Positions 1 to 53,797 of a DNA stretch of 53,797 nt are shown here, piece by piece (position 1 is the stretch's first letter; each line of letters opens with the position of its first letter). The notes under the pieces were generated by a model. It was not told the origin of the DNA. It ran no database searches and saw nothing but the letters and a program-made list of their open reading frames with translations. The position numbers and the translations under genes were made by a program. This stretch comes from Candidatus Aminicenantales bacterium (GTDB lineage: Bacteria > Acidobacteriota > Aminicenantia > Aminicenantales > Saccharicenantaceae), in NCBI GenBank assembly GCA_049512315.1, contig JBEKXF010000006.1, forward strand, positions 62,001 to 115,797, in the 5' to 3' direction.

Positions 1-188
1 TTTGCGGCGGCCCAAGGACCAGGGTTCTCCCGGGTATACGGCTTGTCCTGCTTGTATTCACTCTGAATCTGGGGCTTGCTCTGACCGTACCCGGCCTGGG
101 CGCTTGGCGTTCCGGATCCCAGGGCGCTCAGCGTCAACGCCGCGGCCGCCAAAACGACTGGAATCAAAAGCAGACAATTCTTTTTCAT
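1..188 (-). CDS. Secreted protein, truncated at the window edge (N-terminal part only)
   Basis: Not in the ORF track. Read manually: ATG at 188 preceded by AAAGGAGG; MKKNCLLLIPVVLAAAALTLSALG... is a signal-peptide-like N-terminus; frame stays open to base 1. Confidence 0.75.
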   Translation of the reverse strand, partial: MKKNCLLLIPVVLAAAALTLSALGSGTPSAQAGYGQSKPQIQSEYKQDKPYTRENPGPWAAA

Positions 189-375
189 ATGGCCCTCCTT
201 TGATCCCGGGCGCCTCGCCCGGCTCGCTTCTAATATCCCAGAATCCGGCGGCAATATCAAGGCGAGGCGGGTATGGCTCGTCGCCCTTTGGGCGACGGGA
301 GCGGGGCCGAGCAGCCGAGCGCGTTTTCCACGCCGGGGAAAACGGGCGGGAGTTCTAGCCGGATTCCCCGGACCT

Positions 376-1623
376 TCACATGCCATACTTGGCGATGATC
401 TCCTGCTTGGTCTTGCCCAGGATGTCGAACTTCTTGCCCACCTTGGTGAAGACCGCGAGCGCCTTGTCGAGGTGGTGAATCTCGTGGCCGGCCGAGATCT
501 GGGTCCGGATCCGGGCCTGGCCCTGGGGCACGACGGGGAAGAAAAAGCCGATGGCGTAGATCCCCTCGTCGTAAAGGCCCTGGGAGAAGTCCTGCGAGAG
601 CTTGGCGTTGAAGAACATGACGGGCACGATCGGGGTATCCCCTTCCTTGAGGACGAAACCGGCCTCGGTCAGCCCCTTCCTCCAGTAGGCGGCGTTCCGC
701 TCGAGCTTGTCGCGGCGCTCGGTCGACTTGGAGAGGATCTCCATGACCTTGAGGACGCCGGAGACGACGACCGGGGCGATGGTGTTCGAGAAGAGGTACG
801 GCCTGGCCCGCTGCCGGCAGAGCTCGACCAGCTCGCGGCGCCCCGAAACGCAGCCCCCGGACGCGCCCCCGAGGGCCTTGCCGAAGGTCGTCGTGATGAC
901 GTCGATCTTGCCCACGACGCCGCACCTCTCGTGGGTCCCGCGGCCGGTCCTGCCGATGAACCCCGTCGAGTGGGAATCGTCGACGAGGAGCATGGCGTCG
1001 TATTTCTCGCACAGGGCCACCATCTCATCGAGCTTGGCCGCGTCGCCGTCCATGGAGAAGACGCCGTCCGTGACGACGAGCTTGAAGCGCTTATCGGCGT
1101 GGAGCTGGAGCTTCTCCTCGAGGTGGGCCATGTCCGAATGCTTGATCGTGTCGTGCATGGCGCTGCAGAGCCGGATGCCGTCGACGAGCGAGGCGTGGAC
1201 GAGGCGGTCCGAGATGATGACGTCGTCCTTGGTCAGGATGGCTTCGAAGACGCCGGCGTTGGCGTCCATGCAGGAGGGGAAAAGGAGCGTGTCCTCTGTC
1301 CCCAGGAATTCGGTCAGGCGATGCTCGAGCTCGCGGTGGATGTCCTGGGTGCCGCAGATGAAGCGGACCGACGACATGCCGTAGCCGCGCGTCTCGAGCC
1401 CCTCGTGCGCCGCCTTGATGACGTCCGGGTGGCTCGAGAGCCCCAGGTAGTTGTTGGCGCACATATTGATGACTTTCTTGAGGGGCGAGCCGGCGGGGAA
1501 TTCGACCTCGATGTCGGCCGCCTGGGGCGAGTGGATGAACCGCTCCTGCTTAAAGAGGCCGGCGTCCTGGATGCCCTTGAGCTGACCCTGGTATGTCCCG
1601 CGGATCTTGTCGCTGTAAGCCAT
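376..1623 (-). CDS. kbl: Glycine C-acetyltransferase / 2-amino-3-ketobutyrate CoA ligase (PLP alpha-oxoamine synthase)
   Basis: Kbl-type motifs CANNYLGL, SVRFICGT, DDSH, TFGKALGG (PLP lysine), RPYLFSN, ARIRTQ. Start moved to MAYSDK at 1623, just after the ACP stop. Confidence 0.9.
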   Translation of the reverse strand: MAYSDKIRGTYQGQLKGIQDAGLFKQERFIHSPQAADIEVEFPAGSPLKKVINMCANNYLGLSSHPDVIKAAHEGLETRGYGMSSVRFICGTQDIHRELEHRLTEFLGTEDTLLFPSCMDANAGVFEAILTKDDVIISDRLVHASLVDGIRLCSAMHDTIKHSDMAHLEEKLQLHADKRFKLVVTDGVFSMDGDAAKLDEMVALCEKYDAMLLVDDSHSTGFIGRTGRGTHERCGVVGKIDVITTTFGKALGGASGGCVSGRRELVELCRQRARPYLFSNTIAPVVVSGVLKVMEILSKSTERRDKLERNAAYWRKGLTEAGFVLKEGDTPIVPVMFFNAKLSQDFSQGLYDEGIYAIGFFFPVVPQGQARIRTQISAGHEIHHLDKALAVFTKVGKKFDILGKTKQEIIAKYGM

Positions 1624-1627
1624 GGCT

Positions 1628-1888
1628 TTATCCCTTCTTCGCGACGAATTCCTGGACGAGGGAGGCGATCTTGTTGACCGAGTCGAAGGCCTCGGGAGTC
1701 GCCTTGTCATCCGGGATCTGGATCGCGTACTTGTTCTCGAGGAACCTCTTCAGCGAGACCATCGAGAACGAGTCCACGATCCCGCCCGAGATGAGGGGCG
1801 TGTCGTAGGTTAGGGCCTCGCTGTCGTCCTCAAGGTATTCCTTGGTCACGTAATTCAGGACGATGTCTTTCAAACCTTCCAGGGCCAT
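1628..1888 (-). CDS. Standalone acyl/peptidyl carrier protein
   Basis: 86 aa, acidic, GGIVDSFSMVSL phosphopantetheine-attachment motif; AGGAG RBS. Confidence 0.88.
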   Translation of the reverse strand: MALEGLKDIVLNYVTKEYLEDDSEALTYDTPLISGGIVDSFSMVSLKRFLENKYAIQIPDDKATPEAFDSVNKIASLVQEFVAKKG

Positions 1889-1918
1889 GGTATTTCTCCT
1901 TCTTATTCAGATTTTATG

Positions 1919-3622
1919 CTAATCGTTTTCAAGGGTGGAGGTGTCGCCGATCTCCTCGCCCCATTCTTTGGCGTGGAGGATGCGGCGCATGATCTTGCCG
2001 CTCCTCGTCTTGGGGAGCGACGGCACGAACTCGATCTCCTGCGGCATGGCCAGGGGCGAAAGCTTCTTCCGGATGAAGTTCATGATGTCGAGGTCAAGGT
2101 CCTGGCTGGCCGCGAAGCCCGGCTTGAGGGTCACAAAGGCCTTGACGACTTCCAGGTTGATCGGGTCGGGCTTGGAGACCACGGCCGATTCGGCGACCGC
2201 CGGGTGCTCGAGAAGGGCCGATTCGACCTCGAACGGGCTGACGAGATGCCCGGCCGTGTTGATGATGTCGTCGTCGCGGCCGGCGAACCAGAAGTAGCCG
2301 TCCTTGTCGAGCCGGGAGCGGTCGCCGGTGATGTACCAGCCGTTCCGGAACTTCTTCCGGAAGGCCTCTTCGTTGTTCCAGTAGGTCCGCATCCGCGAGG
2401 GCCAGTCGAACTTGAGGGCGACCAGGCCGATCTTCCCGTAGGTCGGGTACGGTTCGTTCTTGACCGGGTCCAGGACGGTGCCGGTGATGCCGGGGAAGGG
2501 CTTGCCCATGGAGCCCGCCCGGACCTCCATGCCCGGGTAGTTGCTGATGACGATGGAGCCCGTCTCCGTCTGCCAGTAGGTGTCGTAGAAGGGCTTGCCG
2601 AAGACTTTTTGTGACCACACGACCGCCTCGGAGTTCAAGGGCTCGCCGACGCTCGCCAAGTGCCGGAGAGAAGAGAGGTCGAATTTCTTGACGATCTCGT
2701 CCCCGGCTTTCATCAGCGAGCGGATGGCCGTCGGCGCCGAGTACCACATCGTGACCCGGCGCTTCTCGATAAACTTGTACCAGGCCTCGGCGGAGAAGCC
2801 GGCGTCGAAAACGCACTGGGTGACGCCCAGGGCGAAGGGGGCGATGATCCCGTAGGACGTCCCGGTAACCCAGCCGGGGTCGGCCGTGCACCAGTAGATG
2901 TCGTCGTCCCTGAGGTCGAGGGCCCACCTGGCCGTAAGGTATTGGGAGATGAGCGAGTAATGGACGTGCTGGACGCCCTTGGGCATCCCGGTCGTGCCTG
3001 ACGTGTAGTGGAGGACGGATGGGGACTCGGCCTTGGTCGGATAAATATCGAGGTGCTCGACAGGCGCGGCCTTCTCGAGGGAAAACGCAACCTCGCGGTC
3101 CCTTAGCGGTGACACGCCGTCATGGTCGACGATAATGATGTGTCTGATATGAGGCAGCTTCTCGAGAATTTTCCGGACTTTGGGGGCATGCTTCTTTTGG
3201 GTGATGACGGCCGAGGTCTCGGCGTTCGAGAGGCGGACGAAGAGCGACTCGTCGCCGAAGGCCGAAAATAGCGGCTGGGCGATGGCCCCGATCTTCAGGA
3301 TGCCCAGGAAGCCCAGATAAAGCTCGGGGATACGGTCCAAGAACAAGCAGACGCGCTCGCCGTCCTTCAGGCCGAGGCCGCGAAGGAAGGCGCCGATGGT
3401 GTTCGTGGCCATGCGGATGTCGTTGTAGGTGTAGGTCTTTTCGACGCCGGTGAAGCCTTCCCAGTAGAGGGCGACCCTCGACCCTTTCCCGAGCTTGCAG
3501 ATCCGGTCGGTGCAGTACCAGCCGATGTTGATGTCATCGCCGGGTTTGTAGCCAAGCTCCTTCTCGGCGATCTGCCAGGAGAAGTTCTTCACCCGCTCGT
3601 CGTATGAGCCGATATTGGACAT
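1919..3622 (-). CDS. acsA: AMP-forming acetate ligase (acetyl-CoA synthetase, short AcsA type)
   Basis: YTSGTTGMPKG loop, WCTADPGWVTG, SVGEPLN, DTYWQTETG, C-terminal LPKTRSGKIMRR. Confidence 0.88.
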   Translation of the reverse strand: MSNIGSYDERVKNFSWQIAEKELGYKPGDDINIGWYCTDRICKLGKGSRVALYWEGFTGVEKTYTYNDIRMATNTIGAFLRGLGLKDGERVCLFLDRIPELYLGFLGILKIGAIAQPLFSAFGDESLFVRLSNAETSAVITQKKHAPKVRKILEKLPHIRHIIIVDHDGVSPLRDREVAFSLEKAAPVEHLDIYPTKAESPSVLHYTSGTTGMPKGVQHVHYSLISQYLTARWALDLRDDDIYWCTADPGWVTGTSYGIIAPFALGVTQCVFDAGFSAEAWYKFIEKRRVTMWYSAPTAIRSLMKAGDEIVKKFDLSSLRHLASVGEPLNSEAVVWSQKVFGKPFYDTYWQTETGSIVISNYPGMEVRAGSMGKPFPGITGTVLDPVKNEPYPTYGKIGLVALKFDWPSRMRTYWNNEEAFRKKFRNGWYITGDRSRLDKDGYFWFAGRDDDIINTAGHLVSPFEVESALLEHPAVAESAVVSKPDPINLEVVKAFVTLKPGFAASQDLDLDIMNFIRKKLSPLAMPQEIEFVPSLPKTRSGKIMRRILHAKEWGEEIGDTSTLEND

Positions 3623-3645
3623 GATGATCGATCCTCCGTTCTCTT

Positions 3646-4029
3646 TTATTCCGTTTTGTTTTCCAGGACGACGACCGCCTTGGCCAGGTCCTTGATATGG
3701 GACAGCGAAGCCTGCATGCCGGTGATCTTGTGGGCCCGGCAGAACTCGCCGACTTTGCCGTGCACGAAAAGTTCGGGCTTGCCCAAGGCGTTGTTGACGA
3801 TTTCGATCTCGGAGAACTTGTGCCCGCCCGTCCAGCCCGTTCCCATGGCCTTGAGGAAGGCCTCCTTGGCGGCGAAGCGGGCGGCGTAGTGCTGGGCGGG
3901 GCGGTGCTTGGACTCGCAGTAGGCGATCTCAGTCGGGGTAAAGAGCTTGGCCTTGAGGCTCGCCGTGCGGACGAGCTTTTCCTCGACCCTCTGGACCTCG
4001 ATAATGTCCGTTCCGACGCCGAAAATCAA
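3646..4029 (-). CDS. acpS: Holo-ACP synthase (4'-phosphopantetheinyl transferase)
   Basis: GVGTDIIE, ARFAAKEAFLKA, GKP and SLSH motifs; TTG start. Confidence 0.92.
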   Translation of the reverse strand: MIFGVGTDIIEVQRVEEKLVRTASLKAKLFTPTEIAYCESKHRPAQHYAARFAAKEAFLKAMGTGWTGGHKFSEIEIVNNALGKPELFVHGKVGEFCRAHKITGMQASLSHIKDLAKAVVVLENKTE

Positions 4030-4128
4030 TGACTTACGTGCCTTTCGTCCGTGGCTACCGGGTCCCGCGGCGCTCGGCCGACCAGAGAAGCGGCGGCTTC
4101 AGCCGGAGTCCCATAATGACGGAATAGT

Positions 4129-4156
4129 ATTATAGATAACGGGCGGGAAATGTCAA
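4129..4156 (-). promoter_or_regulatory. Sigma-70-type promoter of the acpS-acsA-acp-kbl operon
   Basis: Minus strand reads TTGACA (4156-4151), 16 nt, TATAAT (4134-4129); both hexamers are perfect consensus. Confidence 0.75.
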
Positions 4157-4173
4157 AGTTGGGGAAGACAGGG

Positions 4174-4560
4174 TCAGAGGCGCTCGATGACTTTCCTGAG
4201 CTTCGCCCGGACTTCCAGCCCGACCGGCTCCAGGGCGGGATTTTGCACCGCCTGCATGGAGGCCACGGGGTCGATGGCCGCGACCTCGACCAGGCCCCCG
4301 GCCGTCTCCTGCACGATCACGTTGCAGGGCAGCATCAGGCCGATCTTGTCTTCGGCCAGGAGCGCCTTGTAGGCGTAAGGGGGATTGCAGGTCCCAAGGA
4401 TCCGATAATACCGGAAATCGACGTTGAGCTTCTCTTTCAGCGTCTCCCTGACGTCGATATCTGTCAGGATGCCAAATCCCTCCGTCTTGAGCTCCGCCTT
4501 GACCATTTCGACGGCCTCATCGAACGCGACATCGAGCATTTTGCTGAAAAAATAGCTCAT
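4174..4560 (-). CDS. DUF302 domain protein
   Basis: [19 protein letters not shown] and [11 protein letters not shown] motifs typical of DUF302. Confidence 0.85.
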
Positions 4561-4609
4561 CGATCTTTACTCCTTAAAGTTCGGTTTCCACGGAGAAAGG
4601 CGTTCCCAT

Positions 4610-5077
4610 CTAGCAGCGGCGCTTTCCTGCCAGGATTTCGGGCAAGACCTTGTCCAGAAATTCGGCCGGGCTGACTGTCTTGAACGGAAAGCCGCCTTTT
4701 TCTCCGATAAGAGAAATCAGCCTCTTATCGCCGGTCAAGAAATGATCCGCTTTCCCGTTGAGCACTGAGGCTAAAACGGGCAAATCCTTGTCATCCGCCG
4801 TTTCGGCGAGGGGTCGAAGGTCTTCCTGGGAGGGCAACGGTATGATCTCGAGCTTGAGTTTGGGCAAATAAAGACGGTAGATCGGAAGGGCGACGGCCAT
4901 CTTTTTCTGGAGGTTGCGTTCGATCTCATTCAAGTTAAAGCGTCCTGTCAGGCCGATCAAAACGGGAAGGTCTAAACTGAGAACGTCTAGGATCACGCGC
5001 GGCGCCCCCCGGTCCGAAAAAAGACCGGACAGGATAACATTCGAATCGAGGAAAAGCCTATGCTTTTTTGTCTCCAT
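4610..5077 (-). CDS. PIN-domain putative toxin (VapC-like)
   Basis: LFLDSNVILS, DDKD and LTGDKRL acidic PIN motifs; overlaps the upstream antitoxin by 20 nt. Confidence 0.85.
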   Translation of the reverse strand: METKKHRLFLDSNVILSGLFSDRGAPRVILDVLSLDLPVLIGLTGRFNLNEIERNLQKKMAVALPIYRLYLPKLKLEIIPLPSQEDLRPLAETADDKDLPVLASVLNGKADHFLTGDKRLISLIGEKGGFPFKTVSPAEFLDKVLPEILAGKRRC

Positions 5078-5345
5078 AGGTCTCCTCGAAGAGGTCTCCT
5101 CTTTCGGTATCGAGTCCTTCGAGCAATGCCTCGAGCGTCACGCCCGAAGCCTTCATGAGCTTGCGGATCTCCCGGCGTGCTTCATCAAGCTCGAGCCTTT
5201 TTGGGGTGACCAAAATGGAGTCCCCGACGGGGATAATGGATACGGTCTCTCCCTCATAGAGGTTTCCCTCCTCGCGGACCCTCTTAGGGATCGTGAGTTG
5301 TCCACGCGCTTTGATCTCGGCCTTATACGGCTTGACGCTTTCCAT
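5058..5345 (-). CDS. AbrB/MazE/SpoVT-family antitoxin
   Basis: IKARGQLTIPKRVRE swapped-hairpin motif; lies directly upstream of the PIN gene. Confidence 0.85.
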   Translation of the reverse strand: MESVKPYKAEIKARGQLTIPKRVREEGNLYEGETVSIIPVGDSILVTPKRLELDEARREIRKLMKASGVTLEALLEGLDTERGDLFEETYGDKKA

Positions 5346-5358
5346 TCCGCCATCTCCT

Positions 5359-5408
5359 TCAGGCTTGATTCAGTATTCAGAATATCAGATTTCAGACTCT
5401 TTTGTCAA
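5359..5408 (-). promoter_or_regulatory. TA operon promoter overlapped by short TCAG direct repeats (putative operator)
   Basis: Minus strand TTGACA (5408-5403), 18 nt, TATTCT (5384-5379). TCAG occurs on the plus strand at 5359, 5370, 5377, 5385 and 5392. Confidence 0.55.
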
Positions 5409-5593
5409 GGCCGCCGAAAAATCGTTTCCTCGATTTCATGGAAGTTTTTTGTGGCCTGGTTGGATCGAATTAAGTTTAGGCGGCACACAGAGGCGGAGCG
5501 AATGGATAGTTACATAAAGCCGGTGTCCCTGTATTATTTCCGTTTCCCCCCCTGTTTGACCGGCCTCGGTGGCTTGGGATATAAGAAAGCTCG

Positions 5594-6847
5594 ATGAATT
5601 CAGCGGCCGGCCCCTACCAAAGCCAGGAAGGCGTCCCTCTCGCCCCTCCGGGTAAGAACCGCGCCCTGGCGCTTCTTGCTCTGGCCGAGCTCCTGGGGAT
5701 GTCGGTCTGGTTCTCGGCGTCGGCCGTCATCCCGGCGCTCGCGGCCGCTTGGAATCTCGGCGCATCGGGCCAGGCCTGGCTAACCATGTCCGTCCAGCTC
5801 GGCTTCGTCGCCGGGGCGCTCGGGTCGGCCGTCCTGAACCTCGCCGACCGGCTCCCCTCGCGCCTTCTATTCTCGTTTTCCGCGCTGCTCGCCGGCGTTA
5901 CGACATTCCTCATCCCGGCTTCCGGATCCGGGCCGTCGGTCGCCATAGCCCTTCGGTTCCTGACGGGTCTGTTTCTCGCCGGCGTCTATCCGGTCGGGAT
6001 GAAGATCATGGCCACCTGGACGCGGAACGACCGCGGCTGGGGGATCGGCCTTCTCGTGGGTGCCCTCACGGTCGGTTCGGCCGCCCCTCACCTGCTCCGG
6101 GCCTTTGGAGGAGGCGCGGACTGGAAGCCCGTCCTCTATTTGAGCGCCGCCCTGGCTGCCGCCGGTGGCCTCATCGCACTCCTCTTCATCACGGAGGGCC
6201 CCGACCGAGCGCCCGCGCCGCGATTCAACTGGAAATACGCCGGCGAGGTCTGGCGGGACAGGGGAATGGCCCTGGCCAACCTGGGCTACTTCGGTCACAT
6301 GTGGGAGCTCTACGCCGTCTGGACATGGGCGCCCGTCTTCCTTGTCGCGAGCTTCCGTGTTTCGGGGGTCGCCGGGACATGGGCGTTCGCCGCGGCCTTC
6401 GCCATGATCGCCGTGGGCGGGGCCGGGAGCCTGGTCGCGGGCAGGCTCGCCGACCGGTTCGGGAGGACAATCATCACGTTCGCATCCATGGCCGTCAGCG
6501 GGCTGTGCTGTCTCGTGTCGGGTTTCTTCTTCGGAGGGAATCCCTGGGCCCTATTCATCATTTGCCTCGTCTGGGGCTTCGCCGTGGTCGCCGATTCCGC
6601 CCAGTTCTCGGCGGGCGTGAGCGAGCTCTGCCCGGCCGAGCGGACGGGCACGGCTCTCACGCTTCAGACGAGCCTGGGATTCCTGCTGACGTTGGTGACG
6701 ATCCGCCTCGTCCCGACGTTCGAACGTCTTCTCACCTGGCGCTGGGCATTTGCTTTCCTCGCCCTTGGCCCAGCCGTCGGGATCTGGGCCATGCTCCGCT
6801 TGCGCCGTCTCCCCGCCTCCGCTAGGATGGCCTCCGGCCGCCGCTGA
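5594..6847 (+). CDS. MFS transporter
   Basis: 417 aa, about 12 hydrophobic segments, GRLADRFGR MFS loop motif. Confidence 0.88.
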   Translation: MNSAAGPYQSQEGVPLAPPGKNRALALLALAELLGMSVWFSASAVIPALAAAWNLGASGQAWLTMSVQLGFVAGALGSAVLNLADRLPSRLLFSFSALLAGVTTFLIPASGSGPSVAIALRFLTGLFLAGVYPVGMKIMATWTRNDRGWGIGLLVGALTVGSAAPHLLRAFGGGADWKPVLYLSAALAAAGGLIALLFITEGPDRAPAPRFNWKYAGEVWRDRGMALANLGYFGHMWELYAVWTWAPVFLVASFRVSGVAGTWAFAAAFAMIAVGGAGSLVAGRLADRFGRTIITFASMAVSGLCCLVSGFFFGGNPWALFIICLVWGFAVVADSAQFSAGVSELCPAERTGTALTLQTSLGFLLTLVTIRLVPTFERLLTWRWAFAFLALGPAVGIWAMLRLRRLPASARMASGRR

Positions 6848-6856
6848 TCCTATCCC

Positions 6857-7627
6857 TTATTTCTTGTAAACCAGAGTTGTCGAGGCCTGGGCAGTCGGCA
6901 TGACGATCATCTCGCTGACGTTGACGTGGGCCGGCCGTGTCGCGCACCAGACGACCGCGTCGGCAATGTCGTCGGGAGAAAGCGGCGTCAGGCCCTGGTA
7001 GACCTTGCCGGCCCGTTCCGTGTCGCCGTGGAACCGGACAACGCTGAATTCAGTCTCGACCATGCCCGGGGAGACTTCGCTCACCCGGACCGGCGTCCCG
7101 TTCAGATCGAGGCGCAGACCCATCGACAGGGCCCGGACGGCGAACTTCGTCGCGCAGTAGACGTTGCCGGCGGGGTAAACCTCATGGCCCGCGATCGAGC
7201 CGATGTTGATGACGTGCCCGCTCCCTCGCTCGACCATTCCCGGGATGACCGCCCGGCTGACGTAGAGCAGGCCCTTGACGTTGGTATCGATCATTTCTTC
7301 CCAGTCGCTCACGAGTCCCTCGTGGAGCTTGGCTAGCCCGCGGCTCAAGCCCGCGTTGTTGACCAGGACCTCGATCGGCCGCCATTCCGCCGGCAGAGCG
7401 GAGAGCGCTTTTTCGACGGCCGGCTGGCTCCGGACGTCGAGGCCGAAGGCATGGACCGGCACGCCGAATTTTTTCTTCAGCTCCGTCCCGAGCGCCTTGA
7501 GACGGTCGGCCCGGCGGGCGCAGATGAGGATCTTCGCGCCTGACTGGGCGAAAGCCCGGGCGCAGGACTCCCCGATCCCGGCGCTCGCGCCCGTCACGAA
7601 AACAACCTTATTTTTCAATGAATACAT
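6857..7627 (-). CDS. YdfG-like NADP-dependent short-chain dehydrogenase
   Basis: TGASAGIG, NNAG, YCATK (YxxxK), PGMVETEFS and RPAHVN motifs of the YdfG subfamily. Confidence 0.85.
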   Translation of the reverse strand: MYSLKNKVVFVTGASAGIGESCARAFAQSGAKILICARRADRLKALGTELKKKFGVPVHAFGLDVRSQPAVEKALSALPAEWRPIEVLVNNAGLSRGLAKLHEGLVSDWEEMIDTNVKGLLYVSRAVIPGMVERGSGHVINIGSIAGHEVYPAGNVYCATKFAVRALSMGLRLDLNGTPVRVSEVSPGMVETEFSVVRFHGDTERAGKVYQGLTPLSPDDIADAVVWCATRPAHVNVSEMIVMPTAQASTTLVYKK

Positions 7628-7890
7628 GCCCTCTCTCCTTTTGTTTTTCCCAGCCTAGCCTTCATAAAATCGGAAATGAACCTTGTGTCCCCGAATTAAG
7701 GCCGATAGATCTTGATCTCGTTCACAGCATGAGGATATCGCGGCACGAGGGCCCTTGTCCAGCCGGGAGCGGACCCTTCCACGCCCGATTGACAGGGCAA
7801 CCGCCCGAAGCATATATTGTCCCCGATTGGGCGGCGCCGCGGCCTCCGGACCGCCGGCCTCATGAAGGGAAAAGATCAAGGGAGGGTGCC

Positions 7891-9543
7891 ATGACGCCGA
7901 AACACATGCCGCGGAGAGATTTCCTGACGTCCATGCTGGCAGGGGTCCCTTTTGTGGCCCTGGACTGGGAGAGCTTTCCCAAAAGCAAACAAGACGCCAC
8001 AACGGCCAAGGGGAGCGGCACGGCCTATGACGCCGTCATCATCGGCGCCGGCCTGGGCGGCCTCAGCTGCGGGGCCGCTTTCGCCCGCCAGGGCTTCCGG
8101 CCCCTCGTCATCGAAAAGCACGTCAAGGCCGGAGGATATGCCACGACGTTCGCGCGCCCCGGCGGCTTCGTCTTCGACGCCTCGCTCCATTCGACGACCG
8201 TCTCGGCCAGGAACGGCGTCTTCGACCTTATCCCCGGTTTCCCCGAAATCAAAGGGATCGAGTTCGTTCCCCACCGGACGCTCTACCGGGCGATCTATCC
8301 CGATTACGACATTCGCGTTCCGGACAGGAATCTGCCCGCTTACGTCGCCGATTTGGTCGGCAAGTTCCCAGACGAGAAGGCCGGGATCGAAAGCCTGTTC
8401 GACGATATGAAGGGGCTGTCCGGCGACATCGGCCGGCTTTCCGCCTCCGGTGGCCGCCCCGACATGAGCCGCTTTGTCCAGGACTATCCTTATCTTGTCA
8501 AGGCCTCGGGCAAAACCTGGGGGGCCATGGTGGACGCCCGCCTCAAGAACCCCAAACTCAAGGCCATCGTCTCCGCCCTCTGTGGCTATTTCGGCCTGCC
8601 GCCGTCGAGGCTTTCTCCCTTTTATTACGCCCTGCCCACGGTCGGCTATCTCGAGAACGGCGGTTTTTATCCGGTCGGCAAATCGCAAAAGATCAGCGAC
8701 GCGTTCGCCGCGTTCATCGAGGCGCACGGCGGCAAGGTCATGCTCAAGACCAGGGTCGACAAGATCCTGGTCCGGGACGGCGCCGCCTACGGGGTGAGGA
8801 CGGCCGACGGCCGCGAGTTCACGGGAAAGGCTGTCGTTTCGAACGCCAACGCGCCCGACACGTTCAAGAAAATGCTCGACGAGCCGGACCTCGTCAAGAC
8901 GACCTTGGCCAGGATGGAAAAGCTCAGCATCAGCATGTCCACGTTCCAGGTTTTCCTCGGCTTGAAGAAAGACCTCGTCCGGGAGCTTGGGATCAAGGAC
9001 ACCGAGATCTTCTATAACACCGGCTACGATGTCGAGGAGGATTACAGGGCGTCAGTCCGCGGGGACTTCACGAACCCGGGCTTCGGCGCGACCCTTTACG
9101 ACAACTTGTACAAGGGCTATTCCCCCGAAGGGAAGAACACTCTGTCCATCATGACCCTTCAAGGCTTCGAACACTGGGAAAAGTACGAGGCCGACTACCT
9201 CGCCGGAAAAAAGGACGCCTACAACGCCGAGAAGCTCCGGATGGCCGACATCCTGATCGACCAGGCCGAGAAGATCCTGCTCCCCGGGCTTCGCAAGGCC
9301 ATCGAGGTCCGGGACGCGGCGACCCCCCTGACCAACCTCCACTACACCGCGAACACGCGGGGGGCCATATACGGCTGGGACCAGACGCTCGACGATTCGG
9401 GTCCGTCGCGATTCCCCCAGCGGACGCCCGTCAACAACCTGTATCTCGCCGGCGCCTGGACATTCCCCGGCGGCGGTTACGGCGCCTGCATCCCGAGCGG
9501 CCTCATGTGCTTCGCTGAGATCATGAAAAGCTGGAAGGGTTAA
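7891..9543 (+). CDS. CrtI/retinol-saturase-like FAD oxidoreductase with a twin-arginine-like N-terminus
   Basis: GGAGG RBS before ATG 7891; PRRDFL N-terminus; IIGAGLGGL, E-x5-GG, ATPLT...GAIYG and LYLAG...PGGG motifs. Confidence 0.8.
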   Translation: MTPKHMPRRDFLTSMLAGVPFVALDWESFPKSKQDATTAKGSGTAYDAVIIGAGLGGLSCGAAFARQGFRPLVIEKHVKAGGYATTFARPGGFVFDASLHSTTVSARNGVFDLIPGFPEIKGIEFVPHRTLYRAIYPDYDIRVPDRNLPAYVADLVGKFPDEKAGIESLFDDMKGLSGDIGRLSASGGRPDMSRFVQDYPYLVKASGKTWGAMVDARLKNPKLKAIVSALCGYFGLPPSRLSPFYYALPTVGYLENGGFYPVGKSQKISDAFAAFIEAHGGKVMLKTRVDKILVRDGAAYGVRTADGREFTGKAVVSNANAPDTFKKMLDEPDLVKTTLARMEKLSISMSTFQVFLGLKKDLVRELGIKDTEIFYNTGYDVEEDYRASVRGDFTNPGFGATLYDNLYKGYSPEGKNTLSIMTLQGFEHWEKYEADYLAGKKDAYNAEKLRMADILIDQAEKILLPGLRKAIEVRDAATPLTNLHYTANTRGAIYGWDQTLDDSGPSRFPQRTPVNNLYLAGAWTFPGGGYGACIPSGLMCFAEIMKSWKG

Positions 9544-9554
9544 TCAAGGAGGGG

Positions 9555-10520
9555 ATGCCTCGGACGATGAACGATCTCCATCAAACCGGGTCAAGCCCCT
9601 CGCGGCTGGCCAGATGGCTGATCGCCGCCCGGCCTTGGGCCCTGCCAGCTTCGACCATGCCGGTCGTCTTCGGAACGTCACTCGCCGTCGTCATCGGCGG
9701 GGCGTCCCTCTCTGTCCCCCGCTTCCTCTGGGCCATCGCGACCATGATGATCCTTCACAGCGCGGCCAACATGCTCAGCGATGTCCACGATTTCCGCAGG
9801 GGCCTCGATAGGGACGTGACGCCCGTGAGCGGGGCCATCGTCCGGGGGCTCCTGACGGACAGGCAGGTCCTCCGCGGATCGGTCGTCCTCTTCGCCTTCG
9901 GCGCGGCCTCGGGTTTCCTCATCGCCCTCGCGACCGGAAGCGCGCTCTTCATCATCGGCGGCCTCGGGCTCGCGGTCGGGGCCTGCTACACCCTCCTCAA
10001 GACCCATGCCCTGGGCGACCTGGCCGTCCTCCTGAATTTCGGCCTGCTCGGATCGGCCGGCGCCTGGACGGTCCAGACCAGAAGCTTTTCCTGGCTGCCG
10101 CTCGTCTGGGCCGTCCCCATGGCCATGCTCGTGAGCGCCATCCTTCACGCCAACAACTGGCGCGATGCCTTGTCCGACCGGGAGCGTCGGGTGAATACCG
10201 TGGCGGGCCTTCTTGGCGACCGCGGCTCTCTCCTGTATTACGGGGTGCTCATTTTCGGGCCGTTCGCGATCGACGTCGGCTTCATCACCATCCCGCGGCT
10301 CGTCGGCGGGTCTCTGCGACCCATGCCGCTGACCTTCCTCCTCGTGTTCGCCGCCCTCCCCAGCGCCATAAGACTTTGGGACCGGGCCGTCCGGCGGGCC
10401 GCTCCCCGCCGGCCCATGGACTTCATCATCCTCGACGGCGCCACGGCCAGCCACAACCTCGTCTTCGGCCTCCTCAGCACGGCCGCCGTCCTCCTCGAAG
10501 CCGTCCTCAGGTGGCCGTGA
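9555..10520 (+). CDS. UbiA-family prenyltransferase (MenA/UBIAD1-like)
   Basis: ARPWALPAS, ANMLSDVHDFRRGLD and HANNWRDALSD aspartate-rich motifs; multipass membrane protein. Confidence 0.82.
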   Translation: MPRTMNDLHQTGSSPSRLARWLIAARPWALPASTMPVVFGTSLAVVIGGASLSVPRFLWAIATMMILHSAANMLSDVHDFRRGLDRDVTPVSGAIVRGLLTDRQVLRGSVVLFAFGAASGFLIALATGSALFIIGGLGLAVGACYTLLKTHALGDLAVLLNFGLLGSAGAWTVQTRSFSWLPLVWAVPMAMLVSAILHANNWRDALSDRERRVNTVAGLLGDRGSLLYYGVLIFGPFAIDVGFITIPRLVGGSLRPMPLTFLLVFAALPSAIRLWDRAVRRAAPRRPMDFIILDGATASHNLVFGLLSTAAVLLEAVLRWP

Positions 10521-11170
10521 AAAAGGAGCTCTCAGCGACGCGGCCATTGATCCTGGCCATAACAGCGGCCGTCCCCGCCGCTCTTTTCATCGCCCTTTTC
10601 CGCTTCCGCCGGGCAGGTCCCCTGGATTTCTGGTGGTGGATGGGCCTGAACATCGTCCTGGCGGTGGGGTTCGGCCTGGCGGCCGATAGCGGCTACGGGC
10701 AAAGGCTCAAGGCCGAACTCCGGTCGGGACTGCCGCTCAAGCTCGTCCTCGGGGTTCTCTCCGCCGCCGTCCTGTACGCCGCCTTCGCGGCGGGCCGGCT
10801 CGTCGTCCTTAAGCTTTTCCCCTTCGCCTCGGCCGGGATCGCCGCCGTCTATCGTCTGAAGCAAGGAACGGGGATTCTCCGGATCGTCCTCCTCCTCGGC
10901 CTCCTGATCGGACCGGGCGAGGAGGTCTTTTGGCGGGGATTCCTCCAGGAACGGACGTCGGCCCTGCTCGGCCCGGGAAAGGGGTTCTGGCTGACCGCCC
11001 TGCTCTACGCCCTGGTCCATATGGCCAGCGGCAACGTTATGCTTGTCCTCGCGGCAGGCGTCTGCGGACTGTTCTGGGGCCTGACCTATCGGATCTTCCG
11101 CTCACCCATCCTCAACGCCGTGAGCCACACCGTCTGGGACCTCGCGGTTTTCGTCATCTGGCCGCTCTGA
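10517..11170 (+). CDS. CPBP (CAAX/Abi) family intramembrane glutamic protease
   Basis: EEVFWRG, YALVH and SHTVWD motifs; GTG start overlaps the previous stop (GTGA). Confidence 0.85.
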   Translation: MKKELSATRPLILAITAAVPAALFIALFRFRRAGPLDFWWWMGLNIVLAVGFGLAADSGYGQRLKAELRSGLPLKLVLGVLSAAVLYAAFAAGRLVVLKLFPFASAGIAAVYRLKQGTGILRIVLLLGLLIGPGEEVFWRGFLQERTSALLGPGKGFWLTALLYALVHMASGNVMLVLAAGVCGLFWGLTYRIFRSPILNAVSHTVWDLAVFVIWPL

Positions 11171-11180
11171 GGCGGCTCCC

Positions 11181-11753
11181 TCAGCGGCGGAGGTGCTCGA
11201 CGAGGATCCTGAGCCCGATCCCGATCAGGATCAGGCCGCCGAGAAGTTCCGCCCTTTTCCCTACGGCCCGGCCGACGACGGGTCCGAGCTTCGCCCCGAT
11301 GATCGTCATGACGAAGCAGACGATCCCGATCACGGCGGCGGGATAGAGGATGCCGGCCTTGATGACGCCCAAGCTCAATCCCACGGCGAGAGCGTCAATG
11401 CTCGTCGCGACCGAAAGGACGAGAAGCCGGGAGCCCCGCGTCTGGTCGGGCCGGCAGGCTTTCTCTTCGTCGCTGAGACTGAAGGACTCGTAGATCATCC
11501 GGCCACCGATCGCGGCGAGCAGCCCGAAGGCCAGCCAGTGGTCGAAGCTCCGTGTGAGGCGTACGACGGACTCCCCGGCGAACCAGCCGAGGACAGGCAT
11601 GCCGAACTGGAACGCCCCGAAAAAGAAGGCCATCCGGACCGACTGCCGGGTCGTCAGCCTTTTCAGCCCGCAGGCCAGACCCATGGACACGGCGAAACAG
11701 TCCATGGCAAGCGCCACGGCGAGCCCCAAGACAAGGACGATCGGCATCGGCAT
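11181..11753 (-). CDS. mntP: Manganese efflux pump MntP family
   Basis: ALAMDCFAVS, DHWLAFGLL, ATSIDALAVG and AELLGGLILIGIG motifs. Confidence 0.9.
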   Translation of the reverse strand: MPMPIVLVLGLAVALAMDCFAVSMGLACGLKRLTTRQSVRMAFFFGAFQFGMPVLGWFAGESVVRLTRSFDHWLAFGLLAAIGGRMIYESFSLSDEEKACRPDQTRGSRLLVLSVATSIDALAVGLSLGVIKAGILYPAAVIGIVCFVMTIIGAKLGPVVGRAVGKRAELLGGLILIGIGLRILVEHLRR

Positions 11754-11818
11754 GTCCTCAAAGACGCGCCCCATTATATCAGAGCGGTCGTGTTATAATA
11801 ATTAATTAGGCTAAACAC

Positions 11819-14539
11819 ATGGCGACGACAGAGAAGATCATCCTCCGCGGAGTCAAGGTCCACAACCTCAAGGGGATCGACCTCGACGTCCCCCTCAACA
11901 ACCTGATCGTGGTCACGGGAGTCAGCGGGTCGGGGAAGTCCTCGCTCGCCTTCGATACGCTCTACGCCGAGGGGCAGAGGCGTTACATGGAGTCCTTGTC
12001 GTCCTACGCCCGGCAGTTCCTCGAGAGGATGGACAAGCCCGACGCCGAGCTCATCGAGGGCATCCCCCCGGCCATCGCCATCCAGCAGAAGGCCGCCACC
12101 AAGAACCCTCGCTCGACCGTGGCTACGGTGACAGAGATCTTCGATTTCCTCAGGGTCCTCTATGCCCGGATCGGGACGGTCCATTGCCTGAAGTGCGGCC
12201 GGCCGGTCAAGAGGGATACGATCGACAGCGTCATCGATGAGCTGGAACGACTTCCGGAGGGGACGAAGGCCCTAATCACATTCTCCTGGCCTGGCGAGAA
12301 GGGCACGGCCCTGCTCAAGAAGGACGGGTTCTCGAGGATCGTTGTGGACGGCGCCGCCGCCGACCTCGACGGGGCCGCCACGACTTCGAAAAAAGGCCCG
12401 CTCGAAGTCCTCGTCGACCGGATTTCTCTCCGTGCGGACGAGCGGGAGAGGCTGGCCGACTCTCTGGAAATGGCCCTCAAGAAAGGCGGCGGCCGGGCCC
12501 TGGTCCGGACCGAGGACGGCCGGGAGCACCCCTTCTCCGACAAGCTCGAGTGCAAGGCCTGCGGGATCTCCTACGAGGAGCCCTTCCCGAACCTCTTCTC
12601 CTTCAACAGCCCGCAGGGGGCCTGCCCGGAATGCCACGGCTTCGGCGACCTGGCCGTCATCGACGAAGACAAGGTCGTCCCCGACAGGACGAAAAGTCTG
12701 GAGCAGGGGGCCGTCGAGCCCTGGACCAAGCCCCTGTCCAAGGGGATGCAGCGCGAGCTCCTGGCCGAGGCCCGCCGGAGGCGGATCCCGACCAACGTCC
12801 CGTTCCAGGATCTCAAGAACGAGCATCAGCGCTTCGTCCTCGACGGAGGCGACGGCTATCCCGGCGTCAAGGGCTTCTTTGAATGGCTACAGGCCAAGAA
12901 ATACAAGGTCCAGGTCCGGGTCCTCCTCAGCCGGTACCGGAAATACGTCGCCTGTCCCGCCTGCGGCAAGACACGCCTCAACCCCCAGGCCCTGAGCGTC
13001 CGGATCAAGGGCTTGACTATCGGTGATTGCGTCCGGATGACCGTCCGCGAGGCCTCCGATCTCTTCCGGTCGCTCGACCTGGCCACGTTCGAGCGCCAGG
13101 TCGCCGAAAAGCTCATCCACGAGATCCAGAGTCGCCTCAAGTTTCTCCTCGAGGTCGGGCTCGACTATATCACCCTCGACCGGATGACCTTTACCCTGAG
13201 CGGCGGCGAGGCCCAGCGGATCAATCTGGCCGCGGCCCTCAGCGCTTCGCTCGTCGGGACGCTATTCGTCCTCGACGAGCCGAGCATCGGCCTCCACCCC
13301 CGCGACAACCACCGCCTCGTCCAGATCCTGCGGTCGCTCAAGGAGATCGGGAACACCGTCGTCGTGGTCGAGCACGACCCCGAGATCATCAAGGCCGCCG
13401 AATACGTCATCGACATGGGGCCGAGGGCCGGCGAGGCCGGGGGCGAGGTCGTCTTCGACGGCTCCTGGGCGAGCTTTCTCCGGAGCCGGAAGTCCATGAC
13501 GGCCCAGTATATGCGGGGCGAGAGGGAGATCCATGTTCCGGAAAGCCGGCGCCCCGCCAAATCTTTCCTCGAGGTCAAGGACGCCCACAAGCACAACCTC
13601 AAGCATATCGACGTCAAGGTCCCCCTCGGCGTTTTCACCTGCGTCACGGGCGTCTCGGGGTCTGGGAAGAGCACGCTCCTCTCCGATGTCATTTTCCGCG
13701 GTCTCCAGGGGACGACCGAGAACGGTTTCCGGGAGATCCGGGGCCGGGACAAGATCAACAAGGTCATCATGGTCGACCAGTCGCCGCTCAGCGCCTCGCC
13801 CCGCTCCATCCCGGCGACCTACACCAAGGCCATGGACGGGATCCGCGACCTCTTCAGCCAGACCCGGGAAGCCAAGCTCATGGGCTTCCGCCCCGGATAT
13901 TTTTCCTTCAACACGGCTGGGGGAAGGTGCGAGGACTGCAAGGGGGCCGGCTTTCAGGTCGTCGAGATGCAGTTCCTGTCCGACGTGAGCCTGACCTGCG
14001 AAGCCTGCAAGGGGAAGCGCTTCAAGGCCGAGATCCTCGAGGTGAGATACAACGGGAAGAACATCGATGACGTCCTCGGCATGAGCGTCACCGAGGCCTG
14101 CCTGTTTTTCGCCGGCCGGCCCGAGATCACGAAAAAGCTTTATCCCCTGGTCGAGGTCGGCCTGGGCTATCTCAAGCTTGGCCAGCCCACGACGACCCTC
14201 TCCGGCGGCGAGCTGCAGAGGATCAAGCTCGCCTATCACCTCGTCCACGAAAAAGGCAAGAAGATCCTCTATCTTTTCGACGAGCCGACGATCGGCCTCC
14301 ACCCGAACGACGTCCTGGTCCTTCTCCGCTGCTTCCAGAAGCTCGTCAACGAGGGCCACACGGTCGTCGTCATCGAACACAACCTCGACGTCGTCAAGAG
14401 CGCGGACCACGTCATCGACCTCGGCCCGGAGGGCGGCGAGGACGGCGGCCAGGTCGTCGCCCAGGGGACCCCGGAGCAGGTCGCACGGTCGTCGAAGTCC
14501 ATCACAGCCCGCTATCTCAAGCCCTGCCTGAAGTCATAG
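11819..14539 (+). CDS. uvrA: Excinuclease ABC subunit A
   Basis: Two GVSGSGKS Walker A motifs, LSGGEAQRI and LSGGELQRI signatures, CxxC zinc fingers. Confidence 0.95.
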
Positions 14540-14782
14540 CGCTGGCCAGGAGGGCTCATTTTCCCTGTCAAAAGCAGGAAAAGGCCCAGCCAACAATGGA
14601 TGAAATATGAACAATAATGGTACATGATTCGATTTGTATGCCTAATATATTTATATTAATCTACTTATAGCATCTTTAACGTAATAATGTGTCCATTTAT
14701 GTTACATCCTATTGATAACAATCTACGCCCTGACAGGATGCCATGTAATTGTATATAATGTAATTAATAACTTATTCCTCCT

Positions 14783-14798
14783 TTGGCACCTTTCTTGC
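14783..14798 (+). promoter_or_regulatory. Sigma-54 (RpoN) -24/-12 promoter
   Basis: TTGGCAC-CTTTC-TTGC gives exact GG-N10-GC spacing, 40 nt before ATG 14838, downstream of a strongly AT-rich tract. Confidence 0.75.
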
Positions 14799-14837
14799 GA
14801 TTAAAAGGAGCGTGAACGCAATAAAGGAGCCCATCCG

Positions 14838-15392
14838 ATGACAAGAAAAGCCCTGGCCATCGTGGCCGTATTTGTCGCCTCTTTTGGCCTTCTCAGGGCG
14901 GAAGACTCGCCCGGCGAGGTCCTCTTCGCTACGGCCCTGGCACCGCCGACGGTCATCAATCTGACACCGGCCCCCGCGCCCGCGCTACCCGGCCTGAAGT
15001 TCGAGTCCCTCTCTTTCGCCCCTCAGACGGGATTCGCGATCGTGAGCCCCTTCGGCGGCTTCAAGCCTTCCGGAGTCCCGGGCAAGTCCCTCTTCGATGT
15101 CAACCTGTTGGCCATGGTCGGCCTTAACATTTCCGACTACGTCTCCACCCGCGCGGCCCTCAAGTATCCCGGGCTCCACGAATCCAACCCGCTGATGATG
15201 CCTTTCGTCAAGAGCCGCGCAGCTTTCGCCGCGGTCAAGCTCGGAACGACGGCCCTCACCTACTTGAGCCTGAAGGCCATTTTCAAGAAGAACAAGACCG
15301 TGGCCTGGGTCCTAGCGACGGCCTCCAACGTCCTCCTGTCGTACGTCGTGGCCAACAACATGCAGATGATCCATCAGGCCCGGGCCCACTGA
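14838..15392 (+). CDS. Exported/membrane hypothetical protein with a DUF5658-like C-terminal region
   Basis: AAAGGAG RBS, signal-like N-terminus, Pro-rich linker, D-x3-T...ESNPLM motif and about three hydrophobic helices. DUF assignment is from recall. Confidence 0.65.
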   Translation: MTRKALAIVAVFVASFGLLRAEDSPGEVLFATALAPPTVINLTPAPAPALPGLKFESLSFAPQTGFAIVSPFGGFKPSGVPGKSLFDVNLLAMVGLNISDYVSTRAALKYPGLHESNPLMMPFVKSRAAFAAVKLGTTALTYLSLKAIFKKNKTVAWVLATASNVLLSYVVANNMQMIHQARAH

Positions 15393-15401
15393 GGTCGAAC
15401 C

Positions 15402-15620
15402 ATGAACGTTTACCTCCAGCGCTACCTGGGGTTGGACGAAAGCCGCGAATACCGGGAACCCGCCGGACTCCCGTCCCTCCGAGCCCTCGAGAAGGACTAC
15501 ATCCTGTTCCTGCTCGACGTCACCGCCCGTAACCGGGCCGAGGTCTCGCGAATCCTCGATATCTCCCGCTCGACCCTTTATCACAAGATCCACAGATACG
15601 ACCTCGACGAGCTCGCCTGA
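15402..15620 (+). CDS. Standalone Fis-type helix-turn-helix protein
   Basis: SLRALEKDYI...NRAEVSRILDISRSTLYHKI matches the C-terminal HTH_8 of NtrC-family activators; no AAA+ domain. Confidence 0.8.
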   Translation: MNVYLQRYLGLDESREYREPAGLPSLRALEKDYILFLLDVTARNRAEVSRILDISRSTLYHKIHRYDLDELA

Positions 15621-15707
15621 CGGCCCGGTCCGCGTCCGCCCCCGCGCCTTGAATTATCCGCCCGTTGTGCTATGCTCGGCCGCGAACCGTAAGGAGGCTC
15701 GAAACCG

Positions 15708-16967
15708 ATGAATATCGCCAACGCCCGCATTATGAAACCGGCCCTGGTCGTCGCCGGGCTCTCTTTCCTCCTCCGGGCCGCGTTTCCCTGCACCCTGGCC
15801 GTCATTTCGGGAAAGGCCTCGGCGAACGGCCGGCCGCTGATGTGGAAGAACCGGGACACGTCCGACCCGAACAACAAGCTCGTGCACTTCACCGGCCCGA
15901 AATACAATTTCATCGCCGTCGTCATCTCCGAGGACATCAAGCTGACGGAAGTCTGGGGAGGCCAGAACACGGAAGGCTTCGCCATCATGAACTCCCAAGC
16001 CGACGACCTGGCCGCCAAGGACAAGAAGTTCGATGGCGCCGGCAACGGCGCTTTCATGAAGCTGGCCCTCGGCGAGTGCGCGACCGTCGGGGATTTCGAA
16101 AACCTACTCCTCCGCGAAAAGGGGAAATGGGACCTAGCGGCGAACTTCGGGGTCATCGATGCCGACGGCGGCGCCTGTTTTTTCGAAACCCGGAGCGATT
16201 CCTACCAGAAATTCGATACGAAAGACCCGCGGGTCGCTCCTTTCGGCACCATCGTCAGGACGAATTTCGCCTTCACCTCGCCGGACCAGATGCTGGGCGG
16301 CGGATTTGACCGGTTCGAGAGGATCTCCCACATCATCGAGGCGGCCCGCGCCGCCGGACGCATTGACGAGAAGTTCATCCTCCTGGAAGCCGCCCGGGAC
16401 CTCGTCCACGAGAAGCTCCATTCCTACCCCCTGACCCGGCTCCTCCCCGAGGACCCGGCCGAGCCCCTCTACATCAACACGAACGACACGATCAACCGAA
16501 ACAGCAGCGTTTCGGCCCTCCTCTTCCAGGGGGCGCCCTCCCGGGCCCGGGCCCATCTGGCGACCATGTGGGTCATCCTCGGCCAGCCCGTGGCCGGAGT
16601 AGCCGTGCCGGTCTGGCCGGCCGCCGGAAAGGTGCCGGCCGTGACCACGGGCCCCAAGACGGCGCCCTTGAATGACCTGGCCCGGGCCGTCGTGTCCTAC
16701 CTGTATCCCGACGGGCGGGGACGGATGTACCAGTATCTGAACGTCACCCGGCTCAGGACCTACGGCGGTGAAGGGGTCCTGGCCAAGATCCTCCGCATCG
16801 AGAACGAGACCCTGGAGGAGACCGCGGCCAAGCTCGCCGGATGGGAAACGAAAAAGCCCTCCGCGGCGGAGATGGCGGACTTCCAAGAGAGCGTCGCCGG
16901 CGAGGCCTACGCGGCGTTGCGGAAGGAATTCAAAGACATCATCAGCCGGGTTCCTCCGGCCCGATGA
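15708..16967 (+). CDS. Exported Ntn-hydrolase (C45/C69-like)
   Basis: Signal-like segment followed by CT...GRPLMWKNRD, which would put the nucleophilic Cys at the mature N-terminus. Confidence 0.75.
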   Translation: MNIANARIMKPALVVAGLSFLLRAAFPCTLAVISGKASANGRPLMWKNRDTSDPNNKLVHFTGPKYNFIAVVISEDIKLTEVWGGQNTEGFAIMNSQADDLAAKDKKFDGAGNGAFMKLALGECATVGDFENLLLREKGKWDLAANFGVIDADGGACFFETRSDSYQKFDTKDPRVAPFGTIVRTNFAFTSPDQMLGGGFDRFERISHIIEAARAAGRIDEKFILLEAARDLVHEKLHSYPLTRLLPEDPAEPLYINTNDTINRNSSVSALLFQGAPSRARAHLATMWVILGQPVAGVAVPVWPAAGKVPAVTTGPKTAPLNDLARAVVSYLYPDGRGRMYQYLNVTRLRTYGGEGVLAKILRIENETLEETAAKLAGWETKKPSAAEMADFQESVAGEAYAALRKEFKDIISRVPPAR

Positions 16968-17054
16968 CGCCGCCGGACAGGACGGCGTTCAGGCTGAATC
17001 ACAGGCCGGTGAAGCCAGGCAGACGGCCCCCTTCGCGGGGACGGTCCCTTCCCC

Positions 17055-17633
17055 TCAGATGAGCCTGGCCTCGGCCGCCCCCCAGTCGATGTTCTTGAAA
17101 AAGGCCTCGATGTAATCGGCCCGCTTGAGGCCGTAATCGATCATGAAGGCATGCTCGAAAACGTCCATGACGAGAAGGGGCCGGCCGCCGGCCGGGTGGC
17201 TGACGTCGTGCTCGTTGATCCAGAAATTGATGAGCCGTCCGTTCGCCGGGTCCTCGTAGAGGACGACCCAGCCGATCCCCCGCATGGCCCCCGTGGCCCT
17301 GAATTCCTTTTCCCAGGCCTCAACGGAGCCGAACGACTCGGCCAGCTTCTTCGCGAGTTTGCCGTTCGAGTCGAGCGCCTTCTTCCCGCCCAGGTTCTCA
17401 AAGTAGGCCTCGTGAAGCCTCATGCCGTTCCACTCCCAGCCTTGCCGCCGCTTGAGCTCTGCGTATTCCGGTGTGCCCGCCTTGCCGTCCTTGGCCATCT
17501 GGGCCAGGGCGTCGAGGACCTTGTTGGTGTTGGTCACGTACCCCTGATAGAGGGTGAAATGGTTCTTGAGGATCGTTTCGCTGAATCCCGGCATGCCGAT
17601 GAGCTTCGCATAGTCTTTGGCCGTGTACGCCAT
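17055..17633 (-). CDS. Fe/Mn superoxide dismutase
   Basis: Metal-ligand motifs NHFTLY, LHEAYF and DVFEHAF; start MAYTAK at 17633 with AAGGAGG RBS. Confidence 0.9.
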   Translation of the reverse strand: MAYTAKDYAKLIGMPGFSETILKNHFTLYQGYVTNTNKVLDALAQMAKDGKAGTPEYAELKRRQGWEWNGMRLHEAYFENLGGKKALDSNGKLAKKLAESFGSVEAWEKEFRATGAMRGIGWVVLYEDPANGRLINFWINEHDVSHPAGGRPLLVMDVFEHAFMIDYGLKRADYIEAFFKNIDWGAAEARLI

Positions 17634-17757
17634 GGTGAATGCCTCCTTGGTGGATGTCAGAACTTTCGCTGAAATACTATCAATAAAGTAGGAATTAATC
17701 AAGTCCCGCGAAAAAGGAACAAGGGACGATCCTCTCCCGGGGGGCTGCTCTTCTTCG

Positions 17758-18813
17758 TTATTTTTCTTTGGCCGGCTTGTCCCCGGCCTCTTTTTCGAGC
17801 TCCAGCCCGATCTTCTTCCGGATTTCCCCGTCGACCTGGGAGGCCAGCTCCTTGTTCTCCTTGAAGAGCTTCTTGACGTTGTCCCGGCCCTGGCCCAGGC
17901 GCTCTCCCTTGTAGGAGTACCAGGTCCCCGTCTTGTCCAGGATCCCAGTCTCGAAGCCGATATCGACCAGGTCGCCTTCCTTGGAGATCCCTTCGCCGAA
18001 GATGATGTCGAACTGGGCTTCCCGGAAGGGCGCAGCCATCTTGTTCTTGACGATCTTGACCTTGACCCGGTTGCCGACGACGATGTCACCCTCTTTGAGG
18101 ACGGACAGTTTTCGGACATCGATCCGCATCGAGGCGTAGAACTTCAGGGCCCGGCCTCCCGTCGTCGTCTCTGGATTCCCGATGAACATGCCGATCTTCT
18201 CCCGGATCTGATTGATGAAGATGAAGCAGGTCTTGGACCGGGCTACGATGGCCGTCAGCTTGCGGAGGGCCTGGGACATGAGGCGCGCCTGGAGCCCCAT
18301 GTGGGCGTCGCCCATCTCCCCCTCGAGCTCGGCCTTGGGGACCAGGGCCGCGACCGAATCCACGACCACGACGTCCACGGCCCCGCTCCGGACGAGGACC
18401 TCGGCGATCTCCAGGGCCTGCTCGCCGTAGTCGGGCTGGGAGATAAGGAGGTTGTCGACGTCGATCCCGATGCTGGCCGCGTATTTCGGAGAGAGGGCAT
18501 GCTCGGCGTCGATGAAGGCCGCCTGACCGCCGCGCTTCTGGGCTTCGGCGATGACATGGAGGGCCAGGGTCGTCTTGCCCGTGGCCTCGGGGCCGTAGAT
18601 CTCGATGACCCGCCCGCGGGGAAATCCGCCGATGCCGAGGGCCAGGTCGAAGGAAATAGCTCCGGTGGGGATGGCCTCGACGGCGACCGCGGCGCCCTTC
18701 TGGCCGAGCTTCATGATCGCCCCCTTGCCGAACTGCTTCTCGATCTGGGAAAGGGCGGCCTCGATGGCCCTCGTCCGGGCCCCCTGCTTTTGTTCCGTAT
18801 CTTCGTCTTTCAT
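17758..18813 (-). CDS. recA: Recombinase A
   Basis: GPEATGKT Walker [17 protein letters not shown] and KNK motifs; start 18813 with AAGGAGG. Confidence 0.97.
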
Positions 18814-18967
18814 GGGACCTCCTTGGTCGGTCGGGTTCCTTTTTATCATGGACTGGTCCTGCCTTTCAATTCCGTTTTGGCCGCGGCGGCCCTCTTCGGC
18901 CCGCCCTGAGTCTATCCTCAACCGTGGCCATCTTTCAATTCCTTTTTTGCCGCTCCCCGTCCATCCC

Positions 18968-19711
18968 TCATCGCTGCAGCCCGTGGAACAGCAGGTCGTA
19001 GTCCTCGATCAGGCCTTGGTCGGCGAAGCTGAAGTAGCGGTTATTGCCGATGATGACGTGGTCCAGGACCTTCATCTGGATGACCCGGGCGGCGAAGACG
19101 AGGTCCCGGGTGATCTGCTTGTCGCAGAGCGACGGCTCGGGGTCGCCGGACGGGTGGTTGTGGGCGAAGATCAGGGCCGAGGCCTCGTAGAGGAGGGCGT
19201 CCCTGATGACCTCCCGGGGATAGACGGCGCTCGAGTCCACGGTCCCCTCGAAAAGGGTTTTCTCCTCGATGACCTGGTTTTTCGTGTCGAGGAAAATGAC
19301 TTTGAACTGCTCCCTCTTCAGATCGCGCAGGGCGTGGTACAGGAAGTCGAAAACCTCCTTCGAGGAGTGGCAGACGGGGCGGCCCATCATCCTGTCCTTG
19401 AGGAACCGCCGGGAAACTTCATGGACGAGCCGGATGCCGAAGAGGTTCCGGGGCCCGATCCCCCGGACCCTCTGAAGGTCCCGGGCCGGGGCCTCGAGGA
19501 CGCCCCGGAAAGTCTTGAACTCTTTCAGGACTTCCCTGGCCACCCCCTTGCAGTCCCGACGCGGCGTCCCCAGGGTCAGGAGGAGCTCGATGATCTCGTA
19601 GTCAAGAAACCCGACCAGGCCGCCCTTGAGGAATTTCTCGCGCAGACGGCCCCGATGCCCGGCGAGGTCGGCTCTCCCGTCATCCTCCTGTTCCCTGGGC
19701 ATCTGGTCCAT
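18968..19711 (-). CDS. radC: RadC family protein (HhH plus JAB domain)
   Basis: [14 protein letters not shown] Hh[18 protein letters not shown] motif, LDHVII. Confidence 0.92.
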
Positions 19712-19767
19712 CGTCGTCCATAAAAGAGACGCTCGGGACCGCCATTTTTCGCACCAGAGCTAAGGGA

Positions 19768-21555
19768 TTATTCGCGGTAGAGGGAGTCGATGAGGTCCTT
19801 GTATTTCTCCTCGACGATGGCCCGCCGGACCTTGAGCGTCGGCGTGACCTCGCCCGACTCGATATCGAAGTCGCGGTCGAGGAGGGCGATCTTCTTGACC
19901 CGCTCGTAGGAGGCCAGGTCGGGGGTCGAGCGGTTGACCTCGGCCAGCATGAAGTCGACGACGTCCTGCCGGCGGCAGAGCTCGGCCCGGTCGCGGAAGG
20001 GGATGCCGTTCGTCCGGGCGTACTCCTCGAGCTTCCCGAACTCCGGGACGATCAGGGCGGAGATGAACCGCTTCCGTTCGCCGACGACGACCGCGCTCGC
20101 GATGTAAGGGTTGAGGCCGAGAACGCTCTCTATGGGCTGGGGCGCCACGTTTTTGCCGCCGGCCGTGACGATGAGGTCCTTCTTGCGGTCCGTAATGAAC
20201 AGGAAACCGTCCTGGTCCAAGGTACCGATGTCCCCCGTATGGAACCAGCCGCCCTCCATGGCCTCGCGCGTTTCGGCTTCCCGCTTGTAGTACCCCTGCA
20301 TGACGTTCGGGCCCCGGGCCAGGATCTCGCCGTCCGGCGCGATCGCGATCTCGACGCCGGGGATGGCCCGCCCCGCGCTCCCCAACCGATAGGCCTCGAA
20401 GCTGTTCCCGGTGAGAACGGGCGAGGTCTCGGTCAGGCCGTACCCGGGGAAAATGAAGAGCCCCATGGCGTAAAAGAATTCGGCGATGTCCGCGGCCAGG
20501 GGAGCCCCTCCACAGATGAAATAGCGCACCCGTCCGCCCGTCCGGGCCTGGATCTTCGAAAAAACGAGCCTCGCGGCGAGCTTATTTTTCAGCTGCAGGA
20601 CTCCGGAGACCGGCTGCCTCCCGATGATCTTCGCGGCGCACCTCCGGCCGACAGCAATGGCCCAAAAGAAAAGCGCTTTTTTCGGGGCCGGCATTTTCAG
20701 GACCATCTCCATGACCCGGGCGTACATCTTTTCGAACAGCCGGGGGACGCTGATCATGATCGTCGGCCGGACCTCGAGGAGGTTCTCGCTGACGGTCTCG
20801 ACGCTCTCGGCATAGGCGATCGTGGCTCCATGGTAAAGGAAGACGAAAGTCGCGGTCCTCTCGAGCACGTGGGAGAGGGGCAGGAACGACAGGGCCGTGT
20901 CCGTGGAAAGAAAGGGAACGACGAGGCCCACGGCCTTGATGTTGCTCACGAAATTCGCGTGGTTGAGCATGACGCCCTTGGGCGCGCCCGTCGTCCCCGA
21001 CGTGTAGATGATCGAGGCCAAATCGGACGGCTGGACGGCCAGGGCGTTGCGCTCGAAGAGTCCCGGGTCGGCCTCCGCGGCCCGCTTCCCCTTGCCCCTG
21101 ATTTCGCCGAGGGTCAGGATCCCGACCGGCTCCTCTTCATCGATCATGACGAAATGGCGGACCTCCGGAAGCTCGTCGCGGACGGCCTCGACCTTGAGCC
21201 AGAGCTCGCGGTTGGAGCAGATGACGATCCGGGCGTCCGAGTCGTTGATGATGTACTTGATCTGCTCGGGGAGGAGCGAGGCATAGATCGGCACCGTGAC
21301 CCCGCCGGCGCAGAGGATGGCCAGGTCCGTCATGACCCAATCGGGCCGGTTCTCGGACAGGATGACGGCCTTGTCGCCCGGCCTCAGGCCGAGCTCCTGG
21401 AAGCCCAGGGAGAGCTCCCTGACTCGGGTCTCGACCTCGGCCGTCGAGATCGGGGCATAACTTCCTTCGAGCTTGACCAGAAAAAGGGCCGGCTTGGGGT
21501 AGACCCGGCAGGTGTTCAGGAAGAGCCGGCTGAGGGTCGAAACGCTGTCCGTCAT
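19768..21555 (-). CDS. Long-chain fatty acid--CoA ligase (paralog 2)
   Basis: YTSGTTGAPKG, GYGLTET, HTGDIG and GGKNVAPQPIE motifs. Confidence 0.9.
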   Translation of the reverse strand: MTDSVSTLSRLFLNTCRVYPKPALFLVKLEGSYAPISTAEVETRVRELSLGFQELGLRPGDKAVILSENRPDWVMTDLAILCAGGVTVPIYASLLPEQIKYIINDSDARIVICSNRELWLKVEAVRDELPEVRHFVMIDEEEPVGILTLGEIRGKGKRAAEADPGLFERNALAVQPSDLASIIYTSGTTGAPKGVMLNHANFVSNIKAVGLVVPFLSTDTALSFLPLSHVLERTATFVFLYHGATIAYAESVETVSENLLEVRPTIMISVPRLFEKMYARVMEMVLKMPAPKKALFFWAIAVGRRCAAKIIGRQPVSGVLQLKNKLAARLVFSKIQARTGGRVRYFICGGAPLAADIAEFFYAMGLFIFPGYGLTETSPVLTGNSFEAYRLGSAGRAIPGVEIAIAPDGEILARGPNVMQGYYKREAETREAMEGGWFHTGDIGTLDQDGFLFITDRKKDLIVTAGGKNVAPQPIESVLGLNPYIASAVVVGERKRFISALIVPEFGKLEEYARTNGIPFRDRAELCRRQDVVDFMLAEVNRSTPDLASYERVKKIALLDRDFDIESGEVTPTLKVRRAIVEEKYKDLIDSLYRE

Positions 21556-21577
21556 GATACTCAGGGCCCGGGTCCGG

Positions 21578-23344
21578 TCAGTCCTTGTAAAAGAGGTCGA
21601 TCACCGGCTTGAACTTGGCCTCGACAAGGCTCCTCCTGACCTTGAGGGTGGGCGTGATCTCACCGGCTTCGATCTCGAAATCCCGGTCGAGGAGGGCGAT
21701 TTTCTTGATCCGCTCATAGGAGGCCAGGTCCGGGGTTGACCGGTTGACTTCGGCCAGCATGAAGTCGCGGATTTCCTCCCGGCCGCAGAGCTCGGCCCGA
21801 TCATGGAAGGGGATCCCGCTCGCCTTCGCGTAGGCCTCGAGCTTCTCGAAGTCCGGAACGATCAGGGCCGAGATGAACTTCCGGCTCCCCCCGACGACGA
21901 CGGCGTTCTGGACGTAGGGATTGGCCTTGATGAGGTTCTCGATGGGCTGGGGGGCCACGTTTTTCCCGCCGGCCGTGACGATGAGGTCCTTCTTGCGGTC
22001 CGTGATGACCAGGAACCCGTCCGGGTCCAGGTAACCGACGTCTCCCGTATGGAGCCAGCCCTCCGCCATGACCTCGCGGGTCTCGGCTTCCTTCTTGTAA
22101 TAGCCCTTCATGACGTTCGGCCCCCGGGCCAGGATCTCGCCGTCAGGGGCGATCCTGATGTCGACGCCAGGGACGGGCTTGCCGACCGTCCCAAACCGCA
22201 GGTTGTCGAACGTGTTGCAGGTCAGCACGGGCGAGGTCTCGGTCAGCCCGTAGCCCTCGAGGATAATGATGCCCAGGGCGTAGAAGAACTCGGCCACGTC
22301 TTTGGAGAGAGGCGCTCCCCCGGAGACGAAGAACTTGACGCGCCCGCCCGTCCGTTCGACGATCTTCGAGAAGACGAGCTTCCCGGCCAGTTTGCGCTGG
22401 GTCTCAAGCGTCCTGGAGATCGGCTCTTTCCGAAGTTTCTTCCCGCCGTACTTTTTCCCGACCCTAAGGGCCCAGAAGAAGATTTTCCGTTTCAGGGGGG
22501 ACTGCGTCAGGATGTTGTCCATGACCCGGGCGTAGATCTTGTCGAACAGGCGCGGCACGCTGATCATGATGGTCGGCCGGACCTCGACCAGGTTCTCGGC
22601 CACCGTATCGACGCTCTCGGCATAGGCGATCGAGGCCCCCTTGTAGAGGAACGAGAACGTCGTCATGCGCTCCAGGACATGGGTCAGCGGCAGGAAGGAC
22701 AGGATGGTGTCCGTGTGAACGAACTCGGTGACGGCGTCGAGGGCCTTGCTGTTGCTGACGAAATTCCCGTGGCTCAGCATGACACCCTTGGGCGTTCCCG
22801 TCGTTCCCGAGGTGTAGATGACCGAGGCCAGGTCATCCGGCCTGATGGCCGCGGCGACGGCGTCGAAGGTCCCGAGGGCCGACTCCCCCCGGCCCGCGAC
22901 CTCGCCGAGCGTCATGATCCCCGCCGGCGCCTCGTCATCGATCATAATGAAGTGACGGACCTTCGTGAGGTCCCTGCGGACGGCCTCGACTTTGATCCAG
23001 AGGTCGCGGTTGGAGCAGACGACGAACGCGGCGTCCGAATCGTCGATGATGTACTTAATCTGCTCGGGCATGAGCGAGGTGTAGATGGGCACGGTGATCC
23101 CGCCCGCGCAGAGGACGGCGAAGTCCGTCATGACCCATTCGGGCCGGTTCTCGGAGAAGATGACGACCTTGTCCCCCGGCTGGAGGCCGAGCTCCCGCAG
23201 CCCGGCCGAGAGGTGCCGCACCCGGGCCTCGAAGTCGGCCGTGGAGATGGGAACGTAACGGCCCTCCCGCTTGGACATCAGGAGGTTGTCTTTCCGGTAT
23301 GTCCGGCAGGTGTGCAAGAAAAGCTGGCTCAGGGTCTCGACCAT
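21578..23344 (-). CDS. Long-chain fatty acid--CoA ligase (paralog 1)
   Basis: YTSGTTGTPKG, GYGLTET, HTGDVG and GGKNVAPQPIE motifs. Confidence 0.9.
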   Translation of the reverse strand: MVETLSQLFLHTCRTYRKDNLLMSKREGRYVPISTADFEARVRHLSAGLRELGLQPGDKVVIFSENRPEWVMTDFAVLCAGGITVPIYTSLMPEQIKYIIDDSDAAFVVCSNRDLWIKVEAVRRDLTKVRHFIMIDDEAPAGIMTLGEVAGRGESALGTFDAVAAAIRPDDLASVIYTSGTTGTPKGVMLSHGNFVSNSKALDAVTEFVHTDTILSFLPLTHVLERMTTFSFLYKGASIAYAESVDTVAENLVEVRPTIMISVPRLFDKIYARVMDNILTQSPLKRKIFFWALRVGKKYGGKKLRKEPISRTLETQRKLAGKLVFSKIVERTGGRVKFFVSGGAPLSKDVAEFFYALGIIILEGYGLTETSPVLTCNTFDNLRFGTVGKPVPGVDIRIAPDGEILARGPNVMKGYYKKEAETREVMAEGWLHTGDVGYLDPDGFLVITDRKKDLIVTAGGKNVAPQPIENLIKANPYVQNAVVVGGSRKFISALIVPDFEKLEAYAKASGIPFHDRAELCGREEIRDFMLAEVNRSTPDLASYERIKKIALLDRDFEIEAGEITPTLKVRRSLVEAKFKPVIDLFYKD

Positions 23345-23403
23345 GGTCGGCCTCCTCTCGGACTTGGGTCTCCCCTATTCTTATCCCTGTTTCCGGCGGG
23401 GTG

Positions 23404-23895
23404 TCAATCCCGGGCGTGTTTTCTCTCGTGCTCGAGGAGCCACTCTTTACGCCACAGGCCGCCGCCGTACCCGGTCAGCCGGCCGTCGCTCCCGATCACC
23501 CGGTGGCAGGGGACGATGATGCTCACGGGATTCCGGTGGTTGGCCCCGCCGACGGCCCGGCCGGCCCGCTCGTTCCCGACGCCGGCGGCGATCGCCCCGT
23601 AGGTCGTCGTTTTCCCGAAGGGGACCCGGAGAAGGGCGGCCCAGACCTTTTTCTGGAAGGCCGTGCCCTCGAGCCTGAGGGGCAGGGAGAAGGAGGCCCT
23701 TTTCCCCCGGAAATACTCTTCGAGCTGGACCAGGCAGGCCATCAAGATCTCGGGTCCACCCGCTGTCGCGCTCTCCGCCGGCCGCATCAGGCCGCTTTTT
23801 TCGACGAAACCAACCTCGACAATGCCCTTTTCCTCGGCCTTGATCTCAATGCTTCCGATCGGGGATTCGTAAACGGCGGTGAAAATCTGTGGCAT
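23404..23895 (-). CDS. ogt: Methylated-DNA--protein-cysteine methyltransferase
   Basis: GTAFQKKVW, RAVGGA, PCHRV active site, GYGGG. Confidence 0.93.
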   Translation of the reverse strand: MPQIFTAVYESPIGSIEIKAEEKGIVEVGFVEKSGLMRPAESATAGGPEILMACLVQLEEYFRGKRASFSLPLRLEGTAFQKKVWAALLRVPFGKTTTYGAIAAGVGNERAGRAVGGANHRNPVSIIVPCHRVIGSDGRLTGYGGGLWRKEWLLEHERKHARD

Positions 23896-24044
23896 CTTGG
23901 CAGCTCCTTGCGGCCGACGCTCCTAGGCGGCTTCACAATAATATAAAAACGCCCGTCTTTCAACGTCCCCTGAAATTGCTGGGAGGGCCCGATTGACGGG
24001 CCTGTTTGTCCTGTGGTAAAAGCGGGGAAGGAGAGAGAGGCCCC

Positions 24045-24869
24045 ATGAGCGGAAACATCCCGACCCTGTGCGTTTCGGGCCGGACCCTGCCCGAGGCCTG
24101 GGAAAAAGCCGTCCTCGCCTGCTGGCGTCAGGGCGCAGCCATCCGGACGGAATACGACAAGCCCGGCGACCCGCCGAGCAAGGACTGCACGATGATGTGG
24201 ACCGTCGAGGACCCCTTCGCCGAGCCGCGCATCCACCGGGCCTTCCCCGGAGGACTCGAGGACCTTGAGGTCTACCGGCAAGAGGTCGTCGACGGGGTCC
24301 ACGACCACTGGATCTGCCCGGAAGAGGGCAAGTGGACTTACACCTACCATAAGCGTTTGTTCGACTACGAGATCGAAGGCAAGACCATCGACCAGATCAA
24401 TTATATCGTCGACAAGCTGGCCGCGACCGGCTATTCGCGCCGGGCCCAGGCCATCACCTGGAACCCGAAGCTCGACCCGCCGACCTACGACCCGCCCTGC
24501 CTCCAGCGGGTCTGGTGCCGGATGCTCGAAGACGCGTCGGGCACGGCCGTCTTGAACATGAACTGCCACTGGCGGTCGCGCGACGCCTATAAGGCGGCCT
24601 ACATGAACGTCTTCGCCCTGACCGACCTCCAGAGGACGATCGCGGCCAGGATCGCCGAAAAAGCCGGCCGACCCGTGCGTGTCGGCCGCTATGCGGACCT
24701 CGTCGACAGCTTCCACATCTACGGGTCCTACTTCGGCGAGTTCGAGGGCTTCCTGAAAATGGTCGAGAAACGGACGTTCGAGCAGCGGACCTGGCCCAGC
24801 GACTACGCCGAGCCGGTCTTCGCGGAGGCCCGCGAGCGCCTGAGAAAGGAAAAAGAGGAAGGGAGATAG
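24045..24869 (+). CDS. thyA: Thymidylate synthase, archaeal-like ThyA clade
   Basis: YTYHKRL, SRRAQAITW, DPPCLQ (catalytic Cys), RSRD-x7-N and SFHIYG; start at ATG 24045. Confidence 0.78.
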   Translation: MSGNIPTLCVSGRTLPEAWEKAVLACWRQGAAIRTEYDKPGDPPSKDCTMMWTVEDPFAEPRIHRAFPGGLEDLEVYRQEVVDGVHDHWICPEEGKWTYTYHKRLFDYEIEGKTIDQINYIVDKLAATGYSRRAQAITWNPKLDPPTYDPPCLQRVWCRMLEDASGTAVLNMNCHWRSRDAYKAAYMNVFALTDLQRTIAARIAEKAGRPVRVGRYADLVDSFHIYGSYFGEFEGFLKMVEKRTFEQRTWPSDYAEPVFAEARERLRKEKEEGR

Positions 24870-24884
24870 GCCCGACCCGCCCCG

Positions 24885-25517
24885 ATGACCGCCGTCATCC
24901 TCTCCGCCCTTTCCCTTCTCTCGGCCGGCCTGGCCATCCTGTCCGACGCGAAAGGGTCAAAGCAGCTGTTTCGCGTCTTCAAACCTCTGACCATGGTCTT
25001 CGTCATCTCCGTGGCCCTCGCCGCCCGTCCCCCCGTGCCGGCGAGCTACAGGATGTTTATCCTGGCCGGGCTGCTGTGTTCTCTCGCCGGCGACGTGGCC
25101 CTAATGTTCCCGGACAGGTGGTTCGAGGCCGGCCTTGTCTCTTTCCTGGCCGCCCACGTCTTTTATATCCTGGCCTTCAAGCCCGGGCCCGGGCGGCCGT
25201 TCTCGACCACGATCCTCCTGCCGTTCATCATTTTCGGCCTGCTCATGTTCCGGACCCTGGCCCCGTCGCTCGGCCGGCTGAAGTTCCCCGTCCTCGTCTA
25301 TATCACGGCCATCACGGTCATGGCCTGGCTCGCCGCGGCCCGGTTCATCGACAGGGGCGGGACGCGCCCGCTCCTTGCGTTCGCGGGGGCCATCCTATTT
25401 CTCGTCTCCGATTCCGTCCTGGCCTATGACCGGTTCGTCAAGAAGCTCGGTCCGGCCCAGGCCATCATCCTCGGGACCTATTTCCCGGCCCAGCTTCTGA
25501 TCGCCCTCTCGATCTGA
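24885..25517 (+). CDS. YhhN/lysoplasmalogenase family membrane protein
   Basis: FKPL, SLAGDVAL, FLAAHVFY, FLVSDSVL and YFPAQ motifs. Confidence 0.88.
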   Translation: MTAVILSALSLLSAGLAILSDAKGSKQLFRVFKPLTMVFVISVALAARPPVPASYRMFILAGLLCSLAGDVALMFPDRWFEAGLVSFLAAHVFYILAFKPGPGRPFSTTILLPFIIFGLLMFRTLAPSLGRLKFPVLVYITAITVMAWLAAARFIDRGGTRPLLAFAGAILFLVSDSVLAYDRFVKKLGPAQAIILGTYFPAQLLIALSI

Positions 25518-25524
25518 ACCGGCG

Positions 25525-26280
25525 TCAGCCCGCCTGGACGACCGCGCCGTCGATCCCGATCACGACTTTCCGGATATCGAGCGTTTCACCCGAAAGCTCC
25601 ACCGCCCGGCGAACCATCCGCTCGAGCCCCGAGCAGCAGGGGACGGTCATGATGGCAACGGTCAGCGAGCGGAGCCCGTTCTGCCGGATGATCTCCGCCA
25701 GCTTTTCCACGTATCCTTGCGTCTCGTCGAGCTTGGGACAGGCGATGACGAGCTTCCTGCCCCGGAGCAGGTCCTGGTGAAAGCTTCCGAGGGCGAAGGC
25801 CGTGCAATCGGCCGCGATAAGGAGGTCGCTGCCTTTAAAGTAGGGGGCCGAGGGCGAAACGAGGTGGAGCTGGATGGGCCATTGGTTCAGCCGGGACTTC
25901 CCTGAGACCGCGGGCGCGCCCTCGGGCTCCGGCCCTGCGGGGGGGATCTCGCGGGCGAGGCTCCCGGGGCAGCCTTGGGGGACGGGGTGAGGACTGCCAG
26001 CCCCGTGGACCCGGCCCGCGGCCTCGGGGCCCCTGGTCTCAAGGGCGCGCCTGTAGGCCGCCCCGGAGTCATAGGCCCCGCTTTCGCGCTCCACGACCTT
26101 GAGGGCGCCGGTCGGGCAGACGTCGAGGCAGGCGCCCAGCCCGTCGCAGAAGATCTCCCGCACGAGCACGGCCTTGTTCTCGGTGTCCAGCTCCAGGGCG
26201 CCCTCGACGCAGGCCGTCGTACAGAGGCCGCAGCCGTTGCACAGCTTGCGGTCGATCTCGATGATCTTTCGTTTGCCCAT
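25525..26280 (-). CDS. 4Fe-4S dicluster ferredoxin-domain protein
   Basis: CNGCGLCTTAC and CDGLGACLDVCP; Cys-containing C-terminal domain (QWPIQL, ADC, CPKLD, PCC). Confidence 0.85.
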   Translation of the reverse strand: MGKRKIIEIDRKLCNGCGLCTTACVEGALELDTENKAVLVREIFCDGLGACLDVCPTGALKVVERESGAYDSGAAYRRALETRGPEAAGRVHGAGSPHPVPQGCPGSLAREIPPAGPEPEGAPAVSGKSRLNQWPIQLHLVSPSAPYFKGSDLLIAADCTAFALGSFHQDLLRGRKLVIACPKLDETQGYVEKLAEIIRQNGLRSLTVAIMTVPCCSGLERMVRRAVELSGETLDIRKVVIGIDGAVVQAG

Positions 26281-26301
26281 GTCATGACTCCTGATCCGGG
26301 C

Positions 26302-27567
26302 CTAGTGCCCGAAGCGCGGGTTGACGACGTTCGTGTAGATCGACCCGAACGTGTAGCTGACACCGACCGAAAGGCCGTAGCTGAAGCTTGTCGGCAGCAT
26401 CTTCCGGCCGAGGAGGATCTCGTCCTCGGTGGCTTGGGTCTTGGGTAGCGAGATCTGGTCGTGGATCCGGGAGTACGACGCGTTGAAGCCGACGGAGAGG
26501 CCCCGGAAGAGCTGGAGGGAAACGCCGCTCCAGAACTCGAGCCGGTTCTTGCTGAGATCCGTCAGAAAATTCGACCCCGAGAGCGAGGCGCTGACGTTCC
26601 CCCACGGCTGCTTGATCTCCATAGTGACCGACAGCGTCTGGGTGAGAACGCTTTCCTGCATTTTACTGAAGACCGTTTCCTCATGGTACTTGTTGAAGCT
26701 GTAGCCGATCCGGTAGAGGAAGCGGAGCTGCTTCCGGGTGGACTCGGCGTAATTGTAGTAGTTGTATTCGATGGCCGGGGCGGGATTCAGGGCCCAGGCG
26801 ATATTGGCATAACTCGACGAGTAAGCCGAGAACCATGCTCCCAGCGACCAATGGTCGCTGAGGCTGAAGACGTAGATCCCGTTGAAGCTCTCGCTGTCGG
26901 CCGAGGAGGAAATCGGCCCCGTATCGAGCCTGAACTTGCTGCTGTTGAGGTTGCCGGAAACGCCCACTCGGAACTTGCGCTCCGGGGTGACGCGGTTGGC
27001 CGAGAAGTACCCGCTGGCCGAGGCGAAGTCCTTGGATGCCTCGCCGCTCACGCTCCCGGAGACGCCGACGTTGAAGACCCAGGAATTCCAGCTGTCCTCG
27101 CTGACCTCGGCCGGCACTTTCCTGTCGAAGTTGACGTTGAGGAAATCGCCGACGGCCGTCTTGGCGGCGTACGGCACGAGCCCCATCTTCAGGACGCGGA
27201 CCATCCCCCGGCGTTGCTCGTCGTCCGTGTCTGTCTGGTTGGAGACGTATTTCAGGGTGTTCCTGAGGTCATAGTAGGCGTTCTGGCCGATGAATTCCAG
27301 GCTGTACTCGCGTCCCCCGCTGCCCGTGAGCTCGATCGTGACGAGCACATGGACATCGGCGATCTGCCTGTCCCTGACGAAATTGACGAAGGTGATCTCG
27401 TTCCGGATGAAATCCATGTCGCACTGGTGGCAGTCGAGGAAGACCTTGGGAGCGGCCTGCTTCAAGCGGTCGGCCGAAATGTCGGTCTGCTGGGCCGTCG
27501 CGGGGGCCGGCGCAAGGGCCAAGAGGACCCCTATCAGGATGAGTGGAATCGCGCGGCATCTTGGCAT
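26302..27567 (-). CDS. Exported hypothetical protein, probable outer-membrane beta-barrel with an N-terminal CxxC domain
   Basis: GAGGAG RBS before ATG 27567, signal peptide ending APATA, DCHQCD, alternating Ser/Gly/aromatic strand-like C-terminal half. Confidence 0.7.
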   Translation of the reverse strand: MPRCRAIPLILIGVLLALAPAPATAQQTDISADRLKQAAPKVFLDCHQCDMDFIRNEITFVNFVRDRQIADVHVLVTIELTGSGGREYSLEFIGQNAYYDLRNTLKYVSNQTDTDDEQRRGMVRVLKMGLVPYAAKTAVGDFLNVNFDRKVPAEVSEDSWNSWVFNVGVSGSVSGEASKDFASASGYFSANRVTPERKFRVGVSGNLNSSKFRLDTGPISSSADSESFNGIYVFSLSDHWSLGAWFSAYSSSYANIAWALNPAPAIEYNYYNYAESTRKQLRFLYRIGYSFNKYHEETVFSKMQESVLTQTLSVTMEIKQPWGNVSASLSGSNFLTDLSKNRLEFWSGVSLQLFRGLSVGFNASYSRIHDQISLPKTQATEDEILLGRKMLPTSFSYGLSVGVSYTFGSIYTNVVNPRFGH

Positions 27568-27681
27568 GAGCGGTCTCCTCTTTGTTTTTCCTTCATAAAA
27601 GTGCCCGGCCGGTCTGTCCGGAATCCCGGAGCGGGGCAAGGCCGCCCGCCAGCCGATCTCGGCATGCCTGCTCCCGGCCTC

Positions 27682-28071
27682 CTACAGATTGACCGGAGCG
27701 GCAGTGAACCATTCCCGCCCGTCGGCGCCAAGCAGCCCGCTGAGCGCAAAGAGGCCCAGAACTGTGCCGACGGGGAAAAGGGGGACGAGCAGGGCCCCGG
27801 CGATGACGCCAAGAGCCCTTCCCCAGGCGGTGCGACGCCGGACGCCGGACGCGGCGATGAGGTCGAAGGCCCCGGCGGCGGCCGAAGCCAGGAGGAGGAC
27901 GACTCCCAGGCTGCCGAGGAGCGCGTTCCCGAGGAGGCCGGAGCGCTCCCCGCTCCCGCGGACGAAAACGGAGCCGGCCAACATAATGAAGAGGAAGAGA
28001 CCCGCCGTGGCGATCTTGAGGGCCCCGGCGACGATGAGGCAAAGCCTGGCAGTCTTGACCTTATTCGGCAT
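27682..28071 (-). CDS. Small membrane protein (3-4 TM)
   Basis: Hydrophobic helices and an FPVGTVLG motif. Confidence 0.65.
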   Translation of the reverse strand: MPNKVKTARLCLIVAGALKIATAGLFLFIMLAGSVFVRGSGERSGLLGNALLGSLGVVLLLASAAAGAFDLIAASGVRRRTAWGRALGVIAGALLVPLFPVGTVLGLFALSGLLGADGREWFTAAPVNL

Positions 28072-28211
28072 AGCCGTCCTTCGGGCGTTTCATTCCGACT
28101 ATTTTAACCCATGCAGCCAATTGACACAACTTCGGGGACAGGCACGGAGCCAGGACCCCCTTTCCCTTGTAGCTTCGTCGGGCTTTGAAATATAATGGGG
28201 CCCGTCCGGCC

Positions 28212-28934
28212 ATGGAAAAGATCAGCCGCCTGAACCCCCTCCTCGAGATCCTGAAATCCTCGCCCGACCGGGTCGGGAAGATCTTTATCCAGAAAGAGCC
28301 GGGCCCCCATCGGATCGGCGAGATCATCCGCGAAGCCAGGGCCCGCTCCGTCCCTTTCCTTTTCGTCCCTAAGCAGCGGCTGGACCAGCTCGCTCCCCAT
28401 CACCAGGGCGTCCTGGCCGAGATCTCGGCCAAGGCGTTTTCCTCCCTCGATGAGGTCCTGGCCGGCGCCCGCCGGCCATTCCTCGTCCTCCTCGACGAGG
28501 TCGAAGACCCCCAAAACCTGGGCGCCATCGTCCGCAGCGCCGCCGGCGCGGGTGTCGATGGGGTCATCCTCCCCGAAAGACGCTCGGCCGGCCTGACGGA
28601 GGTCGTCGCGACCGTTTCGGCCGGGGCCTTGGAACACGTCAAGGTCGCTCGCGTGCCGAACCTCGCCCGGGCCATGGAAGAGCTCAGGGAGCGCGGCGTC
28701 TGGCTGGTCGGGGCGGAGGGCTCGAGCCGTGAGCTCTGGCACGAATTCGACTATACCCTCCCCGTCGGGATCGTCCTCGGGTCCGAGGGCCGGGGACTGC
28801 GGCCGCTCATCCGGAAATCCTGTGACAAGCTCCTGGCCATCCCCCTCGTCGGCGGGGTCGATTCCCTCAACGTCGCCTCCGCCGCCTCCGTTTTCCTCTT
28901 CGAGGCCGTCCGCCAGCGTCGTGCCGTAGCTTGA
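28212..28934 (+). CDS. rlmB: TrmH/SpoU-family rRNA 2'-O-methyltransferase (RlmB-like)
   Basis: HQGV, DPQNLGAIVRSA, GSEGRG and SLNVASA SPOUT motifs. Confidence 0.88.
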   Translation: MEKISRLNPLLEILKSSPDRVGKIFIQKEPGPHRIGEIIREARARSVPFLFVPKQRLDQLAPHHQGVLAEISAKAFSSLDEVLAGARRPFLVLLDEVEDPQNLGAIVRSAAGAGVDGVILPERRSAGLTEVVATVSAGALEHVKVARVPNLARAMEELRERGVWLVGAEGSSRELWHEFDYTLPVGIVLGSEGRGLRPLIRKSCDKLLAIPLVGGVDSLNVASAASVFLFEAVRQRRAVA

Positions 28935-28960
28935 CATCATTTCACCCCTCCCCGTAGAAT
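28931..28960 (+). promoter_or_regulatory. Sigma-70-type promoter upstream of accA-hisS-aspS
   Basis: TTGACA (28931-28936), 18 nt, TAGAAT (28955-28960). Confidence 0.55.
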
Positions 28961-28994
28961 AGGCCCGTATTATAGCATCCTGAAAGAGCCGAAA

Positions 28995-29951
28995 ATGGAA
29001 AAAGCGCCCGAGTTTTACACTCTGGAGAAGGGCATCCTGGCCCTCAAGGACCAGATCGACGCCCTGGCCGAGAGCGATGACCCTTCGAAAATGGACAAGA
29101 TCGCTCGCCTCCGCCGCGAGATCGAGGAGGAATGGGCGGAGATCGTCCCCCAGCTGACCACGGTCCACATCGTCCAGATCGCTCGCCATCCCAAGCGCCC
29201 CTACACCCTGGATTACATCCCCGTTCTCTTTCAGGACTTCATGGAGATGCACGGAGATCGGCGTTTCGCCGACGATCCGGCCATCGTCGCCGGCCTGGCG
29301 TCCTATAAGGGCCGGACCATGGCCGTCATCGGCCACCAGAAAGGCCGGACGACCAAGACCCGGATCGAGCGGAACTTCGGTCAGGCCAACCCCGAGGGCT
29401 ACCGCAAGGCCCTGCGGGTCATGCAGACGGCCGAGAAATTCGGCTATCCTGTCATCACCCTGGTCGACACGCCCGGTGCCTACCCCGGGATCGGGGGCGA
29501 AGAGCGGGGCCAGGCCGAGGCCATCGCCTACAATCTGAAGATGATCTCCACCCTCAAGGTTCCCATCATCAACGTCGTCATCGGCGAGGGCGGCAGCGGC
29601 GGCGGCCTGGGGATCGGCTTCGGCGATCAGCTCATGATGCTCGAATACTCGTTCTATTCGGTCATATCCCCCGAGGGGTGCGCCGCCATCCTCTGGAAGG
29701 ACCAGAGCGCGGTCGACAGGGCGGCCGAGAACCTCGGGATCCGGGCGACCACACTCCTCGAGCTCGGGATCATCGACCGGATCATCCCCGAGCCGCCTGG
29801 AGGCGCCCACATCGACCCGCAGCAGACCTTCAAGAACGTGGACAAATATGTCTATCAGGCCCTCAAGAAGCTTGAGGACAAGTCCGCTGCCGACCTCGTC
29901 GCCGAGCGCTACCAGAAAATCCGGAAATGGGGGGTCTTTGTCGAGAAGTGA
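28995..29951 (+). CDS. accA: Acetyl-CoA carboxylase carboxyltransferase alpha subunit
   Basis: ARHPKRP, HGDRRFADD, DTPGAYPG, GEGGSGG and YSVISPEGCAAILW. Confidence 0.95.
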   Translation: MEKAPEFYTLEKGILALKDQIDALAESDDPSKMDKIARLRREIEEEWAEIVPQLTTVHIVQIARHPKRPYTLDYIPVLFQDFMEMHGDRRFADDPAIVAGLASYKGRTMAVIGHQKGRTTKTRIERNFGQANPEGYRKALRVMQTAEKFGYPVITLVDTPGAYPGIGGEERGQAEAIAYNLKMISTLKVPIINVVIGEGGSGGGLGIGFGDQLMMLEYSFYSVISPEGCAAILWKDQSAVDRAAENLGIRATTLLELGIIDRIIPEPPGGAHIDPQQTFKNVDKYVYQALKKLEDKSAADLVAERYQKIRKWGVFVEK

Positions 29952-31213
29952 GCGAAGACGCCTCCCCCAAAAAAGAGCTGGCCGCCATCAAGGGCACCAA
30001 GGACATCCTTCCTGGGGAAGTCGAATCCTGGCAGAGGCTCGAGTCCATCGCCCGCGGCACGTTCGAGCTCTACGGCTACCGCGAGCTCCGGGCCCCTCTC
30101 TTCGAGGCCACCGAGCTCTTCGAGAAGGGCACGGGCCAGACCTCGGACATCGTGGTCAAGGAAATGTACACGTTCACCGACAAGGCCGGCCGGTCGCTGA
30201 CGTTGAGGCCGGAATACACGCCCTCGGTCGTCCGGGCGATCATCGAGCACCGGCTCGACCTCCAGCCGGGGCCCATGAGGTATTACTACATGGGGCCCAT
30301 GTTCCGCTACGACAAGCCCCAGAAAGGCCGTTACCGGCAGTTCCATCAGGTCGACATCGAGGTCTTCGGCGAGAAGGACGCGGCCGTCGATGCCGAGATC
30401 ATCGAAATGGCCCACGCCCTTCTCCAAAAGCTCGACATCCCGGGAACGGAAACGCTGGTCAACTCGGTCGGCTGCCGGGCCTGCCGGCCGGCTTATGTCC
30501 AGGCCTTACGCGAGGCGGCCCGGCAAAAGATGCCGGTCCTCTGCGCCGATTGCCAGAGGAAGGTCGAAACGAACCCCCTTCGGATCTTCGACTGCAAGGT
30601 GGAGGCCTGCCGGCGGGCCGCCGAGACGTTCCCCAGGATCCTCGACTACCTCTGCGAGGAGTGCCGTGAGCACTTCAAGGCGCTCCTCGGCTGGCTCGAT
30701 CTCTTCAAGATCCCCTACCGGGTGGAGCCCCGCCTGGTCCGCGGCCTCGACTATTACACGAAGACGACCTTCGAGATCGTCTCCGGCGACCTCGGGGCCC
30801 AGAACGCCCTCCTCGGCGGCGGACGGTACGACGACATGATGAAGGATTTCAGCGGCCCGGACATCTGCGGCATCGGGTTCGCCATGGGGATGGAACGGGT
30901 GCTCTCCGTCGCCCGGTTGCCCGTCGAGAAAAGGAAAGCTCTCTACCTCGCTTATCTCGGGGAAGAGGCCAAGAAGGCCGGAATGGAGCTCGGCCGCTTT
31001 TTCCGGAGAAACGGCGTCGAATGCCTCATCGAATTCAAAGACCGGGGGATGAAGGCCCACTTCGGCCGGGCCAACAAGCTCGAGGCCGCCTGGGTCCTGA
31101 TCGTGGGCGAGGACGAGCTCCGGAAGGGCCGGTTCGGGCTCAAGGAGATGGCCACGGGCCGCCAGGTCGAGGGGACCCGGGAAGAGCTCCTGGCCGTTCT
31201 CCGCGGCCGCTGA
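29948..31213 (+). CDS. hisS: Histidine--tRNA ligase
   Basis: KGTKD, LRPEYT, FRYDKPQKGRYRQF, RGLDYY and GGGRYD; GTG start overlaps the accA stop. Confidence 0.95.
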   Translation: MSEDASPKKELAAIKGTKDILPGEVESWQRLESIARGTFELYGYRELRAPLFEATELFEKGTGQTSDIVVKEMYTFTDKAGRSLTLRPEYTPSVVRAIIEHRLDLQPGPMRYYYMGPMFRYDKPQKGRYRQFHQVDIEVFGEKDAAVDAEIIEMAHALLQKLDIPGTETLVNSVGCRACRPAYVQALREAARQKMPVLCADCQRKVETNPLRIFDCKVEACRRAAETFPRILDYLCEECREHFKALLGWLDLFKIPYRVEPRLVRGLDYYTKTTFEIVSGDLGAQNALLGGGRYDDMMKDFSGPDICGIGFAMGMERVLSVARLPVEKRKALYLAYLGEEAKKAGMELGRFFRRNGVECLIEFKDRGMKAHFGRANKLEAAWVLIVGEDELRKGRFGLKEMATGRQVEGTREELLAVLRGR

Positions 31214-31229
31214 GCGATCGGAGACGACC

Positions 31230-33005
31230 ATGAACAACCAGACCAAGGCCGCCCCTCCCCTGAAACGGACGGACTACTGCGGCGGGCTCCGGGCTTCGGA
31301 CGAGGGCCGCGAGGTCGTTCTCTGCGGCTGGGTCCAGCGCGTCCGGGACATCGGACAGCTCGTTTTCGTGGACGTCCGCGACCGGGAGGGCCTGGCCCAG
31401 GTCGTCTTCCAATCCGGCAGGCCCGATCTCGTGGAAGAGGCCAAGAAGCTCCGCAACGAGTTCGTCGTCGGCGTCCGCGGCCGCGTCCGGCGTCGCACGG
31501 CGGTGAATAAGGAAATCTCCACGGGCGAGGTCGAGGTCGAGGCGGCCGAGCTCTGCGTTTTCGCGGCGTCCAAGGTGCCGCCGTTCGTCATCGCCGACCC
31601 GCCCCAGGCTTCCGAAGAGCTGCGCCTGAAGTATCGTTATCTCGACCTCCGCCGGCCGAAGATGCAGCGCCATATCCGGCTCAGGCACGAGGCCTCTCTG
31701 GCAGTGCGCAACTACATGAGCCAAAAGGGGTTCCTCGAGATCGAGACGCCCATCCTGGCCAACCCCACCCCCGAAGGAGCCAGGGACTATCTCGTTCCGA
31801 GCCGGATCTACAAGGGCCGGTTCTATGCCCTGCCGCAGTCGCCCCAACAGTTCAAGCAAACCCTGATGATTTCGGGCTTCGACCGCTACTTCCAGATCGT
31901 CCGCTGCTTCCGCGACGAGGACCTCCGGGCCGACCGCCAGCCCGAGTTCACCCAGATCGACATCGAGATGAGCTTCATCGAACGGGAGGGGTTTTTCACC
32001 CTCAACGAGGGGCTGATGGAGGCCCTCTTCACCCTCACCGGGGAGAAGCTGCAACGGCCCTTTCCGCGGCTGCCCTATGCCGAAGCCATGGAAAAGTACG
32101 GCTCCGACAAGCCCGACCTGAGGGTGCCGCTCGAGATGCGGGACCTGACCGCCGTCGGCCGTGAGACGGGTTCGGAGATGCTCAAGGCGGTCTTCGCCGC
32201 AGGCGGCGAGCTCAAGGGCCTTCTCGTCCCCGGGGCAGGGAATCTCTCGCGCAGCCAGCTCGACAAGCTGGGCGATAAGGCCAAGGCCCTCGGCGCCAGG
32301 GGACTCGTCTGGATCAAGAAGCAGGACGGCTGGAAGTCGTCGCTCAAGTTAGCCGAAGCGGACTCCGAAAAGGTCTGGGCCGCCCTGGGCGGCGGCGAGG
32401 CCGACCTGGCCCTTCTCATCGCCGATAAGAAGATGACGGCCCTCAAAGCCCTCGGCGAGATCCGCCGGACCTGGCCGATGGACAAATCAGCTCAAACTTC
32501 CGGACCGCGTCCCCTGAAATTCTGCTGGGTCACCGATTTCCCTCTCTTTGAATGGAGCGAGGAAGAGAAGCGTTACGTCTCCATGCACCATCCGTTCACT
32601 TCGCCCCACGAGGACGACCTGGAGCTCCTCGAAACGGAGCCGGAAAAGGTCCGGGCCAAGGCCTACGACCTCGTCCTGAACGGCATCGAGGTGGGCGGCG
32701 GCTCGATCCGTATCCACGATATGGACCTCCAGCGCCGCGTCTTCAAGTCGCTGGGGTTGACGGACAAGGAAACCGAGGAGAAGTTCGGCTACTTCCTCGA
32801 AGCCCTCAGCTTCGGCGCCCCGCCTCACGGCGGCATCGCCTTCGGCTTCGACCGCCTGGTCATGCTCCTGGCCGGCGAGGAGTCCATCCGCGAGGTCATC
32901 CCCTTCCCCAAGACGACGAGCGCCCTCGATCTGATGACTAACTCGCCGTCCGGGGTCGCGGAGCGTCAGCTCGACGAGCTCGGGCTGAAGCTGAAGCAGG
33001 GCTGA
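31230..33005 (+). CDS. aspS: Aspartate--tRNA ligase
   Basis: YRYLDLRR, PEGARDY, FRDEDLRADRQPEFTQ, HHPFT and PPHGGIAFG. Confidence 0.96.
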   Translation: MNNQTKAAPPLKRTDYCGGLRASDEGREVVLCGWVQRVRDIGQLVFVDVRDREGLAQVVFQSGRPDLVEEAKKLRNEFVVGVRGRVRRRTAVNKEISTGEVEVEAAELCVFAASKVPPFVIADPPQASEELRLKYRYLDLRRPKMQRHIRLRHEASLAVRNYMSQKGFLEIETPILANPTPEGARDYLVPSRIYKGRFYALPQSPQQFKQTLMISGFDRYFQIVRCFRDEDLRADRQPEFTQIDIEMSFIEREGFFTLNEGLMEALFTLTGEKLQRPFPRLPYAEAMEKYGSDKPDLRVPLEMRDLTAVGRETGSEMLKAVFAAGGELKGLLVPGAGNLSRSQLDKLGDKAKALGARGLVWIKKQDGWKSSLKLAEADSEKVWAALGGGEADLALLIADKKMTALKALGEIRRTWPMDKSAQTSGPRPLKFCWVTDFPLFEWSEEEKRYVSMHHPFTSPHEDDLELLETEPEKVRAKAYDLVLNGIEVGGGSIRIHDMDLQRRVFKSLGLTDKETEEKFGYFLEALSFGAPPHGGIAFGFDRLVMLLAGEESIREVIPFPKTTSALDLMTNSPSGVAERQLDELGLKLKQG

Positions 33006-33037
33006 CGCCGGGAGGCTGAAAAAGGAGGGTCCATTCC

Positions 33038-33340
33038 ATGGCCGGTGAATACATCATCATCAAGCAGAATCAATACATGCGCGTCTTCAGGAAGGCGGAA
33101 GCTGTGGACCGCGGCCGGGCTAAGCCCCTCGACGTGCTGGGCGTTCGCGAGACGGGCATTTTCCGGCGCATGATGGACAGGGGCGTTTTTATCAACGCCG
33201 GGGGCAACCTCTATTACATGGACCCGAACGCAGCTAAGGAGTTCGTTGCCGCCCGCCGGAAAAGAGTCTTCTTCATGCTCGTCCTGGCCCTGATCGCCCT
33301 CCTCGTCCTCTGGGTTTTCAACGCAAAGATCTTCCGATAG
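33038..33340 (+). CDS. Hypothetical protein with a C-terminal membrane anchor
   Basis: AAGGAGG RBS; basic stretch followed by one hydrophobic helix. Confidence 0.65.
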   Translation: MAGEYIIIKQNQYMRVFRKAEAVDRGRAKPLDVLGVRETGIFRRMMDRGVFINAGGNLYYMDPNAAKEFVAARRKRVFFMLVLALIALLVLWVFNAKIFR

Positions 33341-33423
33341 CCTCTGCCACTTCCCACCAGAAATCACGGGCAAGGAAAACCATAACCGGCCCAGGGCCGG
33401 TCCCACGTCTCATGAGGGACCCA

Positions 33424-35997
33424 CTAGGACGCCAGGTGCTCACGGTACTTCCGGGTCTCAGCGATGATGGCCCCGATTGCGGCGACAAGCGTGAAGAGAA
33501 AAACGTGCCAGAGCAACTTGATAGCCAGCTTGCCCGTGTCTGACGCCGCACCATAGAGGGCCGGGAGGAAGGTGTTCGCCAGGGCATAGAAGAGCCCTAT
33601 CAGCATGCCGCTCGCGGTCCCGAGCAGGATCCGGCGGCCGAGGGCCGTGCCGCCCGCTCCCCGGGAAACGAGCGCCGCGACAAGGGCCGGGAGCCAGAGC
33701 GCCAGCCACCAAACATTCTTGAGGGCCGGAACGGCGCCGTTCGCCTTGAACCAAACGAAGTCCAGCCCGGCTAAAAGTAGCACCCCGGCCAGGGCAAACA
33801 CCGCGGCCTGCGCGTATCGTGGCTTCAACCCCTTCCTCGCCTCGGTCCTCCGCTTGACCCTGCGCTGGACCGTCAACGGGAAATTGTAGAAGGCGTCGAA
33901 GACGAAATGCTCGAGCCAGGCGCCCTTCTCGCCGAAGACCGGAACGATGTGGACGGCGCTCGTCGCCCAGTGGCCGGCCATGAAGCGGGCCAGGTCCGGA
34001 TAGCGGTAGGCCATCTGGATGGGGAACGCCAGGTAGCCGATGTACTTGAAGAAGCTCAGCCCGAAGGCGATGCTGTAATCCTTGAAATTCTTCTCCCTGA
34101 GGATGAGCGAGCTCGTGTAGATCCCCCGGGCCAGCGACCCCGGCGAAATCGGGATGATCTGGAAGATGCCGAAGATGACCCCCGTGGCCAGGGTCGCCTG
34201 CTGCCAGCTCAGCTCAGGATGCACGCGCACATAAAAAAAGGCCACAATCAGAGCAACGACGTGCGTCGTCGGCATGAGGAGGAGGTGGATGGCCAGGCTC
34301 TTGAGGTACTTCTGGATGAACGGCTCCTTGATCTGGCCGGTGATGTGGGCCGCTTCCTGGCTCGTCAGCATGCCGTTCCGCTCGCCCGCGGCCACCATGT
34401 CCCGGAGCCACTTCTCCCGCTCTCCGGCGTTGAAATAAAGCTTGAAGGGCCGGACGAAGATGCGGGCCAGGCTGGCCTTGAAGACGTCTTTGTCGGTCAA
34501 GAAACGATGGAGCCCCGCCGGGAGAACGGACAGAGGCAGATGGATGAAATACCGCCAAGGCCCGGCGGCGATGAGGACTGCCCGCGGTTCGGACACCCGG
34601 CCCGAGCGGACCCAGCGGATGAGGGCCTCGGCAATGTGGGCCGGGATGGAACGCCCAAAATAGCGGGGGCTTGAGAGCAGCCGGCCGTAATGACGGCGCA
34701 AGTCCGCTCTCCCCCAGAGGCGGCGGACAAAGGGCACGAAAAGCGGCAGGGCCCAGACGAGGTATTGCCACCATGTCCGCCCGGGCCAGGCCAAAAGGAG
34801 CAGGGCCGGGGTGGCCAGAGGGGCCAATCCCATAAGGAGGAAGAGAAGCGAGAGGGCCCCGCTTTTATCGAGTTGGGCTGCGGCCCGCTCGTCGGTCATG
34901 TTTCGGACGCGCCAGCTTTCCCGGAAGCCGGCCATGATGCTGCGCCGGAGCTTCACGCCGAACAGCCTGACGTGATGATACGTGACGTCGACCAGCGAAT
35001 CACGGTAGGCCTTGTCTTCGCGTTTGAGCGTTTCCAGCGCCTCCCGCATATCGCCAAAATCCGAAGCGTGGGCCACCACGTATTTCTCGAGCTTACGGAC
35101 GTCGCCCTTGTCGAACTGGACGAACCGGCCTCGGCGGAATCCCCTGAGAATGAGCTTGACGTCGGCCGGGCACTCGGGCAGGAACGGCAGCAGGGCCATG
35201 CCGGCCCGGAAGTCCACGGCAACGAGCCCGGCGCGCGGGTCGGGGTCGCTCGCCGTCCGCTTCATGGCGTTGGGCTGGCTCTTGAGCGACCACCACTCGT
35301 ACTGACGGGCGAGCTCCTCGGCGCCGATTTCGCGGAGCAGGCTGACCAGACGGTCCATGAAGGCATGTTTCGTCAGGTACTCCGGGGAGCCGGCCGTCTC
35401 CGGATCCCCGGCTCGCCAGCGCCGCCGGGCGTCGAGGTCATCGTCGACCTCGAGGCGCCACATCCGGCCGTCCACCCACTCGCTGATCTCGCCGTAGCTG
35501 CCGACCCGACGATCAAAGAAAGTGGCGTGGATATCGACGACGGCGTCCTCGGCCCCAAGCTCGATCTTCGCGGCCCGGCGGATGAATTTCTGCCAAAGCG
35601 CTTGAGAACGGCCCGCGGCGGCGAGGCTTTGGAGGGAGAAAGGCGCCTGGAAACCGACTCCGTAGAAGAGGTTCCTGATCCGCCGTCCCATGCCGGAGGC
35701 CGGGGCCAGGATCTTGAGTGCGTAGCGGCCGCCCGGCTCGAGCCGGCCGGCTTTTCCCTCGATCGTCTCGAGCGTCAGGAGCTTGACCCGGTAGACCTGG
35801 CCGGCGTAGCCGCCGCCGACATATTTCTCGACCTCGAGCCGGGCCCGGGCCCGGCCGTCCGGGACGACCCCGCGAACCTCATACTCCAGGACGTCTCCCG
35901 GTTCGTAACGCCCGGACCGGATCGGCCGCAGGACCCCCGCCCCGGAGAAGACCTTTTCGAGACTGCGGATCGTCTCAGGCTGATACATGCCTGTCAT
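33424..35997 (-). CDS. Large hypothetical membrane protein with an N-terminal protein-kinase-like region
   Basis: GGGYAGQVY, YALK, EWVDG and VDF motifs in kinase order, followed by many hydrophobic segments. Confidence 0.65.
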   Translation of the reverse strand: MTGMYQPETIRSLEKVFSGAGVLRPIRSGRYEPGDVLEYEVRGVVPDGRARARLEVEKYVGGGYAGQVYRVKLLTLETIEGKAGRLEPGGRYALKILAPASGMGRRIRNLFYGVGFQAPFSLQSLAAAGRSQALWQKFIRRAAKIELGAEDAVVDIHATFFDRRVGSYGEISEWVDGRMWRLEVDDDLDARRRWRAGDPETAGSPEYLTKHAFMDRLVSLLREIGAEELARQYEWWSLKSQPNAMKRTASDPDPRAGLVAVDFRAGMALLPFLPECPADVKLILRGFRRGRFVQFDKGDVRKLEKYVVAHASDFGDMREALETLKREDKAYRDSLVDVTYHHVRLFGVKLRRSIMAGFRESWRVRNMTDERAAAQLDKSGALSLLFLLMGLAPLATPALLLLAWPGRTWWQYLVWALPLFVPFVRRLWGRADLRRHYGRLLSSPRYFGRSIPAHIAEALIRWVRSGRVSEPRAVLIAAGPWRYFIHLPLSVLPAGLHRFLTDKDVFKASLARIFVRPFKLYFNAGEREKWLRDMVAAGERNGMLTSQEAAHITGQIKEPFIQKYLKSLAIHLLLMPTTHVVALIVAFFYVRVHPELSWQQATLATGVIFGIFQIIPISPGSLARGIYTSSLILREKNFKDYSIAFGLSFFKYIGYLAFPIQMAYRYPDLARFMAGHWATSAVHIVPVFGEKGAWLEHFVFDAFYNFPLTVQRRVKRRTEARKGLKPRYAQAAVFALAGVLLLAGLDFVWFKANGAVPALKNVWWLALWLPALVAALVSRGAGGTALGRRILLGTASGMLIGLFYALANTFLPALYGAASDTGKLAIKLLWHVFLFTLVAAIGAIIAETRKYREHLAS

Positions 35998-36003
35998 TCA
36001 GTC

Positions 36004-37569
36004 TTATTTCACGTCGGCGGCGACGGCGTTGAGGACTTTCTTCGTTCCCTTATCCTGGGCGAAAAGGACGATGGCGAGCTTGGTCCGGTCGATCTTATGA
36101 TGCCGCTCGGCGAATTTGAAACCCTTGAACCGCGGACTGGTCGTTTCGAATTCGGTCAGGTACTGGTCGGTGGCCCGCTCGGAGGCGGCCAAGTCGAAGG
36201 ACACCTTCTTGGCGGCCGCCGGGTCGAGGTCGATGATGTCACGAACGACCATCTTATGGATCGCGAGGCCGTTCGAGCCCTTGTAACTCTCTTCGCCCTG
36301 GACGAGCACGGCTTGGTACTCGGCTCCGGCAACAGGTTTGCCGAGGTCGTATTCGACCTTGACGATGTCGCCAGCCCTGGCCGCCTTGGCCTTGAGAGCG
36401 ACAGCCGGGGCGGAACCGAGGAGGGAATCGATCCCGGCCTTGTATTGCTTGTACTTTCCCTCCGCCATGCCCCGGCTGCCTCCGCCGGATGTGTTCTTAT
36501 CGCCGTCGATGACGACGGTCGGCGTGCTGTTGACCCCGTAGTAATCCTGCCGTTTCTTGGTCGCCGGGTTCATCATCGGGTCCGGCCGCGGAATGGGCAG
36601 GTGGTACTCGAGGATGGCCAGGTACTTCGCCGGGTAGGACTCGATCAGCCCGTCGAAGGCGAGATCGGCGCCGACACAGGGCGGGCATTCCGAGCCCGTG
36701 AAGAGCTCGGCCAGAACGGCCTTGCCCTTCCAGTCGGCCGGGGCCTTGAACGGCTCAGGGTGGTAAGGGAGCTCCTTGAGCTTGGCCACGAGCACCGCCT
36801 CAAAGCCGTCCGCCTTGCCGTTGATCTTGGTGTAGAGAGCCTTGGCCCTGTCCGTGGCGTCCGCGTAAGTATCGACGGCCGCGGCGAGGTAGGCGTCATA
36901 GGCCTCCCGGGTCTTGCCCTGCTTCTCGCAGGCGCCGGCCAGAGTGTAGTAATAAATGCCATCGGAAGGCCCGCCGTCCTTTTTGTATGTATCGAGGGTC
37001 GCTACGGCCTTGGCCGGGTCCCCGGCGTTCAGATAGGCCTGGGCCATCGGGATCGCGAAGCCGGTCACGAAATAGGATTTGAACGCACTCTGCTGGTTCT
37101 GGGGGATCCCCTGATAGGTCCCGGCCTCCCCGGCAGCCTTGAGGGTGTCCTCCCTATATTTCAGGATGATGTTCAAGACCTCGATCTTGTTGAACGTCTC
37201 GAGCTTCGGATGGCCGAGGATCTGGTCCGCCGCAACGAAGGGGTTCTGGAGGCGGTCCGGCCCCTGCCCCTTGGTCAGGAACTCGCTCTGCAGCGCGAGG
37301 ACGGCGGGGAGGGTCCCGGCCAGCTCGATCTTGGCGCTCAGGATGCTTCGGTCGATCCCGACCATGAACTGGCTCGCGGGGTAGGCGGCCTTGATCCTCT
37401 CGAATTCCTGGAGCCGGGCCGCGGCCTCCTTGATCTGGCTGGCCGCGACAAGCTCCTTATATTCCGGCGGGGCGGCCTGCCGGGCCTGAGCGAAGGCTTG
37501 GCTCGAGACCATCAGGCCAAGGGCAAAAAAGGCCGCGGAGACGGCGAGTGATCGCATCTTTTTCTTCAT
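36004..37569 (-). CDS. Exported TPR-like plus thioredoxin-fold (CPPC) protein
   Basis: Signal peptide (AFA), helical-repeat-like middle region, ELFTGSECPPC, and TPTVVIDG (cis-Pro loop-like). Confidence 0.75.
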   Translation of the reverse strand: MKKKMRSLAVSAAFFALGLMVSSQAFAQARQAAPPEYKELVAASQIKEAAARLQEFERIKAAYPASQFMVGIDRSILSAKIELAGTLPAVLALQSEFLTKGQGPDRLQNPFVAADQILGHPKLETFNKIEVLNIILKYREDTLKAAGEAGTYQGIPQNQQSAFKSYFVTGFAIPMAQAYLNAGDPAKAVATLDTYKKDGGPSDGIYYYTLAGACEKQGKTREAYDAYLAAAVDTYADATDRAKALYTKINGKADGFEAVLVAKLKELPYHPEPFKAPADWKGKAVLAELFTGSECPPCVGADLAFDGLIESYPAKYLAILEYHLPIPRPDPMMNPATKKRQDYYGVNSTPTVVIDGDKNTSGGGSRGMAEGKYKQYKAGIDSLLGSAPAVALKAKAARAGDIVKVEYDLGKPVAGAEYQAVLVQGEESYKGSNGLAIHKMVVRDIIDLDPAAAKKVSFDLAASERATDQYLTEFETTSPRFKGFKFAERHHKIDRTKLAIVLFAQDKGTKKVLNAVAADVK

Positions 37570-37613
37570 GTGACCTCCCATAAAAGGCCTATTATATAGA
37601 AATCCCCCCCGAT

Positions 37614-37667
37614 AAAAAAGGAAAGAGAAGGGGGCCCGGGCGGACGTCAGGGCCCGCCCGGGCCCCC
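37614..37667 (-). terminator. Intrinsic terminator after the M16 peptidase pair
   Basis: 14-bp stem GGGGGCCCGGGCGG (37630-37643) / CCGCCCGGGCCCCC (37654-37667), followed on the minus strand by TTCTCTTTCCTTTTTT. Confidence 0.7.
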
Positions 37668-37675
37668 GATCAAGC

Positions 37676-39136
37676 CTATTTGCCGGTCTCGCCCGTCAAG
37701 GGGTCGGGAAGGCTGATCCGGTGGACTTTGCCGAGCTTGTCCAGCGGGCCGGGCCACTTGTCCGCGCCCTTGTTGCAGGGTTCCCAGTCGCCGACGATCA
37801 TGATCGCCAGCTTGTCGAGCTGGATGTACTTCCGGGCCGCCTCCTGGACCTTGGCCTTCGTCACGGCCTTGACCGTGTCGCGGTAGGTCTTGTAATAGTC
37901 CATCGGTTTGCCGGTCATCTCGAGGTTGGCAAAATTCGACATCGTGACCTGAGGGGTCTGGAAGCTATCGGCGAAGCTCTCCAGGTAGTAATTGACGGCC
38001 GTCTCCATTTCCGCGTCCGTCACGGGTTCCTTCCGGATGCGGTCGAGCTCGTTGAGGATGAGCGAAATCGCGTAGCCGACCGTGGCCGACTTGGTCTGGA
38101 CGTAGCCGGAGAACGTCCCGGGGAATCCCCAGCGGTACGTGAACCGGCTGCCCTGGTTGTAGGAGAGCCCTTCGTTCGACCGGACCTTCGTCGTGATCCG
38201 CGAGGAAAAGCTCCCGCCGCCGAGGATGAAGTTCATGACCTGGACCGCGAAATAGTCGGGGTTGCCGTCCTCGAGGCCCAAATGCCCGATGCTGATGTAG
38301 CCCTGATTGATGGCTTTCTGGATGAAATAAACGCCCGGTTCGACCGTGGGGAAGGTCCTGACCAAGGCCGGGAACACGACCACATGGTTTTTCCAAGCGT
38401 CCACGGCCTTGGTGACCTTGGCCTTGAGGTCGGCCTTGGTGAAATCGCCCGAGGCGGCCAGGATGATGTTCTTCGGGAAAAAGTACTTGGCGTAGATGGC
38501 CTTCAGGTCGGCCACGGTGATCCCGTCATAGGTGGCCTTCGTCGGCTCCCAGGTCAGGGGCTGGTCGCCGTAGAGGAGCCGCTCGAACTCCCGGCTGAGG
38601 ACCGTGCTGGGCTGGTCGTTGGCCTGGCGGAGCTGGTCGATGAGACGGGCTTTGGCCAGCTTGACCGCGTCCTCCCGGAATTCGGGGTTCATGAGGACGT
38701 CGAAGAAGATCTGCAGGCCCTCGTCCAGGTCCTTGCTCAGGACGGAAAGGGAAAGCTGGGAGGTCCTTTCGCCCGCCATGAAGTTCAGCGTCCCGCCGAG
38801 GAAATCGATCCGTTCTTCGATCGTCGAGCCGTCCTTCGTTTTGGTCCCGCCTCTGATGAGGGTCCCGCTCAGGAGCTGCGAGAGTCCGGTCTTGTCCTTC
38901 GGAACGTCAAGGGCGCCGAAGTTGATGAGGGCCGAGATGTTGACGAGCCCCAGAGTGTGGTCCTCCTGGACGTAGGCGCGCAGGCCGCCGGCAAATTCCA
39001 TCCGGAAGGCCTTGGGATCGGGGGGTTCATACTTGAGCGGCGGGTATTTGAGCTCGGACGGCCGGGTGGCCTGGCCCAGGCCCAGGGTTACGAAGACAAA
39101 CGTCATGGCCAGGATGGTTGTCAGGGTCTTTTTCAT
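37676..39136 (-). CDS. M16B peptidase, non-catalytic subunit, exported
   Basis: Signal peptide; no HxxEH; ILGGGSFSSRITTKVRSNEGLSY carries the conserved R/Y pair. Confidence 0.85.
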   Translation of the reverse strand: MKKTLTTILAMTFVFVTLGLGQATRPSELKYPPLKYEPPDPKAFRMEFAGGLRAYVQEDHTLGLVNISALINFGALDVPKDKTGLSQLLSGTLIRGGTKTKDGSTIEERIDFLGGTLNFMAGERTSQLSLSVLSKDLDEGLQIFFDVLMNPEFREDAVKLAKARLIDQLRQANDQPSTVLSREFERLLYGDQPLTWEPTKATYDGITVADLKAIYAKYFFPKNIILAASGDFTKADLKAKVTKAVDAWKNHVVVFPALVRTFPTVEPGVYFIQKAINQGYISIGHLGLEDGNPDYFAVQVMNFILGGGSFSSRITTKVRSNEGLSYNQGSRFTYRWGFPGTFSGYVQTKSATVGYAISLILNELDRIRKEPVTDAEMETAVNYYLESFADSFQTPQVTMSNFANLEMTGKPMDYYKTYRDTVKAVTKAKVQEAARKYIQLDKLAIMIVGDWEPCNKGADKWPGPLDKLGKVHRISLPDPLTGETGK

Positions 39137-39147
39137 GGTCATCCTCC

Positions 39148-40665
39148 TTACCGCCCCATCGTCCTCTTGTAGATAGCTGTCAGGCTGTTGTCCTTGACGA
39201 AATACTCGGCCGCGACGCGCTTGACGTCGTCGTTTGTCACCTTTTTCAGGTTCTCGAGGTCGTCGACGATCGAGCGCCAGCCACGGTTGAGCTCGGCCCG
39301 GCCAACCCGGCCCGCCAGCCCCATCGTGCTGGCGAGACTGCGGGTGAACATGGCTTCGGCCCGGTTCTTGGCCTTCTGGATTTCCTCCGGAGTCACGCCC
39401 TCTTTTTTGATCTTTTCGATCTCGGCCCAGATCTCCTTCTCGAGGTCCTCGGGCTGGATGTTTTTATCGAAGCGCGGCGTCGCGCTGAACTGGAAGCTCC
39501 CGACGTACCACTGGGGCCGGCTGGAGGCCGAGGCGTTGACGGCCACCTGCTTGTCCCTGACGAGGGTCTTATAGAGCCGCCCGGTCCCGCCGCCGCCGCC
39601 CATGCCGCCGCGGAAGCCCCCCCCGCCGGAGCCGAGGACATCGGCCAGGACCGATAGAGCCGCCGCGTCCGCGTGGCCCTCCGGTGGGATATGGAACATC
39701 ATGCTCAGGCTCGTCGGGGCCGGGCCCTCCCCGGACATCCGCTTCTCGCTGTATTGGGGCGGTTCCGCGTCACGGATGGGCTCGAGGTCGGGGCCCTTGG
39801 GGATGCGACCGAAATATTTCTCGGCCATGGCGGTGATCGCCGCCGGGTCGATGTCGCCGACGTAGATCGCGACGCAATTGTTGGGGACATAGTACCGGTT
39901 GTGGAAATTGATGAGGTCGGCTTTGGTGATTTTCCGGATATCATCCATCCAGCCGACGACGTCCCAGTGATACGGCGACGCGGCGTAAAAGGCCGCGTTG
40001 ACCTGCTCGTCGAAGAAGAAGCCCGGCCGGTTCTCGCTCAGGCGCCGCTCTTCCATGATGACGTCTTTTTCAGAGTAGAACTCACGGAAATAGGCGTGGA
40101 GCATCCGGTCCGACTCGAGGAACATCTGCAGCTCGACCTTGTTCGACGGCAGGGTGACGTAGTAGCCCGTGTTCTCGTTCCCGGTCGAGGCGTTGAGGGC
40201 CGTGCCGCCGTTCTTCATGTACAGCGTCCAGAGGTCGTCCTTGATGATGTACGGCTTTTCGGACGCGATCAAGGTATCGGCCTGCTTCTGGAGCTCCGCG
40301 AGTTTCGCCTTATCGCCGCCATCGGCTTTCCAGTACTTCTCGCGATAGATCTGGTCCATGACCTCGTCGATCTGCTGGTCGATGGCCTGGTCCTTCGCGA
40401 AGTCCGTGACGCCCATCATCTCCGTGCCCTTGAACATCATGTGTTCGTGGATGTGGGCGAGCCCGGTGATGCCCGGGCGCTCGTTGATCGAGCCGACTTT
40501 GAAATAGATGTGGCAGACAACGCGGGGGACGCCGGGTTTGGGGATCATCAGGATCTTCATCCCGTTCCCGAGGACGTGCTCCTTCACGTCCAGGTTGACC
40601 GTCGCGGAAACGGCGAGGGTCGTGAATGCCAAGAGAGCCAAGAGAGCGATGAATGAGCGTTTCAT
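39148..40665 (-). CDS. M16B zinc peptidase, catalytic subunit, exported
   Basis: Signal peptide; GLAHIHEHMMFKG (HxxEH), NAST and EERR. Confidence 0.9.
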   Translation of the reverse strand: MKRSFIALLALLAFTTLAVSATVNLDVKEHVLGNGMKILMIPKPGVPRVVCHIYFKVGSINERPGITGLAHIHEHMMFKGTEMMGVTDFAKDQAIDQQIDEVMDQIYREKYWKADGGDKAKLAELQKQADTLIASEKPYIIKDDLWTLYMKNGGTALNASTGNENTGYYVTLPSNKVELQMFLESDRMLHAYFREFYSEKDVIMEERRLSENRPGFFFDEQVNAAFYAASPYHWDVVGWMDDIRKITKADLINFHNRYYVPNNCVAIYVGDIDPAAITAMAEKYFGRIPKGPDLEPIRDAEPPQYSEKRMSGEGPAPTSLSMMFHIPPEGHADAAALSVLADVLGSGGGGFRGGMGGGGGTGRLYKTLVRDKQVAVNASASSRPQWYVGSFQFSATPRFDKNIQPEDLEKEIWAEIEKIKKEGVTPEEIQKAKNRAEAMFTRSLASTMGLAGRVGRAELNRGWRSIVDDLENLKKVTNDDVKRVAAEYFVKDNSLTAIYKRTMGR

Positions 40666-40726
40666 TTCGCTAGACACCTCCTGTCAGTATTTAGACGATC
40701 CCCGCCGGAAAACATTCCGGAATCCG

Positions 40727-41845
40727 TCAAAGGTACCGGACCTTTTTCATTTTTCTGAGCGCCCCGACGACATCCTTCACCCGCTGGTCCTGGCCCGACC
40801 GGCAGATGAGGAGGGCGTCTCCGGCCTCGACCACGATGAGGTCGCGCACGCCAATGAGGGCCGTCAGCCGGCCGGGATTATAGACCAGACACCCGCGCGA
40901 ATCCAGGGCCAGGCATTCGCCGCGGACGGCGTTGCCCTCCCGGTCCCCCTTCCAGATCTCGAACAGCGAGGACCAGGCGCCGATATCGGACCAGCCGAAG
41001 TCCCCCTCGCAGACGACGACCCCGCGGACCCTCTCCATCAGGGCGTAATCGATGGAGGTGGCCGGGATCTTCTTGAACACGGCCCGGAGCGCTCTCCCGT
41101 CCTTCTTTTTCAGGGCCTCGATCAGCCGCTTCCAGAGGGCGAAAAGGTCCGGGGCGAAGGCCTCGAGCTTTTGGGCGAAGACGTCCGCCCGCCAGACGAA
41201 CATCCCCGAATTCCAGGCGCAGTCGCCCGCGGCCAGGAACCGTCGGGCCTGCTCGAGGCTCGGCTTTTCCCTGAAGGCCCGGACCGGGTAGAAGACCTCT
41301 CGGCCGATCTTTTGCGGCTCCGCCTTCGAGAATTGGATGTATCCGTACCCCGTGGCGGGATAGTGCGGACGGATGCCGAAGGTCACGATCGAGGGGTTTC
41401 GAGCGGCGAAGGCCGCGGCCGCCTTGAGCTTGCCGAGGAACTTCTCCGGCTGCCGGATGAGGTGATCGGCGGCCAGGACGGCGACGACCGCCGCAGGATT
41501 GTCGAGCCAGATCCGGCCCGTCGCCAGCATGAGCGCCGGCGCGGTGTTCCGGGCCTGCGGCTCGACCAGGAAATTCGTCCCGGCCATTTCCGGGAAGAGC
41601 TTCCGGAGGGTCCGAGTTTGGCCGGCGTCGGCGACCATCAGGGCGCGCCCGGCCGGAATGAGCGGACGGATGCGCTCGACCGTCTCCTCGATCATCGACC
41701 TCCGGCCGGCGATCGGAAGGAACTGCTTGGGCTTTTTCGCCCGGCCGAGCGGCCAGAACCTGGTCCCCCGGCCCCCGGCCAGGATGACCGCCCGGAGGTC
41801 GGTCCCGGCCTTCGTCCGGTCCTTTCGCACCGCCGCTCTCATCAT
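40727..41845 (-). CDS. manC: Mannose-1-phosphate guanylyltransferase
   Basis: LAGGRGTRFWP, PKQF, EPQARNTAPA, GYGYI, FREKP and WSDIGAW. Confidence 0.92.
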   Translation of the reverse strand: MMRAAVRKDRTKAGTDLRAVILAGGRGTRFWPLGRAKKPKQFLPIAGRRSMIEETVERIRPLIPAGRALMVADAGQTRTLRKLFPEMAGTNFLVEPQARNTAPALMLATGRIWLDNPAAVVAVLAADHLIRQPEKFLGKLKAAAAFAARNPSIVTFGIRPHYPATGYGYIQFSKAEPQKIGREVFYPVRAFREKPSLEQARRFLAAGDCAWNSGMFVWRADVFAQKLEAFAPDLFALWKRLIEALKKKDGRALRAVFKKIPATSIDYALMERVRGVVVCEGDFGWSDIGAWSSLFEIWKGDREGNAVRGECLALDSRGCLVYNPGRLTALIGVRDLIVVEAGDALLICRSGQDQRVKDVVGALRKMKKVRYL

Positions 41846-43209
41846 GTCCGCCCGAGCTTCTTGATGGTCCGCTCCAGGACACCACGGACCTCGGCCTGGA
41901 TAGCGGCCAGGGCTTCCTCCGTGTCCGCCTCGAACCGCAGGACGATCACGGCCTGGGTGTTGGACGCCCGGACCAGGCCCCAGCCCGCCGGGAAGATGGC
42001 CCTGACGCCGTCGATGTCGATCACCTTATGGTCCGCCGCGAGAACCCGCCGGACCTCGTCCACGATCTTGAACTTGACCTCGTCGGAGGCGTAGATCCGG
42101 ATCTCCGGCGTCGAGAAGGTCTTGGGAAGGTCGGCCATCATCCCGGATAGCTTTTTCTCGGAGCGCGACAGGATCTCGAGAAGCCTGGCCGAGGAGTAAA
42201 TGGCGTCGTCGAAGCCGAACCAGCGGTCGGCGAAGAAGATGTGTCCGCTCATCTCGCCGGCCAGGACCGCCTTCTCCTCCTTGATCTTTTTCTTGATCAG
42301 GGAATGGCCCGTCCGCCACATGATGGGCCGGCCGCCGAGCCTGGCGATCTCGTCGTAGAGGACCTTGGACGCCTTGACCTCCGAGATGACCGCCGCCCCG
42401 GGGTGCGACGGGAGGATGTCCCGGGCGAAGACGATCATCAGCTGGTCGCCCCAGAGCAGCCTCCCCTGGTCGTCGACAACACCGAGCCGGTCCGCATCCC
42501 CGTCATAGCCGATCCCCAGGTCCGCCTTCGTCTCGCGGACCGTGCGGATGAGGTCCCCCATGGCGTCGGGCAGGGTAGGGTCGGGGTGATGGTTGGGGAA
42601 GCGACCGTCCATCTCGCAATAGAGAGGCACGACCTCGCACCCCAGCCTCTCGAGCAGGGGGACGGCGACGTATCCTCCCGTCCCGTTGCCGGCGTCCACG
42701 ACGACCTTGAGCTTTTTGGCGAGACGGATCTGCGCCGCCACATAACTCTCGTATTCAGGGATGATGTCGAACGCCCGGGACGAGCCCTGGCCCTCCGCGA
42801 AGCGGCCCTTATGGATGACCGCATAGATGTCCTGGATATGCCGACCATAGAGGGTTTCTTCTCCGGACATCATCTTGAAGCCGTTGTACTCCGGCGGGTT
42901 GTGCGAACCCGTGATCATCACCCCGGACTCCATTCTTTTCTCGTATACGGAGAAGTAGAGCAGCGGCGTGGGTATGACGCCGAGGTCCGTGACGTCGCGT
43001 CCCGTGGAGAGGAGCCCTTCCGTCAGGGCGGCAGCAAAGGAGGGCGAGCTCAGGCGGCAGTCCCGTCCGACGGCCACGCCTTTTTTCCCGCGCTCGGCGA
43101 AATACGTGCCGATGGCCCGGCCCAGGAGCCTGACGACCCCTTCGTCCAGGTCCTGGCCGACGGTCCCCCGGATGTCGTATTCCCTGAAGATCTTGGGGTT
43201 GATGTCCAC
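41842..43209 (-). CDS. Phosphomannomutase/phosphoglucomutase
   Basis: FREYDIRG, TGSHNP, DGDADR, GEMSGH and RASNT; GTG start with AAGGAGG. Confidence 0.93.
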   Translation of the reverse strand: MDINPKIFREYDIRGTVGQDLDEGVVRLLGRAIGTYFAERGKKGVAVGRDCRLSSPSFAAALTEGLLSTGRDVTDLGVIPTPLLYFSVYEKRMESGVMITGSHNPPEYNGFKMMSGEETLYGRHIQDIYAVIHKGRFAEGQGSSRAFDIIPEYESYVAAQIRLAKKLKVVVDAGNGTGGYVAVPLLERLGCEVVPLYCEMDGRFPNHHPDPTLPDAMGDLIRTVRETKADLGIGYDGDADRLGVVDDQGRLLWGDQLMIVFARDILPSHPGAAVISEVKASKVLYDEIARLGGRPIMWRTGHSLIKKKIKEEKAVLAGEMSGHIFFADRWFGFDDAIYSSARLLEILSRSEKKLSGMMADLPKTFSTPEIRIYASDEVKFKIVDEVRRVLAADHKVIDIDGVRAIFPAGWGLVRASNTQAVIVLRFEADTEEALAAIQAEVRGVLERTIKKLGRT

Positions 43210-43303
43210 GCTTCCCTCCTTCCCGGGATGACGGCGCACTCAAATCCATAAGGTTTTATATATTATATTTATTATCAACTAATTACGTCCATTTCTTCCG
43301 GTC

Positions 43304-44926
43304 TCACGCCGGGCCGCGCCGGACGCCCTTCTTGAGGCGGTTGGCATAGCTTGCGGCGATGAACGCCTTGAAGAGAGGGTGCGGGTCGAGCGGCTTGGAC
43401 TTGAACTCAGGGTGGAACTGGCAGCCGAGGAACCAGGGGTGGCCGGGGACTTCGATGATCTCGACCAGTCCGTAATCCGGGTTCCTCCCCGAGATCACAA
43501 GTCCGGCTCGAACCAGGATGTCTTCGAACTCCGGGTTGAATTCGTAGCGGTGGCGGTGCCGCTCGGAGATCCGGCTCTTTCCATAAGCCTTGAAGGCCAG
43601 GGTGCCTTTTTTGAGGTCGCAGCGATAGGCGCCCAGCCGCATGGTACCGCCCATGTCGAACTCCTTGCCGAGCTCGCGCCAGCGGACGATGGTTTTCTGC
43701 GGCGTGTCGGGAGCGAACTCGGTGCTGTTCGCCTTCTCGAGCCCGGCCACCGAGCGGGAGAACTCGATCGCCGCGCACTGCATGCCCAGGCAGATCCCGA
43801 AGTAAGGAACCTTGTTCTCCCGGGCGTAGGTGACCGCCCGGATCTTGCCCTCAATGCCCCGCTTGCCGAAACCGCCGGGGACGAGGATTCCGTCCTCTTC
43901 CGCGAGGATCCCGGCCGGGTCGCATTCCTCAAGGTCCTCGGCTTCGATCCAGTCGATATTGACCTTGAGCCGGTTGGCGATGCCGCCGTGGATGAGGGCC
44001 TGGTTCAGGCTCATGTACGCGTCGTGGAGCCCCGCGTACTTCCCGACGAGGGCAATGTTCACCTCATCCTTCGGGTTCTTGATCCGGTCCACCAGGGCCT
44101 CCCAGCGGGAGAGGTTTTTCTTGCTGCGGGGGAGATGGAGCATCCGGAGGATGATGCCGTCCAGCCCCTCGGCGGCGAAATTGAGCGGGATCTCATAGAT
44201 GCTTTGGCAGTCGCGGGCGGCGATGACGGCCTGGACCGGGACGTTCGTGAAAAGGGCGATCTTCGACTTGATCTCCTGGGAGAGCGGCCGGCTCGTCCGG
44301 CAGAGGAGGATGTCGGGCTGGATCCCGATCGCCCGGAGCTCCTTGACGCTGTGCTGAGTCGGCTTGGTCTTGAGCTCTCCCGACGTCTCGATGGCCGGGA
44401 CGAGGGTCAGGTGAACGAAGATGACGTTGTCGGCCCCGAGGGCCAGCCTCATCTGTCTCGTCGCTTCGAGAAAGGGCAGGCTCTCGATGTCGCCCACCGT
44501 CCCTCCAATCTCGCAGATGACGATGTGGTTGCGGTCGGCCACGGCGTGAAAGGCCTTCTTGATCTCGTCCGTCACGTGGGGAATCACCTGGACGGTCTTG
44601 CCCAGGTACTCCCCTTTCCGCTCCTTGCGGATGAGCGACTCGTAAACCTTGCCCGCGGTCCAGTTGTGGGCCCGCGTCGTCTTGGTGGAGGTGAAGCGCT
44701 CGTAGTGTCCGAGGTCGAGGTCGGTCTCGGCGCCGTCGTCGGTCACATAAACTTCGCCGTGCTGGAAGGGGCTCATGGTCCCGGGATCGACGTTGAGATA
44801 AGGGTCGAACTTCTGGATCGTGATCTTGTAACCGTGGTTTTCGAGGAGCATCCCCATGGAGGCCGCCGCGATGCCTTTCCCCAGTCCGGAAATGACTCCG
44901 CCCGTGACAAAGATATACTTGCTCAT
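43304..44926 (-). CDS. pyrG: CTP synthase
   Basis: [37 protein letters not shown] and FHPEF. Confidence 0.97.
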
Positions 44927-44958
44927 CGAACCGCCTCGACCGGAATTGATTCCTTCCG

Positions 44959-44987
44959 ATTATATCCCTCGGGCCGTCCGCACTCAA
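44959..44987 (-). promoter_or_regulatory. Sigma-70-type promoter of pyrG
   Basis: Minus strand TTGAGT (44987-44982), 17 nt, TATAAT (44964-44959). Confidence 0.55.
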
Positions 44988-45181
44988 GAGCGGCGGGCGA
45001 GTTTTTTCCAGAGTCGCTGTCAGCTGCGGATGACGCGGCCGCGCGGCTCGCGACGAGTCCCCATCCTTCGAATCGACGCGGGTGAAGACCCGGCCAGGAC
45101 TAATTACTGTAATATGATAGGAATAGTATTATATCGGCGGGGAAGTGCCCCGGGCCGCCCCGGAGGGGCCGGGGCCTGGTG

Positions 45182-45583
45182 TTAGGCCTTGCTGCCGGTC
45201 GGTTCCTTGGGACCAGCCGCAGGCGCGACCGCGGGCGCCGCCTGAGTCTGGCAGGTGGCCTCGAGGAAGGCGCCTTCCTCGACGATCAGCCTCGGGGAGG
45301 TGACGGTCCCGAATACGCGGCCCTTGTTGTGTATCTCGATCCTGTCGCTCGCCTCGAGATGGCCGCGGATCTCGCCGTTGATCACGAGCTGGCCCACCTT
45401 GACATCCGCCTCCACCCTGCCTTTCTCGCCGATGACGAGCAAGGCGTCCGAGGTGATGGTCCCCTTGAAGGACCCCTCGATCCTGAAGGATCCCTTGAAG
45501 ACCAGGTCGCCCTTGAAATCCGACTCCAGGTCAATCAGGCCGGCCAGCCTTGACTCGTTGAGCTCTCTCGGCTTGTCTTTCAT
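45182..45583 (-). CDS. Bactofilin (polymer-forming cytoskeletal protein)
   Basis: FKGDL..RIEG..GTI..LVIGEKGRV..INGEIRG..GRVFG..LIVEEGA beta-helix repeats; ATGA overlap with parB. Confidence 0.9.
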   Translation of the reverse strand: MKDKPRELNESRLAGLIDLESDFKGDLVFKGSFRIEGSFKGTITSDALLVIGEKGRVEADVKVGQLVINGEIRGHLEASDRIEIHNKGRVFGTVTSPRLIVEEGAFLEATCQTQAAPAVAPAAGPKEPTGSKA

Positions 45584-46428
45584 GAGGAGGCTCCTTTGAC
45601 CCTATCGTAAATCCGGTTGAGGTCGTCCAAGGAAAAATAAAAGATCTTCAGGACCCCCTTCGTCCGGCTGCCCGAGATCAGGACCTTCGTGCCCAGGATC
45701 TTGAGCATCTCTTCCTGAAGGGCGCGGAGGTCGGGGTCTTCGAGGTGGCGCTGGGTCCGGGGGGGTCTCTCTTTAAGCCTGTTCACGAGCTTCTCCGTGT
45801 TCCTGACCGAGAGCCCCTTGTCGACGACCTGGCGGCAGGCGAAGAGCTGGGCCGAGGCTTCCTCGAGGGCGAGAAGGGCCCGGGCGTGCCCCATCGAGAT
45901 CGTCCCGCCGTTGACGTGGTCCTGGATCTCCTGGGGTAGTTTCAGCAGCCGTATGTAGTTCGTCACCGAAGTCCTGTCCTTCCCCACTTTTTCCGCGACT
46001 TCCTGCTGGGTGTATCCCTGCTCATCCATGAGGCGCTGATACGCCTGGCCGATCTCGAGAGGATTCAACTCCTCCCGGTGGATGTTTTCGATGAGCGAGA
46101 TCTCCAGCTGTTTTTCCCTCGGGACGTTGCGGATGAGGACCGGGATCTTCCTCAGCCCGGCCTTCTGGGCCGCCCGCCAGCGCCTCTCGCCGACGATGAT
46201 CTTGTAATGGTCGTCTTCCGGCGTCACGAGGACGGGCTGGACGACCCCCGATTCCCTGATGGACTGGGCCAGCTCTTCGATGGATTGGTCGTCGAACTTC
46301 ATCCGGGGTTGAAAGGGGTTGGGCTTGATCTCGTCGATCTCGACCTCGGCGAACCGTTCTTCCTTCAAGATGCTGAATTCATCGGGGATGAAGGCCCCCA
46401 GGCCTTTTCCCAGGGCTTTTTTGCTCAT
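45580..46428 (-). CDS. parB: Chromosome partitioning protein ParB
   Basis: ALGKGLGA, NPFQPR, GERRWRA (CTP-binding), ENIHRE and an HTH. Confidence 0.95.
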   Translation of the reverse strand: MSKKALGKGLGAFIPDEFSILKEERFAEVEIDEIKPNPFQPRMKFDDQSIEELAQSIRESGVVQPVLVTPEDDHYKIIVGERRWRAAQKAGLRKIPVLIRNVPREKQLEISLIENIHREELNPLEIGQAYQRLMDEQGYTQQEVAEKVGKDRTSVTNYIRLLKLPQEIQDHVNGGTISMGHARALLALEEASAQLFACRQVVDKGLSVRNTEKLVNRLKERPPRTQRHLEDPDLRALQEEMLKILGTKVLISGSRTKGVLKIFYFSLDDLNRIYDRVKGASS

Positions 46429-47180
46429 TTCTGGAGGATCTCCTCTGCGAGTTTAAGATAGGCTTCGGCTCCCTTGGACTTTATATCATAAAGCACGATA
46501 GGCTTGCCAAAGCTCGGCGCCTCGGCCAGGCGGACGCTCCGCGGGATGACCGTTTTAAAGAGAATGTGCTTGAGGGATTTCCGGACCTCTTCGGCCACCT
46601 GCTTGGAAAGGTTTGTCCGTTCGTCGTACATCGTCAGCAGGATGCCTTCAATGGCCAGCCTCGGGTTGAAATACGTTCGGACGGTCTCGAGCGTCTGGAA
46701 AAGGTCCGGGATCCCTTCCATGCAGAAAAACTCCGTCTGGACGGGAATGATCAGCGAATCGGCAGCCGTGAGGGCGTTGATCGTCAGAAAACTGAGAGAT
46801 GGGGGGCAATCGATGAGGACGAAATTAAAATGCCTGCGGATTCTCTCGACCGCTTCCAGGAGTCTCTTTTCCCGCCGCTCGGCCGTAAAAAACTCGGCCT
46901 CGGCGCCGGAAAGCTCGGGGGAGCACGGGCAAAGGTAAAAATTGTCTAATTCGCATCCTGTGATGCATTCCATCAAATCGGTTCCGTTCATCAGAGCCTG
47001 ATAAACGCCCTTGCCCGGTTCTTTTGGTTTGGCCAGGCCGAGTGTCGACATCCCCTGAGGGTCAAAATCAATGAGGAGGGTTCTTTTGTTCTTGAGCGCC
47101 AAGCAGGCCGATAGATTTATCGCGGTGGTCGTCTTCCCGACCCCGCCCTTTTGATTGGCAACTGCGATGATCTTATTCAT
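46425..47180 (-). CDS. parA: Chromosome partitioning ATPase ParA/Soj
   Basis: [19 protein letters not shown] and EAPSFGKP; start set at MNKII 47180. Confidence 0.95.
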
Positions 47181-49053
47181 CTTCCGACCATGTTTCACGT
47201 GGAACATCGGCCCGTCGGTCGGCCTTTTTCCTCTGGATTTCCAGATAAAGGGCAAGGTTGTGGACGGCCGCCGGGGTCATTCCGGGGATCTTCCTGGCCT
47301 CGCCCAGCGTTCCGGGCCTGAGCTTCTCGAGCTTTTCGACGGCCTCCCGGGTGAGACCGGGCACGTGTTTGAAATCGAGCGTCAACGGGATTTTGGCCAG
47401 ATCCGTCCTTGAGGTCCTGGCAATCTCTTTCTCTTGCTTCCGGATATAGCCTTCGTATTTCACTTCCGATTCGACGAATCGCATGTCCTCGCCGCTCAAT
47501 TCTTCGCTGAATTTCCTATATTCTAGCACATTTTTGAGGCCGTTTTCAGGTTTTTTTAAATGATCAAACAGGGAAATCGTTTCCCCAGAAGCGGATTTGA
47601 TCCTTTCCGCCCTCAGGAATTTGATAACCCGATCTGATTTGGCCCACTTTTTAAGGGATCCCTCCCAGTCGCTCGCCCGGATCAGCCCAAGCTGGTGACC
47701 GTACTTCATGAGCCTCCTGTCCGCGTTGTCGATCCGCAGGATCAGCCTATGCTCAGCCCGGGAGGTGAAAAGCCGATAAGGCTCCTCGACCCCCCGGGTG
47801 ACGAGGTCGTCGATGAGCACCCCGATATAGGCCTCGCCTCTTCCCAGAATGAAAGGCCTCTTCTTCAGGATCTGGAGCCCGGCGTTGATTCCGGACATGA
47901 TCCCCTGGGCGGCCGCCTCTTCATAGCCGGAAGTCCCGTTGATCTGTCCGGCCAGGTAGAGCCCCCTGATTTTCCTCGTTTCGAGAGTATGAAGAAGCTC
48001 GATAGGGGAGACGGCATCGTATTCGATCCCGTAGGCCGGGCGCAGGACTTTGGCCCTGTCCAGGCCGGGAATGGTGGCCAAGATCTCCTTTTGGACCTCA
48101 AAAGGAAGGCTCGAGGACATCCCGTTGACATAGGTTTCCGATGTTTCAAGCCCTTCCGGCTCCAGGAAAAACTGGTGGCGGGCATGATGAGGGAATTTGA
48201 CCACCTTGTCTTCGATAGAAGGGCAGTAGCGGGGCCCGATGCCGGTTATCTTTCCGCTGTAGAGGGGGGACTTATCCAGGTTCTTGCGGATCACGGCGTG
48301 GGTCCGATCGTTTGTGTATCCCAGATGGCAGAGGACTTTGTTCTCGACAGGTTTCAGGGTCCGGAAGGAAAAGGGCACGGGTTCGTCATCCCCAGGTTGC
48401 GGCGTGAAGCTCTCCCAGCCGATCGTGTTCCGGTCGAGCCGCATGGGAGTGCCCGTTTTCAGCCGGATCCCCTTCAAGCCCATTCTTTTCAGGGCTTCGG
48501 CCAGCTCGACGGAAGCGGGCTCGTTGGCCCGGCCGGCCGGATAGCTTTCAAGGCCGATATGAATGACCCCGTTGAGGAAAGTCCCCGGGGTCAGGATGAC
48601 CGCCCGGCTGTCGAGGACGGTGCCGTCTAAGGTCCGTACCCCGCGGGCCCGGCCGGCCTTGATAACGACTTCGGAAACGATGCCCTGAAAGACCGTCAGG
48701 TTCGGAATCCCCTCAAGACGGCGCTTCATGGCCAGGCGGTAGCGGGCCTTGTCGCATTGGGCCCTGGGGGCTTGGACCGCCCCTCCCCGGCTCCGGTTGA
48801 GGAGCCGGAACTGGATGCCCGTCTCGTCCGTTATCTCCCCCATCAGCCCCCCCAGGGCATCGATCTCGCGGACGAGATGGCCTTTGGCCAGCCCGCCTAT
48901 GGCCGGATTGCAGGACATCTGGGCGATCGTGTCGAGGTGGATCGTAACCAGGCAGGCCTTGAGGCCCAGGGCGCAGACGGCGGCCGCCGCCTCGCAGCCG
49001 GCGTGGCCGGCGCCGACCACGACAACATCATAATAACCCTGGTCGTTTTTCAT
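47173..49053 (-). CDS. mnmG: tRNA uridine 5-carboxymethylaminomethyl modification enzyme
   Basis: [30 protein letters not shown] and [17 protein letters not shown]. Confidence 0.96.
47191..47206. promoter_or_regulatory. parS centromere site
   Basis: TGTTTCACGTGGAACA; its reverse complement TGTTCCACGTGAAACA matches the parS consensus. Lies 11 nt before the parA start, inside mnmG. Confidence 0.9.
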
Positions 49054-49061
49054 CCGCCAAC

Positions 49062-50432
49062 CTATTTTCCCACGCAGAAACGGCTAAAGATCTCAGCCAT
49101 GACTTCGTCCGACCTGATCTCCCCTGTCAGCCGGCCGAGCAGGGAAACCGCCCTTCTGAGTTCCTCGGCGTAGGTCTCCTCCGTCTGCCCGGCTTCGAGA
49201 AGCCGGCCGGCTTCGCCGAGCGCCTCGCGGATCTCGAGGAGAATGTCCCTCTGCCTGGCATGGAGAACCACCTCCTCCCCGGGGTCGACCGAGGGAATGA
49301 ACGCCCGGCGGATCTCGGCCCTCAGCTTGTCCAGATTCGTCCCCCTGAGGGCGGAGACTTCAATAAGCGGGGCGCTTCCCGACAGGGTCCGGAGCCTTCG
49401 CCTGTCGATCCGGCAGGGCAGTTCGGCTTTATTCAGGACAAGGAGGGCTTTTTTCCCTCTGAATCTCCTGATCAATTGTTCGTCCTCGGCCCTTTCCGGC
49501 CGGGACCCGTCGAGGACGATAAGGAGGCCGTCCGCCTCCCGGGCGATTTTCTGCCCCTTGAGAATCCCTTTTTTCTCGACGGGATGGGCGGCCTTCCCCA
49601 GGCCGGCCATGTCCACGAGGTGGATGACAAAGTCATCGATGACGATCTCTTCCCTGAGATAATCCCTGGTCGTTCCGGGGTAAGGGGTCACGATGGCCCT
49701 GTCCTCCTCGAGAAGGGCGTTGAATAGGGTCGACTTGCCGACGTTCGTCCGGCCGGTGATAGCCAGCGTAACCCCCTCGCTCAGGGCCCGCCCCGCCTGG
49801 AAGCTCCCAATGAGCCCATCCAGTCCGGCCGCCAGGGCCGCCAGCACCCTGCCCTGCCTCGCCGGGGTCGCCTTCAGGCCCTCTTCGGGGAATTCGATCC
49901 CGGCTTCCACCTGGGCGACCAGACGGATGAGGCCTGACCTGAAGCCCCGGATCCTCTTCGAAAGCCCCCCCGAAAGCTGCCGGAACGATATCCGGGCCTG
50001 GGTCAGGGACGCCGACCGGATGAGGTCGTTTACGGCTTCGGCCTGGACGATATCCAGGCGGCCGTTGACGTAGGCCCTGAGGGTGAATTCCCCATGGTGG
50101 GCGGGCCGCGCCCCGGCCTGGACGCCCAGCCGGACGGCCTCCTCGAGGACGACGGGGCTGCCATGGCAGCTCAACTCGACCACGTCCTCCCGGGTATAGG
50201 AATGAGGGGCTTTGTAATAGGTCAGAAAAGCCTCGTCAAGGACCTCTTTTTTCCCCGGGTCGAACAGGTTCCCCAGGACGGGGCGCCTGACGGGAAAAGC
50301 GCGGCCTCGGCCGCGCCCGGACTTGAAGATCCTTCCGGCCACGGCCAAGGCCTTTTTTCCGCTGAGCCGGACGATCCCAAGTCCACCGATCCCCCGAGGG
50401 GTCGATATGGCAATGATCGTGTCTTCGAGCAT
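49062..50432 (-). CDS. mnmE: tRNA modification GTPase
   Basis: [30 protein letters not shown] and C-terminal FCVGK. Confidence 0.95.
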
Positions 50433-50539
50433 TTTCAGGGGCTTTCTGGCTCCCCATTGTAGAAGACGCAACGGTATTAGTAAATAGCCGCACCAATGGG
50501 CTTGTTATGGGACGACGACGGGGCTCGAGAAGCGAGGAA

Positions 50540-51181
50540 TTACTTCGGGGCGCGGAAGACCTTGACCTTCTTCAGGAACCCCTCGCCGATGCTCTCGCTG
50601 GTGATCCCCGGGACCTGGTTGACGGCGATGTGGACGATCCGGCGCTCATAGGGGTTCATGAAATCCAGGACCTCGTCACGCCCGGAGCCGGAAACCTGCT
50701 CCGCGACCTTCTGGGCGAACTCCTGGAGCTTTTTCTCCTTCCGCCGCCTGAAGAACTCACAGTCCACCTGGACCTTCACGGGCGAGATCTTGTTGAGAAC
50801 GTGCTGAAAGGCGAGGAGGAGCGCGCCGTCGTTCCGGAGGAGGATGTTCTTGTCGGGCCCGTCGAAAATGATGAAAACGATGTCCGGGCGTTTTTTGATC
50901 TGATAGGTCAGCTCCAGGGGAAAATGGGGCATGACCTTTTCCAGGAACAGATCGACGGCCTTCTCTTCCTCTTCCTTTATCGCCCAGGCCCGGATTACGA
51001 TCTCCTTGCCCTTGATCCCGAAGAGCTTGGTCTTCTCCGTGACGATCTCATAGTTGAATTTCTCCCGGGGAAGCTTCAGCCGGTGCTCGGCCAGGCTGAT
51101 GGCCTCCTCGAGGTTCCGGCCCTTATATTCCTGTCCCTCGAGGGTCGGTTGTCCGTTCTCAGTTTTTTCTTGGTTTTCCAT
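50540..51181 (-). CDS. jag: Jag/KhpB (EloR) RNA-binding protein
   Basis: Jag_N-like GRNLEEAI...KLFG; R3H motif MNPYERRIVH; follows yidC. Confidence 0.88.
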   Translation of the reverse strand: MENQEKTENGQPTLEGQEYKGRNLEEAISLAEHRLKLPREKFNYEIVTEKTKLFGIKGKEIVIRAWAIKEEEEKAVDLFLEKVMPHFPLELTYQIKKRPDIVFIIFDGPDKNILLRNDGALLLAFQHVLNKISPVKVQVDCEFFRRRKEKKLQEFAQKVAEQVSGSGRDEVLDFMNPYERRIVHIAVNQVPGITSESIGEGFLKKVKVFRAPK

Positions 51182-52829
51182 CGGGTTCTCTCTTATGGCG
51201 GCCCATCATGCGGTTCATGATGGCCTGCTGGGCGATTTGGAGGACGTTCGTGGTCAGCCAGTAAAGGACCAGGCCGCTCTGGAAGTTCATGAAAAAAAAC
51301 GTCATGATGACGGGCATGATCAGCATCATTTTGGCTTGGGAGGGGTCGGCCGAGGTCGGCGTCATCTTCTGGGAGATGAACTGGGTGAGGCCCATCAGGA
51401 TGGGCGTCACATAGTAAGGGTCGCGGACGGACAAGTCCTGGATCCAGAGGCCGAACGGGGCATGGCGGAACTCGACCGAAGCCACCAGCATCCGGAAGAC
51501 GCCCCAGAAGATCGGCAGCTGGATGAGGAGCGGGAGGCAGCCCCCGGCCGGGTTGACCCCGTGCTCCTTGTAGAGCTTCATCATCTCTTCGTTCATCTGG
51601 CGGCGCTGGGCAATGTCGGACTTGGCCTTTTTATACTTGGCCCGGATGGCCTTGACCTTGGGCTGGAGCTCGGCCATCTTGGACATCGATTTCGTCGAGC
51701 TGTAAGTCAGGGGGAAGAAGATGATCTTGATGACCAGGGTCAGAAGGATGATGGCCAGACCCCAGTTGGGCACGAGCTTGTAGAAGAACTTGACGGACAC
51801 AAGGAGGATCTCGGCGATACTGCCGAAAACCCCGAAATTGATGATCTTTTTGCCCTCGTGCCCAAAGGTCTTGAGGGCATCCAAGTCCTTGGGCCCGATG
51901 AACGCGGCTTGGGGCTGGGTGACCGATAGGAAATAGGCCGGCGCCTTGCCCTGGCCCTGGGACTCCTGGAGGAATGCGGCTTGTCCCTTTTGGGCGGGGA
52001 GGACAAAGAGCGCCGCGAAATAGTTTTCCTCATATGCGGCCCAGTCGACGAAGTTATAGGCACTCGTTTCGGGCTTGTACTTCCTCTCGTCCATCCGGAA
52101 GACCTTGCCGCCCGAATAAACGGCGGCGCCGGTGCTCGCGGTGAACCGCTGTTTCATCTCCGCCGGAGAGGGGTTGCCGATGCCGGGTCCCCAGAGGAGG
52201 GAGGGCACGATTTCCTGGCCGCTTTTCGAGACATGAAGCTCGATCTCCATCTGGTAGGTCCCGCCCGTGAAGCGGAAGACCTTCTCGGCCCGGACGGATT
52301 TTCCGTCGGAATAGGAAAACCTGACTTCATCCTTCTGGCCGTCCTTGAGGACGAGGCTCGTCCGGGAGGCTTCGAAGAAGGCCGAGTTCAGGGCCCCAGA
52401 GAAAGCGGAGTCATCGCCGCCCAGCGAGAAGGGATACCGACCAATCTCCTGGGCCGCCGCCGGGACGAGCTCCAGGGCCTCCTTCCTGTCGTTCGTGTGC
52501 TTCTTGAGCTTCCAGCTCTTGAGGACGCCGCCCTTGTTCGTCCAAGCGGCCCTGTAGAGGGAGGTCTCGACCACGACCTCTTCTTCGGTCTGGGCGCCCA
52601 TGGTCTTGAGCTCCTGGGCGGAGACGGGCTGGCCGGGAGCCTTGGGTTCCGATGTGGCTGGAGGAACCTGGCCGCCGGGCGGGGTCTGCGTCTCTCCTTG
52701 TTTCGTGACAGGGGCGGGGACGGTCACGGGCGGCGTTTCCGTCTGTGGCTTGGGCTTCACGAAGAGAAGCTGGTAACCCATCAGGACCAGAAAGGAAAGG
52801 ACGATGGCCAGGATCAATCGTTTTTCCAT
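51159..52829 (-). CDS. yidC: Membrane protein insertase
   Basis: N-terminal TM, periplasmic domain, WGLAIILLT, GGCLPLLIQLP and GLVLYW. Confidence 0.95.
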   Translation of the reverse strand: MEKRLILAIVLSFLVLMGYQLLFVKPKPQTETPPVTVPAPVTKQGETQTPPGGQVPPATSEPKAPGQPVSAQELKTMGAQTEEEVVVETSLYRAAWTNKGGVLKSWKLKKHTNDRKEALELVPAAAQEIGRYPFSLGGDDSAFSGALNSAFFEASRTSLVLKDGQKDEVRFSYSDGKSVRAEKVFRFTGGTYQMEIELHVSKSGQEIVPSLLWGPGIGNPSPAEMKQRFTASTGAAVYSGGKVFRMDERKYKPETSAYNFVDWAAYEENYFAALFVLPAQKGQAAFLQESQGQGKAPAYFLSVTQPQAAFIGPKDLDALKTFGHEGKKIINFGVFGSIAEILLVSVKFFYKLVPNWGLAIILLTLVIKIIFFPLTYSSTKSMSKMAELQPKVKAIRAKYKKAKSDIAQRRQMNEEMMKLYKEHGVNPAGGCLPLLIQLPIFWGVFRMLVASVEFRHAPFGLWIQDLSVRDPYYVTPILMGLTQFISQKMTPTSADPSQAKMMLIMPVIMTFFFMNFQSGLVLYWLTTNVLQIAQQAIMNRMMGRHKREPDGKPRKN

Positions 52830-52840
52830 ATCGTTTCCTC

Positions 52841-53050
52841 TCAGGGCACGGGGTCGATCCCGCCCTCATGAAAAGGATGGCACCGGAGGAGCCGTCGGAC
52901 CCCCAGGCCCGTCCCCTTGATCAGGCCGTACCTTTTGATCGCCTCATAAGTATAGGACGAGCAGGTCGGCTGGAACCGGCAATGGGTCCCCAGGAAAGGG
53001 GAGAGGACGGCTTGATAGGCCCTGATCAGGAGGAGCGCGACCCGTTTCAC
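52841..53050 (-). CDS. yidD: Membrane protein insertion efficiency factor
   Basis: [15 protein letters not shown] and GGIDPVP. Confidence 0.93.
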
Positions 53051-53403
53051 GATGAAGTCCCTTTCTTCTTGATCGATTCCAACGCCTGAAAATAGCCGGC
53101 CCTGAGCTCCGGCGCGCTGAGGCCCAGGATCTCCTTGCGGGTCACGACGATGAGGTCCATGGGTTCCGCGAGAAGGCCCTTGTTCCGGCGAAAGAGGTCA
53201 CGGATCCGCCGCTTGACCCTGTTGCGCGTGACGGCGGGCCCGACTTTCTTGCTGACGACGACGGCCAGCCTCGAAAAACCGAGAGGGTTGGGCCGATAAA
53301 CCAGGTTGAAATATCGCCCTCGAAAGCGGCTGCCGTTCCTATAAAGACTTGTGAAGTCCTTTTGCCTACGGATCCTCTCGCGAGGCGTCAGACGCTCATT
53401 CAT
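53047..53403 (-). CDS. rnpA: Ribonuclease P protein component
   Basis: [22 protein letters not shown] motif. Confidence 0.94.
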
Positions 53404-53537
53404 CCGACAGAAACGCGTTTTCTGCCCTTACGCCTTCTGCTCTTGAGGACTTCTTGACCGCCTTTGGTCTTCATCCGGACGCGAAACCCGTGGGTCTTCT
53501 TCCGCCTGCGGTTGTTCGGCTGAAAGGTTCTCTTCAT
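53400..53537 (-). CDS. rpmH: 50S ribosomal protein L34
   Basis: Not in the ORF track. Manual translation [49 protein letters not shown] overlap with rnpA. Confidence 0.96.
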
Positions 53538-53563
53538 TCTCGTTTAACACCTGTAAAGTGGGT

Positions 53564-53592
53564 ATGTTACCCGAACCCCCCGGGCCTGTCAA
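53564..53592 (-). promoter_or_regulatory. Sigma-70-type promoter of the rpmH operon
   Basis: Minus strand TTGACA (53592-53587), 17 nt, TAACAT (53569-53564). Confidence 0.6.
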
Positions 53593-53684
53593 GCCTGCAA
53601 AAACGGCCGTCTAGCCCCGTTCCCCGGGTCTCGCGGGGAACGGGCGGCCCGGGGAAGACCCCCCCCCCGGACAATACGTGTTGC

Positions 53685-53731
53685 GGCAACGTGATAATTT
53701 CCGCTTTGGGCAACGTGAATATTTCCGCTTT
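53685..53731 (+). repeat. Imperfect 23-bp direct repeat, two copies, 24-bp period
   Basis: GGCAACGTGATAATTTCCGCTTT (53685-53707) and GGCAACGTGAATATTTCCGCTTT (53709-53731). Confidence 0.8.
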
Positions 53732-53797
53732 TTTGGGCTAAGGTACTCCTCCGGACAGGAGGAGGGCCGGCCCCGTGCGAGAGGAACTGATCACGTT

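Follow-up and report, generated by a model that had tools for sequence, protein, structure and literature searches.

A conserved acpS-ligase-carrier protein-Kbl cassette in an Aminicenantales bacterium and a candidate acetyl-ACP relay between threonine and acetate

Ordinary glycine C-acetyltransferase (Kbl) uses CoA as its acyl carrier, and the question raised by the present locus is why a gene for this enzyme should lie in one operon with genes for a phosphopantetheinyl transferase, an acetate ligase and a stand-alone carrier protein (ACP). The window, by which we mean the whole stretch of 53,797 nucleotides analysed from a Candidatus Aminicenantales bacterium, carries acpS, an AcsA-type ligase, the carrier and Kbl as co-oriented minus-strand open reading frames separated by 23, 30 and 4 nt, with a promoter match that stops 99 nt upstream of the acpS start (Table 1). 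A search for promoter-like sites gave three, where shuffled sequences gave 0.7 +/- 0.7. The four-gene operon under a perfect-hexamer promoter described in the original prediction is thereby confirmed. That account had also noted the absence of tdh, and none was found within the window; an SDR-type TDH is encoded elsewhere in the same genome (G000:C14:77511-76573). Publications on an acpS-ligase-ACP-Kbl unit were not found in a search that had most subscription journals outside its scope.

Table 1. Predicted features of the cassette, in positions of the window.
Feature	Position	Strand	Basis
Kbl (glycine C-acetyltransferase), K1 clade, 415 aa	376..1623	-	TIGR01822 564 > 493
Stand-alone carrier, 86 aa, Ser40 in GIVDSFS, type II PCP/DltC-like, basic helix II	1628..1888	-	weak ACP/DltC HMM matches
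AcsA-type AMP-forming acetate ligase, ACP-linked clade, 567 aa	1919..3622	-	PRK04319 748 > 729
AcpS-type phosphopantetheinyl transferase, 127 aa, TTG start	3646..4029	-	TIGR00516 90.7 > cutoff 59.8
Sigma-70-type promoter match, TTGACA-16 nt-TATAAT	4129..4156	-	12/12 consensus; predicted from sequence

The sequence of the ligase suggests that it would act as an acetate:ACP ligase. It falls below the cutoff of the canonical Acs model TIGR02188 (501 < 725) and of the long-chain ligase models. It keeps V252, T253, V325 and W350, which we take to form the acetate pocket, and also the catalytic Lys543. The position of E. coli Acs Arg526 is occupied by Leu in 73/73 sequences. Arg is kept at the positions of Acs R194 and R584, presumably CoA contacts, and for this reason the ligase may use CoA as well. 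Bacillus AcsA (PRK04319; PDB 9G79; PMC11255334) belongs to the same short AcsA family, with the acetate pocket and regulatory lysine in common, but it has G-E-R after the A8 glycine, the motif FEAFM and acuABC as neighbour, where the cassette ligase has G-H-L, FSAFG and an ACP.

The same distinction recurs among the ligase's 14 plasmid matches that we examined, nine of which lie in acsA-pdhA(B)-E2-ACP cassettes and five of which are lone Bacillus-type acsA genes: G-H-L/M is found in all ACP-linked ligases and G-E-R in the lone ones. The acsA-pdhA-pdhB-E2-ACP cassette was seen in nine plasmids and one genome, and we found no publications on it; its hosts include cultured bacteria such as Desulfotalea psychrophila and Methylocystis rosea. 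In a quick SH-aLRT tree the Kbl-cassette ligases group with those of the PDH cassette (support 88), which probably form a sister clade with the same substitutions. Both cassettes combine a ligase of the ACP-linked clade with a stand-alone ACP; they differ in the partner enzyme, which in the PDH cassette is PDH E1/E2 without E3 instead of Kbl, and their carriers are only 11-20% identical.

The carrier has no Pfam match; it is 72-100% identical across 80 genomes, with D39, S40 and in all 40 of about 80 positions invariant among 34 sequences. In the predicted structure (pLDDT 84; helices 6-18, 40-54 and 71-85) it is a helical bundle whose second helix opens with the conserved Ser, as in the 4'-phosphopantetheinyl carrier protein superfamily. 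The nearest folds to this model are PigG, PltL and DltC (TM 0.82-0.86 to PigG and PltL), so that in the model it resembles carriers loaded by stand-alone adenylating enzymes. The segment from Ser40 has a net charge of +2 in 34/34 sequences, whereas the housekeeping ACP encoded on contig C9 is acidic. We considered whether the carrier is itself the housekeeping FAS ACP (AcpP) and rejected this on the TIGR00517 score (24 < 70), the net charge of helix II and the separate AcpP-type gene on C9. The acpS gene lies immediately 5' of the ligase position in 64/80 loci, with four untestable.

For the last enzyme of the operon, the models for SPT, BioF and ALAS all fall below cutoff (240-306 for three SPT models, against cutoffs of 500-670), and the top PDB matches are Kbl structures, which bears out its earlier assignment as Kbl rather than SPT/BioF. 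The SVRFICG motif is invariant in 34/34 sequences, and the PLP lysine K249 aligns to E. coli Kbl. Two segments of ordinary Kbl, D-x-L-N-H-A-S and S-x-x-F, are absent, and DRLVHAS and FPSCMDAN occur in 67/67 sequences of the clade that we call K1, as do R140, V142, P116, M119 and H167. In a second quick SH-aLRT tree K1 comprises 67 rows on a branch of length 0.74 with 100% support, a monophyly that is partly circular because sequences were labelled K1, K2 or K3 according to how closely they match the query in identity; a Kbl-seeded sample scored for Arg140 provides the independent test. K1 residues Arg140, His162, His167 and Asp194 correspond to R130, H152, H157 and D183 of E. coli BioF. BioF accepts acyl-ACP, and its R130 may have a role in ACP binding; among the papers listed in the literature search, none dealt with a BioF-ACP complex, as judged by titles and opening lines of abstracts.

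The familiar Tdh-Kbl pair (E. coli kbl-tdh; 1FC4, 7BXP) shares with the cassette the Kbl family, SVRFICG, K249 and the company of TDH, which in one type or the other is present in 48/50 cassette genomes (Zn-type in 5/5 SDR-less genomes tested). It differs in that K1 is a separate clade (R140, V142, P116, M119), tied to an ACP and often beside an ordinary Kbl, the two occurring together in 27/50 genomes. A second family member on C14 (38%) scored best as SPT-like, below cutoff, and was left out of the Kbl count.

The unit is widely conserved. Among 80 ACP-seeded loci, Kbl lies directly 3' of the ACP in 79 (one untestable) and the ligase 5' of it in 77, so the gene order on which the first reading depended is kept. 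When metagenome loci were seeded with Kbl instead, 20/79 had Arg140, and an ACP stood directly upstream in 19 of these and one gene away in the other; no upstream ACP was found for any of the 52 testable Kbls without Arg140 (seven untestable). At least 465 relatives of the ACP were confirmed; the ACP is conserved over about ten phylum-level labels, and the hosts are many, mostly uncultured bacteria. The cassette probably matters to them, since in two large families of the host class no sampled genome is without the ACP gene (23/23 and 47/47) and 17/200 sampled Bacteroidales were positive, as detected by the ligase. Variants occur: at two loci (L121, L124) the Kbl that comes after the ACP lacks the signature residues, and acpS-ligase-ACP stands without an adjacent Kbl at another (L116). 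Among ten selected genomes, the cassette ligase was not found in seven (genera g7 3/3, g44 3/3, g46 1/1; 87-94% complete), yet these keep the ACP next to Kbl, and the g7 ACP is under strong purifying selection; for a single pair of g44 ACPs dN/dS was 0.60, but with a dS so low that the value is uninformative and lends no support. The ligase may therefore not be the sole source or sink of acetyl-ACP. One sediment metatranscriptome contained 5% of the words and yielded only short contigs of relatives, which is not evidence of expression.

These genes probably encode a relay that links threonine/glycine to acetate by way of acetyl-ACP, a private carrier thus replacing CoA. AcpS, judging by family and position, would put phosphopantetheine on Ser40 of the carrier; K1 would take holo-ACP in CoA's place, interconverting 2-amino-3-ketobutyrate and ACP-SH with glycine and acetyl-ACP; and the ligase would interconvert acetyl-ACP, AMP and PPi with acetate, ATP and ACP-SH. 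TDH, encoded elsewhere, could tie ketobutyrate to threonine. Because under standard conditions the chain as a whole lies close to equilibrium, a private carrier would free the ratio of acetylated to free carrier from the CoA pool in either direction. The idea of a private ACP in the original prediction is strengthened by synteny, the K1 residues and the sister ligase clade; the seven genomes from three genera in which no cassette ligase was found show that the ligase is not an obligatory partner. The closest known logic is that of the AasR/AcpR/SPT system of Caulobacter and other Rhodobacteria (PMC9386255), where a linked ligase, a dedicated ACP and an alpha-oxoamine synthase likewise bypass CoA. 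That system handles long-chain acyl groups with SPT, and AcpR keeps acidic residues in helix II; the cassette has an acetate-size pocket, a Kbl-class enzyme, a basic carrier and its own acpS, and possibly runs in reverse. If the relay is real, a carrier protein has a place in central amino-acid and acetate metabolism, for which CoA alone would be expected, and genes in hundreds of genomes that pass acetate-CoA ligase and Kbl cutoffs would be misread in metabolic models.

Other readings share part of this evidence. The ACP might serve K1 in a regulatory or structural role, so that its acetylation reports acetate or energy status while flux runs via CoA, as the persistence of ACP and K1 under purifying selection without the ligase and the unusual invariance of the carrier would allow; a catalytic carrier is the better match for the dedicated AcpS, the invariant Ser and the occurrence of the ACP-linked ligase clade in two separate cassettes, we know of no precedent for a regulatory ACP of oxoamine synthases, and we regard this reading as unlikely. 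It is more improbable still that K1 joins acetyl-ACP to glycine or another small amino acid, giving an aminoketone that goes into a lipid, a cofactor or a secondary metabolite: P116, M119 and V142 do differ near the cofactor site and the carrier resembles natural-product PCPs, but SVRFICG is invariant, TDH is nearly always present, and the gene families neighbouring 81 loci included no recurrent tailoring or lipid family. Least probable of all is an ordinary CoA-using AcsA and Kbl with the ACP as incidental neighbour. Both enzymes pass ordinary equivalog cutoffs and the ligase is the sole Acs-like gene found in 39/50 cassette genomes, but the strict association of ACP with Arg140 (20/20 vs 0/52), its phylum-level breadth and the linked acpS argue the other way.

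Within the acetyl-ACP relay the direction of flux has to be weighed separately. Biosynthesis, in which ATP-driven acetyl-ACP drives condensation with glycine and threonine is then formed by TDH-catalysed reduction, is rather unlikely as an account of the whole, and would be a plausible but minority outcome were the relay real. With PPi hydrolysis included, the forward reaction is estimated at about -8 to -21 kJ/mol, Kbl and Tdh are able to form threonine according to a preprint (bioRxiv 10.1101/2022.10.19.512895), and acetate transporters are found nearby (SatP in 18 loci, ActP-like in six). Homoserine dehydrogenase was not found in 21/50 cassette genomes, nor, in the genome of the window, any homoserine kinase above cutoff with four models; we asked whether its ThrB lies just off contig C14, but the dapA-thrB block of a congener has no match in the assembly. 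A ThrA-size gene is present in 1/17 cassette vs 61/183 other Bacteroidales (p = 0.025; a post hoc hand count in which kin are non-independent), and the sole cassette genome with one is without an adjacent Kbl and without SDR-TDH. Against biosynthesis, both congeners carry ThrB, ThrC in Bacteroidales is equally frequent with and without the cassette (8/17 vs 84/183, p = 1), any Hom does not differ significantly (6/17 vs 100/183, p = 0.14), and in the host's own class neither ThrB (10/84 with vs 5/36 without) nor the TIGR02535 kinase (16/84 vs 0/36) is excluded by the cassette. A neighbouring ordinary Kbl, present at 26/80 loci and exemplified by L002:4517-5716, would moreover be expected to drain the intermediate to acetyl-CoA. 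SDR-TDH was not significantly enriched in cassette Bacteroidales (15/17 vs 137/183, p = 0.37). Replacement of canonical threonine synthesis was thus unsupported in two samples, with neither homoserine kinase nor ThrC excluded, and the alternative threonine route once offered as the cassette's reason is not upheld; no linked gene pointing to aminopropanol was found.

Since canonical threonine synthesis is not displaced by the cassette, we lean towards the catabolic direction, threonine to glycine and acetate with ATP from AMP and PPi, and would give it, were the relay real, somewhat less than an even chance. The PDH sister cassette strengthens the ATP-forming option in the original prediction, since the same ligase type is paired there with PDH, an irreversible producer of acetyl groups. 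This option is also favoured by the membrane pyrophosphatase encoded in the genome of the window and by the precedent of Syntrophus aciditrophicus Acs1, an AMP-forming ligase whose ATP synthesis consumes acetyl-CoA, AMP and PPi (PMC4992975; PMC8942843). Syntrophus uses acetyl-CoA and is without Pta/AckA, whereas AckA is present in 43/50 cassette genomes, which together with the nearby SatP and ActP-like transporters speaks against catabolism; so does the forward operation of characterised ligase/carrier/oxoamine-synthase triads (PMC9386255). The net free energy of the reverse chain is marginal, an estimate of +5 to -8.5 kJ/mol that depends on approximate values and on the concentrations assumed. 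Conversion of acetate to acetyl-CoA via K1 and a second, ordinary Kbl is an unlikely outcome of a real relay, and condition-dependent reversal a slighter one. For the AcsA-like clade as a whole we tentatively propose, as a possibility well short of even, substrate-level phosphorylation on a private ACP, which would be loaded by PDH E1/E2 or a rewired Kbl until most of it is acetylated and would then yield ATP from AMP and PPi, insulated from the CoA pool. Some PDH cassettes adjoin genes for a universal stress protein, ppsA or pfkB.

The four-gene operon of the original prediction is borne out in the host genome, with measured gaps of 23, 30 and 4 nt, as is its perfect-hexamer sigma-70 promoter match (12/12 of the consensus). 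AcpS, the short AcsA-family ligase (PRK04319) and Kbl (TIGR01822) pass the curated cutoffs of their profile models, and the cassette proteins do not reach those for canonical Acs, SPT, BioF or ALAS. The 86-residue carrier has no Pfam match; in both sequence and fold it is most similar to type II peptidyl carriers and to DltC, and, in contrast to the acidic housekeeping ACP of the same genome, its segment starting at Ser40 is basic, with a net charge of +2 in 34/34 homologues. In this 96.6% complete genome no Acs-like gene other than the ligase exceeds 30% identity and the cassette Kbl is the sole Kbl, while an SDR-type threonine dehydrogenase (TDH) is located on contig C14. In L002, its nearest relative, acpS is immediately preceded by an ordinary kbl, and this second kbl appears to have been lost from the host genome.

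At least 465 relatives of the carrier were confirmed among the species genomes scanned. In the best 80 of these, 72–100% identical, Kbl directly follows the carrier in 79 loci (one being untestable) and 77 have the ligase in front of the carrier. The ligase position is in turn preceded by acpS at 64 loci, with 4 untestable and 12 lacking it there. Their record labels cover about ten phylum-level groups, chiefly Aminicenantes and Bacteroidales MAGs; those reading “Eubacteriales” nest among Aminicenantes and hence look doubtful. Within the host's class the carrier occurs in 84/120 sampled genomes, in every sampled member of three families (23/23, 47/47 and 6/6), 1/14 of another and 0/20 over five small ones; the ligase occurs in 17/200 genomes of a Bacteroidales sample. 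The module is real and widespread, and apparently undescribed so far: targeted literature searches, thin in their coverage of subscription journals, found no publication on it.

The cassette Kbl proteins (clade K1) lie on one 100%-supported branch of length 0.74, a partly circular result as labels were set by identity, and R140, V142, P116, M119, H162 and H167 are present in 67/67 sequences. In E. coli BioF, residues R130, H152, H157 and D183 align with four K1 positions; this enzyme uses an acyl-ACP, and its R130 is a possible ACP contact. Judged by score and motif, K1 is a predicted Kbl-family enzyme with a distinct, carrier-linked signature. As an independent test of this association, a metagenome scan was seeded with Kbl instead of ACP, giving 79 loci. 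R140 was found in 20, 19 with the carrier directly upstream and one arranged as ligase, ACP, inserted gene and Kbl; a carrier stood beside ordinary Kbl in 0/52 testable loci (7 more untestable). Counter-examples are L121 and L124, where the carrier precedes a Kbl without the K1 signature. Of the 80 cassette genomes, 50 were checked for a second, ordinary Kbl, and 27 have one; it lies inside the retrieved locus in 26/80. The tandem Kbl K3, sister of K1 without its signature, is possibly an intermediate in K1 origin.

Ten genomes of the class in which the ligase is not beside the carrier, or congeners of such genomes, were tested. Three carry it elsewhere, and it was not found in seven (three genera, 87–94% complete), three of which have canonical Acs instead. 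Six of the seven retain full K1 with its signature beside the carrier, the seventh locus running off its contig, and in genus g7 the carrier is 95–96% identical at saturated synonymous sites. The ligase is not an obligatory partner, and the carrier is therefore more closely tied to Kbl than to the ligase. An acpS-ligase-ACP unit without adjacent Kbl was seen once (L116).

Among 38 plasmid matches to the ligase listed at 43–49% identity, 14 were opened: nine are acsA-pdhA(B)-E2-ACP (PDH) cassettes without E3 and five are lone Bacillus-type acsA; genome G030 holds one further PDH cassette. The position of Acs Arg526 is Leu or Met in 73/73 Kbl-cassette and 10/10 PDH-cassette ligases, whereas Arg is kept in 5/5 lone acsA genes. 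This position comes shortly after the A8 glycine, which lines the pantetheine tunnel according to PMC11255334. The two ACP-linked groups cluster together with moderate support (SH-aLRT 88), and their carriers share only 11–20% identity. Sequence features thereby place the ligase in a putative ACP-linked group. It keeps the acetate-pocket residues and regulatory lysine, together with two arginines that we presume to be CoA contacts. The cassette would work like the AasR/AcpR/SPT triad but differs in synthase and ligase type, and so is not a member. Carrier dependence of the cassette is probable.

For the direction of the putative relay we lean, with low confidence and short of an even chance, towards catabolism of threonine; synthesis of threonine from acetate and glycine seems less likely but plausible. 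The triad is a family precedent for synthesis (PMC9386255), as Syntrophus is for reversal (PMC4992975, PMC8942843). AckA in 43/50 cassette genomes, and SatP in 18/80 and ActP-like transporters in 6/80 loci, also speak for synthesis. In favour of reversal are the PDH sister cassette, which encodes no other consumer of acetyl-carrier, and a membrane pyrophosphatase of the host. The conversion of acetate, glycine, NADH and ATP into threonine, NAD, AMP and PPi is estimated at +1 to +14 kJ/mol, or −8 to −21 kJ/mol with PPi hydrolysis; the reverse is energetically marginal. TDH is found in 48/50 genomes (SDR type 44, Zn type 4 more, the other two searched for SDR only), against a high SDR-TDH background in other Bacteroidales (137/183).

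Gaps in the canonical threonine pathway also favour synthesis: Hom was not found in 21/50 cassette genomes, the host has no homoserine kinase above cutoff, and ThrA is scarce (1/17 cassette versus 61/183 other Bacteroidales genomes; p = 0.025, post hoc and, like the other p value here, overstated because related genomes are not independent). However, the cassette excludes neither ThrC (8/17 versus 84/183, Bacteroidales) nor homoserine kinases (in the host's class, with two models, 26/84 versus 5/36), and the catabolic reading is tentatively retained.

Additional features in the host genome (G000, contigs C6 and C10) and opened loci (L numbers)
Feature	Location	Remarks
DUF302, PIN and AbrB/MazE-like genes	window 4174-5345	where L002 has its ordinary kbl
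Tandem AMP-binding enzymes	window 19768-23344	595 and 588 aa; 24-28% to cassette ligase
Two DltC-like carriers	L102 (G000:C10:66000-82000)	each adjoins an adenylating enzyme; neighbours presumably asparagine-synthase-like and NAD-synthetase-like; a separate carrier system
SatP acetate transporter	L001:13035-13613 (G000:C6:61035-61613)	just outside window, two genes downstream of kbl after a desulfoferrodoxin-domain gene; beyond it, presumably formate-tetrahydrofolate ligase and a porin-like gene (no HMM match for its family)
ADP-forming acyl-CoA ligase domains fused to GNAT domain	G000:C6:43513-46188	ASHTG histidine kept; presumably Pat-like; relatives within 19/80 cassette loci
K3 directly downstream of K1	L033, L065, L067, L073, L078	
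PDH cassettes without E3	L082-L085, L087, L091, L092, L096, L098, L099	Proteobacteria, Desulfobacterota, Actinomycetota, one Bipolaricaulota genome; two copies beside ppsA and pfkB, two beside universal stress proteins
dapA-thrB-like block of a congener	L132:1554-5100	no match in host assembly (loss or gap)
thrC directly behind Cys/Met-metabolism PLP enzyme	L105-L112, L114:4174-5583	several Bacteroidales with no Hom found

ThrC without Hom occurs in 6/17 cassette versus 13/183 other Bacteroidales genomes (p = 0.002, again post hoc, kin not being independent). The PLP enzyme preceding thrC is 486–489 aa long, scores below all NCBIfam cutoffs shown, and next to the pair comes, in most cases, ThrH or a PGM-type kinase. 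A relative adjoins hom in the host genome. Such loci may encode a sulfur-amino-acid route to threonine that has yet to be described.
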